A stretch of DNA of 33,313 nucleotides from an uncultured Candidatus Saccharibacteria bacterium. Lineage in GTDB: Bacteria > Patescibacteriota > Minisyncoccia > UBA6257 > WO2-44-18. Made by a program: the position numbers and the translations under genes. The stretch spans positions 1-33,313 of the forward strand of contig CAYGEK010000005.1 in NCBI GenBank assembly GCA_964348885.1. Direction: 5' to 3'. Position 1 is the first letter of the stretch; every line of letters begins with the position of its first letter. The notes beneath the pieces are model-generated. The model had not been told where the DNA came from. It searched no databases and was given only the letters and a program-made list of their open reading frames with translations. Positions 1 through 33,313 of the stretch are shown here, piece after piece.

Positions 1-320
1 GTGAGCTGGGTTCAAACCGTCGTGAGACAGGTTGGTCTCTATCTGTTACGGGCGTTAGTGATTGAGGGCAGTCGTCCCTAGTACGAGAGGACCGGGATGA
101 ACATACCTCTGGTCTACCAGCTTTACTACCAAGTGAAACGCTGGGTAGCTATGTATGGAATGGATAAGCGCTGAAAGCATCTAAGCACGAAGCCAAGCCC
201 AAGATTAGTCACTGTCCGCAAGGACGCGGTTCGTGGAAGACTACCACGTTGATAGGCTCTAAGTGTAAGGCCCGTAAGGGTTTCAGCTGAGGAGTACTAA
301 TAAACCGTACTGCGCCCTCA
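1..320 (+). rRNA. rrl: 23S rRNA, 3'-terminal part (partial, runs off the left edge; 3' end approximate)
   Basis: Sarcin-ricin loop sequence AGTACGAGAGGACCGG at 80-95. Conserved domain VI tail ...GTACTAATAAACCGT near 293-310. Confidence 0.9.
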
Positions 321-443
321 ATATTGAGCGCAGTTGTTTTGGTGCTGTGTTATCGCATGACACAGTACTGGTATGGTATTTACCTTAAATACTGATTAAC
401 ATTTACAATTTCAGATTCTGAAGCCCGTTGTCTTCAGTGATCT

Positions 444-558
444 CTCGGTGATTTAGTTACGGTTGCAACACCTCTTCCCATTCCGAACAGAGAAGTGAAA
501 AATCGTAACTCCAATGATACTTGCCATTTCGGTGGTCGGGAAAGTAGGATTCGCCGGG
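444..558 (+). rRNA. rrf: 5S rRNA
   Basis: Conserved CCCATTCCGAACAGAGAAGTGAAA core. Helix I forms between CTCGGTG (444-450) and CGCCGGG (552-558). A perfect 12-bp processing stem flanks it: GTCTTCAGTGAT 430-441 / ATCACTGAAGAC 561-572. Confidence 0.9.
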
Positions 559-575
559 ATATCACTGAAGACAAG

Positions 576-840
576 CCTCTCAGTTTCACATAAGCTCCCG
601 GACGCGATGCGAGCTATTTTCTCCGCAGAACTAGGCTTGAGGGCGAAGGTATAGAAATCTCTACCGAGCCGAAGACGACGTTATGCGAGAAAATAGCCGC
701 ATCCCATCGGGTTGTCGCTAAAATATTCGCTCGCTTTGTCGCGGCCAACTCGGAGTAGAGTCTACACCGGAGTCGTCCGCTCCTCGCGAATCAAATATTT
801 TAGCTGACAACGCGCCTGAGATTTATGTGAAACTGAGAGG
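576..840 (+). repeat. Nested inverted-repeat element in the rRNA operon trailer (candidate structured RNA or MITE-like insert)
   Basis: Perfect 18-bp inverted repeat at 576-593 / 823-840. It encloses two long imperfect hairpins (about 606-627 with 684-703, and 711-734 with 786-811). Confidence 0.6.
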
Positions 841-1326
841 CAAAAAAAGCCCGCACTTTGTGCGGGCTTTTGGGTTCATTACGTACTTTTTATTAAAATG
901 TTGGTTGTAGCTTTTCTCAAATCCTTGTAGCGCTTCTTCGGCAATCAGTAGTCCGTCAGCCGCCAATTCCAGTTGGTCTTCCTCAATCAGTTCGATTGTC
1001 GTCACCAGCGTGGAAAATATTTCGTCGACGCCTTGCTGAATAGCTTCTAGCAACTCCAGGTCTTCGCCTCGGTTATTCCGCTTGTCCAGCAGAGCCAACG
1101 AGTGCTCGATGGTAACCGCTTTAGATAGAGCGTTCGCCCGCTCGGCCAGGACTACTGCTCGATTGCCCAGCATCCGCGTTTCGGAGGCGCGCTGACGCTT
1201 CTCGGATAGATCAATCATTACCTTGATTAGAAAAATCGTCGAGGCAATCAGAATCAGAACAGCTACGGCTAGGAGCACTTTACTGACCTTGCCGATGCCA
1301 TTCGCGTTTACCTGATCCATACGCAC
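823..1326 (-). CDS. Hypothetical membrane-anchored protein (N-terminal TM helix, helical remainder)
   Basis: 167-aa ORF with a hydrophobic segment VLLAVAVLILIASTIFLI. It is divergent from the ORF at 1366. Its 3' end reads through the terminator hairpin, so the exact C-terminus is uncertain. Confidence 0.5.
   Translation of the reverse strand: MRMDQVNANGIGKVSKVLLAVAVLILIASTIFLIKVMIDLSEKRQRASETRMLGNRAVVLAERANALSKAVTIEHSLALLDKRNNRGEDLELLEAIQQGVDEIFSTLVTTIELIEEDQLELAADGLLIAEEALQGFEKSYNQHFNKKYVMNPKARTKCGLFLPLSFT
842..873. terminator. Bidirectional intrinsic terminator (rRNA operon on +, ORF 823..1326 on -)
   Basis: A-run, then GCCCGCA (849-855), a 5-nt loop, TGCGGGC (861-867), then TTTT. Confidence 0.8.
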
Positions 1327-1330
1327 CTTC

Positions 1331-1359
1331 TTTAGAAAAGAACCTGGGTAGCTTATAAT
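1331..1359 (+). promoter_or_regulatory. Candidate promoter: TTTAGA, 17-nt spacer, TATAAT, then 6 nt to the ATG at 1366
   Basis: Hexamers read directly from the sequence. There is no SD between the -10 and the ATG. Confidence 0.4.
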
Positions 1360-1365
1360 AAAGGG

Positions 1366-2124
1366 ATGCGCTTCGTCAAACAGCTTATCTACGGAGTTTT
1401 TTATCTGGCTATTTTCGGCGGGCTCGGCTTCGGACTATACAAGCTGAATCTTTTTGCCGCGCCGACCTGTATGGACGGGCGACTGAATCAGCAGGAGGAG
1501 GAAGTGGATTGCGGAGGTCCGAATTGCCAATCCTGTGAGCTGGCCCATCTTCAGCCTATCTCGGCCAGCGTTCAGTACTTCTCAATCGCCAATAATACCA
1601 ACGCGATACTTATTTTTTCCAATCCGAATTTGAATTACGGCGCGACCTTTTCTTATACGGCTGATTTTTACGACGTGAACCGTCAGAAGCTTTATTCAAT
1701 GACCAAGGAATCCTACATCTATTCCGCCGAAGCCCAGCGGGTGATCGTTGAGCCGAATCTTCCGTTTAATTCTGGGGCGATTTTCGGCGCTCCGGAAGTA
1801 ACCTTGTCCAATATTTCCTGGAAAGCGAAAGGGGAGTTTCAGTCTCCGGTTATCCAGCTCCGTCAGTTGAGCACTACCGTATCCGGATCGGTGGCGACAG
1901 TGAGCGGCTTGGTAGCCAATCGGGAATCCTCTTCGGTGGCCGAGGTAGCCGTCGGCGTCATGCTCGCGAAAAAGAGCGACAAATCTCCGGTCGGTTCTTC
2001 CAAGACGATTCTGCAGGCACTCCGGCCTTTTGAGGAACGCGCATTCAAAGTGCTGATTCCGCTGACCGCGACTCTGAAGATCGCCGATATCGATACGCAG
2101 ATTTTTACCGCCGCGAAAAGATAA
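1366..2124 (+). CDS. Hypothetical membrane-anchored protein with a Cys-rich motif (CMDG..VDCGGPNCQSC) after the TM helix
   Basis: 252-aa ORF. N-terminal TM helix followed by a Cys cluster. No family recognised. Confidence 0.6.
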   Translation: MRFVKQLIYGVFYLAIFGGLGFGLYKLNLFAAPTCMDGRLNQQEEEVDCGGPNCQSCELAHLQPISASVQYFSIANNTNAILIFSNPNLNYGATFSYTADFYDVNRQKLYSMTKESYIYSAEAQRVIVEPNLPFNSGAIFGAPEVTLSNISWKAKGEFQSPVIQLRQLSTTVSGSVATVSGLVANRESSSVAEVAVGVMLAKKSDKSPVGSSKTILQALRPFEERAFKVLIPLTATLKIADIDTQIFTAAKR

Positions 2125-2129
2125 TTCGT

Positions 2130-2236
2130 CCCGTTAGAAACGGCTGCCCGGATCGGCCGTCTCTCTTCTGCCGGATAACACTATAAACTTATGAATATTA
2201 ATCTTACGTCGCAAAATCGGTTCCACTTCTAACGGG
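2130..2236 (+). repeat. Inverted-repeat-bracketed intergenic module, copy 1 (CCCGTTAGAA ... TTCTAACGGG, ending exactly at the ATG)
   Basis: Left arm 2130-2139 and right arm 2227-2236. Internal GC hairpin ACGGC..GCCGT. The right end CTTCTAACGGGATGAAG is identical over 17 nt to 15271-15287. Confidence 0.7.
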
Positions 2237-3319
2237 ATGAAGCAGGATTGGTTTTTGAACGGAGCGGTGGCGTTTATCGCGTTGTGTAGCTTATTAATCC
2301 TGTCTAGCCTGGATACCGAGCTTTTTACTCAGCAAGCCGTATCTTTCGCGCTCGCTGTCGGTATAATCTGGTTTTTCAGCTCGGTGGATTGGCGGCCTTT
2401 GGCCAACTACAAATCAATCGTTTTCGCGTTCTACCTTTTCGCGATTTTATTACTGATTCTGACCGCATTCATTGCCCCGTCCATCCGCGGCACGCGGAGC
2501 TGGATCGTGCTTGGACCGGTGCAGTTTCAGACTTCGGAGCTCGCGAAGGTGGCGCTGATTTTGCTTCTCGCTTATTTCTTCGCTAAGCGGCACATAGGCA
2601 TCGCGCGGCTCGGCGTACTATTTAAATCCATGGTTTATTTTGGTGTTCCGGCCTTTTTGGTTCTTCGCCAGCCGGACCTTGGCTCAACAATCAGCATCTT
2701 TCTCGTCTGGTTCGGCTTTCTCCTCGTGAGCGGCATAAAGTGGAAGCACCTCCTGATCGGCTTTCTGATTCTCGCGTTGCTGTTCGGTCTGGCCTGGGCT
2801 TCGTTTCTGAAACCGTATCAAAAGGAGCGCATTCTCGCTTTTGTGAATCCTAATTATGACCCGCTCGGATTCAACTACAACGTGATTCAGTCCAAGATTG
2901 CCATCGGCTCGGCCGGATTTTTCGGTAAGGGTTATCAGCAGGGGACGCAGGTGCAGTTAGGATTTCTGCCGGCGGCGGCGACCGACTTCGCCTTCTCCGC
3001 TTTCACCGAAGAGTGGGGTTTGCTTGGGGCGATCATGGTGATAGGAGCGTTCTTCCTGATGCTGATTCGGATTATTCATATAGGGGCGATTGCGCATGAT
3101 AATTTTTCCAAACTCATCTGTCTAGGTACCGCTATGATGTTTCTAGGGCATTTTGTAATAAATATGGGGTCGGCGCTCGGACTTTTACCCGTCATCGGCA
3201 TCACTTTCCCATTCTTAAGTTACGGCGGTTCCAGCGTGTTGACCGGCGCCATTCTCATCGGCATAATCCAAAGCACCGCTATCCGGTCGTCCTTCGTGGC
3301 GACCCGCGAAGTTTTTTAA
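2237..3319 (+). CDS. SEDS-family peptidoglycan glycosyltransferase (FtsW/RodA)
   Basis: 360-aa polytopic membrane protein with family-typical motifs (QFQTSELAK, ATDFAFS, PFLSYGGSS). Confidence 0.9.
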   Translation: MKQDWFLNGAVAFIALCSLLILSSLDTELFTQQAVSFALAVGIIWFFSSVDWRPLANYKSIVFAFYLFAILLLILTAFIAPSIRGTRSWIVLGPVQFQTSELAKVALILLLAYFFAKRHIGIARLGVLFKSMVYFGVPAFLVLRQPDLGSTISIFLVWFGFLLVSGIKWKHLLIGFLILALLFGLAWASFLKPYQKERILAFVNPNYDPLGFNYNVIQSKIAIGSAGFFGKGYQQGTQVQLGFLPAAATDFAFSAFTEEWGLLGAIMVIGAFFLMLIRIIHIGAIAHDNFSKLICLGTAMMFLGHFVINMGSALGLLPVIGITFPFLSYGGSSVLTGAILIGIIQSTAIRSSFVATREVF

Positions 3320-3320
3320 A

Positions 3321-4226
3321 ATGTATAAAGATCTTCCCGAAAAAATATTTGATTTTCTGTCGGCGAGAAAGCGCGCCGTGATGATTGCCGGAGCAGTCAT
3401 TCTTTTGATTACGCCTTTCCCCGCTTACTTTTTGTCGGCCGTTGACGCGAGTGGTAAAGCTTTCGCGTTTGATGTGGCGAAAGGCAGCGGAGTAAAAGAT
3501 ATTGCCACCGGTCTTTACGCGGCGAATCTTATAAAATCGCCGGGAGTTTTTATCGCGTACAGCGCTTTGACTGGTTCGGCGGATGAGTTAAAACCAGGTC
3601 GGTACGTGCTCAGCTCGGCGATGAGTTTGCCGAAATTGAATTCGGAACTGGTCCGCGGTCCGAAAGAGGACGTGGCAATTACGGTGATAGAAGGGGAGAC
3701 GATGGCGGAAGTGGAAGCTTCATTGGTCAGCGCCGGCGTGATTAAGAAGGGAGAGCTAACCAAGCGGCGCGGCCGCTCTCTGGAAGGATTTTTCTTTCCC
3801 GATACTTACCGGTTTTTTCCAAGCTCCACTCCCGAGGACGTGATCGCCCGGTTTATGGGAAATTTTTATGATAAAGCGATGCCTATCTTGAAGGACGCGC
3901 CGAACGCTTATAGCGCGTTAATTATTGCCTCCATTATTGAAAAAGAAGTACCTTTTACCGAAGAGCGTCCGATTGTGGCCGGCATCTTGTACCGTCGTCT
4001 CGCGATCGGCATGGCGCTTCAGGTGGATGCGGCTCCGATTACTTATGAACAGCCGGGACTACCGAAAACTCCGATTTCCAATCCGGGCGCCGATGCGATG
4101 GCTGCCGCCGTCCATCCTAAAAAATCTGAATATCTATATTATCTTTCCGATCCGAAGACCCGCAAAACAATTTTCTCAAAAACTTTTGAGGAGCACGTTG
4201 CGAATAAGTTTAAATACTTGCGGTAG
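3321..4226 (+). CDS. mltG: Endolytic murein transglycosylase MltG (YceG-like)
   Basis: N-terminal TM helix. Motif ASIIEKE...GMALQVDA is typical of the YceG family. Tightly coupled to the SEDS gene. Confidence 0.85.
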   Translation: MYKDLPEKIFDFLSARKRAVMIAGAVILLITPFPAYFLSAVDASGKAFAFDVAKGSGVKDIATGLYAANLIKSPGVFIAYSALTGSADELKPGRYVLSSAMSLPKLNSELVRGPKEDVAITVIEGETMAEVEASLVSAGVIKKGELTKRRGRSLEGFFFPDTYRFFPSSTPEDVIARFMGNFYDKAMPILKDAPNAYSALIIASIIEKEVPFTEERPIVAGILYRRLAIGMALQVDAAPITYEQPGLPKTPISNPGADAMAAAVHPKKSEYLYYLSDPKTRKTIFSKTFEEHVANKFKYLR

Positions 4227-4273
4227 GGTTTTCTCTTTGCTAATCTGACTGAAGTTTATTAAGGAGAGGCGCA

Positions 4274-4540
4274 TTGGAAAATCCCGCGGGTTGGAATGAA
4301 ACCAAAAAGTTGATCGCTCGCGCGCGAGGGGAAGGCGATAATTTCAAATACGCAGTTTTCGCTGAACTTGCCAGTGCCGGAAAATTGAAATCTGACGCGA
4401 AAAGCGAATTGGTCATGGAAGCGATCGCGGAGGCGCAGCGTGACGCCGAAGAGGCGGTCCGAGTGCGCCTCTCTGGAATTTCTTTGGTCAGTCGCATTTA
4501 CAACAAACTTCAAGACAAGGGTTTTCTCACCGGCGAATAG
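4274..4540 (+). CDS. Hypothetical small protein (88 aa, TTG start)
   Basis: SD AAGGAGAGG at 4261-4269 precedes the TTG. An intrinsic terminator follows directly. No family recognised. Confidence 0.5.
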   Translation: MENPAGWNETKKLIARARGEGDNFKYAVFAELASAGKLKSDAKSELVMEAIAEAQRDAEEAVRVRLSGISLVSRIYNKLQDKGFLTGE

Positions 4541-4551
4541 CCGGTTTTTTA
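4529..4551 (+). terminator. Intrinsic terminator
   Basis: ACCGGC / GCCGGT stem with the stop codon in the loop, followed by TTTTTT. Confidence 0.8.
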
Positions 4552-4647
4552 TTGGTTTCAGCGAGTTGAGTCAAGGGGAATTATCCCCAGAAATAAGCTT
4601 AAAATCGTGGATTTTTAGTAAAAATAGTATTTTTAAGCTAAAAATGC

Positions 4648-4746
4648 TTGACCCCCACACCAAACGAGAAGTGCCGCCTTTCTGGGATTGACATGCTCCT
4701 CGTTATGGTGTGGGGGTTGACAAGGCGAGTAAAAGTAATATATACT
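4648..4746 (+). promoter_or_regulatory. Palindrome-plus-promoter module, copy 1 (upstream of rpoB)
   Basis: Arms TTGACCCCCACACCAAACGAG (4648-4668) and CTCGTTATGGTGTGGGGGTTGACA (4699-4722). TTGACA at 4717-4722, an 18-nt spacer, then TATACT at 4741-4746. The arms are identical to those of the copies at 15620 and 16097. Confidence 0.6.
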
Positions 4747-4759
4747 CTAGATAACTTAA

Positions 4760-4812
4760 AACCTTATCAATTCCGTTTTTAAAACGGACTTTAGGTTTTT
4801 GTCGCTTTTCGC
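4760..4812 (+). promoter_or_regulatory. Terminator-like hairpin early in the rpoB leader (candidate attenuator)
   Basis: AACCT..TCCGTTTTTAAAACGGA..AGGTT hairpin followed by TTTTTGTCGCTTTT. It lies about 10-60 nt after the predicted transcription start. Confidence 0.4.
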
Positions 4813-4988
4813 GTTATCGATCCGCGAATCGCATTCTTTTTCCGGAATGACTGCTCAATTGGCAGCGAGGAATGAGTGAATAGCAATTCATTTATTCCGA
4901 GCGAACCAATTGGAGAAACGCAGTTTCGATTAATGGTGGTGGAGGAAAAAGAAAAAAATATTATAAAAAATCAAATCATTTCGGCCGA

Positions 4989-7900
4989 ATGATTAATAAA
5001 TTACCCACCAAAGTTTTCTCCACTCATCCTGGAGCGTTATTTGAGCAGCCAAACCTAGTCGAAATCCAAACCCAGTCCTACAACTGGTTCCTCAAAGGAG
5101 GTCTCTCGGAATTATTCGAAGAGACATTCCCGATGAAGGACTACGCGGGCAAGGACATTGAACTCAAGTTCGTAGATTCTTTCTTTGACGAACCGAAGTA
5201 CGATGAAGCCTACGCGAAATATAAAGACCTGACTTTTGAAGCTCCGCTTCGCGTCAAACTGAAACTTATCAATAATAAAACCAAAGACACCAAAGAACAG
5301 GAGGTGTACTTCGGTGATTTTCCGGTGATGACTCCGCGCGGTACCTTCATCATCAACGGCGTTGAGCGTGTGGTGGTTCCGCAGTTGATTCGTTCTTCCG
5401 GCGCGTACTTCACCGCCAACTTGTATCGCGGCCGCAAATTCTTCGGCGCGAAAGTAATTCCGAATCGCGGCGCGTGGCTGGAGTTGGAAACTGATCCGGA
5501 CGGAGTGATCAGCGTTAAAATTGATCGCAAGCGCAAAGCTCCGATCTCCAACTTGCTCCGCATTTTTGGCATGACCGAGAATGACGACATCATGAAAACG
5601 TTCGCCGATGTGGACAACGGCGATACGAAATACATGGCCGCGACTTTGAAGAAAGATTCCGCGAAGAACAAGGACGAATCTTATATTGAAATCTACAAGC
5701 GCATCCGCCCGGGCGATCTCGCCACGGTGGAAAACGCTTCCAGCTTGATTGACGCTATGTTCCAGCGCTTGGATCGTTATGATCTTTCCGCGGTAGGCCG
5801 TTACCAGTTCAATCAGCGCCTCGGCGCCGCCGGCATCAAGAGCGAATCCCGTCTCTTGGAGCTTGCCGACCTGGTCGCCATCGTTAAAGAGGTGATTCGG
5901 ATGAACAACAGCCAGAATATGGAGCCGGATGATATCGATCACCTCGGTAACCGCCGCGTTCGCGCGGTCGGTGAATTATTGCAGAACAAATTCCGCCTCG
6001 GCCTTGCCCGTATGCGCCGCATTGTGCAGGACCGAATGTCTACCTTGGAGCCGAACACGCTTACCCCGGTGCAGTTGATCAACGCCCGTCCGTTGATGTC
6101 CGCCGTGAAAGAGTTCTTCTCCTCTTCCCAGCTCTCTCAATTCATGGACCAGGTCAATCCGTTGGCCGAATTGGAGCACAAGCGCCGTTTGTCCGCGATG
6201 GGTCCCGGCGGTCTTACGCGTGAGCGCGCCGGCTTTGAAGTTCGTGACGTGCACCACTCCCACTACGGCCGCATCTGCCCGATCGAAACTCCGGAAGGCG
6301 CCAACATCGGTTTGGTTAACCATTTGGCGAGCTACGCCCGTATTAACGACCTCGGTTTTATTGAAACTCCTTATGCAGTAGTGAAGAACGGAAAAGTAAC
6401 CAAAGAAGTCCTCTGGTTAAACGCTTTAGAGGAAGAGCGCAAAAATATCGCCCACGCCGGTGTGCCTTTTGATGAGAAGGGTAACTTGATTGGCGAGGTT
6501 ATTGAAGCCCGTATTAATGGAGAGCCTGGTACTTGCCTCAAGTCCGAGGTTCATTTAATTGATATCGCTCCGAACCAGACCGTGTCCGTGGCGACTTCCC
6601 TGATTCCTTTCTTGGAGCACGACGACGCCAACCGCGCTTTGATGGGTTCCAACATGCAACGGCAGGCTGTCGTTTCCGTAAAATCCAGCGCTCCGTTCGT
6701 GAGCACCGGTATGGAAGATAAAGCGGCCTATGATTCCGGGCACCTTATTTTGGCTACAAAGGATGGCGTTATAGATGAAGTAGACGCCAAGCATATCACT
6801 TTGAAGACCAAAGACGGGGATAAGATTGAATATCCTTTGAACAAGTTCAAGCGTTCCAACCAGTTCACCTGCATCTCCCAGCGTCCGTTGATCGCCAAGG
6901 GCGACAAAGTGAAGAAGGGTCAGGTGTTGGCGGACGGTCCGTCCACCGACAACGGCGTATTGGCGCTCGGCCAGAACCTCGTTGTAGCTTTCCTTTCCTT
7001 TGAAGGTTCCAACTTTGAGGACGCGATCGTGCTTTCCGAACGGGTAGTGGAGAACGACAACTTCACTTCTATTCATATTGAAGATTATTACTGCGATGTC
7101 CGCGACACCAAACTCGGACCGGAAATCACCACTCCGGATATTCCGAACGTGTCCGAAGAGAAACTGAAGAACTTGGACGAAGAGGGTATCGTCCGCATCG
7201 GCGCGGAAGTTAAATCCGGCGACATTTTGGTTGGTAAAATTTCTCCGAAAGGCGAGAGTGAGCTGACCTCGGAAGAGCGCTTGCTTCGCGCTATCTTCGG
7301 CGAAAAAGCCCGTGACGTTAAGGACACTTCCATCACCGTGCCTCACGGTAAGAATGGCCGCGTTATCGGTATCAAGATCTTCTCCCGCGAGCGCGGTGAC
7401 AAGCTGGAGCCCGGTATCATCAAGCGCATCCAGGTGGAAATCGCTCAGCTTCGTAAAGTACGCGCTGGCGACAAGCTCGCCGGACGCCACGGCAACAAGG
7501 GTGTAATTTCCCAGGTTCGCCCGGTAGAGGATATGCCTTATTTAGAAGACGGTACTCCGGTGGACGTAGTTTTGAATCCGCTCGGTGTGGCTTCCCGTAT
7601 GAACCTCGGACAAATTCTTGAAGTCCATTTGGGTTGGGCCGCGAAGAAGCTCGGCTATCGCGCCATTACTCCGGTACTCGCCGGAGCCACGGAAGAGCAG
7701 ATTAAGGAAGAGCTGAAGGCGGCGGGATTGCCGACCACGGGCAAGGTGCCGTTGTATGACGGCCGCACCGGTAAACAGTTCGCGCAACCGGTTATGGTTG
7801 GCGTAATGTATATGTTGAAACTCAACCACTTGGTAGAGGACAAGATTCATATGCGTTCTATCGGTCCTTATTCTTTGATTACCCAGCAGCCGCTCGGCGG

Positions 7901-8189
7901 TAAGGCGCAGTTCGGCGGTCAGCGTTTCGGCGAGATGGAAGTCTGGGCTTTGGAAGGCTACGGCGCCGCGCACACTTTGCAGGAAATGTTGACGGTCAAA
8001 TCGGACGACGTCGTGGGACGCTCCGCGGTTTACGAGGCGATCATCCGGGGAGGCGAAATCAAAGCGCCCAACATCCCGGCCTCTTTCAACGTGTTGGTGA
8101 GTGAGTTGAAAGCTCTCGGCCTGAATGTGGAGCTGGTTGGAGCCGACTTAGACAAAAAGGGCGGAAGGAAGATGGAAGACAGCCACTAA
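4989..8189 (+). CDS. rpoB: DNA-directed RNA polymerase subunit beta
   Basis: 1066 aa. Unmistakable RpoB motifs ([16 protein letters not shown]-like, [10 protein letters not shown]). Confidence 0.98.
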
Positions 8190-8198
8190 AATAAACCT

Positions 8199-11759
<3,561 letters not shown>

Positions 11760-11782
11760 TGCTAAAGTAGGCGAAACTAAAA

Positions 11783-12190
11783 ATGAACGACGAAACAAAA
11801 AAAGAATATGAGATTTCCTTCCTTCTGGCGACTCCGGAAGGGGAGAAAGAGCTGAATGGAATACTCGCTAAGCTCGGCGCGGAAGTTTTCTTCCAGAAGC
11901 CGGCAAGCTCTATCCAGTTGGCTTATAAGATTCAGCGCCACTCCTCGGCTATGTTCGGCTACTATCACTTCCGGGCCACGCCTGCGGTGCTCAAGGAAAT
12001 GAAAGACGCTTTGAATCTGGCTACGGGCGTGCTGCGCTTTCTGATACTGACGCCTCCGGTAAAAATGCCGGTCGCGACAACCGAGCAGGTAGAAAGGGGA
12101 GCGACACGCGTCGAGAAGAAGCCGGTTGCCGAATCCAGAATGCTCAGCAACGAAGCATTGTCGGAAAAGTTGGAAGAAATTTTGAAGTAA
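11783..12190 (+). CDS. rpsF: 30S ribosomal protein S6 (with C-terminal extension)
   Basis: N-terminal YEISFLL... S6 pattern. Sits in the conserved rpsF-ssb-rpsR order. Confidence 0.85.
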   Translation: MNDETKKEYEISFLLATPEGEKELNGILAKLGAEVFFQKPASSIQLAYKIQRHSSAMFGYYHFRATPAVLKEMKDALNLATGVLRFLILTPPVKMPVATTEQVERGATRVEKKPVAESRMLSNEALSEKLEEILK

Positions 12191-12205
12191 GAGTATATTG
12201 AGAAT

Positions 12206-12643
12206 ATGAACCTGAACAAAGTCTTCATCTTAGGCAGATTGACCGCCGATCCGGTTCTCCGCGCTACTCCTTCCGGCCAGCAGGTCGCCAGCTTCTCGCT
12301 CGCGACGAACCGGGTATGGAACGATAAAGCCGGTCAGAAGCAGGAAGCGGTTGAGTTTCACAACATCGTGGTCTGGGGACGCCAGGCGGAGGTTGCCAGC
12401 AAGTTTCTTACCAAAGGCGGCCTCGCCCTCATTGAGGGGCGCATGCAAACCCGCGGCTGGCAGGATAAGCAGGGCCAGAATCGTAAGACTACTGAGATTA
12501 TCGCAGAGCGCATCCAGCTTGGACCGCGCGCCGGTGGTGGGGCTCCGAAGGGCGACTATAATGCTCCCGCCGCCCATAATGAAGCTCCCGTGCCGACGAT
12601 AGAGATAGAGGAAGACATGAAGTCAGAGGATGTTCCATTCTAA
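12206..12643 (+). CDS. ssb: Single-stranded DNA-binding protein
   Basis: OB-fold N-terminus MNLNKVFILGRLTADP. Gly/Pro-rich linker. Acidic tip ending in DVPF. Confidence 0.95.
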   Translation: MNLNKVFILGRLTADPVLRATPSGQQVASFSLATNRVWNDKAGQKQEAVEFHNIVVWGRQAEVASKFLTKGGLALIEGRMQTRGWQDKQGQNRKTTEIIAERIQLGPRAGGGAPKGDYNAPAAHNEAPVPTIEIEEDMKSEDVPF

Positions 12644-12857
12644 AATTATGATTAAACCTACACAGTGCATATTTTGCTCCCAGAATATAGAAGTCATTGA
12701 TTACAAGGACGCGGCTTTTTTGCGCCGTTTTGTTTCCAGCTCCGCCAAGATTACCGACCCACGTTATACGGGAAGTTGCGCCCGTCATCAGCGGAGACTC
12801 GCGGAAGCCGTTAAGCGCTCACGCTATATGGGATTGCTGGCCTTCGTCCGTCGTTAA
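12630..12857 (+). CDS. rpsR: 30S ribosomal protein S18 (the true start may be the ATG at 12648)
   Basis: S18 pattern IDYKD..LRRFVS...KI..RYTG.C..HQR.L..A.KR.R. Confidence 0.9.
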   Translation: MFHSKIMIKPTQCIFCSQNIEVIDYKDAAFLRRFVSSSAKITDPRYTGSCARHQRRLAEAVKRSRYMGLLAFVRR

Positions 12858-12860
12858 TCT

Positions 12861-13391
12861 ATGAATTTGGAGGTTAATATTTTTCAAGCCTTGAATGGGC
12901 TCGTAAACCAGTCGGGAATCCTCGACTGGTTTATCGTTTTTCTTGGAAATTATTCAGCGTATCTGATCGTAGTCTTGGCGGTCTGGTGGATCTGGCGGGA
13001 AAAGAATTGGCGGCTGCAGCTTTATCACTCTTCTTTTATCGCCTTAGCAATCATTATCTCCCGCGGTATCCTGACTCCGATTATAAGATTTTTGCATTCG
13101 CGTCCGCGTCCCTTCGAGTTGATGGATTTCAATCAGCTGATCAATCATGATGCCGGTGCCTCCTTGCCTTCCGGTCACGCCGCCTTTTTCTTCGCCCTGG
13201 CTTTCGCGATTTATTTTTCCGGATACCGGAAGCGTGGCGTTTTTCTGCTGGTGGCGACGTTGCTGATGGGCGCGTCTCGCGTAGCCGGCGGGGTGCACTG
13301 GCCGTTGGATATTGTTGCCGGCCTGTTAACTGGACTAATCGGTGCTGTCGTGGTAAAATCATTGCTTCCCAGAACTTTGATTACTAAATAA
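12861..13391 (+). CDS. PAP2-family phosphatase (undecaprenyl-diphosphatase-like membrane protein)
   Basis: PAP2 motifs PSGHAA and GVHWPLDIV. Several TM helices. Confidence 0.8.
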   Translation: MNLEVNIFQALNGLVNQSGILDWFIVFLGNYSAYLIVVLAVWWIWREKNWRLQLYHSSFIALAIIISRGILTPIIRFLHSRPRPFELMDFNQLINHDAGASLPSGHAAFFFALAFAIYFSGYRKRGVFLLVATLLMGASRVAGGVHWPLDIVAGLLTGLIGAVVVKSLLPRTLITK

Positions 13392-13401
13392 GGAGATACA
13401 A

Positions 13402-13626
13402 GTGGAGGAAGAAAGCGATTGGGTACTTCTCTTGAGTCCGTTTGATAGGAATATTTCATTAACCGACCGTTTCATACGCGCACTTTGCTTGTTTGGCATG
13501 GCAAATATTGCGCCGGTAGTCCCTTCCTTCCTTATAGGTCTGTCAGCTCATGGAGACTGGGGGATGGCCGTTGATTTTGTTAATCAAGGGATTGCAAGAT
13601 TTTTCAAGACATTAGCAGGAGGTTAG
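13402..13626 (+). CDS. Possible small protein (74 aa, GTG start). The interval could instead be a non-coding leader.
   Basis: SD AGGAG at 13391-13395 lies 6 nt before the GTG. The stop TAG directly abuts the next ATG (TAGATG). One hydrophobic segment. No homology recognised. Confidence 0.35.
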   Translation: MEEESDWVLLLSPFDRNISLTDRFIRALCLFGMANIAPVVPSFLIGLSAHGDWGMAVDFVNQGIARFFKTLAGG

Positions 13627-14244
13627 ATGCGCTGGTTCTGGTCCAAGTACCGGTCCGGAATACTGACGGCGGTTTTGCCCATGGTGGTCATTCTGGTAGT
13701 TCTCCAAATTGGAGAAGCAATCTGGAATGCCGCCGGTTATTTCAACGAGAAAATTATAGGGACCGTTTTCGGTCATTGGCTGTTTCTGATCTTTCTGTTG
13801 CTTCTGCCGTTTCTGGCCGGCTTCCTGATGTCTTGGAAAGGCTTTCGGGAACTGGGCCTGCGAATCTGCAATAAGATACCCATCGTCTCTATTTTCGCGA
13901 GCTATCTTTTCAACAAGGAAGACGCGGACAGATTGGCGAAAGGTAAATTCCCGGAAGTAATCTTTGAGTACGTTGCCGGCAGCTGGGCAATCGGACAGGT
14001 GATGAACGAGGTGATGTTGCCCATCTATCCCGGTAATCCTTCCGGGGAAAAAGTGAAGTGGCTGTTGATAGTCGGCCCAGCTACTACGCCGCTTTCGGTG
14101 ACCGGTCAGCTGATCCTGCGTCGGGAGTGTAACGTTATGTATACCGGCCGGTTCATTAAAGACACGATGCTGACGGTGGCGTCGTTGGGTCTGAATTTGA
14201 ACCTGGATCCGAAGAAGTTTTCCAAAGAAGAGCCCGCGGCTTAA
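13627..14244 (+). CDS. Hypothetical polytopic membrane protein (possibly DUF502-like)
   Basis: SD GCAGGAGG upstream. Two clear N-terminal TM helices. Preferred over the longer antisense ORF 13612..14355, whose translation is R/Q/H-rich and looks like junk. Confidence 0.6.
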   Translation: MRWFWSKYRSGILTAVLPMVVILVVLQIGEAIWNAAGYFNEKIIGTVFGHWLFLIFLLLLPFLAGFLMSWKGFRELGLRICNKIPIVSIFASYLFNKEDADRLAKGKFPEVIFEYVAGSWAIGQVMNEVMLPIYPGNPSGEKVKWLLIVGPATTPLSVTGQLILRRECNVMYTGRFIKDTMLTVASLGLNLNLDPKKFSKEEPAA

Positions 14245-14271
14245 GCCCGGGCTCTTATTATTAAGGCGGGA

Positions 14272-14298
14272 TTGACCAAAAACCCCAAATCGTATAAT
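14272..14298 (+). promoter_or_regulatory. Candidate rpmB promoter: TTGACC, 15-nt spacer, TATAAT, then 10 nt to the ATG
   Basis: Hexamers at 14272-14277 and 14293-14298. No SD before the ATG at 14309. Confidence 0.45.
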
Positions 14299-14308
14299 AT
14301 AGAAACCT

Positions 14309-14563
14309 ATGAGACAGTGTGCGGTCTGTGGGAAAGGTTCAAAGATGGTAGGCACCCGCGTATTACTTCGCGGTCATTACAATCCGACGAACTGGACCCG
14401 TAAATATCCTAATTTGCAGAAACACGTGCTTCCGTCCGGGAAGTCTGGTTTGATGTGCGTGCAGTGCATCAAAACCAAGTCCAAGGCGACTTGGGTGAAA
14501 GCGCCTTCGGCCAAAGGTAGTGCGAAGGAGGCAGCTAAAGTTACCGCGGCAGCCGCTAAGTAA
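14309..14563 (+). CDS. rpmB: 50S ribosomal protein L28 (with Lys/Ala-rich C-terminal tail)
   Basis: MRQCAVCGKG....HYNPTNWTRKYPNLQ matches the L28 signature. Confidence 0.9.
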   Translation: MRQCAVCGKGSKMVGTRVLLRGHYNPTNWTRKYPNLQKHVLPSGKSGLMCVQCIKTKSKATWVKAPSAKGSAKEAAKVTAAAAK

Positions 14564-14616
14564 AATACCCGCTTCGCAGGGCACGGGCAAAAATGACTCG
14601 GATTCATTTCTAGAAT

Positions 14617-14643
14617 ATCCCTTCCGCTTGGAGGGGATTTTTA
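14617..14643 (+). terminator. Intrinsic terminator after rpmB
   Basis: 9-bp stem ATCCCTTCC / GGAGGGGAT, loop GCTT, followed by TTTTT. Confidence 0.75.
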
Positions 14644-14658
14644 GTAGGATACTGGAAT

Positions 14659-14729
14659 CGGGGTGTAGTATATCGGCAGTACGCATGCATGGGGTGCATG
14701 TAGGCCGGGTTCGATTCCCGGCACCCCGA
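14659..14729 (+). tRNA. tRNA-Pro (anticodon GGG); no encoded CCA
   Basis: Cloverleaf folded by hand. Acceptor CGGGGTG/CACCCCG, U8 A9, D-arm GTAT-ATCGGCA-GTAC, anticodon arm CATGC-AT GGG GT-GCATG (U33, G37), T-arm CCGGG-TTCGATT-CCCGG, discriminator A. Confidence 0.9.
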
Positions 14730-14731
14730 CA

Positions 14732-15157
14732 ATGAAGAAAATATTATCGGCACTTGTTATCGGAGCGGTCCTCGGAGCAGGTATATTTTTACTATGGTGG
14801 CTTACGCGGGCGGCGCTGACTACCGCGCCGGTTGAGCGCGCGGCTGGACTTCCGACCAGCGAAGCGGAATTAAAAGAAGGAGAGTATTTCGATCTTCGGG
14901 GCCGGAAAGAGGTTTTAGTTTCTATTCAGGATTCAACTTTTAATCCGCGCATTATTATTGCGGATAAAGGAGTGAATATTTTTTGGAAGAACGAGGATGC
15001 CGTACCGCACTTTATCGGACTGGATATTTGGTCCACGCCGCCGCGAGAGCTCCCACCGGCCGGCGCTTTTTCTGTAGTTTTGAATGAGCCCGGATTTTAT
15101 TCTTATAACGGGGATGCTGGCGTAGAAGATATGAAAGGCATTATTATAGTTAAATAA
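14732..15157 (+). CDS. Membrane-anchored cupredoxin-like domain protein (no Cys copper ligand)
   Basis: N-terminal TM helix. The C-terminal pattern F.P..I....G..I.W.N.D..PH... resembles the C-terminus of the 569-aa ORF at 21972. The ATG begins 3 nt after the tRNA discriminator base. Confidence 0.7.
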   Translation: MKKILSALVIGAVLGAGIFLLWWLTRAALTTAPVERAAGLPTSEAELKEGEYFDLRGRKEVLVSIQDSTFNPRIIIADKGVNIFWKNEDAVPHFIGLDIWSTPPRELPPAGAFSVVLNEPGFYSYNGDAGVEDMKGIIIVK

Positions 15158-15165
15158 TCATGAAT

Positions 15166-15281
15166 CCCGTTAGAAGCAGGTCGTCTTGGACGACCGTTGC
15201 TCGGCCGGATTCGCTGTTGAAATGTTTTAGTTATGACCACAATACAATTATCAAAAATTATGCTTAGTTGCTTCTAACGGG
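15166..15281 (+). repeat. Inverted-repeat-bracketed intergenic module, copy 2 (CCCGTTAGAAGC ... GCTTCTAACGGG, ending exactly at the ATG)
   Basis: Arms at 15166-15177 and 15270-15281 (12 bp, perfect). Internal perfect hairpin GGTCGTC-TTG-GACGACC at 15179-15195. Confidence 0.7.
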
Positions 15282-15614
15282 ATGAAGTTTGAATTGAAAA
15301 ATTTTGGCGGCAATCTTCCCGATTTCATGCGGTCGGCCGGTTATCGCAATGACGGCATAGATCAGAAGACAAAGGAGCTATGCTTTTACAAAGCTCTCTC
15401 GGAAGGCTTGTACCCGCGTTTTCACGTGTATGCCGTTTGGGGCAAAGGGGATAGCGCTACTTTGAGCCTTCATCTAGACCAGAAAGCCCCGGTATACGCG
15501 GGATCAGCGGCGCATTCAGGGGATTATGAAGGGCCGGTAGTGGAAAAAGAGGCTGATCGGATACGCAACTCCGCTCCCAAGGCCTCTGACTTCCTTATTC
15601 GCCCGCTTGATTAG
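15282..15614 (+). CDS. Hypothetical protein (110 aa)
   Basis: ORF with host-like composition. No family recognised. No SD; the start is preceded directly by the inverted-repeat arm. Confidence 0.55.
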   Translation: MKFELKNFGGNLPDFMRSAGYRNDGIDQKTKELCFYKALSEGLYPRFHVYAVWGKGDSATLSLHLDQKAPVYAGSAAHSGDYEGPVVEKEADRIRNSAPKASDFLIRPLD

Positions 15615-15619
15615 TAGTA

Positions 15620-15714
15620 TTGACCCCCACACCAAACGAGGATCAGCTTCGCTGACCGGCAGGAATCCTCGTTATGGTGTGGGGGTTGACATTTGCCATA
15701 CAATATGGTATATT
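15620..15714 (+). promoter_or_regulatory. Palindrome-plus-promoter module, copy 2
   Basis: The 73 bp at 15619-15691 are identical to 16096-16168. TTGACA at 15686-15691, a 17-nt spacer, then TATATT at 15709-15714. SD GAGGAGGG at 15729-15736, then the ATG at 15744. Confidence 0.65.
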
Positions 15715-15743
15715 TTTATGAGAAAATTGAGGAGGGTTAAGCT

Positions 15744-16013
15744 ATGAATCAGCTGCGGATCAGGCAGGCCATCTCCGCGCTTTCGGATCAGTACGAGCTG
15801 GCGACCCGATCCGACGGCGAGGCCGTGGCGAGTGAGGGGGACGCCTTGGAGTGCGGTCTGGAGATCCTGACCCCCGACGAGCTGCGTCGCCGCCTTCAGA
15901 GCCATCTGGCGCGCGAGCAGAATATCGCCGGTCACGTAGGCCAGCTCTACCGGAACGCGCGTCAGGCGCGCGCCGAGGGCGTGGACCTGGACAAGCTCGC
16001 CGAGGAGAGTTAG
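15744..16013 (+). CDS. Small GC3-rich hypothetical protein A (89 aa)
   Basis: Consensus promoter, strong SD and ATG upstream. By hand count about 75 of 89 codons end in G/C, far above neighbouring genes. An intrinsic terminator follows. Confidence 0.6.
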   Translation: MNQLRIRQAISALSDQYELATRSDGEAVASEGDALECGLEILTPDELRRRLQSHLAREQNIAGHVGQLYRNARQARAEGVDLDKLAEES

Positions 16014-16041
16014 GCTGGAGGAAGCTTCGCTCCCTTAGGAC

Positions 16042-16077
16042 ATCCCCTTATCGCCAATCGGCATAAGGGGATTTTTA
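16042..16077 (+). terminator. Intrinsic terminator after ORF A
   Basis: ATCCCCTTAT(C)GCC / GGCATAAGGGGAT stem followed by TTTTT. Confidence 0.8.
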
Positions 16078-16096
16078 ATGCGTCAGAAGCAGGGGA

Positions 16097-16191
16097 TTGA
16101 CCCCCACACCAAACGAGGATCAGCTTCGCTGACCGGCAGGAATCCTCGTTATGGTGTGGGGGTTGACAAATTAGGTTTAGTATGCTATATT
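16097..16191 (+). promoter_or_regulatory. Palindrome-plus-promoter module, copy 3
   Basis: Identical palindrome to copy 2. TTGACA at 16163-16168, a 17-nt spacer, then TATATT at 16186-16191. SD TAGGAGGG at 16215-16222, then the ATG at 16229. Confidence 0.65.
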
Positions 16192-16228
16192 GTTCGGGTA
16201 CATTAAGAGTGTTTTAGGAGGGTTGATC

Positions 16229-16387
16229 ATGGACAATCTGGGCGCGGACAAGGAATCCGAGGAAGTGCTGGAGGAGCTGGACCAGGAGAGCGAGGTCCTG
16301 AAGAAGGACTGGCATCACCGGCGGCCCCTGCAGCTCGTGGATCCCACGACCGGCCTGATGGCCAGAGCGATCGGGATCTTCCAGTAG
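16229..16387 (+). CDS. Small GC3-rich hypothetical protein B (52 aa, acidic N-terminal half; starts MDNL)
   Basis: ATG 6 nt after the SD. About 46 of 52 codons end in G/C by hand count. The ORF-track start at 16190 lies inside the -10 element, so I trimmed it. Confidence 0.55.
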   Translation: MDNLGADKESEEVLEELDQESEVLKKDWHHRRPLQLVDPTTGLMARAIGIFQ

Positions 16388-16411
16388 ATCTATCCTACGC
16401 GTAAGGTTTTT

Positions 16412-16436
16412 GGGGAGGATGTTCCTCCCCGCCTTT
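16412..16436 (+). terminator. Hairpin GGGGAGGA-TGT-TCCTCCCC (weak T-tract); possible terminator of ORF B
   Basis: Perfect 8-bp GC-rich stem. The downstream sequence GCCTTTAAT is only weakly T-rich. Confidence 0.45.
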
Positions 16437-16642
16437 AATCAGCTCGCAACCTCCGGTTGCGGTCTGATATGGAGGAGGATAATAAGATGAAGTGAATTTC
16501 GGCAGTAGAGTAGCTGGCCACTAAAACAAATCAGTAGGTGGCCACCTTTCTCCAGTCCGTGACGATTGCGTCGTGGTCTGGAATCAAGGTAGAATGTTTT
16601 TCTGTGCTTTTTGAAATATAGTTTTGTTGGGAGGGCGGCGAA

Positions 16643-16861
16643 ATGGACAATCTTAACGGTTACGGATTGAACGTGAACGCCGGCGCGGACGCCGACGATG
16701 ACGAGCAGTTCGTGAACGAGCTTCGCGAGGGGCGGAGCGGCTGGTCCCGGGCGATGCGCGCGATGAATCGCGGGTATCACGCGAGGCAGCCGCGGACCAT
16801 CAATCTGGAAGGTTCCGGCGAAATCGAGGTGGGCAAGGGAGCCATCATCCGGCAGTTCTAG
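16643..16861 (+). CDS. Small GC3-rich hypothetical protein C (72 aa; starts MDNL, like ORF B)
   Basis: GGGAGGG SD-like run before the ATG. About 59 of 72 codons end in G/C. Shares the N-terminal MDNL and an acidic-then-basic layout with ORF B. Confidence 0.5.
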   Translation: MDNLNGYGLNVNAGADADDDEQFVNELREGRSGWSRAMRAMNRGYHARQPRTINLEGSGEIEVGKGAIIRQF

Positions 16862-17277
16862 TTCCCCCTGTTCTACAATCGAGGAGGCTGCGTGCTACGT
16901 TTTCTGAGGCAGTTTCTGTAGATGTTGGTCGGGTGGGCGGGCCCCGACCTAAAAAAACAAACCGCAATACACTTGAACAACGCATCGCCGACCGCTGGGG
17001 CGAGCGGCCCGAGAATCACCCAAGGATCCAGTCGGAAGATTGAATCCAAAACGTGAGGGCTCGACCGCTCGCCCCATCCCCGAACGATTCAGGGAGGAGG
17101 GCCAATGCTTCGTAGAACCTAGGCCCACTAAGAGGGGTCGCCAAAAGTCCCGAGGAGCTGCGATAAAAGTGGCTTCTGGGTTGGCTAAACAAAGGCCAAA
17201 ATCGTGGACACGCTCTAGCCTTACCACCTAGAGCAGCATCCGGTTAGAAAGAAGCATCCCGACACGGCAAGCAGTAA
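16862..17277 (+). ncRNA. Candidate large structured non-coding RNA, or a structured 3' UTR of ORF C
   Basis: GC-rich with no convincing ORF. Many helices, e.g. a roughly 16-bp helix GGGGCGAGCGG(C)CCGAG 16997-17012 with CTCG(A)CCGCTCGCCCC 17060-17075, GGTCGGG/CCCGACC at 16928-16949, and GCTCTAG/CTAGAGC at 17212-17234. It ends at a strong + strand terminator. Confidence 0.35.
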
Positions 17278-17318
17278 CCCCCGTTCAGCGAAAGCTGGGC
17301 GGGGGATTTTTATTTTTT
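17278..17318 (+). terminator. Strong intrinsic terminator
   Basis: CCCCCG-TT-CAGC-GAAA-GCTG-GG-CGGGGG followed by ATTTTTATTTTTT. Confidence 0.85.
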
Positions 17319-17357
17319 AATGCTGTATTCTTAAATAAGTTGTTTGAGAGGTGTGAC

Positions 17358-18023
17358 GTGAAGTGGCTGCTCGTAATCGCAATCATCATATTACTGCTGC
17401 CGCTCCTCGGCTGCGCCCGGGCACTTTTAATTGACCAGAGGAGTGGGGTTCATTTCGTGGTATACGCTAACGATGTTCCGATTGAAAAATTGGATTATAT
17501 TGAAAATGCGATTAAGATGGTTCGCCACATGACCAAGCCGGAGATTGTCTTTCATATTCTAGAGCCCGACTCGGTTCATCTTGGCAAAACTTGGATGGGC
17601 GGCAGTGCCGCCGCGCACCTATGCTATATCGGCGTTGGTCGTGTGTGCATGAGCGCCAACTATATCTGCTACCGGACAATCTTTCATGAAGTGGGGCATC
17701 TCTACCATTCTCGCCGCAATCGCGAGTCCCGACGTTTTCATCTTGATTGGGTAGCGCTTGCGGGACCGGTATATATTCAGGATACGAAGCTTCCGAATAC
17801 TGATGGCATTCTCACGAACTATAGTCGCGGCAATCCCGGTGAGGATATCGCCGAATGGGTCGCGGAATGTTACGCGTATCTCGCCGAAGGCGTGAATAGT
17901 TGCATTACCGGTAATCTGGCGGTGAAGACCGACCCGCGCTATCGGCAGAAGCTAGCATTGCTGCACTTGCACGGATTCTTCACGGACGCCGATTATGAGA
18001 AACTTAAGCCCCTTTTCCAATAA
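17358..18023 (+). CDS. Putative lipoprotein zinc metallopeptidase (HExxH, gluzincin-like), paralog 1
   Basis: A GTG start gives MKWLLVIAIIILLLPLLGC (signal peptide plus lipobox Cys). HEVGH motif and downstream GEDIAEWVAECY, where the Glu is a possible third ligand. The ORF track starts at 17340. Confidence 0.75.
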   Translation: MKWLLVIAIIILLLPLLGCARALLIDQRSGVHFVVYANDVPIEKLDYIENAIKMVRHMTKPEIVFHILEPDSVHLGKTWMGGSAAAHLCYIGVGRVCMSANYICYRTIFHEVGHLYHSRRNRESRRFHLDWVALAGPVYIQDTKLPNTDGILTNYSRGNPGEDIAEWVAECYAYLAEGVNSCITGNLAVKTDPRYRQKLALLHLHGFFTDADYEKLKPLFQ

Positions 18024-18036
18024 GGGGTTTTATTTT
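18009..18036 (+). terminator. Intrinsic terminator (stop codon in the loop)
   Basis: CCCCTT / AAGGGG stem followed by TTTTATTTT. Confidence 0.7.
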
Positions 18037-18068
18037 ATAGTGTGGGAAGTTGTTTGAACGGGGGCAGT

Positions 18069-18758
18069 ATGCGTTATTTGTCGGCGCTCATCCTTATTTT
18101 GTCGCAGATGGGCTGCGCTTCAAGATTCCGATTGCCGGCTGACCTGACGACGGGCAAGCCGGTCAGCTATCGGACTCCCGATATCATCGGCGCCGATGAC
18201 CAGCAGAAGACTCTGATTTTGGCAGCTCTGGCGAAGATGCCGGCGGTAATGAGCGATCCGATTCGGAAGATAAGACTCGACCAGGATCTGGCGCATTTTA
18301 AGAGCTCCGGACGAGTCATCATGCCAATCGGACATCGTTGCCCGGATAATCCCAGAGTTATCTGCGTGCGATCTCCGCATTTGTCCATGCAGCTAATCTG
18401 GCACGAGGCGACGCACATCTACGCCTACCATCTTAGCGAGTATCTGAAAAATGACGGCGCCTACAAGTTTTATAAAATTTGGGGCGAAGTTGCCGGCGAC
18501 GTGTATCATGAAGATGCCAAAGTGCCCGAATCCGAAGGGGTGCTGACGGATTACGGCCGGACCAATATCGGCGAAGATATCGCGGAGTGGGTGGAGGAGT
18601 GTTACTACTACCTCTATATCAGCAAAACGTACTCGTCCATTTCAACGAACCCTCATTTCAAGAAGGACGTGCGTTATCAGAAGAAGTTGAAGATGCTTCA
18701 CGAGCATGGCTTTCTTACGGAATCACAATACAATCACCTGGAACCGCTATTCAAATAG
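18069..18758 (+). CDS. Putative lipoprotein zinc metallopeptidase (HExxH, gluzincin-like), paralog 2
   Basis: The ATG at 18069 gives MRYLSALILILSQMGC (lipobox-like). HEATH motif and GEDIAEWVEECY. Clearly alignable with paralog 1 through to the C-terminal ..HGF(F/L)T...Y..L.PLF. Confidence 0.75.
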   Translation: MRYLSALILILSQMGCASRFRLPADLTTGKPVSYRTPDIIGADDQQKTLILAALAKMPAVMSDPIRKIRLDQDLAHFKSSGRVIMPIGHRCPDNPRVICVRSPHLSMQLIWHEATHIYAYHLSEYLKNDGAYKFYKIWGEVAGDVYHEDAKVPESEGVLTDYGRTNIGEDIAEWVEECYYYLYISKTYSSISTNPHFKKDVRYQKKLKMLHEHGFLTESQYNHLEPLFK

Positions 18759-18769
18759 CGGTTTTTTTA
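18743..18769 (+). terminator. Intrinsic terminator
   Basis: ACCGCTAT / ATAGCGGT stem followed by TTTTTTT. Confidence 0.8.
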
Positions 18770-18798
18770 TTGAAAATCATCGCCAATGAGAGTAAATT
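18770..18798 (+). promoter_or_regulatory. Candidate dnaG promoter: TTGAAA, 17-nt spacer, TAAATT, then 8 nt to the ATG
   Basis: Hexamers at 18770-18775 and 18793-18798. No SD before the ATG at 18807. Confidence 0.5.
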
Positions 18799-18806
18799 GA
18801 AAGCAC

Positions 18807-20555
18807 ATGACCGACTCTACGACGCAAATCAAAGAGAAGCTGGATATCGCCGATTTCGTCCGGACTTACGTTCAGCTGCATCCTGCCGGACGCAATTTGA
18901 AAGGACTCTGCCCATTCCATAAAGAGAAGACTCCTTCCTTTATCGTTTCTCCCGACCGCCAGACCTGGCACTGTTTCGGCTGCGGTATTGGCGGCGACGT
19001 TTTCGCCTTTATGATGAAGTACGAGAACATAGACTTCGTTGAAGCTCTGAAGATTCTCGGGGAAAAAACCGGGGTGGATATTGGTCGGGTGGGCAACAAT
19101 GATCAAAAGCAGGTCAATATTTTATACGAGGTCAACAATGCCGCGAAGACTTTTTTCAAACATATGTTGCGACAACCGGAAGGGAAGGCGGCGATAGAAT
19201 ATTTGAAGAAACGGGCGATGACCGGGGAGACGGCCCAGGAGTTTGAGATCGGCTTCGCGCCGGATGGCATAGATCTTCTGCTGAAATATTTAACCGGCAA
19301 AGGCTTTCCCGTTTCCGTGATAGAAAGCGCCGGCCTGGTTTTCAGGACAGAGCGGGGAACTTTTATGGACCGCTTCCGGGCCCGAATTATTTTTCCGTTG
19401 TACAACCATTTCGGGAAGGTAGTCGGATTTACCGGCCGAATCATGCCGGGCCACGAGCACGAGAACACGGGCAAATATATGAATTCGCCGGAGACTCCAG
19501 TATTTAATAAATCAAAAGTGCTTTACGGGTTTGACCGGGCCAAGAACAACATCCGCGAGGCGGGTGCTGCGGTATTGGTAGAGGGTCAGATGGATTTCAT
19601 CATGGCCTGGCAGGATGGAGTAAAGAATCTGGTGGCGACATCCGGTACGGCGCTGACGGTGGAGCATTTGAAAGCGTTACGCCGCGCCGCCGAAACTTTG
19701 ATTCTTTCCTTTGATCAGGACGAGGCCGGACGCGTCGCCACCGAGCGGGCGATAGATCTGGCGGGCGCCGCGGACTTTGCCGTGAAGGTTATGGATATGC
19801 CGGCGGATTTGGAGGCTAAGGATCCGGCCGATATCGCGGTAGCGAAGCCGGGGCTTTTAAAATCGCTCGCGACAAGCGCGATGCCGGCGATGGAGTATTA
19901 TTTCAGCCGGTATCTCAAAGGCGGAAGCGCTACCGAAATTAAAAAGGACACACGAGTAGTGCTTTCTAAAATAAAGTTTCTCACAAGTCCCGTAGAGCGG
20001 GCACATTGGTTAAAGGAAGTTTCCCGGCGTAGTGGCATTCAAGAGAACTATCTGATTGAAGAGTTGGAGGCCATCAAAGTGGTGCAGGTCGCGAGTCCGG
20101 CCAGAGATAATGAGTCTGTTCGAGAGAATGAGCCGATGGCGCGTAAGGATCTGATTAGTCAGAGACTAGCCTCGTTGGTTATCGGAGCCAAGAACAAATA
20201 TCCGATACTGGCGCCTATAATGAATGATCTGCCCGGCCCGTATCGGGATATTTTAAGAAGTAATTGTGGCGGCGAGTCGGTGGAGCTGACCGCGGAGCAT
20301 CAGCGGTTATTAGATGTGGTAAGCATGCGGGCCTCCTTGGAAATTCCTAAAGATGAGGTGGCTTTGGACACGGAGCTGGGAAAGTTGGTTCTGGAGATTC
20401 GGCTGGAATCTTTGAGGGAGCAGCGTTACCGGATTTCTGAAGCAATTCGCGTAGCCGAGATTAAAGGTGAAGACATCGGACCACTCTTATCGGAGAAACA
20501 GAAGATAGCGGACGAGTTTCGTCGTCTTGAAGTCAAGGGCGCCAAGGTGGTATAA
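18807..20555 (+). CDS. dnaG: DNA primase
   Basis: Zinc finger [11 protein letters not shown]....WHCFGCG. TOPRIM region ([14 protein letters not shown]). Confidence 0.95.
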
Positions 20556-20587
20556 TTGTCATATTAGAAGTACCCGCGTACTTTTCT

Positions 20588-21793
20588 TTGCGTGAAATGA
20601 AAAAGAAAAATAAGAAGAAGGCGATTAAAAAAGGGAGAAAAGTATCCCGGAAGCCGGCGAAAAAGGTTAAAAAAATCTCCAAGAAGGCGGCAGGTAAGCA
20701 GGCCGCCAAGAAGGAGGCTAAGCGAACCCTGGATCTTCAGGCCCTAGCCGAATTGACCGATCGTGGCCGGAGCCGTGGCTTCGTTACCGATACGGAGGTT
20801 TTGCATTACTTCCCTCATGTTGAGGAGGATATCGCCTTTTTAGAAGAGATTTACGACAAATTGGAGCAGGCGGGAGTTAAAGTCGTGGAAACCACGCAGC
20901 TAATTGAGCTTCCAAAAGAGGAGATTAGCGAGAAAGAATTGGAAGAGGCGACTATCGGAGATCATCTTCCGGACGCAGTTCAGATGTATTTGAAAGAAAT
21001 CGGCAAAACGCCGCTTTTGAAGACTGAAGATGAACGCGAGCTCGCGAAACGAATTGAAAAAGGCGACGAGGAGGCTCGCCGGCTTTTTATTCAGGCAAAC
21101 CTCCGCTTGGTAGTTTCTATCGCCAAGCGCTATGTAAATCGCACGCCGAATCTTTCTATTCTGGATTTGGTTCAGGAGGGGAACATCGGTTTGTCCCGCG
21201 CCGTGGATAAGTTTGATTACCGCCGCGGTTTTAAGTTTTCAACTTATGCAACTTGGTGGATTCGCCAGGCGATTACCCGCGCGCTAGCCGATCAGTCCCG
21301 CACAATCCGTATTCCGGTGCACATGGTGGAAACAATTTCCAAATATACCCAGGCAAAACGCCGCTTAACCCAGGAATTGGGCCGTGAACCGCTGGCAGAA
21401 GAGGTAGCGATTGAAATGAACATGCCCGTAGAGAAGATTCGCCACATCCAGAAGATCTCCCAGGACGTAGTTTCATTGGAATCTCCGGTCGGCGATGACG
21501 ACGAGGACTCCACCCTGTCCGAGTTTATTCCGGATGAAAAGAACTTAACCCCGTCACAAACGGCTTCTCAAACCCTGCTTCGGGATCGGATCAAAGAGAT
21601 TTTGATTGACCTGACTCCCCGTGAGCAGAAGATTTTAAGCATGCGCTTTGGCCTGGAAGACGGAGTGACCCACACCCTGGAAGAGGTTGGTAAGGAGTTC
21701 GGCGTTACCCGTGAGCGTATCCGTCAGATTGAGGCAAAAGCCCTCGCCCGCATCAAAGGACACGAGAAATCCCACACTTTGGAGGGATATTAG
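20588..21793 (+). CDS. rpoD: RNA polymerase sigma-70 family primary sigma factor (Lys-rich N-terminus; the start may be the ATG at 20597)
   Basis: Regions 1.2 through 4 are recognisable ([44 protein letters not shown]). Conserved dnaG-rpoD order. Confidence 0.95.
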
Positions 21794-21801
21794 GCCATTT
21801 T

Positions 21802-21810
21802 TTATCCACA
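21802..21810 (+). promoter_or_regulatory. Perfect DnaA-box consensus TTATCCACA
   Basis: Exact 9-mer in the rpoD 3' intergenic region. The same 10-mer TTATCCACAG recurs at 26592. Confidence 0.35.
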
Positions 21811-21855
21811 GAGCCAAGTATTGGCAGGGAGGGGTAAGTATGCTAGGATGTATGC

Positions 21856-21878
21856 AAGGTGCTAAACACCTTTTTTTG
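21856..21878 (+). terminator. Intrinsic terminator after rpoD
   Basis: AAGGTG / CACCTT stem followed by TTTTTTT. Confidence 0.75.
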
Positions 21879-21971
21879 TTGGCTGGATAGCCCGCAAGCT
21901 ACCGGTTAATAACCACATTAATCATGACTATCTCCCGGGAACGCCACATTCCCGGTAAACCCTAACTAAAT

Positions 21972-23681
21972 ATGAAAAAGGTACTGGTAGCGACTTTAAT
22001 TATTGCCGCTATGGCCTCATCCGCGCCTCTGGTCCGGTTCGTCAGGGCGCAAGCGGTTGATCTCGGCGTTGAAAACGTCGGTCTTTTACCGTCCAATCCT
22101 TTCTATTTCCTTAAAGAATGGGGCAGGGGTGTACGTAAGTTTTTCACTTCCAGCAGTGTCCGGAAGGCCCGCTTGGAGTTCGATGTTGTGAACGAGAAGG
22201 CCGCCGAGCTCGGCCGTTTGGTTGAGATTACCCCGAACAACAAAGTTGGTCTGGTTGCCGCTTTTGATAACTACACGCTGGCGGTCGGCAATCTTGAGGC
22301 TCGCTTGACTGGTTTTACCGAGACGGTGACTAATCCCGCGGTCAGCCAGTTGGTCGGCGATATTCTTTCCCGCTCCATTCAGCATCGTAATCTTTTTGAT
22401 CAGCTGGATTTCAAATTCTCCGGCGACCAGGCTATTCACGAAGCGGTGAGCACCGCCAACCGAGCTATGGCGGAAATGTTGGCCGCAATCGTTACCCGAG
22501 TAGAGGCGGCAGGGGATTTTAGGACTCGCTTTGTGGCGATGACCCGCCCGGGCGCAGACAGCTTGCGGGGTGTGACGGCGGTAGAATTGGCCGGCGATTT
22601 AGCCGAGATTCTTTCCGGCGAAGATAAAGATTTCGCCAGCGCTTTGAAAGGTGACTTGCTTTTTGATCTGGTGGGCCATCTCGAAGGAGCGCAGTTAGCG
22701 AATCCGGAAGGTATTTCCGATCTTATCACCGGTCGCGCCGGTGATTCTCTGACCTTGCTCGGCATTTTTGATGAGGCTAGGGAGCTTACCCAAAATTCCG
22801 ATTTGCATAATACGCTAAGTTTCTCTCGCCCGCATTTCCTCGGTCAGTTAAACGCTCTTGATCGTCTGAATGAGGCTACGGCGGTAAGCTCTATGGAGCG
22901 TGCTCGCGCTTTTATCGCCTCCGTTCCGGCGAGTAATAAAGCCGTGGTTCGCGAAGGGTTGAGCCGAGCAAAGTACAATTTGGAACAGGCTGAAAAGCTT
23001 TTCCAAGAGGATAATTTTGAAGGCGCGGTAGGTCAGGCGAGCGCCGCTTATGCTACCGCTAAAGAAGCTTGGTACCACTTAGTGCCGGGTTTGATGGGTA
23101 ATAGCGATGTTTCCGAATCATTGCGTTCTTACTATGACACCTTGTCCGCCGCGGCTAAGGATGCCGATTTCCCGTCTGTGGAAAATCCGAAAGTATTCTC
23201 TTATCTTACCAATATAGAAAAACAGCTAATTGGTATCTCCAAGCTGATAGAGGGAGAGGCCCGTCCGGAACTGATTGCTGAGGCGACCAAGAGCGCGCGC
23301 GTGACGCTTTCGATGGTTGATGAGCTGATTTACTGGGCGTTTAATCCGGTATCGACCATGGCGGAGAAGTCCGCTCCATCGGCGATGATGTTTTCGGCGG
23401 CCGAAGTGCCGGTTTCCGCCACGGTGGTAATCTCCAATGACGGATTTGATCCGACAGTTCTTAAAGTAAAAGTTGGCACGAAAGTGACTTGGTTCAATAA
23501 AGACGTCCAGCCGCATTGGCCGGTCGCCGATGCCGGCACGAAAGTCATCACCGGTTTTGACGCGAAGAACGGTTTGAGCCAGGGAGAAACCTTCTCCTTC
23601 ACATTTGATAAAGCCGGTATTCTGAAATACCACGATCAGTTGAATCCGTCTTTGACGGGCACGGTAGAGGTAGCTGAATAA
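21972..23681 (+). CDS. Secreted/anchored helical repeat protein with a C-terminal cupredoxin-like domain
   Basis: N-terminal signal/anchor. An NPFYFLKEW motif that I recall as DUF5667-like (from memory, unverified). C-terminal F.P..L.V.VG..V.W.N.D...H domain lacking a Cys ligand. Confidence 0.8.
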   Translation: MKKVLVATLIIAAMASSAPLVRFVRAQAVDLGVENVGLLPSNPFYFLKEWGRGVRKFFTSSSVRKARLEFDVVNEKAAELGRLVEITPNNKVGLVAAFDNYTLAVGNLEARLTGFTETVTNPAVSQLVGDILSRSIQHRNLFDQLDFKFSGDQAIHEAVSTANRAMAEMLAAIVTRVEAAGDFRTRFVAMTRPGADSLRGVTAVELAGDLAEILSGEDKDFASALKGDLLFDLVGHLEGAQLANPEGISDLITGRAGDSLTLLGIFDEARELTQNSDLHNTLSFSRPHFLGQLNALDRLNEATAVSSMERARAFIASVPASNKAVVREGLSRAKYNLEQAEKLFQEDNFEGAVGQASAAYATAKEAWYHLVPGLMGNSDVSESLRSYYDTLSAAAKDADFPSVENPKVFSYLTNIEKQLIGISKLIEGEARPELIAEATKSARVTLSMVDELIYWAFNPVSTMAEKSAPSAMMFSAAEVPVSATVVISNDGFDPTVLKVKVGTKVTWFNKDVQPHWPVADAGTKVITGFDAKNGLSQGETFSFTFDKAGILKYHDQLNPSLTGTVEVAE

Positions 23682-23710
23682 AAAACTCCCGCTCAGGCGG
23701 GAGTTGCGGT
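23681..23710. terminator. Bidirectional intrinsic terminator shared by convergent genes
   Basis: ACTCCCGC / GCGGGAGT stem flanked by AAAAA on the left (a T-run on the - strand) and TTGCGGTTT on the right. Confidence 0.8.
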
Positions 23711-23881
23711 TTAGAAGTAGGCGGCAGGGCAGTTGTTACCGTCGCAGGCATTGATACGCTTGCAGCAGGGAGCGCAGAGTTGGCCGCTGCCTACGACATA
23801 ATGCTGTCGACCTTCGATGGGAGTGCTAACGGGATACTTAGTTTCAGCTTTGCAGATAACGCAACAATCCTTCGGCTCCAT
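23711..23881 (-). CDS. Small Cys-rich protein (56 aa, 8 Cys, zinc-ribbon-like CCxxC...CxxCC); absent from the ORF track because it is under 60 aa
   Basis: Hand translation: MEPKDCCVICKAETKYPVSTPIEGRQHYVVGSGQLCAPCCKRINACDGNNCPAAYF. SD GGAGG lies 4 nt before the ATG. A terminator with a T-run follows the stop. Confidence 0.6.
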   Translation of the reverse strand: MEPKDCCVICKAETKYPVSTPIEGRQHYVVGSGQLCAPCCKRINACDGNNCPAAYF

Positions 23882-23939
23882 AAAACCTCCTTTTGAAACT
23901 GGCTATATAATAGCACATTTTAGTAGTTTTGGTAGTGGG

Positions 23940-23991
23940 TTGACATACTCTAATTAATAGTGTATTATATGCGAGTAAGTAGCACATCCAA
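23940..23991. promoter_or_regulatory. Overlapping divergent promoter candidates that share the -10 region
   Basis: Plus strand: TTGACA 23940-23945, 17-nt spacer, TATTAT 23963-23968. Minus strand: TTGGAT (rc of 23986-23991), 16-nt spacer, TATAAT (rc of 23964-23969). Confidence 0.45.
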
Positions 23992-24213
23992 ATAGCTGCC
24001 TCCGGGCAGCTCCCTAGTCGGAATTCATACAAAAAGCAGCTTATTCAGTAATTTCAGTTTTTGAGTTAGAGGAAGCGTTAGTAGTTTGTGTGTAGATTCT
24101 AGTGTTACCGCCATGGGCGGGCAAAGAATGAAAGAATTAGAAAGTAGATAGATTGTGACTAGGGAGCTGATTTGAGGGAAAGAGCTCGGGCTTTAAGCCC
24201 GGGCTCTTTTGTT
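23975..24213 (+). ncRNA. Structured leader or small RNA (about 240 nt) between the + strand promoter and alaS, ending in an intrinsic terminator
   Basis: Perfect 12-bp long-range helix AGCTCCCTAGTC 24008-24019 with GACTAGGGAGCT 24157-24168. Local hairpins at 23994-24011 and CCGCC-ATG-GGCGG. Terminator at 24179-24213. Confidence 0.4.
24179..24213 (+). terminator. Intrinsic terminator 15 nt upstream of the alaS ATG
   Basis: AGAGCTCGGGCTT / AAGCCCGGGCTCT stem followed by TTTTGTT. It closely resembles the hairpin at 14229-14258. Confidence 0.7.
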
Positions 24214-24227
24214 CTATATTAGAAGCT

Positions 24228-25961
24228 ATGAAGTCAGAGCAGATTCGCCAAAGTTTTTTAGACTTTTTTAACTCCAAAGGCCACTCCGTGGTGCCGTCCT
24301 CTTCGCTCATTCCGGACGATCCGTCGGTGCTTTTGACCACCGCCGGTATGCAGCAGTTCAAAAAATATTTCACGGGCGAACTGGATGCATTAAAAGATTT
24401 TGGTAGTAAGAATACCGCTTCCGTGCAGAAGTGTTTCCGCACTTCCGATATTGAAGAAGTGGGCGATCGCACCCATCTGACTTTCTTTGAGATGCTGGGT
24501 AATTTTTCTTTTGGTGGCTATCTGAAGAAAGAAGCGATTCATCTGGCGTATGAATATATAACTAAAGTACTGGGCATCAGCTCCGATCGTTTGACGGTAA
24601 CGGTCTTCGCAGGTCAGGACGGCGTGCCGTACGATCAGGAGTCTTTTGATATCTGGCATAAGGAAATCGGCATGCCGGTTGAGAAAATAAAAAAGTGCGG
24701 CCGCGCCGATAACTTCTGGGGCCCGACCGGCAATGAGGGTCCGTGCGGCCCGACCACCGAGATCTATGCCGATGGCGTGGAGATTTGGAATCTCGTCTTC
24801 AATCAGTACTATCAAAAATCCGATCGGACACTGGAGCCGCTGAAAACTCCGGGCGTGGACACGGGCATGGGATTGGAGCGATTGGTCATTATGATGCAGG
24901 GAGTGGAGGATGTATTTCAGACCGATCTTTTTGAGGGGTTAATTAAAAACATCAACGAGGTCGCTCCGACCTTAAAAGACCGGGAGGTAAGAGTTTTTGC
25001 CGACCATCTGCGTTCTTCCATATTTTTAATCGCCGACGGTGTGCGTCCGTCTAACAAAGAAGCGGGATACATCCTTCGTCGGCTTTTGCGCCGCGTCATC
25101 GCGTATCAGACTATTTATGACGCCCATGCCGATCTTTTCGCTCTCGCCCACGCGGCTGTGAAGGAAAAATATGGCAAGCTCTATCCCGAAGTAAACGACC
25201 CGAGGATTTTAGAGGTAATGGATTCGGAAAAAGAAAAATTTGAAACAGCCATTGCCAAGGGCTTGAGGGAGATAAAAAAACACGCGGCAATCGGCACAAA
25301 AGAAGCCTTCCATCTTTATGAGTCGTTCGGCCTGCCGTTTGAGTTGATTAAAGAGCTGGCTCCGGAGGCTTCCAAAGACTTAGATAGAAAAGAATTTGAT
25401 GAGGCGTTTAAAAAGCATCAGGAGCTTTCCCGCGCGGGAGCGGAGAAGAAGTTCGGCGGCCACGGTCTTCTATTAGATACCGGCGAATTGAAGGCGAAGG
25501 ACGAGATTGAACTCAAGAAAGTAACTCGCCTTCATACGGCCACTCATCTGATGCAGGCCGCGCTCAGGAAGGTGCTCGGCCCGGACGTCCAGCAGAGGGG
25601 ATCGGACATCACCGCCGAACGGACGCGGTTTGATTTCGCGTTTCCTAGAAAACTTACACCGGAAGAAATTAAGAAAGTTGAGGAGTTGGTCAACGGGGCG
25701 GTGGCGCAGGATCTGCCGATGGGCTTTAAAGAAATGGCGAAAGAGGAAGCGGAAAAGACGGGCGCGCTTTATTTCTTCAAACAGAAATATCCTGAGCGCG
25801 TAAAAGTATATTTCGCGGGGCATACTTTGGACGACGCGTTTTCTAAAGAATTCTGCGGCGGCCCGCATGTTACGCATACTCTTGAGGTTGGAAAATTTAG
25901 AGTAATGAAGGAGGAAGCAGTGGGAGCGGGAGTGCGAAGGATCAGAGCCATTGTTGATTAA
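24228..25961 (+). CDS. alaS: Alanine--tRNA ligase, compact form (577 aa)
   Basis: N-terminal class II AlaRS core (FLDFF..KGH, TTAGMQQFK, FEMLGNFSFG, GMGLERL). Editing-type motifs HTATH ... CGGPHV near the C-terminus. No C-Ala domain. Confidence 0.93.
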   Translation: MKSEQIRQSFLDFFNSKGHSVVPSSSLIPDDPSVLLTTAGMQQFKKYFTGELDALKDFGSKNTASVQKCFRTSDIEEVGDRTHLTFFEMLGNFSFGGYLKKEAIHLAYEYITKVLGISSDRLTVTVFAGQDGVPYDQESFDIWHKEIGMPVEKIKKCGRADNFWGPTGNEGPCGPTTEIYADGVEIWNLVFNQYYQKSDRTLEPLKTPGVDTGMGLERLVIMMQGVEDVFQTDLFEGLIKNINEVAPTLKDREVRVFADHLRSSIFLIADGVRPSNKEAGYILRRLLRRVIAYQTIYDAHADLFALAHAAVKEKYGKLYPEVNDPRILEVMDSEKEKFETAIAKGLREIKKHAAIGTKEAFHLYESFGLPFELIKELAPEASKDLDRKEFDEAFKKHQELSRAGAEKKFGGHGLLLDTGELKAKDEIELKKVTRLHTATHLMQAALRKVLGPDVQQRGSDITAERTRFDFAFPRKLTPEEIKKVEELVNGAVAQDLPMGFKEMAKEEAEKTGALYFFKQKYPERVKVYFAGHTLDDAFSKEFCGGPHVTHTLEVGKFRVMKEEAVGAGVRRIRAIVD

Positions 25962-26011
25962 AGCTGCTCTTTATCGTAAAATCCGCACAGAACTTTGAAG
26001 GAGGATTTGCT

Positions 26012-26398
26012 TTGGGCAAAGACAAAATGTCGAATGAAGTTTACGCCATTCTGGAATCCTTGGTCAGAAGAATGCTGAAGCATTTCGGACCGCTCGACGC
26101 GAAGAATCTTAAGCTGTTACTCAACGTCCGCTCTTCCAAAGAAGTTGAGGCCTACCTGCAGTTCAAGGTACTCGCGGTTTTGGTGATAGATATGGACGGG
26201 AATCTTTCCAGTAATAAAGTCTCATCTCGGGAGGCTCTGGAAGCACTGTTCAAATTTAAAATCTCCGAGGCCGAACGTGCTTTGGTTACCGCCGAGAATT
26301 TCAGCGTTCGCTTCGGCCGGGTTGTCGCCAGTCTTCTTAACCAAGGAGTGTTTCGGTTCGATCTGGACTGGAACATCGTTCCGGTAAAGGGTCGGTAA
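26012..26398 (+). CDS. Hypothetical protein (128 aa from the TTG; alternative ATG at 26027)
   Basis: SD GAAGGAGGA at 25997-26005. No family recognised. Confidence 0.55.
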   Translation: MGKDKMSNEVYAILESLVRRMLKHFGPLDAKNLKLLLNVRSSKEVEAYLQFKVLAVLVIDMDGNLSSNKVSSREALEALFKFKISEAERALVTAENFSVRFGRVVASLLNQGVFRFDLDWNIVPVKGR

Positions 26399-26401
26399 GA
26401 G

Positions 26402-26494
26402 ATGACGGCTTCTGTTATCGTATTCGCTGTTTCTCTAACAGTTGCCGGAGTTCTTGCCTGGGCTTTTTCTCCTTCGATTCGCCGTAAGCAGTGA
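26402..26494 (+). CDS. Possible 30-aa hydrophobic micro-protein (MTASVIVFAVSLTVAGVLAWAFSPSIRRKQ)
   Basis: The ATG is 3 nt after the previous stop. Single TM-like helix with a basic C-terminus. A strong terminator follows directly. Not in the ORF track. Confidence 0.35.
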   Translation: MTASVIVFAVSLTVAGVLAWAFSPSIRRKQ

Positions 26495-26504
26495 AAAATT
26501 CTAA

Positions 26505-26531
26505 ACTACCCGCATACGGGTAGTTTTTTTA
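26505..26531 (+). terminator. Intrinsic terminator
   Basis: ACTACCCG-CATA-CGGGTAGT followed by TTTTTTTATTTTTT. Confidence 0.85.
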
Positions 26532-26591
26532 TTTTTTCGCAAACGAAAAGCTATTCCGCCCAGCGTACCCGGGTGATTGTTGAGCGAAAAG

Positions 26592-26616
26592 TTATCCACA
26601 GTATTTGTGTTATAAT
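26592..26616 (+). promoter_or_regulatory. Perfect DnaA box TTATCCACA (26592-26600) just upstream of TATAAT (26611-26616)
   Basis: Exact consensus 9-mer 10 nt upstream of a consensus -10. The -10 lies 7 nt before the GTG at 26624. Confidence 0.35.
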
Positions 26617-26623
26617 ATAGGAA

Positions 26624-27811
26624 GTGGCATGGAAGACCCTGACTAGCATAGCGGCCTCAATTAAGCCCTTGCTTAAAGGCAAGGACGATAGATTTTTGGT
26701 GCTGGAAATCCTGGAACATAAGGTAAAAGGAGCGGTCATCCATGCGGATTTCTCCGGTAAAAAGATACAGGTTACGCGAGTCCGGAGTCATCCCGATCTT
26801 AAGAAGCTGGTAAAAAAATTCGGCCGCCTCGGCCGGTACAAGATAGTCGTCGGCCTGGATTCCCATCTCGCTTCCACGATTTATTCTTCTATCGTGATTC
26901 CGCGCGAGCAACATAAAACTCTGATAGACGAGCCGGAGCTGGATAATCTGCTTTCACAGGCTATCTGGAAATTTTTTGACCGCTCACGTAATAAAGTCGC
27001 CGGCAAGATCGGCGTGGCCGATCTGGATATAATGCTTACCGACGTCCGCATCCGGGGGATAAAGCTGGACGGGCACAAGGTAGTCAATCCGCTCGGCTTT
27101 AACGCGAAGACAGTAGAGGTGCAGTTTAGCCAAACCTTCCTTTCTCGCGGTCTTATTGATTCTTTAAAAGAAGTTTTGCCATTGAATCAAGTTGTTCTGA
27201 TGAGCGAGAACGGTACCGCGTGGTCCAGCGTAATTGGCAAGGCGGATTCGGCGATAAAGAATTTCCTTCTCGCGAACATCTCTCCTTCTCGGACTCAGGT
27301 GTTTTTCAGCGACGGTAGTCAGAACGCCTACCACGACCATTTTCTCTGGGGAGAGCAGAGTCTGAATCAAGCTATCGCCGACGAATTGGGAGTTGAGGTG
27401 GAGACGGCCGGATTAATCTTGAGCAAATACGTTCGCGTCGATGCTTCGCCTACCTTCCGGCATCGGATGGAGGTGATGGTAGCGCGGGAACTTTCGGTTC
27501 TGGCCAAAGGGCTGGATCAGGCGGTCAGGAAAACCGATACGCGGACTATCTATCTCAACCCGTCCTTCCGCTTGCCGGATATGTTTGCCAACGGCTTCCG
27601 GAATCAGTTTGGCCGTAGTGTGGTTATTCAGCCGCTTACCCTTGACTTAATTAGTCAAAAATTTGGATTTGATATAAAATTCAAAAATAGCGCTGACGCG
27701 GCCGATTCTTTTAGTCTTTTGGCGACCCTGGTGGAATGGTACCTGGCTCCGCAGGATGACAAGATGAGTCAGTTGGCCAAGCGGCGCGTTCGGTGGCTGT
27801 CGCCGGTTTAA
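26624..27811 (+). CDS. Hypothetical protein, possibly a divergent actin-fold FtsA/PilM-like protein (start uncertain, GTG)
   Basis: 395 aa. The layout loosely follows FtsA/PilM (LVLEI..., ...NISPSRTQVFF.DG......WGEQSLNQAIADELGV..E.AG), but the phosphate-binding motifs look degenerate. Assessed by eye only. Confidence 0.6.
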   Translation: MAWKTLTSIAASIKPLLKGKDDRFLVLEILEHKVKGAVIHADFSGKKIQVTRVRSHPDLKKLVKKFGRLGRYKIVVGLDSHLASTIYSSIVIPREQHKTLIDEPELDNLLSQAIWKFFDRSRNKVAGKIGVADLDIMLTDVRIRGIKLDGHKVVNPLGFNAKTVEVQFSQTFLSRGLIDSLKEVLPLNQVVLMSENGTAWSSVIGKADSAIKNFLLANISPSRTQVFFSDGSQNAYHDHFLWGEQSLNQAIADELGVEVETAGLILSKYVRVDASPTFRHRMEVMVARELSVLAKGLDQAVRKTDTRTIYLNPSFRLPDMFANGFRNQFGRSVVIQPLTLDLISQKFGFDIKFKNSADAADSFSLLATLVEWYLAPQDDKMSQLAKRRVRWLSPV

Positions 27812-27820
27812 AATCAATCA

Positions 27821-29368
27821 ATGACCAAAGTTCCGATACATAAAATAAAAAAGATCACCATCAGCAAGAGCGACGAAGTGGCTTCGGTGGTGGAGCAGGT
27901 GATAGACGCCGACGCGAAGGAGGTGGTTTTGAATATCCCGCGCTTTTCACGGCTGGCGGATTCGCTGGCTAATTTTCATCTTTTAAAAAGGGAGGCGGGA
28001 CTTTTGAAGAAAAAAATCATCATCGAGTCCGTTGATGACAAAGTAATCGACCTGGCCGGTGTGGCCGGTATGGATTCCTGGAACCCGATCCTTTCGCGCG
28101 CGAAGCGCCAGTTTTCCGATATCGTCTCTACTCGACAGACGAAAGAGGGGGCGGACGAGGATAATATTTTAAAAAGAAAGCTGGTGGAGTCAGTCGGACG
28201 AAAGCCATCCAAGATCAGGCGCCCGGCCAATCTTAAAAAAAGATTTTTGGCGCTTGGTATTTTCGTAGTGTCATTGAGCGCTATTTTTATGGTGGCGAAT
28301 TCAGTTTTGCCTCGCGCGGCAATTCATCTTACCCGCGCCGCTTCCGACTGGGATTATTCCGGTACTGTCGTAGCGCAGAAGCTGGCCCAAGTGGATTCTC
28401 GTACCGCTACTGTTCCCGGACAAGTCTTTATTGAAAAACCTGTGCTCCAGGCTTCATATCCGGCAAGCGGCAAGCGGGCAGTTCAGCAAAAAGCCGTCGG
28501 CAAGGTGACCATCTATAACGCTTACAGTTCCGATCCTCAGCCGTTAGTGGCGACAACCCGATTACTCACTCCGGACGGCAAAATCTTTCGGATAGTGAAA
28601 AGCGTTGTGGTACCGGGCGCGAAGATAGTTGAGGGCAATATTATTCCTTCAACGCTGGTGACGGATGTAATCGCTGATCAGGCCGGAGCGGAATATAATG
28701 TCGGACCGGTCAGCCATTTTACCATTCCGGGCTTGAAAGGCACGCCAAAATATTCGGCCTTCTACGCCGACTCGGCCGCCGCGATGACCGGAGGATTCGT
28801 AGGCACGGTCGCTTATCCGACCGACGGCGATCTGACAAAAGCCAAGTCGGACATGACCGGTAAGCTTGAGGAGGCGGCGAAGCAAAGAATCGCTTCCAGA
28901 ATCCCGTCAGAGTTTAAGATTATTGACGGTTCTTCAAAATTCGTAGTTCTGAAGCATTCGGTGATTACTGAATCGTCCGCCGCCGAAGGGATGTTCACCC
29001 TGTCTTCAGAAGGCCAGATCAGTGCGGTAGCTTTCCGCGAGATTGACGTAGTCGCGATGCTCGCCGGCAAGCTTGAAAGGGACAAGGGGACAGACTATGA
29101 GGTTAAGACTGCCGCTATTGCTTACGGCGCCGGACGCGCCGATCTGACAGCGGGAAAGATTAGTTTTCCGGTAACTTACAAGGCCAGCATTGTTAGAAAG
29201 GTTAACGCGGAGGCGCTTAAGACGAATATCCGAGGTAAATCGGAAAAGGATTTACGGGATCTGTTATTTAGTATTCCAGCCCTGGAAACGACAAAAATAG
29301 ACTTATGGCCATTCTGGGTTAATTCCGTGCCGACGAATGAGGCTAAAATAACCGTATCTGTTGACTAA
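27821..29368 (+). CDS. Hypothetical single-pass membrane protein (about 150-aa cytoplasmic N-domain, TM helix, about 340-aa external domain)
   Basis: 515-aa ORF. TM helix FLALGIFVVSLSAIFMVANSVL. Tightly coupled to the upstream ORF. Confidence 0.7.
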   Translation: MTKVPIHKIKKITISKSDEVASVVEQVIDADAKEVVLNIPRFSRLADSLANFHLLKREAGLLKKKIIIESVDDKVIDLAGVAGMDSWNPILSRAKRQFSDIVSTRQTKEGADEDNILKRKLVESVGRKPSKIRRPANLKKRFLALGIFVVSLSAIFMVANSVLPRAAIHLTRAASDWDYSGTVVAQKLAQVDSRTATVPGQVFIEKPVLQASYPASGKRAVQQKAVGKVTIYNAYSSDPQPLVATTRLLTPDGKIFRIVKSVVVPGAKIVEGNIIPSTLVTDVIADQAGAEYNVGPVSHFTIPGLKGTPKYSAFYADSAAAMTGGFVGTVAYPTDGDLTKAKSDMTGKLEEAAKQRIASRIPSEFKIIDGSSKFVVLKHSVITESSAAEGMFTLSSEGQISAVAFREIDVVAMLAGKLERDKGTDYEVKTAAIAYGAGRADLTAGKISFPVTYKASIVRKVNAEALKTNIRGKSEKDLRDLLFSIPALETTKIDLWPFWVNSVPTNEAKITVSVD

Positions 29369-29399
29369 TTTATAGCTATTTGCTACACTTCTTACTTAC

Positions 29400-29618
29400 A
29401 TGGCCGACAAGCAGGACGTAAAGCGTCTGGAAGGACGAGTAGAGGAAGCGTTACCGGGCACTACTTTTAGGGTAAGTATCGGCGACGGCAAGATAATTCT
29501 CGCTTATGTTTCCGGAAAAATGCGTCTTCATTATATAAAAATTCTTCCGGGTGACCGTGTCATTCTGGAGATGACTCCGTATGATGACGCGCGCGGCCGG
29601 ATAATTCGCAGACTATAA
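29400..29618 (+). CDS. infA: Translation initiation factor IF-1
   Basis: 72 aa. S1-like IF-1 pattern G.V.E.LP...F.V....G..ILA..SGKMR...I.ILPGD.V..E..PYD...GRI..R. Confidence 0.95.
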
Positions 29619-29620
29619 CA

Positions 29621-29734
29621 ATGAAAGTACGATCTTCCGTAAAAGCAATGTGCATTAACTGCAAAACCGTGCGCCGGGGCGGACGGGTATATGTCGTCTG
29701 CAAAAATCCGAAACACAAACAGCGCCAGGGCTAA
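29621..29734 (+). CDS. rpmJ: 50S ribosomal protein L36 (37 aa; not in the ORF track)
   Basis: Hand translation [37 protein letters not shown]. Canonical position between infA and rpsM. Confidence 0.92.
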
Positions 29735-29749
29735 AAATAAAATAATCAA

Positions 29750-30133
29750 ATGCGTATCTTTGGTATAAATATTCCGGACAACAAGCGAATTGAAGTTTCG
29801 CTCTGTTATCTTTACGGCATCGGCGCTTCTCTCGCGAAAAAAGTAGTCAAGGAAGCCGGCATCGATCCGGATAAGCGTGCGAAGACGCTGACCCCTGACG
29901 AAGTGAACAAGATTCAGAATATTATTGAAAAGAAATATAAAGTGGAAGGTGAGCTCCGCCAGATTATCAAGCAGAACATCAATCTTTTAAAAGATTTACA
30001 GAGTTATCGCGGCGCCCGGCATTCCCGCCGTCTTCCGGTTCGGGGACAGCGCACGAAAACCAATTCCCGCACGGTCCGCGGCAACGTCCGTAAGACAGCC
30101 GGTAGCGGTAAGCGTAAGACCGAGCTCAAGTAA
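29750..30133 (+). CDS. rpsM: 30S ribosomal protein S13
   Basis: MRIFGINIP.NKR.E..L.Y.YGIG ... YRG.RH...LPVRGQRT.TN. Confidence 0.95.
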   Translation: MRIFGINIPDNKRIEVSLCYLYGIGASLAKKVVKEAGIDPDKRAKTLTPDEVNKIQNIIEKKYKVEGELRQIIKQNINLLKDLQSYRGARHSRRLPVRGQRTKTNSRTVRGNVRKTAGSGKRKTELK

Positions 30134-30153
30134 AGCGACACCTCTCAACGAAA

Positions 30154-30627
30154 ATGCCAACCAAGAAATCAACAACTAAGCCGGCCGCTGAAAAAGCGCC
30201 GAAGGCAGTAAAAGCGGATGCGACCGTGGCGGTTAAGGCCGCTACAGAAGCGGCTAAGCCGGAGAAGGCTGTTTCTAAAAAAATTGAAAACGGCCGGGTT
30301 TACGTAAACGCTTCCTACAACAACACGCTGGTCTCAGTGACCGATGATAAGGGTAATCTTTTGGCTTGGAGCTCGGCCGGCGCCCTCGGTTTTTCCGGTC
30401 CGAAAAAAGCGACCGCCTTCGCGGCCTCTAAAGTTGTCGCCGCGCTAGCGGAGAAATTGAAGAAATCCGGCTTGGTCAACGTGTCCGTAATCGTCAGCGG
30501 TGTGGGTGGCGGACGAGATTCTGCGATCCGCTCTTTACCGAATCACGGCTTCAATATTCTTTCTATTAAAGACGTAACCCCAATTCCGCATAACGGTCCG
30601 CGTCCGGCAAAAGTACGTCGCGTATAA
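30154..30627 (+). CDS. rpsK: 30S ribosomal protein S11 (with a roughly 40-aa Lys/Ala-rich N-terminal extension)
   Basis: S11 core G.VYV.ASYNNT.V..TD..GN...WSSAG..GF.G..K.T.FAA. Confidence 0.93.
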   Translation: MPTKKSTTKPAAEKAPKAVKADATVAVKAATEAAKPEKAVSKKIENGRVYVNASYNNTLVSVTDDKGNLLAWSSAGALGFSGPKKATAFAASKVVAALAEKLKKSGLVNVSVIVSGVGGGRDSAIRSLPNHGFNILSIKDVTPIPHNGPRPAKVRRV

Positions 30628-30637
30628 AATAAACAAT

Positions 30638-31249
30638 ATGTTTGACACACGAGAAAAAAAGGAACGGTCAGTCGGAACAAAGCTATTTTTGAAGCCGCAT
30701 CGTTGTAATTCGGCGAAGTGCGTGACCATGCGCCGCGCTCAGCGCCCGGGACAGCACGGTAAGTCTTACAAATCTCTCTCCGAATTCGGTCAGCAGGTGA
30801 AAGAGAAGCAGAAGATTCGCTTCACCTACGGAATCCGCGAAACGCAGATGAAGAGCTTGGTGAAGAAAGCGATTCACAGCTCTGGAGTCACTGGTGACAT
30901 GATTATGCAGATGCTTGAGCGCCGGCTGGATAACGTGGTCTTCCGGATGGGTATCGCCCCGTCCCGATCCGTGGCCAGACAAATGGTCAATCACGGGCAC
31001 ATCCTTCTGAACGGACGAAAGACCAATATCCCGTCCTGCCAGGTGAAAGTGAAGGACGTAGTGGCGGTCCGACCGCAATCCAAGGAGTATCTGCTCTTCA
31101 AAGACCTCTCGGAAAAGTTGAAGAAGTACGATGCGCCCGTCTGGATCAAGCTGGAGTCCGATAAATTGGAAGGAACCGTTGTGGCTCTCCCCAAGGAATC
31201 CGACACCTCGTTTGATGTAAACATGGTCGTAGACTATTATTCTAAATAA
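30638..31249 (+). CDS. rpsD: 30S ribosomal protein S4
   Basis: N-terminal Cys/His-bearing region, the RLDNVVFR.G.A.SR..ARQ.V.HGHI..NG S4 domain, and conserved gene order. Confidence 0.93.
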   Translation: MFDTREKKERSVGTKLFLKPHRCNSAKCVTMRRAQRPGQHGKSYKSLSEFGQQVKEKQKIRFTYGIRETQMKSLVKKAIHSSGVTGDMIMQMLERRLDNVVFRMGIAPSRSVARQMVNHGHILLNGRKTNIPSCQVKVKDVVAVRPQSKEYLLFKDLSEKLKKYDAPVWIKLESDKLEGTVVALPKESDTSFDVNMVVDYYSK

Positions 31250-31253
31250 ACCA

Positions 31254-32024
31254 ATGGAATATCAATATTTAAGCGAAACAGTCAGTGTAAAGAAAGTCTC
31301 CGAGAATGATCGGGAGGGTGTGTTTGAGGCGGAAGGTTTGTACGCCGGTTACGGTCTGACCGTAGGTAACGCGCTTCGTCGCGTGCTTTTGTCTTCTTTG
31401 CCGGGTGCCGCGATTACCCAGTTCAAGATTAAAGGAGTTAACCATGAGTTCTCTACTGTGGACGGCGTTGCCCAGGATGTGGTTGAGATCGGTTTGAATT
31501 TGAAAAAGATTCGCTTCAGAATCCATACGGATGAGCCGCAGGTTCTGACTCTGAAGATGAAGGGCGAAGGCGAGATCACCGCCGCTGATATTGAGACAAA
31601 CAGCAACGTTGATCTGATTACTCCGGATATACATATCGCCACAATCACTGCCAAAGGCACCGATTTAGAGATGGAGATCACCGTGGAAAAAGGTTTGGGT
31701 TACTCTCCGGTTGAAAGCCGCAAGAATGACAAGCTTCCGATCGGCGTAATTGCCTTGGATGCGTTGTTTTCCCCTGTAGTGAAGGTTAATTTTACCATCG
31801 AGAACATGCGTGTAGGCGAGCGAGCCGATTATAACAAGCTTCGTTTAGTTGTTGAAACTGACGGCAGCTTGACCCCGTCCGCCGCTTTGCGTAAGGCCAG
31901 CAACATTCTGCAGGATCACTTTGTAAAGATCTCCGGCGTTGAGGTTAAGGAGGCGGAAGCCGCTCCGGCCGCCGAAGAGGGCGAAAAGAAAGCGAAAAAG
32001 CCCCGTAAGAAAAAAGAAGAATAA
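31254..32024 (+). CDS. rpoA: RNA polymerase alpha subunit, N-terminal domain only (256 aa; no alpha-CTD; Lys-rich tail)
   Basis: The alpha-NTD pattern (GNALRRVLLSSLPG.AIT) is present. The protein ends ...KEAEAAPAAEEGEKKAKKPRKKKEE, and rplQ starts 2 nt after the stop. Confidence 0.9.
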   Translation: MEYQYLSETVSVKKVSENDREGVFEAEGLYAGYGLTVGNALRRVLLSSLPGAAITQFKIKGVNHEFSTVDGVAQDVVEIGLNLKKIRFRIHTDEPQVLTLKMKGEGEITAADIETNSNVDLITPDIHIATITAKGTDLEMEITVEKGLGYSPVESRKNDKLPIGVIALDALFSPVVKVNFTIENMRVGERADYNKLRLVVETDGSLTPSAALRKASNILQDHFVKISGVEVKEAEAAPAAEEGEKKAKKPRKKKEE

Positions 32025-32026
32025 TT

Positions 32027-32368
32027 ATGGCAAATCGTAAGTTCCATCGCATGCGTGGCCAAAGGAAGCTCTTTATCCAAGGCCTGGCGAACAACTTAAT
32101 AATGCGCGAACGAATCGAGACCACCGTGCCTCGGGCTAAAGAAATTCGTCCGATCGTGGAAAAGATGATCACGGTTGCTAAAAAGCAGCAGCTGCCGGCT
32201 TTCCGCACTTTGCTCGCCAAGCTTCCGAAGAAGTCCGCGGAGAAGCTTTACTTTGATATCGCTCTGCGATATAAAGAGCGGACCGGCGGTTATTTACGCA
32301 TCATTAAAGAAGCGAAATCCCGCAAGCGTGACGGCGCTCCGTTGGCCTTCATTGAATTTGTTAAATAA
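32027..32368 (+). CDS. rplQ: 50S ribosomal protein L17
   Basis: H...GR.L........L...L...ERI.TT..RAKE.R...EK.IT L17 signature. Conserved position after rpoA. Confidence 0.93.
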   Translation: MANRKFHRMRGQRKLFIQGLANNLIMRERIETTVPRAKEIRPIVEKMITVAKKQQLPAFRTLLAKLPKKSAEKLYFDIALRYKERTGGYLRIIKEAKSRKRDGAPLAFIEFVK

Positions 32369-32373
32369 ACAAT

Positions 32374-32715
32374 ATGGAATACGTAATTGACGCCAAAAAT
32401 CAAAAGCTCGGTCGTCTGGCCTCCAAGGTTGCCCAGCTTCTTCAGGGCAAGCAAAATGCCGATTATTTGCCGCACAATCCCGGCAAGGATAAGGTGGTGG
32501 TCAAGAACGCTTCCCAGATCGTAGTCACCGGCCGCAAGGCGGAGCAGAAGATCTACTATCGCCACACCGGCTATATGGGCCATTTACGGGAGCGCGTTTA
32601 TAAAGAGTATTTTGCGAAGTCTCCGGAGCAGGTTTTCGAGCTTGCCGTAAAGCGCATGTTGCCTCAGAACTATTTGAAACAGAATCGTTTGAATCGTTTA
32701 ACTATTGAGAAATAA
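32374..32715 (+). CDS. rplM: 50S ribosomal protein L13 (short, 113 aa)
   Basis: IDA..Q.LGRLAS.VA..L.GK ... YY.HTGY.G L13 pattern. Conserved rplM-rpsI pair. Confidence 0.9.
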   Translation: MEYVIDAKNQKLGRLASKVAQLLQGKQNADYLPHNPGKDKVVVKNASQIVVTGRKAEQKIYYRHTGYMGHLRERVYKEYFAKSPEQVFELAVKRMLPQNYLKQNRLNRLTIEK

Positions 32716-32716
32716 T

Positions 32717-33145
32717 ATGACACCTGTAAAGAAAACAACTGAAAAATTAGTGAAGACTGTTGTGCGTTTCTTCTCCGCCAAAGGAGGCCGAAAGAGCGCG
32801 AATGCTAGCGCTCGTGTATTTTCCGGTAAAGGTATCCTGGTCAACGACAAGGACTACAAGCAGTATTTCAAAACTTTGCGTAATCAGATTACCGCCTTCG
32901 CTCCATTTGACGCTTTGAAGATTCACGAGAAGATGGGCGCCTCCGTTCACGTATCCGGTGGTGGCATTAATGCCCAGGCGGACGCGGTTCGTAACGCGAT
33001 TGCCCGCGCCTTGGCGAAAGCCGATGAGAGCCTTAAGGGCACTCTCCGCCGCTCCGGTTTCATGACCCGTGATTCCCGTGTTGTTGAGCGTAAGAAGCCG
33101 GGCAAGCTCAAAGCTCGCCGCAGTCCGCAGTGGGCTAAGCGTTAA
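32717..33145 (+). CDS. rpsI: 30S ribosomal protein S9 (ATG at 32717 preferred over the TTG at 32705)
   Basis: C-terminal ...GG.NAQADA.R.AIARAL.......R..L...GF.TRD.R.VERKK.G..KARR..Q..KR S9 signature. Confidence 0.92.
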   Translation: MTPVKKTTEKLVKTVVRFFSAKGGRKSANASARVFSGKGILVNDKDYKQYFKTLRNQITAFAPFDALKIHEKMGASVHVSGGGINAQADAVRNAIARALAKADESLKGTLRRSGFMTRDSRVVERKKPGKLKARRSPQWAKR

Positions 33146-33156
33146 AGAAAATCAAA

Positions 33157-33181
33157 AACACCCCTTGCGGGGTGTTTTTGT
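33157..33181 (+). terminator. Intrinsic terminator after rpsI
   Basis: AACACCCC-TTGC-GGGGTGTT followed by TTTTG. Confidence 0.85.
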
Positions 33182-33240
33182 GTAATGAAAGTATTGGCTT
33201 CACGGTCATATAATCGGTATACTACAACTATCTTTTTCCG

Positions 33241-33313
33241 ATGAAATTCATTATCAATGGCGGCAAAAAACTTAACGGGGAGATCAGGCTTGCGGGCGCG
33301 AAGAACGCGGCCA
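33241..33313 (+). CDS. murA: UDP-N-acetylglucosamine 1-carboxyvinyltransferase, N-terminal fragment (runs off the right edge)
   Basis: MKFIINGGKKLNGEIRLAGAKNAA matches the MurA N-terminal signature (..G...L.G.v..sGaKNaa). Confidence 0.8.
   Translation, partial: MKFIINGGKKLNGEIRLAGAKNAA

Follow-up and report, generated by a model that had tools for sequence, protein, structure and literature searches.

Gene-less members of a hairpin mobile-element family of Patescibacteria very probably inserted at pre-existing -35 boxes

The closest described system to the hairpin elements reported here is Ssn/NTS. The Ssn nuclease is a single-domain GIY-YIG protein of ~90 aa whose gene is bracketed by NTS/SRM hairpin repeats that are dispersed genome-wide, and its authors note that the NTS-ssnA-NTS layout resembles an insertion sequence; their paper makes no mention of Patescibacteria (Chenal et al. 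2025, Nat Commun, PMC11893778). REP/RAYT, the Rickettsia palindromic elements (RPE) and the Correia elements are analogues. The Patescibacteria family shares with Ssn a small single-domain GIY-YIG protein, repeats that surround the gene together with dispersed copies, and a hairpin with directional asymmetry. With REP/REPIN and RAYT (TnpA-REP), and with the IS200/IS605 'peel and paste' elements, it has in common short hairpins, adjoining tetranucleotides and, probably, a small nuclease that spreads the repeats by recognising single-stranded DNA hairpins. As in REP/RAYT, non-autonomous copies far outnumber the gene. RPE reportedly insert in frame into protein genes and are translated, as Ogata et al. 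are said to have described in 2000.

The window, which is the whole stretch of 33,313 nucleotides analysed here from an uncultured Candidatus Saccharibacteria bacterium, contains three copies of the hairpin. The original prediction described two identical 73-bp modules, and alignment of 15619-15691 with 16096-16168 gives 73 identical positions of 73, with identity ending exactly at both block edges; beyond the block, a similarity of 89% over 99 nt is limited to the -10 region. A third copy at 4648-4722, also predicted, was confirmed to share the arms, to have its own 30-nt loop and to lie ahead of the rpoBC leader. The arm CCCCCACACCAWAACGAG occurs three times, against 0.05 expected by chance. 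When folded as a single strand, all three copies form a stem of 11 bp, a 1-nt bulge and 9 bp (-26.6 kcal/mol, z = -8.0 for copies 1 and 2; -20.3 kcal/mol, z = -5.2 for copy 3), and the loop of copies 1 and 2 contains the mini-hairpin TCAGC-TTC-GCTGA, in agreement with the predicted stem of ~20 bp with one bulge and a mini-hairpin in its loop. The copies display features of MITEs, being short, non-coding, bounded by inverted arms of 17/18 nt and present several times. The repeated unit consists of TTGA, a core of 62-65 nt and a second TTGA, so that the first four bases of each '-35' hexamer belong to the flanking direct repeat of the element. The SRM motif HGTCWYN(0-2)YYVSBRHN(0-5)WNVSBRGN(0-2)RNCYNB has 0 matches on either strand of the window. 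The features of the window are as follows.

4652 to 4716, + strand: hairpin element copy 3, 65-nt core, with TTGA flanks at 4648-4651 and 4717-4720.
4717 to 4746, + strand: predicted rpoBC promoter, TTGACA-18-TATACT, followed by a ~240-nt leader, rpoB (4989-8189) and rpoC (8199-11759).
15620 to 15623, + strand: left TTGA flank repeat of copy 1, immediately 3' of the TAG TAG stops of the ORF at 15282-15614.
15624 to 15685, + strand: hairpin element copy 1, 62-nt core, with arms at 15624-15640 and 15668-15685 and a bulged A in the right arm.
15686 to 15714, + strand: predicted promoter P1, with TTGACA at 15686-15691, a 17-nt spacer containing TG, and TATATT at 15709-15714; the first four -35 bases are the right TTGA flank.
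16101 to 16162, + strand: hairpin element copy 2, identical to copy 1, with TTGA flanks at 16097-16100 and 16163-16166.
16163 to 16191, + strand: predicted promoter P2, TTGACA-17-TATATT, a consensus match.
23940 to 23968, + strand: TTGACA-17-TATTAT, the one remaining promoter of the window with an 11/12 consensus match, element-free and so an unoccupied target of like kind.

Each of the three element-linked predicted promoters matches the sigma-70 consensus at 11 of 12 positions, which bears out the TTGACA, 17 nt and TATATT predicted after both identical copies, and no other site in that part of the window scores as high. TG precedes the -10 at two of the three. The related 5' UTRs and ATG predicted downstream of copies 1 and 2 are also present, in the form of AGGAGGGTT Shine-Dalgarno sequences followed by ATG codons. 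As read from the sequence, predicted promoter P1 would drive an 89-aa orphan ORF (15744-16013), for which no homologue was found except itself, and predicted promoter P2 would drive a 52-aa acidic micro-ORF (16229-16387). The element occupies three of the four TTGACA promoters of the window, and among its TTGAC sites the three occupied ones and those at 23940 and 14272 are promoter-like, and only the minus-strand TTGAC at ~4570 is not. In silico deletion of the element and one TTGA restores an intact TTGACA-17/18-TATAYT at the window sites, suggesting that the promoter is older than the insertion.

The window copies, with their cores of 62-65 nt, are very probably gene-less members of a very large family of mobile hairpin elements that is specific to Patescibacteria and abundant there, and were inserted at pre-existing -35 boxes. 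More than 119 genome loci of the family were found, with arms paired in nearly all loci labelled Patescibacteria, and 217 paired elements are present in all DNA examined, a count that includes duplicates of the window's own copies. The hosts are Patescibacteria (CPR bacteria) of Parcubacteria/Paceibacteria-type lineages. The terminal inverted repeats read CCCCCACACCA(N)AACGAG. Base pairing between the conserved arms of 17-18 bp gives a stem of 20 bp whose one-base bulge has a fixed position. Positions 18-20 show covariation across all four base-pair types at 86-95% pairing, which is lost at position 21, and this covariation indicates that the stem is under constraint. The arm-to-arm distance varies from 24 to 272 nt and the loop sequence is variable. 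No description of the hairpin family was found in the literature, and the loop specific to the window was not found in JGI metagenomes. In viral contigs the arm matched singly 11 times and never as a paired element, which gives no sign of phage carriage. The original prediction had held that dozens of scattered copies would indicate a plain selfish repeat; such copies exist for the family overall, and the genome of origin was examined over ~43 kb, where the 10 kb beyond the window contain no further hairpin copy.

Twenty-eight of 102 copies (~27%) lie in frame inside protein genes, where they are translated as ..PHTKRG...RYGVGV.. and add about 24 residues to host CPR proteins, and other copies lie at start codons and between operon genes. 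In-frame translated palindromes are a likeness to RPE, which differ in being of unrelated sequence and host and in containing no enzyme gene; the window's own copies, unlike RPE, are intergenic. The original prediction also read the hairpin as an operator for a dimeric factor, which is contradicted by the arm spacing of 24-272 nt, by the occurrence of both orientations and by the copies inside ORFs.

A role of the hairpin as RNA, either as a terminator or 3'-end stabiliser of the upstream transcript (as E. coli REP) or as a small structured RNA, is suggested by the very stable stem and by copy 1, which starts 6 nt past the stop of the ORF at 15282-15614 with no other terminator between. However, the stem is not followed by a T run, and copies 2 and 3 already lie downstream of canonical-looking terminators, one of which (4529-4545, upstream of copy 3) was predicted by a terminator scan and the other (a stem-loop and then a T run at ~16043-16077, upstream of copy 2) was recognised by eye. 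The element also lies upstream of the neighbouring -35 and hence is untranscribed from that promoter. An Rfam scan of the region returned no family match and only chance-level miRNA hits, and a tRNA scan of the region returned none. The loops themselves argue for DNA, as 30 of the 83 loops contain cGNAg mini-hairpins where shuffles give 1.1, and these motifs are DNA-type mini-hairpins of the kind known from the d(GCGAAGC) literature. A function at the RNA level is therefore very unlikely, and any such effect of some copies is at best a side effect.

Evidence for insertion comes from the flanks. An exact 4-nt direct repeat flanks 48 of 101 elements, compared with 8.5 in shuffles (maximum 19), and the direct-repeat peak is at length 4 only. 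The flanking 4-mers vary by subfamily (TTGA, TTCA, TTTA, TGAA and others); in the TTGA sample the second flank is also TTGA in 54 of 69 cases. The fifth base is conserved as well, with C following TTGA in 28 of 42 (22 of 24 in the opposite orientation) and T following TTCA in 13 of 13. Non-identical flanks are seen in 39% of elements, among them pairs of inverted type (TTYA...TRAA and TCAA...TTGA, for example), which makes a simple target-site-duplication model insufficient without recombination or an IS200/IS605-like mechanism. Empty orthologous sites exist in other genomes (L034 versus L078 and L207 versus L206), and in both the insertion equals the core plus 4 nt; L117 versus L156 was considered as a third empty site and rejected because the alignment is not clean. 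Exact-protein look-ups around the three window sites recovered no empty alleles, all strain-level contigs being filled. At start-codon sites, removal of the element in silico restores ATG and ATGA overlaps, and in start-codon insertions GTG is rebuilt from the last G of the element and TG.

The relationship to promoters was followed across the family in two sets. A promoter-like site lies exactly at the element boundary in 17 of 200 flanks of the genome set, against 0-2 at other offsets, and at offset 0 in 48 of 74 of the metagenome set, again against 0-2 elsewhere, the metagenome set having been chosen by arm and TTGA only. Of the intergenic copies that belong to the TTGA subfamily, about three quarters lie exactly at a sigma-70-type -35 hexamer, a fraction that is approximate because the promoter calls at L045, L110 and L207 proved to be inside ORFs. 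The genes downstream of promoter-linked copies encode EF-Tu, RpoB (twice), S6, CspA, an RRM protein, ClpP and tRNAs.

IS ends are well known to make hybrid promoters. The right junction of the TTGA subfamily is always GGGGG-TTGAC(A), as would be expected if the element brought an outward-facing -35 (TTGAC), formed hybrid promoters and switched on downstream genes, as some IS and Correia elements do. This explanation is extremely unlikely, given that the 4-mer stands on both sides and differs by subfamily, that the core plus 4 nt gained in both empty-site comparisons is consistent with the other 4-mer being already in the target, and that the reconstruction of start codons restores ATG and ATGA overlaps. 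Furthermore, 'CA' and a correctly spaced -10 are found in 47 of 62 non-ORF ends of the metagenome set, which requires either a pre-existing promoter or implausibly strong selection. The original prediction of a promoter-carrying REP/Correia-like element is accordingly upheld for a dispersed, mobile-looking hairpin family and fails for promoter carriage, as the element has no hexamer of its own and TTGA is the flanking 4-mer. Correia elements (CREE, Neisseria) and promoter-associated MITEs are alike in being small, in having terminal inverted repeats and, if the 4-nt flank repeat is one, a target-site duplication, and in adjoining genes and apparently functional promoters, but Correia elements carry promoter hexamers inside their inverted repeats and duplicate TA, whereas the Patescibacteria element has a 4-nt TTGA flank and a -35 that starts outside the arm.

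The same promoter positions could instead reflect positive selection for a regulatory role. The hairpin would then be an exapted promoter module: a palindrome immediately 5' of the -35, either forming a cruciform or bound by protein, through which strong, growth-related promoters (rpoBC, tuf, tRNAs, micro-ORFs) are regulated together. It might, for instance, respond to supercoiling or be a binding site of the GIY-YIG protein or some other factor. The placement of about three quarters of intergenic TTGA-class copies agrees with this, as do the constrained stem, the occupation of the rpoB promoter in three lineages whose RpoB proteins are 54-74% identical, and the comparison of L045 with L110, in which the element is more conserved than its flanks. 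On the other hand, the element occurs in both orientations at promoters, the length and sequence of the loop are unconstrained, copies are also found in frame within ORFs, on start codons and between the genes of operons, and the TTCA and TTTA subfamilies are away from promoters. A preference for TTGAC targets together with purifying selection is enough to produce the pattern, and exaptation is considered unlikely. The predicted link between the expression of the micro-ORFs and of rpoBC is likewise not sustained, and is best explained by three consensus TTGAC -35 boxes having served as insertion targets.

Longer members of the family, of ~303 nt, carry between the family arms a gene for an 85-aa single-domain GIY-YIG nuclease. 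This ORF is present in 10 of 10 members of ~300 nt, and the arms bracket it at all 10 genome loci and at all 10 P0049 loci, with gene-less copies dispersed. The 85-aa ORF matches PF01541 at 4.5e-15 and its catalytic residues are all conserved, Y5, Y16, R26, H30, E62 and N64 being invariant. At least 7799 protein clusters match the protein profile, the best 120 listed being 85-97 aa in length, and the best PDB and plasmid matches are the UPF0213 proteins BH0048 and YazA. The 303-nt element (0-3 differences) is found with at least three different left and at least three different right flanks, always at ATGAA/TGAA, and one copy lies at the rplI start codon. Long and short forms occupy one orthologous site in two cases (L041/L089 and L099/L093), and the short hairpins look like non-autonomous derivatives of the gene-bearing form.

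The GIY-YIG protein may be the mobilising enzyme, and would then probably act, like the Ssn nucleases, on a single-stranded DNA hairpin. We know of no GIY-YIG enzyme that catalyses transposition. Neither the window nor the next 10 kb contains a GIY-YIG gene, and a mobilising enzyme in the source genome is thus hypothetical; the window copies may be fossils. A tentative and rather doubtful extension is that the 303-bp unit is an autonomous transposon with the 85-aa GIY-YIG as its sole protein. No known autonomous DNA transposon would then be smaller, and it would be the first to use a GIY-YIG enzyme, moving through hairpin or single-stranded DNA intermediates into TTSAY sites, with gene-less hairpins that colonised -35 boxes, start codons and ORFs across Patescibacteria.

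Several differences set the family apart from the known systems. The gene lies inside one long hairpin whose arms are the terminal inverted repeats, whereas the Ssn gene has a complete small hairpin on either side, and the 4-nt flank repeats, empty sites, in-frame gene insertions and -35 targeting of the Patescibacteria family are not described for Ssn. Compared with REP/RAYT, the nuclease is GIY-YIG and not HUH/Y1, there is no GTAG head and the same 4-mer is usually on both sides; the arms span the whole element, in contrast to the subterminal hairpins of REP/RAYT and IS200/IS605. PiggyBac (TTAA) is similar in its fixed 4 bp on both sides, its CCC.../...GGG ends and its precise in silico site restoration, but the Patescibacteria family has no DDE transposase and its target is asymmetric (TTGAC, TTCAT), and so the resemblance is probably only formal. 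An IS1380/piggyBac-like autonomous partner was considered for the CCC ends and 4-bp flanks, and nothing supports it; no arm pairs more than ~310 nt apart were seen and no IS of at least 1 kb with family ends. Integron attC sites were rejected, as by eye the arms ..CCAAAC.. and ..GTTATGG.. do not fit RYYYAAC...GTTRRRY, a Pfam search of 20 window ORFs found no integrase domain, and copies also occur inside genes and ahead of rpoB.

Insertion at pre-existing signals may be pictured as follows. Each event would add the core and 4 nt beside a subfamily-specific target, TTGAC for the subfamily of the window and TTCAT (= ATGAA) for the gene-bearing subfamily, leaving the 4-mer on both sides. The two 4-mers may result from genuine target-site duplication, or, in the manner of IS200/IS605, one may be the target tetranucleotide and the other the terminal one. 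In compact genomes nearly every intergenic TTGAC would be a -35 box, and insertion there would regenerate TTGACA beside its -10 and so be tolerated, with the result that copies of the TTGA subfamily would build up exactly in the -35 boxes of the strongest promoters (rpoB, tuf, cspA, tRNAs and small acidic ORFs). Promoter activity, we infer, would hardly be changed by the insertions.

What appears as a CPR 'promoter motif' is, on the preferred reading of a mobile element inserted at pre-existing -35 boxes, a mobile element together with its insertion target, which is a matter for annotation, and the hairpin itself needs annotating, as it lies in frame in many CPR proteins. In practical terms, the strongest promoters of uncultured bacteria (rpoB, tuf, cspA, tRNAs) can be recognised by the element. 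The Ssn paper suggests that hairpin-flanked small GIY-YIG nucleases are transposable elements or were so in the past, and the Patescibacteria family, with its repeats at the flanks, its empty sites and its identical copies in more than one locus, offers a natural way to test that idea. The target pattern of the family is unusually clean: insertions fall in -35 boxes and on ATGAA start codons, both of them signals that the 4-nt flank repeat restores. Such restoration may be the reason why a parasite can survive in genomes that have hardly any DNA to spare. If the 303-bp unit is indeed an autonomous transposon, its gene-less hairpins would have reshaped the promoters and proteins of the minimal genomes of Patescibacteria.

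Three hairpin elements are present in the window, in which the arm motif (the conserved terminal inverted repeat) occurs three times compared with 0.05 expected by chance.

Hairpin elements of the window
15619-15691: copy 1, starting 6 nt past the stop codons of ORF 15282-15614; promoter P1 on its 3' side
16096-16168: copy 2, downstream of a stem-loop and T run at ~16043-16077, a terminator by eye; promoter P2 on its 3' side
4648-4722: copy 3, between a terminator at 4529-4545 and the rpoBC promoter

The repeats described in the original prediction were all confirmed: copies 1 and 2 are identical over 73 nt, with identity ending exactly at both block edges, and copy 3 has the same arms around a different loop of 30 nt. 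Single-strand folding gives each copy a stem of 11 bp, one bulged base and 9 bp, and the predicted inner mini-hairpin is present; copies 1 and 2 reach -26.6 kcal/mol (z = -8.0) and copy 3 reaches -20.3 kcal/mol (z = -5.2). The adjoining promoter signals also stand: TTGACA-17-TATATT lies directly 3' of copies 1 and 2 and TTGACA-18-TATACT directly 3' of copy 3, each matching 11/12 consensus positions, and only one other site in the window, at 23940 and without an element, scores 11/12. In silico removal of the element and one TTGA leaves intact TTGACA-17/18-TATAYT promoters at the window copies. Three of the six pre-insertion intergenic TTGAC sites in the window are occupied by an element; those at 23940 and 14272 are unoccupied and promoter-like, and the third unoccupied site is on the minus strand. 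TTGACA also occurs inside the loop of copy 3 (4688-4693). The feature is probably a non-autonomous mobile hairpin lying within the -35 target of promoters that were already in place.

The window looks like part of a Patescibacteria (CPR) genome and carries, all on the + strand, the 23S rRNA end, 5S rRNA, FtsW, YceG, rpoB, rpoC, S6-SSB-S18, tRNA-Pro, DnaG, RpoD and a ribosomal protein/rpoA block. P1 and P2 would drive ORFs of 89 aa and 52 aa, and among 5.8 billion proteins the 89-aa ORF has no homologue besides itself. Small acidic ORFs with a strong Shine-Dalgarno sequence lie at 15744-16013, 16229-16387 and 16643-16861, two of the three beginning MDNL, and other Patescibacteria likewise have small, very acidic ORFs behind promoters that an element occupies (loci L183, L199, L203, L226 and L235). 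The rpoB leader (4747-4988, ~240 nt), which has a hairpin and T run (4772-4788) right behind the promoter and an A-rich stretch ahead of the ATG, matches no Rfam family and may function in attenuation or autoregulation. A perfect 19-nt inverted repeat, GCCTCTCAGTTTCACATAA / TTATGTGAAACTGAGAGGC (575-593 and 823-841), encloses 229 nt just past the 5S rRNA gene and bears no relation to the hairpin element. Two palindromic terminator-like sequences of the AAGAGCCCGGGCTTAAGCCCGGGCTCTT type (14228-14256 and 24180-24208, 86% identical) may constitute a second small repeat family. Compared with the window end (33145-33313), a sister contig (51 kb, ERZ27247828; L123 11119-13835) has rpsI and the EPSP synthase gene separated by an additional ~2.5 kb, which holds bAvd and a reverse transcriptase in a cassette resembling a diversity-generating retroelement; the cassette is missing from the window and from locus L126, indicating a strain-level presence/absence polymorphism.

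An arm-pattern scan of one genome per species returned at least 119 loci, and among the matches listed nearly all loci labelled Patescibacteria or Parcubacteria-type have paired arms; single-arm matches in other phyla are as numerous as by chance, the expectation being our own estimate. Between paired arms lie 24 to 272 nt. Across 95 distinct elements, stem positions 1-17 are nearly invariant, positions 18-20 are variable yet 86-95% paired with all four pair types, and pairing ends at position 21. Always placed behind base pair 11, the bulge is an A in 66/95 elements; together, the covarying pairs and the fixed bulge show that the hairpin itself is under constraint. Mini-hairpins of the cGNAg type, a motif that is especially stable in DNA, occur in 30/83 loops compared with 1.1 in shuffles. 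The hairpin element has no Rfam family match.

An exact 4-nt direct repeat flanks the arms in 48/101 elements, compared with a mean of 8.5 and a maximum of 19 in partner shuffles, and the peak is at length 4 only. The flank 4-mers have the form T-N-N-A and are tied to subfamily, TTGA being the window's kind and TTCA/TGAA the gene-bearing kind, and a conserved fifth base gives the asymmetric targets TTGAC and TTCAT (= ATGAA). Two orthologous empty sites were found: one in a MurD-like gene (element in L034 480-547, none in L078 7560-7600) and one in another ORF (element in L207 885-955, none in L206 ~891-907). In both pairs the inserted DNA is the core (arms plus loop) and 4 nt, and the frame is preserved, with 24-25 codons added, e.g. 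..WDF-HPHTKRESALLAQKNNYSRYGVGV-NHSP.. Of 102 copies, 28 are in frame within long ORFs, where they read ..PHTKRG...RYGVGV.. or a related frame, and resemble Rickettsia palindromic elements. With non-identical flanks in 39% of elements, inverted-type pairs included, the flank repeat may be either a genuine target-site duplication or a target and a terminal tetranucleotide paired as in IS200/IS605, two models that predict an identical pre-insertion sequence. Tandem element pairs with one common 4-nt flank, e.g. ..GGGGG-TTTA-CCCCC.., were observed at L002 5200-5342, L011 1543-1689, L020 1067-1221 and L096 2585-2801, as expected if elements insert again into the flank repeat of a copy already in place. 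On the reverse strand of L236, a partial second copy (TCGCCATGACTTATTCACTGCTCGTTAT, from the right half of the element) lies ~70 nt upstream of the full copy at the rpoB promoter and seems to be left over from a previous insertion there.

In the genome set, the -35 of a sigma-70-like promoter starts exactly at the element boundary in 17/200 outward flanks, with 0-2 promoter-like sites at each other offset. The metagenome pattern required the arm and TTGA only and gave 76 distinct ends, of which 37 continue with CA compared with ~5 expected. Fourteen ends lie inside ORFs, and 47/62 non-ORF ends have a promoter-like arrangement at offset 0; among flanks of at least 100 nt (n=74), 48 are promoter-like at offset 0 compared with 0-2 at offsets 1-59. 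Three promoter calls turned out to lie inside ORFs, and the promoter fraction is therefore stated as about three quarters. Among the genes downstream of occupied promoters are those for EF-Tu, RpoB (twice), S6, CspA, an RRM protein, ClpP, an aminoacyl-tRNA synthetase and tRNAs, along with several small acidic ORFs. The rpoB promoter is a recurrent site: an element sits there not only in the window but also in two further lineages, with RpoB 74% and 54% identical, and the opposite orientation of the element in one of these implies at least two independent insertions.

An operator for a dimeric factor, as had been proposed, is ruled out by the varying arm spacing, the occurrence of both orientations at promoters and the copies inside genes. 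The proposed promoter-carrying REP/Correia-like element came close in its REP/Correia-like part, but the promoter is the host's and not the element's. The suggested link between expression of the micro-ORFs and rpoBC is most simply accounted for by the consensus -35 that they have in common. Regulatory exaptation of the insertions, e.g. as a supercoiling-sensitive cruciform just upstream of the -35, is a minority rival. The promoter association is most simply explained if the subfamily targets TTGAC, in intergenic DNA nearly always a -35 box, and if insertions there survive because the flank repeat rebuilds the hexamer.

Every member of ~300 nt contains, between the same arms and filling the loop, an 85-aa ORF for a single-domain GIY-YIG nuclease family protein (PF01541 at 4.5e-15) with invariant Y5, Y16, R26, H30, E62 and N64. 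A profile of these proteins matches at least 7799 protein clusters, the best 120 of which are 85-97 aa long, nearly all exactly 85; those named by organism are Patescibacteria, Parcubacteria or Nealsonbacteria, and many are on short contigs, as is usual for multi-copy repeats. One exact protein, in a 303-nt element with 0-3 differences, occurs with at least three left and at least three right flanks, always as A-TGAA[element]TGAA. At L140-L149 three left and three right flanks are found around the identical 303-nt element in several pairings (A-a, A-c, C-a, B-b), suggesting either that copies have recombined or that assemblies are chimeric at the repeat. Elements of 303 nt sit on ATGAA start codons at L007 3378-3680 (rplN stop/rplX start overlap) and L141 1453-1755 (rplI start). 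In our reconstruction, removing the element and one TGAA restores the ATG start codon at both loci and, at rplN/rplX, the ATGA stop/start overlap; in the inserted state, the element's last G and the repeated TG form a GTG in frame, which leaves the downstream gene with a start codon. Long and short forms occupy the same orthologous site twice (L041/L089 and L099/L093), which fits the short forms being derivatives of the long forms. No GIY-YIG gene was found in the window or in the next 10 kb of a sister contig.

The closest known system is the Ssn family of ~94-aa single-domain GIY-YIG nucleases, which cut ssDNA beside NTS/SRM hairpin repeats; the ssnA gene is bracketed by these repeats in a layout that the authors liken to an insertion sequence (PMC11893778). 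Here, however, the gene lies within a single hairpin, the published SRM motif has no hit in the window, and the nearest proteins by sequence to the 85-aa GIY-YIG protein are UPF0213 members. PMC11893778 describes neither flank repeats nor empty sites, in-frame insertions or -35 targeting, and does not mention Patescibacteria, the host here. REP/RAYT, IS200/IS605, Rickettsia palindromic elements and Correia elements are functional analogues and not relatives, and no description of the hairpin family was found in the literature linking GIY-YIG with TIRs, TSDs, MITEs, Patescibacteria or palindromic elements. We rate the hairpin family as belonging with nuclease-associated hairpin repeats. The 85-aa GIY-YIG protein plausibly mobilises the element, a reading that we moderately favour; that it would suffice alone is less likely still.

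Follow-up and report, generated by a model that had tools for sequence, protein, structure and literature searches.

A conserved locus of GC-rich small ORFs and structured RNA upstream of the primase gene in a small CPR clade

In a 33,313-nt stretch of DNA from an uncultured Candidatus Saccharibacteria bacterium (the window, GCA_964348885.1 CAYGEK010000005.1:1-33313), the segment at 15620-18769, upstream of dnaG, carries palindromes, strong promoters, three small ORFs, structured RNA and two lipoprotein genes. The locus raises the question of whether these parts form one accessory module, as a sequence-only reading proposed. Every feature listed in that reading was found at its given position. 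The framework of the locus is as follows.

4648-4722, plus strand: third palindromic element, same arms, other loop; outside the segment
14659-14730: tRNA-Pro(GGG)
15620-15691, plus strand: palindromic element copy 1, 72 nt, arms CCCCCACACCAAACGAG / CTCGTTATGGTGTGGGGG, TTGAC direct repeats on both flanks
15686-15714, plus strand: promoter P1, TTGACA, 17-nt spacer, TATATT, TG extension; 11 of 12 consensus positions
15744-16013, plus strand: ORF A, 89 aa, orphan small protein, GGAGG-type SD
16026-16041, plus strand: conserved 16-nt element TTCGCTCCCTTAGGAC, core of the first cassette
16044-16078, plus strand: cassette 1 intrinsic terminator, hairpin CCCCTTATCGCC...GGCATAAGGGG, then a T-run
16097-16168, plus strand: palindromic element copy 2, 72 nt, identical to copy 1 from TTGAC through TTGACA
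16163-16191, plus strand: promoter P2, TTGACA, 17-nt spacer, TATATT, TG extension; 11 of 12 consensus positions
16229-16387, plus strand: ORF B, 52 aa, acidic, GGAGG-type SD
16643-16861, plus strand: ORF C, 72 aa, GGAGG-type SD
17278-17322, plus strand: strong intrinsic terminator, 12-bp stem (17278-17305) with 9 G-C pairs, then a T-run
17358-18023, plus strand: lipoprotein 1, 221 aa, L-x-G-C lipobox, HEVGH and a conserved Glu in GEDIAEW (zincin-like)
18069-18758, plus strand: lipoprotein 2, 229 aa, L-x-G-C lipobox, HEATH, own terminator

About 12 related genomes of ultra-small CPR (Parcubacteria-like) bacteria have the same arrangement: tRNA-Pro, cupredoxin-like gene, 110-aa gene, cassettes, (lipoproteins), dnaG, rpoD. 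Because the syntenic slot between the 110-aa gene and dnaG is kept in many relatives, the locus is not the accessory stretch that had been supposed. Two other species (L007; L005/L008) have the small ORFs, the RNA and both lipoproteins together in this order, which supports the proposed co-localization. They are not an indivisible module, since the parts come apart in relatives. The first cassette has no ORF in L013, L014 and L096, where promoter, element and terminator are retained. ORF C and the RNA stand immediately 5' of dnaG, with no lipoproteins, in L018, L021, L022 and L097; L023 likewise has ORF C and the RNA, on a contig that stops short of the downstream gene; L017 has a mini-ORF leader and one lipoprotein without ORF C. 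The lipoproteins are an optional part of the locus. Our best explanation, which we put forward tentatively, is that a Parcubacteria-like CPR clade would have inherited the stretch vertically as a lineage-specific expression locus, with two independent units under consensus promoters followed by optional lipoprotein genes. The first would be a dual-function small RNA, and the second an mRNA for small proteins, in which a structured tail that engages ribosomes would, together with the terminator, gate a promoter-less lipoprotein gene.

Both promoters adjoin the palindrome. The right-hand TTGACA of copy 1 is the -35 box of P1, and a hairpin of about -44 kcal/mol is predicted upstream. Of the "identical palindrome-promoter-SD unit" described previously, the palindrome and -35 box are indeed identical; the promoter spacers and SD regions differ. 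A 42-aa ORF called across copy 2 (16078-16206) is spurious. The third copy is joined to a TTGACA-18-TATACT promoter (to 4746), about 250 nt upstream of rpoB, and the arms also recur in another species. The palindrome could be a MITE/REP-like miniature mobile element, in which case it would target TTGAC and therefore land in -35 boxes, or an operator through which a DNA-binding protein would co-regulate rpoBC and the small-ORF units. Either is possible, if rather unlikely. The arms are identical in all three copies and the loop of copy 3 is different; identity ends exactly at the flanking TTGAC direct repeats, beyond which the promoter spacers are unrelated; and the orthologous P1 of L007 and L008 has no palindrome. 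However, identical 17-nt arms stand at the junction of cassette 1 and P2 in L097, a degenerate copy stands there in L017, and in L098 and L099 CCCCACAC/GTGTGGGG is the cassette 1 terminator. The element is therefore old at this junction, where it may act as a terminator, insulator or operator. Only three copies occur in the approximately 62 kb examined, and no transposase is known. Promoter-associated palindromic repeats include the Correia elements of Neisseria and the enterobacterial REP/ERIC sequences. Like these, the palindrome is a short inverted repeat with conserved arms, a variable centre and a short flanking direct repeat, present in several copies beside or within promoters; unlike them, it was seen here in three copies only and keeps the same arms at one orthologous junction in other species. 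In the two-unit explanation, the palindrome would be a separate conserved inverted repeat of the cassette 1 / P2 junction, copied in this organism to two further strong promoters.

Unit 1 of that explanation, from P1 to the terminator at ~16078, would at its core be a small-RNA gene. The part common to all relatives would be the short antisense-to-H69/H70 element and the terminator; because the 89-aa ORF lies between P1 and the element in the window, unit 1 would here be a dual-function RNA. The 16-nt element is the reverse complement of canonical 23S rRNA GUCCUAAGG(U)AGCGAA, corresponding to E. coli 23S ~1922-1937 (verified on the E. coli sequence), the 3' strand of H69 into H70. Eleven loci carry this element at the homologous spot on the plus strand, L017 has a more degenerate form, and the element persists where the cassette 1 ORF is missing; the 16-mer has no further match with up to 3 mismatches elsewhere in 647 kb. 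The similarity to antisense 23S extends to 20/23 positions in the window, to 23/26 in L007, where it takes in the H69 loop antisense, and to 29/36 in L021. This element after ORF A had been overlooked previously.

A rival view is that the structured regions work in trans rather than in cis. Base pairing between the unit 1 RNA and nascent 23S rRNA (H69-H71) would then serve to chaperone, check or throttle assembly of the 50S subunit, in a manner loosely reminiscent of snoRNAs, and the 420-nt RNA would be an independent noncoding RNA, released by processing of the ORF C mRNA at its 3' end. Retention of the element in 11-12 species and after ORF loss, its complementarity to a universally conserved 23S segment over its 16 nt, and its place before a terminator and under a consensus promoter, as in many base-pairing small RNAs, are consistent with this idea. 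However, the window organism's own 23S rRNA departs from the canonical sequence, so that the predicted pairing is only 9+4 bp with one mismatch, and blastn-short of the element against that rRNA gave nothing longer than an 11-mer. The CCCUAGG and CCUCAGG variants pair less well with the rRNA at its conserved AA, a local hairpin takes up part of the element (P(unpaired) 0.17-0.69), and in mature 50S subunits the target lies buried. Inspection revealed no C/D or H/ACA boxes, and no bacterial precedent for a 23S-antisense RNA of this kind was found in the literature searched. We therefore consider a trans-acting role unlikely. The element resembles archaeal and eukaryotic guide or chaperone RNAs (C/D and H/ACA sRNAs, U3-type snoRNAs) in being antisense to conserved rRNA, here over at least 16 contiguous nt near H69, but the host here is bacterial, such boxes are lacking and complementarity to its own 23S is imperfect. 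Dual-function small RNAs such as RNAIII/hld, SgrS/SgrT and SR1/SR1P likewise combine a small ORF, a conserved RNA element and a terminator in one transcript (predicted here), and the RNA part outlives ORF loss; in contrast to those, the conserved element matches rRNA rather than mRNA, and the 89-aa ORF is bigger than in most examples.

Unit 2 of the favored account, from P2 to the terminator at 17305, would be a polycistronic mRNA of ~1.1 kb for proteins B and C. Its RNA features are as follows.

16412-16642, plus strand: structured spacer and ORF C leader, between ORF B and ORF C
16412-16430, plus strand: leader hairpin
16438-16468, plus strand: hairpin S1, conserved with L008
16487-16495, plus strand: SD-led two-codon ORF ATG-AAG-TGA; MK-stop/MR-stop mini-ORFs at the same place in relatives
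16516-16543, plus strand: hairpin S2
16552-16581, plus strand: hairpin S3, 12 bp, 5/12 compensatory across 4 copies
after S3 to 16642, plus strand: leader end with AUCAAGGU, U-rich tract and SD
16862-17277, plus strand: conserved structured noncoding RNA, 3' part of the predicted P2 transcript
16892-16921, plus strand: mini-ORF1, VLRFLRQFL-stop
16927-16949, plus strand: hairpin H1
16997-17007 / 17065-17075, plus strand: long helix H2, 3/11 pairs compensatory
17105-17122, plus strand: mini-ORF2, MLRRT-stop, with a C-rich tract and GGGAGGAGGG
17122-17277, plus strand: 3' domain of the RNA, 5 compensatory pairs versus L008

The ~420-nt structured RNA that had been proposed is borne out. The segment has no codon periodicity, folds better than shuffled sequence (z = -4.45) and contains several covarying helices, H1 among them, from a base of only 3-4 sequences per helix; it has no Rfam match at E<10. 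GGAGG occurs in this locus at ~5x its density elsewhere in the window, and each SD-plus-start site has a same-order counterpart in L008 and L007. These SD-led mini-ORFs had gone unnoticed within the RNA. One conserved mini-ORF ends ...RQF(G/L)-stop exactly 5 nt before H1 in the window, L008, L007 and L017a. The peptides are conserved through synonymous changes: AGG/CGG in ...LRQFG, and ATA/ATT, GGA/GGC and TAA/TAG differences in MPIGGWG between L018 and L021, with ...IGGWG in L097. The mini-ORF type follows the downstream gene, RQF(G/L) occurring with a lipoprotein in 4/4 loci and IGGWG with dnaG in 3/3, although this link may be mere shared ancestry of two sub-clades.

Under the two-unit explanation, the intercistronic hairpins and long structured 3' region would bear ribosome-loading mini-ORFs, the structured tail and strong terminator would insulate the downstream gene, and ribosomes ending 5 nt before H1 could tune read-through into the lipoprotein gene in an attenuator- or leader-like manner. 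No promoter-like site was found between the terminator and the lipoprotein 1 start. As in the trpL, pheL and pyrBI leader attenuators, a gene without its own promoter is preceded by SD-led mini-ORFs 2-10 codons long, by hairpins that keep a short, constant spacing from a stop codon, and by a strong terminator. In contrast to such attenuators, the region spans ~420 nt at the 3' end of a protein-coding mRNA with several mini-ORFs, the peptides have no run of regulatory codons, and no mutually exclusive terminator/antiterminator pairing was identified; the mini-ORF2 stop, 155 nt upstream of the terminator in the window, also counts against an attenuator. The RNA also accompanies ORF C in loci whose dnaG is under a promoter of its own, so its role may be to stabilize the ORF C mRNA and not to act on the downstream gene. 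The E. coli rpsU-dnaG-rpoD macromolecular-synthesis operon has an internal terminator after its small upstream gene. The present locus is similar in that ORF C, a small gene predicted to be strongly expressed, lies directly 5' of dnaG-rpoD with a terminator between, in a position conserved across the clade; it differs in what lies between, namely several small ORFs, a long structured RNA and, in some cases, lipoproteins. ORF C as ribosomal protein S21 was rejected: it has no Pfam match, and tblastn with S21 finds nothing in the loci.

ORFs A, B and C are genuine genes under purifying selection. All three have strong codon periodicity and a GC3 of 0.82-0.89 (0.84 for A, 0.89 for B), versus 0.44-0.66 in all 28 other window genes; dN/dS is 0.34 for A, 0.19 for B and 0.32-0.57 for C. 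ORF A belongs to only 2 protein clusters among 5.8 billion proteins and has a conserved C-terminal core, CGL..I(L/I)(T/S)..E(L/M)RRRLQS..ARE.N..GHV..LYR.ARQAR..GVDLD; its homolog in L007 shares 54% identity across the aligned core, and ORF A is absent in L008. ORF B has the motif (D/G)WH(H/D)RR...DP(T/I)TG and a 49% identical homolog in L007. ORF C defines a small family, marked by FDADxDE and by a basic motif at the C-terminus, that was detected by hidden Markov model in L008, L013, L018, L021, L022 and L023 and added by inspection in L097; dnaG or lipoprotein(s) lie 3' of it in every locus reaching the downstream gene. ORFs B and C do share the N-terminal MDNL in the window, but relatives do not keep it. 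Searches of the small proteins against Pfam, NCBIfam, PHROGs, PADLOC and PDB sequences gave no match.

Such orphan, fast-evolving proteins, with codon usage differing from all host genes, in a GC island of up to 0.70 versus ~0.50 and near tRNA-Pro, might indicate a horizontally acquired or mobile island (a phage, plasmid or integrative element at tRNA-Pro) carrying selfish or anti-defense ORFs. We regard this origin as very unlikely. Slot and order are kept in ~12 genomes with divergence matching that of neighboring genes, and even in genomes of 44-55% GC the ORFs retain their GC3 excess, a pattern that points to selection and not to recent import. The tRNA is separated from the island by genes of normal GC, neither an integrase nor any other mobility gene was seen, PHROGs and PADLOC gave no matches, and the palindrome was not matched in viral contigs.

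The two lipoproteins are paralogs with 33% identity. Whereas the earlier statement that none of the five proteins matches a nameable family stands for the small proteins, the lipoproteins are distant relatives of the zincin lipoproteins of PF15890 (Peptidase_Mx1), TIGR04549 ([quoted passage not shown]) and PDB 4l7a. They share with these a lipoprotein signal, HExxH with a downstream conserved Glu, and similar size, and the sequence and fold matches are weak but consistent: lipoprotein 1 scores E=3.5e-4 to PF15890 and E=6e-4 to TIGR04549, both below the curated family cut-offs, and its AlphaFold2 model (pLDDT 77) has weak structural matches to M1/LTA4H-type zincins. They differ in having no SusC/SusD/TonB neighborhood and in forming a tiny family, with 3 protein clusters (the query's own included) in 5.8 billion proteins and 6 GTDB loci. 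Tandem leader units with anti-SD:SD hairpins also stand ahead of a distant lipoprotein homolog in L009.

That the small ORFs adjoin two metallopeptidase-like lipoproteins in three species, and have acidic, leader-like N-termini, might suggest that their products are precursor peptides, RiPP-like or secreted effectors, with the two HExxH proteins as the processing enzymes. This appears highly improbable and is already weakened by synteny: ORF C and the RNA occur with no lipoprotein in the four dnaG-adjacent loci above, and lipoprotein homologs occur elsewhere without these ORFs. Moreover, no modification enzyme, transporter or signal peptide is present, and the ORF products lack export signals, whereas the lipoproteins would face the cell exterior. 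Finally, an assembly chimera at the composition boundaries, to which the sharp GC steps and the ends of the short contigs L002 and L003 at the repeated palindrome might point and for which the sequence-only reading had advised a check, is refuted by comparison with contigs from other ENA/Logan samples and by the identical layout in other species: L001 (ENA ERZ27247830) runs from the 110-aa gene to the RNA across the left boundary, L003 (Logan ERR3094294) from palindrome 2 to rpoD across the right boundary, together they differ from the window by three bases only, and a 51-kb contig from ERZ27247828 holds the entire region.

The two-unit explanation thus draws on synteny in ~12 genomes, the promoters and terminators, and the ORF coding signals; on the ORF-less first cassettes that keep the other parts; on covariation in S3, H2 and the 3' domain; on SD density and order, mini-ORF conservation, the 5-nt spacing and the tracking of mini-ORF type with the downstream gene; and on the promoter-less start of lipoprotein 1 together with the L009 leader units. 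It is weakened by the limited pairing with the organism's own 23S, the partly sequestered element, the missing antiterminator pairing and regulatory codon runs, and the few sequences behind each helix. Our studies add to the locus a conserved core of cassette 1, the 16-nt 23S-antisense element. Upstream of its primase gene, a small CPR clade keeps two strongly promoted units that combine GC-rich micro-proteins with conserved structured RNA.

All of the features that the sequence-only reading had listed for this locus were found in the sequence. Two transcription units are predicted. Unit 1 consists of promoter P1, ORF A (89 aa), an element antisense to 23S rRNA, and a terminator at ~16078. Unit 2 runs from promoter P2 through ORF B (52 aa), ORF C (72 aa), and a structured RNA of about 420 nt to a second terminator. 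The palindrome-promoter-SD cassettes, described in that reading as identical, are so only in part: identity extends from the palindrome through the -35 box, whereas the promoter spacers and SD regions are non-homologous. Forward-strand positions of the features are as follows.

4648-4746, palindrome copy 3; same arms as copies 1 and 2, other loop, which holds TTGACA; fused to a TTGACA-18-TATACT promoter
15620-15691, palindrome copy 1; 72 nt, identical to copy 2 from the left TTGAC to the right TTGACA
15744-16013, ORF A, with a strong SD upstream
16026-16041, element TTCGCTCCCTTAGGAC, between the end of ORF A and its terminator
16078-16206, 42-aa ORF across palindrome copy 2 and promoter P2; a gene-caller product and almost certainly spurious
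16097-16168, palindrome copy 2; 72 nt
16229-16387, ORF B, with a strong SD upstream
16643-16861, ORF C, with a strong SD upstream
16862-17277, GC-rich non-coding stretch without codon periodicity, closing with a 12-bp terminator

An assembly chimera, which had been raised as a possible source of this arrangement, is contradicted by independent contigs from other samples that reproduce both sides of the region. One (L001) extends from the PAP2 gene into the RNA and another (L003) from palindrome 2 to rpoD; both have the same sequence as the window, with three base differences, every one within the RNA. The entire window is also contained in one 51-kb contig. Short contigs that end at the palindrome are expected, because the palindrome is repeated. 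A 521-nt contig (L002) carries ORF A alone, assemblers breaking at the flanking repeats. Two identical 73-nt direct repeats bracket the ORF A cassette (15619-16096), so loss of the cassette by recombination is possible.

The stretch had been regarded as accessory. A synteny survey anchored on the 110-aa gene revealed a different situation: the order cupredoxin-like gene, 110-aa gene, variable cassettes, lipoprotein gene where present, and dnaG is kept in L007, L008, L013, L015, L017, L018, L021, L097, and L098, and the locus is therefore a conserved slot rather than an accessory island. L020 has only 90 nt at the cassette slot. The idea of a single module of small ORFs, RNA, and proteases survives only partly, as the lipoproteins are optional at this locus and cassette 1 has no ORF in L013, L014, and L096. 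Phage or defence matches were not found at the locus, and a phage origin was rejected because the palindrome has no match in viral contigs. The 110-aa gene (15282-15614), the best anchor for locating this locus, belongs to a small CPR-only family of 46 clusters with invariant YPRFH...LH(L/I)DQKAP.Y.G..AH.G.Y.G motifs, and its product has no Pfam, NCBIfam, or PDB match. This protein has 45 relatives, some named Parcubacteria or Harrisonbacteria, while a search of 5.8 billion proteins returned, besides the queries themselves, two relatives of the lipoprotein and one of ORF A; lipoprotein relatives occur at six GTDB loci. The scarcity and naming of these relatives therefore indicate a CPR/Patescibacteria bacterium of a rare lineage.

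Several observations concern the surroundings of the slot. The dnaG start lies 6 nt past a TATACT box in L018 (6055-6075), L021 (3860-3880), and L097 (2445-2465), which suggests that the dnaG mRNA is leaderless or near-leaderless there. The alanyl-tRNA synthetase gene has a perfect TTGACA promoter ~260 nt before it (window 23940-24228), and its leader has no Rfam (T-box) match. About 10 kb past the window end on the same contig (L093, ~11830-13360), the gene calls include a diversity-generating retroelement, with a bAvd accessory gene and an RVT_1 reverse transcriptase adjoining a 68-aa ORF.

The micro-ORFs have a GC content of ~0.7, 0.4, and 0.85 at the three codon positions, as compared to a GC3 of 0.44-0.66 in host genes, including rpoB and those of ribosomal proteins. 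The GC3 excess recurs in L007 (host GC3 0.42-0.49), L013, and L018, and is lower (0.75) in the cassette-1 ORF of L021. ORF A has a dN/dS of 0.34, ORF B one of 0.19, and ORF C values of 0.32-0.57; synonymous divergence is below that of neighbouring genes. Judged by codon composition and divergence, the micro-ORFs are genes. Members of the ORF C family have in common a basic C-terminus and the motif FDADxDE. Its nine loci represent eight different contexts (L018 and L019 match), with dnaG or lipoprotein genes downstream in every contig reaching that far; in L022, ORF C keeps this downstream context though the 110-aa gene sits elsewhere. The ORF A-like proteins of L015, L017, L021, and L097 have only a weak common motif, hydrophobic-x-hydrophobic-hydrophobic-(T/S)-P-x-E-hydrophobic. 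L007 has an additional GC-rich ORF of 130 aa (3886-4278; GC3 0.90), located between its homologs of ORF A and ORF B, with an S3-type leader hairpin upstream. The window lacks this ORF, so the set of small ORFs changes from species to species.

None of the five proteins had been assigned to a nameable family. This holds for the micro-ORFs, for which Pfam, NCBIfam, PHROGs, PADLOC, and PDB profiles returned nothing; among 1.84 billion representatives, a phmmer search with ORF C recovered, apart from the query, a single spurious repeat protein, and the AlphaFold2 model of ORF A is of low confidence (pLDDT 68, pTM 0.37). The usual gene upstream of dnaG encodes ribosomal protein S21 (rpsU). ORF C was rejected as S21, since seven members of its family have no Pfam match; tblastn with the E. 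coli and B. subtilis proteins gave no match at this locus.

The lipoproteins depart from that assignment through weak matches to PF15890, TIGR04549, and PDB 4l7a. The two paralogs have HExxH motifs and are 33% identical. For lipoprotein 1, PF15890 scores 20.4 bits, below its cut-off of 25.6, and TIGR04549 scores 19.1 bits, below its cut-off of 75; lipoprotein 2 matches neither. The lipobox Cys, HExxH, and downstream acidic ligand are all conserved, as in the Peptidase_Mx1/TIGR04549 type, the acidic residues being the Glu-Asp of GEDIAEW, and three cysteines are likewise conserved; residues G18, C19, H110, E111, H114, and E162-D163 are invariant in five sequences. The structural model (pLDDT 77) finds M1/LTA4H zincins as its best Foldseek matches, with E values of 7e-3 or worse and TM scores of at most 0.31. 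Unlike TIGR04549 genes, these have no TonB-dependent/SusCD import genes nearby; their neighbours are the small ORFs, dnaG, and rpoD. The lipoproteins are predicted to belong, as new and distant members, to the zincin type of lipoprotein. Directly upstream of another homolog, in L006 (175-355), is an imperfect hairpin of ~170 nt (ACCCACCCTCATCCTTCC...GGAAGGATGGGGTGGG) with no Rfam match.

The right TTGACA of palindrome copies 1 and 2 forms the -35 box of a TTGACA-17-TATATT promoter, and the promoter fused to copy 3 sits ~250 nt upstream of rpoB. The palindrome resembles MITE/REP-type repeats in its arms of 17-18 nt with one bulge, its three copies in the ~62 kb covered, and the TTGAC flanking either side of all three. 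Identical arms, differing loops, and identity ending at the TTGAC repeats suggest a mobile or copied element. The palindrome is missing at P1 of L007 and L008. At the junction of cassette 1 and P2, an identical 17-nt arm is present in L097 and a degenerate copy in L017, and CCCCACAC/GTGTGGGG forms the cassette 1 terminator in L098 and L099. We read the palindrome as a probable old terminator, insulator, or operator hairpin of this junction that was copied here to P1 and the rpoB promoter.

The 23S-antisense element of unit 1 has the consensus UUCGCU-N-CC(U/C)(U/C)AGG(A/C)C. It occupies a homologous place in 11 loci, with a more degenerate form in L017, and a scan of 647 kb gave no other match to the 16-mer at up to 3 mismatches. 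Its reverse complement is GUCCUAAGGUAGCGAA (E. coli 23S ~1922-1937), part of one of the most conserved segments of 23S rRNA; this canonical sequence was confirmed against all 5,426 E. coli genomes. The antisense similarity extends over 20/23 nt in the window, 23/26 in L007 (as far as the H69 loop), and 29/36 in L021. Where cassette 1 is ORF-less, it consists of a promoter, ~25 nt, the element, hairpins, and a terminator. The RNA element is thus kept where the ORF is missing, which makes it, and not ORF A, the conserved core of unit 1.

The organism's own 23S reads CGUUCUAAGGUAGCGCAA, so the predicted pairing with the element is 9+4 bp with one mismatch. In this 23S gene (L100, 5679-8689), the H69-H71 region (7690-7790) departs from the bacterial consensus, with GCGAUAACUAUAAUCGUUCUAAGGUAGCGCAAUUCCUUUUCGGGUAAGUUCCGAAG versus GGCCGUAACUAUAACGGUCCUAAGGUAGCGAAAUUCCUUGUCGGGUAAGUUCCGACC in E. 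coli. Covariation of the element with the organism's 23S was rejected, as the departure of this rRNA from the canonical sequence is not mirrored in the element. Variants of the element in other species weaken the predicted duplex, and the element is predicted to lie partly inside a small local hairpin. C/D box and H/ACA guide RNAs are comparable in having at least 10 nt antisense to rRNA, a length that the element reaches against canonical 23S (9+4 bp against the organism's own). C/D guides are marked by box C (RUGAUGA) and by box D (CUGA) next to the guide, and H/ACA guides by an ACA box and a bipartite pocket. By inspection, however, no CUGA follows the element in the 11 aligned instances, and its antisense stretch is contiguous, unlike that of H/ACA guides. 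A partner in the P2 RNA or at the best contig sites was also rejected: the duplex scan of both was swamped by GC-rich chance matches and identified no conserved partner. The literature searched contains no bacterial precedent for such an rRNA-antisense RNA.

The structured RNA of unit 2 folds more stably than shuffled sequence (z = -4.45). A search of Rfam 15 (gathering score; E<10) gave no family for the RNA, the spacer, or the palindromes, only chance-level matches (a terminator-like NsiR1, E=0.08; miRNA models on the palindrome), and the relatives' sequences gave no match. RNase P, tmRNA, 6S, SRP, and group I/II introns were rejected by motif, and ARAGORN was also run. A decayed ORF was rejected for want of codon periodicity and of tblastn similarity to ORF D or other ORFs. 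Compensatory changes affect 5/12 pairs of the intercistronic hairpin S3 (16552-16581) across four copies, 3/11 pairs of H2, one pair of H1, and five pairs of a 3' domain common to the window and L008. On the 3' side of S3 follow the conserved AUCAAGGU, a U-rich tract, and an SD leader. H1 (16927-16949; L007 ~4683-4705; GGUCGG...CCGACCU) is similar, in the sense orientation, to helix 71 of 23S. L007 H1 and canonical rRNA have GUCGG and the 10-mer GUUCCGACCU in common; this likeness may be a coincidence.

The density of GGAGG in the region is five times that elsewhere, and every SD-plus-start site has an equivalent in both L008 and L007, where the order is also the same. Mini-ORF1 reads MLRFLRQFL in the window, MHFRLRQFG in L008, MLSLLRQFG in L017, and MLQKWERNFG in L007, with synonymous AGG/CGG alternation and a constant 5 nt between its stop and H1. 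Mini-ORF2 is MLRRT in the window and MLRST in L007, and a two-codon ORF is MK* in the window versus MR* in L008. A second type, MPIGGWG*/MLQCIGGWG*, is common to L018, L021, and L097, with only third-position differences between L018 and L021. A lipoprotein gene lies downstream of the RQF(G/L) type in 4/4 loci and dnaG downstream of the IGGWG type in 3/3. In the window, the interval between the terminator and lipoprotein 1 contains no promoter-like site. The predicted P2 transcript of L017 comprises only two mini-ORF-hairpin units and a terminator, followed by the lipoprotein. In L009 (2300-2550), two tandem units of ~125 nt precede a distant lipoprotein homolog, each with an anti-SD:SD hairpin (CCCTCC...GGAGGG), a 19-codon ORF, a hairpin, and a weak terminator. 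Mini-ORF conservation, spacing, the downstream-gene pattern, the absence of a promoter, and the L017 and L009 layouts suggest, but do not prove, that the unit 2 RNA is a translation-coupled leader. A short ORF with its own SD and start ahead of a terminator is also the layout of a ribosome-dependent transcription attenuator. However, MLRFLRQFL, MLRRT, MK, and MPIGGWG contain no codon runs for a sensed amino acid. Mutually exclusive terminator and antiterminator helices were not recognised in folds or in alignments of these few sequences, nor was an antiterminator for the terminator at 17278 seen by inspection.

We tentatively read the locus as a pair of strong transcription units with lipoprotein genes downstream, and these genes may rely on read-through past the unit 2 terminator. 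Unit 1 would be a dual-function small RNA built around the 23S-antisense core, and unit 2 an mRNA for small proteins whose structured tail engages ribosomes. A more specific proposal, which we regard as improbable, is that cassette 1 encodes a bacterial small RNA with a core antisense to 23S H69-H70/71, and that this RNA would control or chaperone assembly of the large subunit by pairing with nascent (or foreign) 23S. In some species it would be fused to a small protein, and it would lie beside a second RNA that senses translation through arrest-type mini-ORFs (...RQFG-stop, with a hairpin 5 nt further on). If true, Bacteria would have an antisense RNA directed at rRNA.

Given the tiny genomes of CPR bacteria, a conserved locus beside dnaG-rpoD that has consensus promoters and contains only orphan micro-proteins and structured RNA likely matters to the cell. 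Even if none of these readings holds, the locus is a well-documented lineage-specific operon. It adds three new small-protein families with constrained synonymous sites. Should the conserved element antisense to the H69 region of 23S indeed pair with rRNA, it would represent a type of ribosome-directed RNA without a bacterial example in the literature searched. Organisms of this kind are thought to depend on scavenged nutrients, and the new structured RNA, with its translated-looking mini-ORFs, is testable as a translation-sensing leader for surface peptidases.

What the first reader, a model, noticed from the sequence alone, without database searches (positions are those of the whole stretch)
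15744..16861. Micro-ORFs A, B and C have foreign-looking, extremely GC3-rich codon usage but native-looking expression signals
By hand count, about 84 percent (ORF A), 88 percent (ORF B) and 82 percent (ORF C) of codons end in G/C. Neighbouring genes such as rpsM, rpoB and the two peptidases sit at roughly half. Such a strong third-position bias is itself evidence that these frames are or were translated, and it suggests recent acquisition from a high-GC donor. Yet ORFs A and B sit behind copies of the same promoter element that precedes rpoB. If the organism is an episymbiont, one speculative reading is capture of host-derived small proteins placed under strong native promoters.
Basis: partly seen in the sequence, partly recalled or inferred. 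Interest (0 to 1): 0.65.

Follow-up and report, generated by a model that had tools for sequence, protein, structure and literature searches.

The report
GC3-rich small-gene cassettes in a Parcubacterium
Three tiny genes in an ultra-small groundwater bacterium really do use almost only G/C-ending codons. They are old, genus-specific genes of the bacterium itself, part of a distinct class of strongly promoted orphan genes whose odd composition is actively kept up, not recent imports from a GC-rich host.

Summary
GC3 is 0.84, 0.88 and 0.82 for ORFs A, B and C. The genome median is 0.57 and the 99th percentile about 0.77-0.84. Neighbouring genes and ribosomal-protein genes lie at 0.44-0.67.

The frames are real genes. 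Each has a strong ribosome-binding site, and relatives carry orthologues. dN/dS is 0.24-0.47, each significantly below 1.

Recent import from a high-GC donor is not supported:
- The only homologues among 1.84 and 5.8 billion proteins come from the same Parcubacteria genus.
- Congeneric genomes carry A, B or C in the same chromosomal slot.
- Synonymous sites are saturated between them, yet GC3 stays at 0.72-0.91 against backgrounds of 0.48-0.66.

A, B and C belong to a discrete genome-wide class. Eight of 12 genes with GC3 of at least 0.8 sit behind near-perfect extended -10 promoters, against 7 of 726 other genes. All are orphans. Their codon usage differs from that of the ribosomal-protein genes, and the GC rise is confined to the coding sequence.

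A co-occurring allele of C differs at 47 positions, all inside the coding sequence, with identical flanks. The cassettes are therefore exchanged by recombination.

The cause of the bias is unresolved: selection on the coding sequence or GC-biased gene conversion. Protein function is unknown.

The parts
15619..15691 (+). Palindromic element, copy 1. The arms are CCCCCACACCAAACGAGGA / TCCTCGTTATGGTGTGGGGG, flanked by a direct TTGAC repeat. Its right end supplies the -35 box of the ORF A promoter.
   Evidence: 73 nt are 100% identical to copy 2; the orthologous promoter in L044 reads ATTGACA with no palindrome, so this is an insertion with a 5-bp duplication of TTGAC.
15686..15714 (+). ORF A promoter: TTGACA, 17-nt spacer, TG-n-TATATT (extended -10).
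   Evidence: 11 of 12 hexamer positions match and TG is present. Searches show the sequence.
15744..16013 (+). ORF A, 89 aa, GC3 0.84. It is Arg-rich and predicted mostly helical. The ribosome-binding site GAGGAGGG lies 8 nt upstream.
   Evidence: Orthologues: G002 (66 aa, 50% identity) and L044 (88 aa, 59% identity), with dN/dS 0.42 and 0.47. AF2 mean pLDDT 72.
16044..16077 (+). Intrinsic terminator after ORF A: stem CCCCTTAT...ATAAGGGG followed by a T run.
   Evidence: Read directly from the sequence. It is conserved in L044. The pattern scan did not call it.
16096..16168 (+). Palindromic element, copy 2, identical to copy 1, inserted in the -35 box of the ORF B promoter.
16163..16191 (+). 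ORF B promoter: TTGACA, 17-nt spacer, TG-n-TATATT.
16229..16387 (+). ORF B, 52 aa, GC3 0.88. It has an acidic N-terminal half followed by a W-H-x-R-R...D-P-x-T-G motif. The true start is the ATG at 16229, behind the ribosome-binding site AGGAGGG, not the TTG at 16190.
   Evidence: Orthologues: G002 (61 aa, 48% identity) and L044 (52 aa, 79-82% identity), with dN/dS 0.25 and 0.24. The first 26 residues are identical to L044 despite 5 synonymous changes.
16412..16430 (+). Hairpin after ORF B (GGGGAGGA-TGT-TCCTCCCC) with only a weak U tract. It is probably a leaky terminator or attenuator.
   Evidence: Sequence. Conserved in L044.
16471..16495 (+). Mini-ORF with its own strong ribosome-binding site: GGAGGAGG, 8 nt, then ATG AAG TGA.
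   Evidence: The equivalents are ATG ATG AAG TGA in L044 and ATG CGT TGA in G003, at the same place in the B-to-C spacer.
16542..16592 (+). Conserved structured leader before ORF C. It is a three-tier hairpin closed by ACCUU...AAGGU, followed by a U-rich tract, UUUGAAA and the ribosome-binding site.
   Evidence: 17 pairs, 5 of them with compensatory changes among 5 copies. Covariance model R1 hits G001, G002 (three times, two of them strong), G003, G005 and G006. In G001, G002 and G003 the strong hits sit before GC3-rich small ORFs. The contexts in G005 and G006 were not inspected.
16643..16861 (+). ORF C, 72 aa, GC3 0.82. It has an acidic N-terminus, a basic middle and a strand-like C-terminus. 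No promoter of its own was detected.
   Evidence: Orthologue in G003 (65 aa, 39% identity, dN/dS 0.37). Allele in L043 (74% aa identity, dS 0.54, dN/dS 0.35).
16862..17318 (+). GC-rich, helix-dense non-coding tail after ORF C, ending in a strong terminator (17278-17305 plus a T run). It holds a ribosome-binding site and a 5-codon mini-ORF at 17105-17122 (MLRRT*).
   Evidence: No credible ORF and no Rfam family. Terminator. Partly conserved in G002 and G003. 276 nt are identical in the allele contig L043.
4648..4723 (+). Third copy of the palindrome, with the same arms and a different loop. It is again bracketed by TTGAC and supplies a TTGACA box 270 nt upstream of rpoB.

Best explanation
A, B and C are three native, genus-restricted, fast-evolving small cytoplasmic protein genes. 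They occupy a variable slot between a conserved 110-aa gene and the peptidase / dnaG-rpoD block.

They belong to a discrete class of stand-alone orphan cassettes found across this genome and in related Parcubacteria. Each cassette has a near-perfect sigma-70 promoter with a TG extension or a conserved structured leader, then a GGAGG ribosome-binding site, then a coding sequence almost free of A/T-ending codons, then a hairpin terminator.

Likely expression (inferred). A is monocistronic. B is transcribed from its own promoter. C has no promoter of its own and is probably reached by read-through past the weak hairpin after B, through the structured leader.

The GC-rich codon usage is not a fading trace of transfer. 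It is at equilibrium and is held there by a force that acts on the coding sequence. My preferred cause is selection for A/U-poor, G/C-ending codons as part of a high-output cassette design: more stable, RNase-resistant mRNA read by the retained CNN/GNN tRNAs.

Shown: the genes are real, old, translated, compositionally maintained and linked to these promoters. Inferred: high expression, read-through to C, and selection as the cause. I put about 0.85 on the 'native, old, maintained class' part and about 0.45 on selection as the cause.
For: - **GC3 values and genome distribution:**
- **Coding status:** dN/dS is 0.24-0.47 with Fisher p of 0.003-0.007. Gaps between orthologues leave the reading frames intact. 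B's N-terminal 26 residues are unchanged across 5 synonymous substitutions.
- **Age:** A and B are present in G002 and C in G003, in the same slot. Synonymous sites are saturated, with pS 0.58-0.66 in the cassettes and 0.69-0.88 in the adjacent 110-aa gene.
- **GC3 independent of background:** cassette GC3 is 0.72-0.91 where the local background is 0.48-0.66, in six related genomes.
- **No donor:**
- **Discrete class:** of 19 matches to TTGAC[AT]-N13-15-TGnTAnAnT in the genome, about 11 drive ORFs with GC3 of at least 0.8. Eight of 12 high-GC3 genes carry the motif against 7 of 726 others (odds ratio 205, p = 1.5e-12). GC3 jumps only at promoter score 13 or more out of 15.
- **Shared codon usage:** third-position A is 4-5% and T 7-11%. 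Both G- and C-ending codons rise, CCC rises and TTG falls. Ribosomal-protein genes look like the bulk.
- **Confined to the coding sequence:** GC is 0.37-0.42 upstream, 0.56-0.66 inside from the first codons, and 0.37-0.45 beyond the terminator stem.
- **tRNAs:** many C- and G-first anticodons are retained in a roughly 0.7-Mb genome.
Against: - No expression data could be obtained.
- Ribosomal-protein genes do not share the bias. This is not classical translational selection, and 'high expression' rests on signal strength alone.
- Amino-acid composition is also shifted towards GC-rich codons in A-C: R/(R+K) is 0.81 against 0.42 in the bulk. That fits a general GC pressure such as biased conversion as well as it fits selection.
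- Shuffling synonymous codons shows no extra mRNA structure beyond what composition gives. z is about -0.5 on average, and only C reaches -3.0.
- The mosaic allele of C shows that recombination acts exactly here, which favours the conversion rival.
- Distant homologues of another high-GC3 gene (C7:2747-4135) are not GC3-rich in an AT-rich family, so the trait can be lineage-specific.
- Protein functions remain unknown.
Confidence: 0.5

Rival explanations
1. GC-biased gene conversion. The cassettes are hot spots of homologous exchange between strains and species. Repair of heteroduplex mismatches favours G/C, which drives freely evolving sites, mainly third positions, to high GC. The functionally constrained and nearly identical flanks stay AT-rich.
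For: - The allele contig L043, from the same sample as L001, has 47 mismatches, all within coding nucleotides 33-211 of ORF C. The 88 nt on the 5' side and 284 nt on the 3' side have none. By my own calculation, the chance under uniform divergence is about 1e-23.
- Cassette content in the slot turns over: X in G002, Y in L044, A absent from G003, C absent from G002.
- Both G- and C-ending codons rise, and amino-acid usage shifts towards GC-rich codons.
- An association between recombination and GC3 in bacteria has been described (PMC4450053).
Against: - The effect is far larger than the few per cent reported for bacteria (my reading of PMC4450053).
- Conversion alone does not predict the tight, step-like link with near-perfect promoters.
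- The GC rise starts at the start codon and ends at the stop or terminator, whereas conversion tracts need not respect those limits.
- Only one mosaic allele was seen.
Confidence: 0.25
2. A circulating GC-rich accessory gene pool. The cassettes belong to an unseen mobile pool, such as phages or plasmids of Patescibacteria with higher GC. They are repeatedly re-introduced at insertion hot spots, much like phage morons, so they never decay towards the host composition.
For: - The units are self-contained promoter-ORF-terminator modules with patchy distribution, and content differs in the same slot between species.
- Several high-GC3 genes lie next to tRNA genes or at contig ends.
- In L044 the A'-B' pair follows a different upstream gene.
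Against: - A and C found no relative in 2.9 million IMG/VR contigs, and A found none in JGI metagenome contigs or in 1.84 billion protein representatives outside the genus.
- No integrase or other mobility gene lies in or near the slot. The only tyrosine recombinase in the genome is on another contig.
- The promoters, ribosome-binding sites and leader are AT-rich and specific to this lineage.
- Orthologues show vertical-looking divergence in the same slot.
Confidence: 0.15
3. One reading: recent horizontal acquisition from a high-GC donor, possibly the host of an episymbiont, placed under native promoters.
For: Overall GC of 63-67%, the GC1/GC2/GC3 pattern and Arg-rich composition look like genes from a genome of about 65% GC.
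Against: - No homologue exists outside the genus.
- Orthologues sit in the same slot in congeneric genomes with saturated synonymous sites and undiminished GC3.
- The same codon usage is found in about a dozen unrelated orphan genes with the same promoter type.
Confidence: 0.04
4. Not genes at all: GC-rich non-coding RNA, or an assembly or binning artefact that happens to have open frames.
For: GC-rich DNA has few stop codons and gives long spurious ORFs. The minus-strand ORFs at 15672-15935 and 16439-16780 are examples. Structured RNA elements surround the ORFs.
Against: - GC2 is low and GC3 high in exactly these frames.
- Ribosome-binding sites stand at the right spacing.
- dN/dS is significantly below 1 in three independent pairs.
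- Gene callers called the same three ORFs on another assembly, and a second assembly reproduces ORF A.
- Three independent assemblies agree.
Confidence: 0.02

Closest known systems
Phage 'morons' (autonomous promoter-ORF-terminator units in lambdoid prophages; from my own knowledge)
   Same: These are single small genes with a private promoter and terminator. Their base composition differs from that of their surroundings, their distribution among relatives is patchy, and their function is accessory.
   Different: They do not lie in a prophage and no phage genes are nearby. No relatives were found in viral collections. Their composition has been maintained over saturating divergence, which is not what a recent insertion shows.
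Classical horizontally transferred 'alien' genes and the amelioration model (Lawrence and Ochman; from my own knowledge)
   Same: GC content and codon usage are atypical for the host genome, and the genes are orphans.
   Different: No donor is known. The genes are present in sister species at the same locus, and GC3 shows no decay towards host values. Amelioration predicts decay.
Large G+C-rich (lgr) genes of Protochlamydia amoebophila (PMC2216083)
   Same: These are lineage-specific genes, much richer in GC than the host genome. According to that paper's abstract they have no homologues elsewhere.
   Different: The lgr genes are 5.6-kb paralogous leucine-rich-repeat genes, one of them on a conjugative island. 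Here the genes are unrelated 52-89-aa orphans, each with a consensus promoter, and no paralogy was found.
GC-biased gene conversion in bacteria (Lassalle et al. 2015, PMC4450053)
   Same: GC3 is raised in genes that recombine, and a recombinant allele was seen here.
   Different: The rise here is much larger (+0.25 to +0.4 in GC3), is limited to a discrete set of genes, and is tied to one promoter type.
Codon bias of highly expressed genes (translational selection; from my own knowledge)
   Same: Codon bias is strong, and promoters and ribosome-binding sites are near-consensus.
   Different: The ribosomal-protein genes do not share the bias. The preferred codons are not an intensified form of the native preference: for example, CCC rises while the genome's favourite CCG falls.

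Membership tests
Recently transferred (alien) gene | Base composition or codon usage atypical for the recipient genome | tested here: met
   GC3 is 0.82-0.88 against a median of 0.57.
Recently transferred (alien) gene | Homologues in a plausible donor lineage | tested here: not met
   The only relatives are in the same Parcubacteria genus. A and C found nothing in viral contigs, and A found nothing in JGI metagenome contigs.
Recently transferred (alien) gene | Absent from close relatives at the same locus | tested here: not met
   A and B are present in G002 and C in G003, in the same slot. A' and B' are present in L044.
Recently transferred (alien) gene | Composition decaying towards that of the host (amelioration) | tested here: not met
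   Synonymous sites are saturated, yet GC3 is 0.76-0.91 in orthologues, including in a genome with background GC3 of 0.48.
Phage moron | Own promoter and terminator around a single ORF | tested here: met
   Met for A (promoter; terminator read). B has a promoter and a weak hairpin. C has a leader but no promoter.
Phage moron | Located inside a prophage, between phage genes | tested here: not met
   The neighbours are a cupredoxin-like gene, a conserved 110-aa gene, peptidases, dnaG and rpoD. There are no PHROG hits.
Integron gene cassette | Adjacent intI integrase and attC recombination sites | tested here: not met
   The only tyrosine recombinase is on contig C11, not in this window. The repeated hairpin-leader (R1) precedes the ribosome-binding site and shows covariation typical of RNA. 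It was not compared formally with attC.
Highly expressed genes under translational selection | Same preferred codons as ribosomal-protein genes, only stronger | tested here: not met
   Ribosomal-protein genes match the bulk. The cassettes use a different set of preferred codons.
Highly expressed genes under translational selection | Measured high mRNA or protein abundance | not testable with these tools
Target of a diversity-generating retroelement | Adenine-specific differences between variants, and a reverse transcriptase | tested here: not met
   The 47 differences between the C alleles include all substitution types. The genome has no RVT_1 hit.
Locus shaped by GC-biased gene conversion | Evidence of recombination at the locus | tested here: met
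   A mosaic allele of C with identical flanks.
Locus shaped by GC-biased gene conversion | Excess of AT-to-GC changes fixing or at high frequency | tested here: inconclusive
   Between the two C alleles, third-position changes are 9 G/C swaps, 8 from G/C to A/T and 6 from A/T to G/C, unpolarised. There are too few sites and no outgroup.

The most novel reading that the evidence does not exclude
Parcubacteria, and perhaps Patescibacteria in general, keep a discrete 'GC-coded' tier of genes. These are exchangeable orphan cassettes built to one design: a near-perfect extended -10 promoter or a shared structured leader, a strong ribosome-binding site, and a coding sequence purged of A/T-ending codons. 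In this reading, base composition is itself the functional signal. It might set apart a pool of very stable or separately decoded mRNAs that depend on the retained CNN/GNN tRNAs. The cassettes would be swapped between strains by recombination through their conserved non-coding flanks.
Probability: 0.25. Interest if true: 0.8.

Novelty: new variant of a known kind. Interest (0 to 1): 0.6.

Why it matters
Atypical GC and codon usage are routinely read as recent horizontal transfer. Here that reading fails: the signal is old, confined to the lineage and actively maintained.

If a discrete class of genes is held at GC3 of 0.8-0.95 inside a 49% GC genome, some force is acting on synonymous sites. 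It could be selection on mRNA composition or unusually strong biased conversion. Either way it acts far more strongly than is usually assumed for bacteria, and it does so in organisms with tiny genomes and presumably small effective population sizes.

The finding also flags a set of probably abundant, entirely uncharacterised small proteins in uncultivated ultra-small bacteria. And it warns that composition-based detectors of transferred genes or contamination will mislabel such genes in Patescibacteria genome bins.

Tried and rejected
**Family and structure searches**
- Pfam, PHROGs, PADLOC and NCBIfam gave nothing for A, B or C.
- A profile of A against PDB sequences gave only chance hits.
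- AlphaFold2: A has mean pLDDT 72 and is helical, with a 34-residue central helix. C has pLDDT 52 and is unusable.
- A Foldseek search of the A model against the PDB gave histone-fold proteins (MHF1/CENP-S) as best hits, at E = 2.2 and TM 0.43. This is not significant and I make no claim from it.

**Homology**
- B and C are not detectably related to each other, although both start MDNL.
- There are no paralogues in the genome.
- An alignment of C-like small proteins from other genera shows a shared layout (acidic, then basic, then strand-like) but only 16-29% identity. Homology is not established.

**RNA and mechanism tests**
- Rfam found no family in 15500-17400.
- A diversity-generating retroelement is rejected: there is no A-specific spectrum and no reverse transcriptase.
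- An integron is rejected: no intI lies nearby.
- Selection for a specific mRNA fold is rejected as a general explanation. Synonymous-shuffle z-scores are near zero except for C.
- A graded link between promoter strength and GC3 is rejected. The relation is a step at near-perfect promoters.
- A transcription-coupled repair asymmetry is unlikely, because third-position G and C are equal at 0.44 and 0.43.

**Technical failures and limits**
- A fuzzy-regex scan timed out and was replaced by blastn.
- The first folding script timed out.
- Three literature searches for a described precedent in candidate-phyla-radiation bacteria found none.
Full report
**What the window is.** The window is contig C5 of a 668,558-base assembly in 73 contigs, at 49.3% GC and about 84% complete. 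It carries the end of the 23S rRNA gene, a 5S rRNA gene, rpoB, rpoC, ribosomal-protein genes, dnaG, rpoD and a DUF5667 protein. The adjacent conserved 110-aa protein has its closest relatives in bins named Parcubacteria group, Harrisonbacteria, Wildermuthbacteria and Staskawiczbacteria. The organism is therefore a Parcubacteria-type member of the Patescibacteria.

**The observation.** G/C-ending codons make up 0.84 of ORF A (15744-16013, 89 aa), 0.88 of ORF B (16229-16387, 52 aa) and 0.82 of ORF C (16643-16861, 72 aa). GC2 is only 0.31-0.43.
- All other genes in the window lie at 0.44-0.67, including ribosomal-protein genes (0.54-0.67) and rpoB (0.65).
- Genome-wide, ORFs of at least 200 aa have median GC3 0.57, 95th percentile 0.69 and 99th percentile 0.77.
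- Binomial z-scores of 4.3-5.2 show that the small size of the ORFs is not the explanation.
- A 4,563-nt contig from one independent metagenome assembly (99.89% identity) and a 521-nt contig from another (100%) reproduce the stretch. It is not a chimera.

**They are real genes.**
- Each ORF has a GGAGG-type ribosome-binding site at the right distance.
- A and B each sit 29-37 nt behind a promoter matching 11 of 12 consensus positions, with a 17-nt spacer and the TG extension.
- Relatives carry orthologues. A and B are in the congeneric genome G002, and C is in the congeneric genome G003. A closer relative carrying A' and B' is on a 1,299-nt Logan contig (L044). A second allele of C is on a 551-nt contig (L043) from the same sample as L001.
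- dN/dS is 0.47 for A, 0.24 for B and 0.35 for C in the unsaturated pairs, each significantly below 1 (Fisher p = 0.003-0.007). It is 0.25-0.42 in the saturated pairs.
- The first 26 residues of B are unchanged across five synonymous substitutions.

**Not a recent import.**
- No Pfam, PHROG, PADLOC or NCBIfam family matches.
- A word-indexed search of 5.8 billion proteins found only A itself, plus one close relative each for B and C.
- A full HMMER pass of A over 1.84 billion representatives found only the two same-genus proteins. The six other hits were weak (best 3e-11) and fell in longer proteins, five of them of 500-1,613 residues and all matched in several stretches, which I read as spurious.
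- A and C have no relative in IMG/VR viral contigs, and A has none in JGI metagenome contigs.
- The orthologues occupy the same slot, directly after the conserved 110-aa gene and before the paired peptidases or dnaG. Synonymous sites are saturated: pS is 0.58-0.66 in the cassettes and 0.69-0.88 in the flanking 110-aa gene.
- GC3 remains 0.76-0.91 in G002, whose background is 0.48, and 0.83-0.88 in G003, whose background is 0.64-0.66.
- Among the nine loci closest by the 110-aa protein, five clearly carry one to three small ORFs in this slot with GC3 0.72-0.91 (z = 4 to 9.5 against the local background). A sixth, G003 (L045), is borderline because its background GC3 is already 0.64 (z = 2.3 and 3.9). 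More distant Patescibacteria do not show this.
- A transfer relic would have decayed towards host composition, so the composition is at equilibrium and maintained.

**A discrete genome-wide class.**
- About a dozen other genes in this genome have GC3 of 0.80-0.96. Ten were scanned against Pfam. Nine match nothing and one is an SPFH/Band 7 protein.
- Nearly all are single genes with their own near-perfect promoter and a terminator.
- Of the 19 genome matches to TTGAC[AT]-N13-15-TGnTAnAnT, about 11 drive an ORF with GC3 of at least 0.8 (two reading frames corrected by eye).
- In a crude set of 738 genes, 8 of 12 high-GC3 genes have this motif within 200 nt upstream, against 7 of 726 others (odds ratio 205, p = 1.5e-12).
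- The relation is a step, not a gradient. GC3 is flat at 0.56-0.60 for promoter scores up to 12 of 15 and jumps to about 0.8 at 13-14.
- The class and A-C share one pattern of codon usage. Third-position A is 4-5% and T 7-11%. Both G- and C-ending codons rise. CCC rises from 0.09 to 0.41 while the genome's favourite CCG falls, and TTG falls. Ribosomal-protein genes are indistinguishable from the bulk. This is therefore not classical translational selection.
- The GC rise is confined to the coding sequence. GC is 0.37-0.42 in the 90 nt upstream, 0.56-0.66 from the first 30 nt of the coding sequence onwards, 0.57 in the terminator stem, and 0.37-0.45 beyond it.
- The genome keeps many tRNAs with C or G at the first anticodon position.
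- Shuffling synonymous codons shows no structure beyond what composition gives, except in C (z = -3.0). Composition alone makes these mRNAs about 40% more stable per nucleotide.

**Cassette exchange.** The L043 allele of C differs from the window at 47 of 551 positions. All 47 lie within coding nucleotides 33-211. The 88 nt on the 5' side and the 284 nt on the 3' side are identical.
- Within the coding sequence, dS is 0.54 and dN/dS 0.35, and all substitution types occur. This is allelic replacement by homologous recombination, not retroelement mutagenesis. No reverse transcriptase is present in the genome.
- Slot content also turns over. G002 has a 130-aa GC3-0.91 gene X between A and B and lacks C. 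G003 lacks A. L044 has an unrelated 68-aa gene Y (GC3 0.79) where C would be, and its A'-B' pair follows a different upstream gene.

**Expression signals.** The 'promoter element shared with rpoB' is a palindrome with 20-nt arms, bracketed by a direct TTGAC repeat.
- In L044 the orthologous A' and B' promoters read ATTGACA with no palindrome. The element is therefore an insertion into the -35 box that duplicates TTGAC and regenerates the box.
- The two copies before A and B are identical over 73 nt. The rpoB copy has a different loop.
- ORF C has no detectable promoter. It is preceded by a conserved 255-nt spacer containing a hairpin with a weak U tract, a two-codon mini-ORF with a strong ribosome-binding site, and a three-tier hairpin leader.
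- Five copies of that leader show compensatory changes at 5 of 17 pairs.
- A covariance model of it finds further copies in four genera of the family. In G001, G002 and G003 the strong hits sit before GC3-rich small ORFs. Contexts in G005 and G006 were not inspected.
- I infer that C is reached by read-through from the B promoter. The transcript would then continue through about 420 nt of GC-rich structured RNA to the strong terminator at 17278-17305.

**What the proteins do.** This is unknown.
- A is predicted to be mostly helical, with a 34-residue Arg-rich central helix (mean pLDDT 72). Its best structural matches are histone-fold proteins but are not significant (E = 2.2).
- C could not be modelled (pLDDT 52).
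- None of the three has a signal peptide or membrane segment, judging from the sequences themselves.
- I regard them as fast-evolving, probably abundant cytoplasmic accessory proteins. A is a possible nucleic-acid binder. This is conjecture.

**Cause of the bias.** Two explanations survive.
- Selection on the coding sequence is favoured by the step-like tie to one promoter type, the sharp limits at the start and stop codons, and the retained tRNAs.
- GC-biased gene conversion is favoured by the recombinant allele, by the parallel rise of G and C, and by the shift of amino-acid usage towards GC-rich codons. R/(R+K) is 0.81 in A-C against 0.42 in the bulk.
- A hidden GC-rich mobile pool is less likely, given the empty searches and the lineage-specific AT-rich signals.
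- I give selection about 0.45 and conversion about 0.25.

**Context.** Earlier notes of this scan describe similar GC3-rich stand-alone cassettes in many other Patescibacteria genomes. These are unchecked notes made by AI. I reached the same reading independently here before seeing them. Three literature searches found no published description.

Noticed in passing
window 15619-15691, 16096-16168, 4648-4723; also G000 C1 about 17785-17840 and C4 26213-26248: The palindromic element behaves like a small mobile insertion that targets the -35 hexamer. It is bracketed by a TTGAC duplication and is absent from the orthologous promoters in L044. A differently sequenced hairpin with the same TTGAC...TTGACA bracketing precedes another high-GC3 gene on C1. 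A shorter palindrome with the same arms lies on C4. Copies exist in other genera of the family.
   Followed up: partly
window 16542-16592: A conserved three-tier hairpin leader (ACCUU...AAGGU) with compensatory base changes. A covariance model finds it in four genera of the family. In G001, G002 and G003 it lies in front of GC3-rich small ORFs. It matches no Rfam family.
   Followed up: partly
window 16471-16495 and 17092-17122: Two mini-ORFs with very strong ribosome-binding sites lie inside otherwise non-coding, structured RNA. They are ATG AAG TGA, and ATG CTT CGT AGA ACC TAG (MLRRT*). Both have positional equivalents in L044, G003 or G002. They could be regulatory start-stop or leader-peptide elements.
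   Followed up: no
window 16862-17318: About 420 nt of GC-rich, helix-dense non-coding sequence between ORF C and a strong terminator. It is partly conserved in G002 and G003, and 276 nt are identical in the allele contig L043. It matches no Rfam family.
   Followed up: partly
L043 (551 nt), aligned to window 16587-17137: A second allele of ORF C occurs in the same sample. Its 47 differences all lie inside the coding sequence, and the flanks are identical. This is a clean example of a recombined cassette core.
   Followed up: yes
G000 C11 11281-11400; C4 13797-13917 and 2379-2431; C18 3370-3418; C6 13973-14007; C14 10152-10197: A dispersed repeat of about 58 nt (AAGACCTTATTGCTCGTACCCGTATTCCTGTCTACGGAATACGGGTGG plus a T run). 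It is sometimes tandem and always directly follows a first terminator. Several copies follow high-GC3 cassettes.
   Followed up: partly
G000 C6 18853-24356: Three adjacent fatty-acid beta-oxidation-type genes, with GC3 of 0.74-0.77: acyl-CoA dehydrogenase-like, a FadB-like fusion and a thiolase. I judged their identity from the translations alone. Such genes are unusual for a Patescibacteria genome, so this may be transfer or a binning error.
   Followed up: no
G000 C7 2747-4135: The largest member of the high-GC3 class is a 462-aa orphan with GC3 0.90, next to a tRNA gene. It is absent from the congeneric genomes searched. Homologues at 24-31% identity exist in another family of the order and are not GC3-rich there.
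   Followed up: partly
window 15282-15614: The 110-aa protein upstream of the slot is conserved across several Parcubacteria lineages (motif HLDQKAPVY.G..AHSG.YEGP). It matches no Pfam or NCBIfam family.
   Followed up: no
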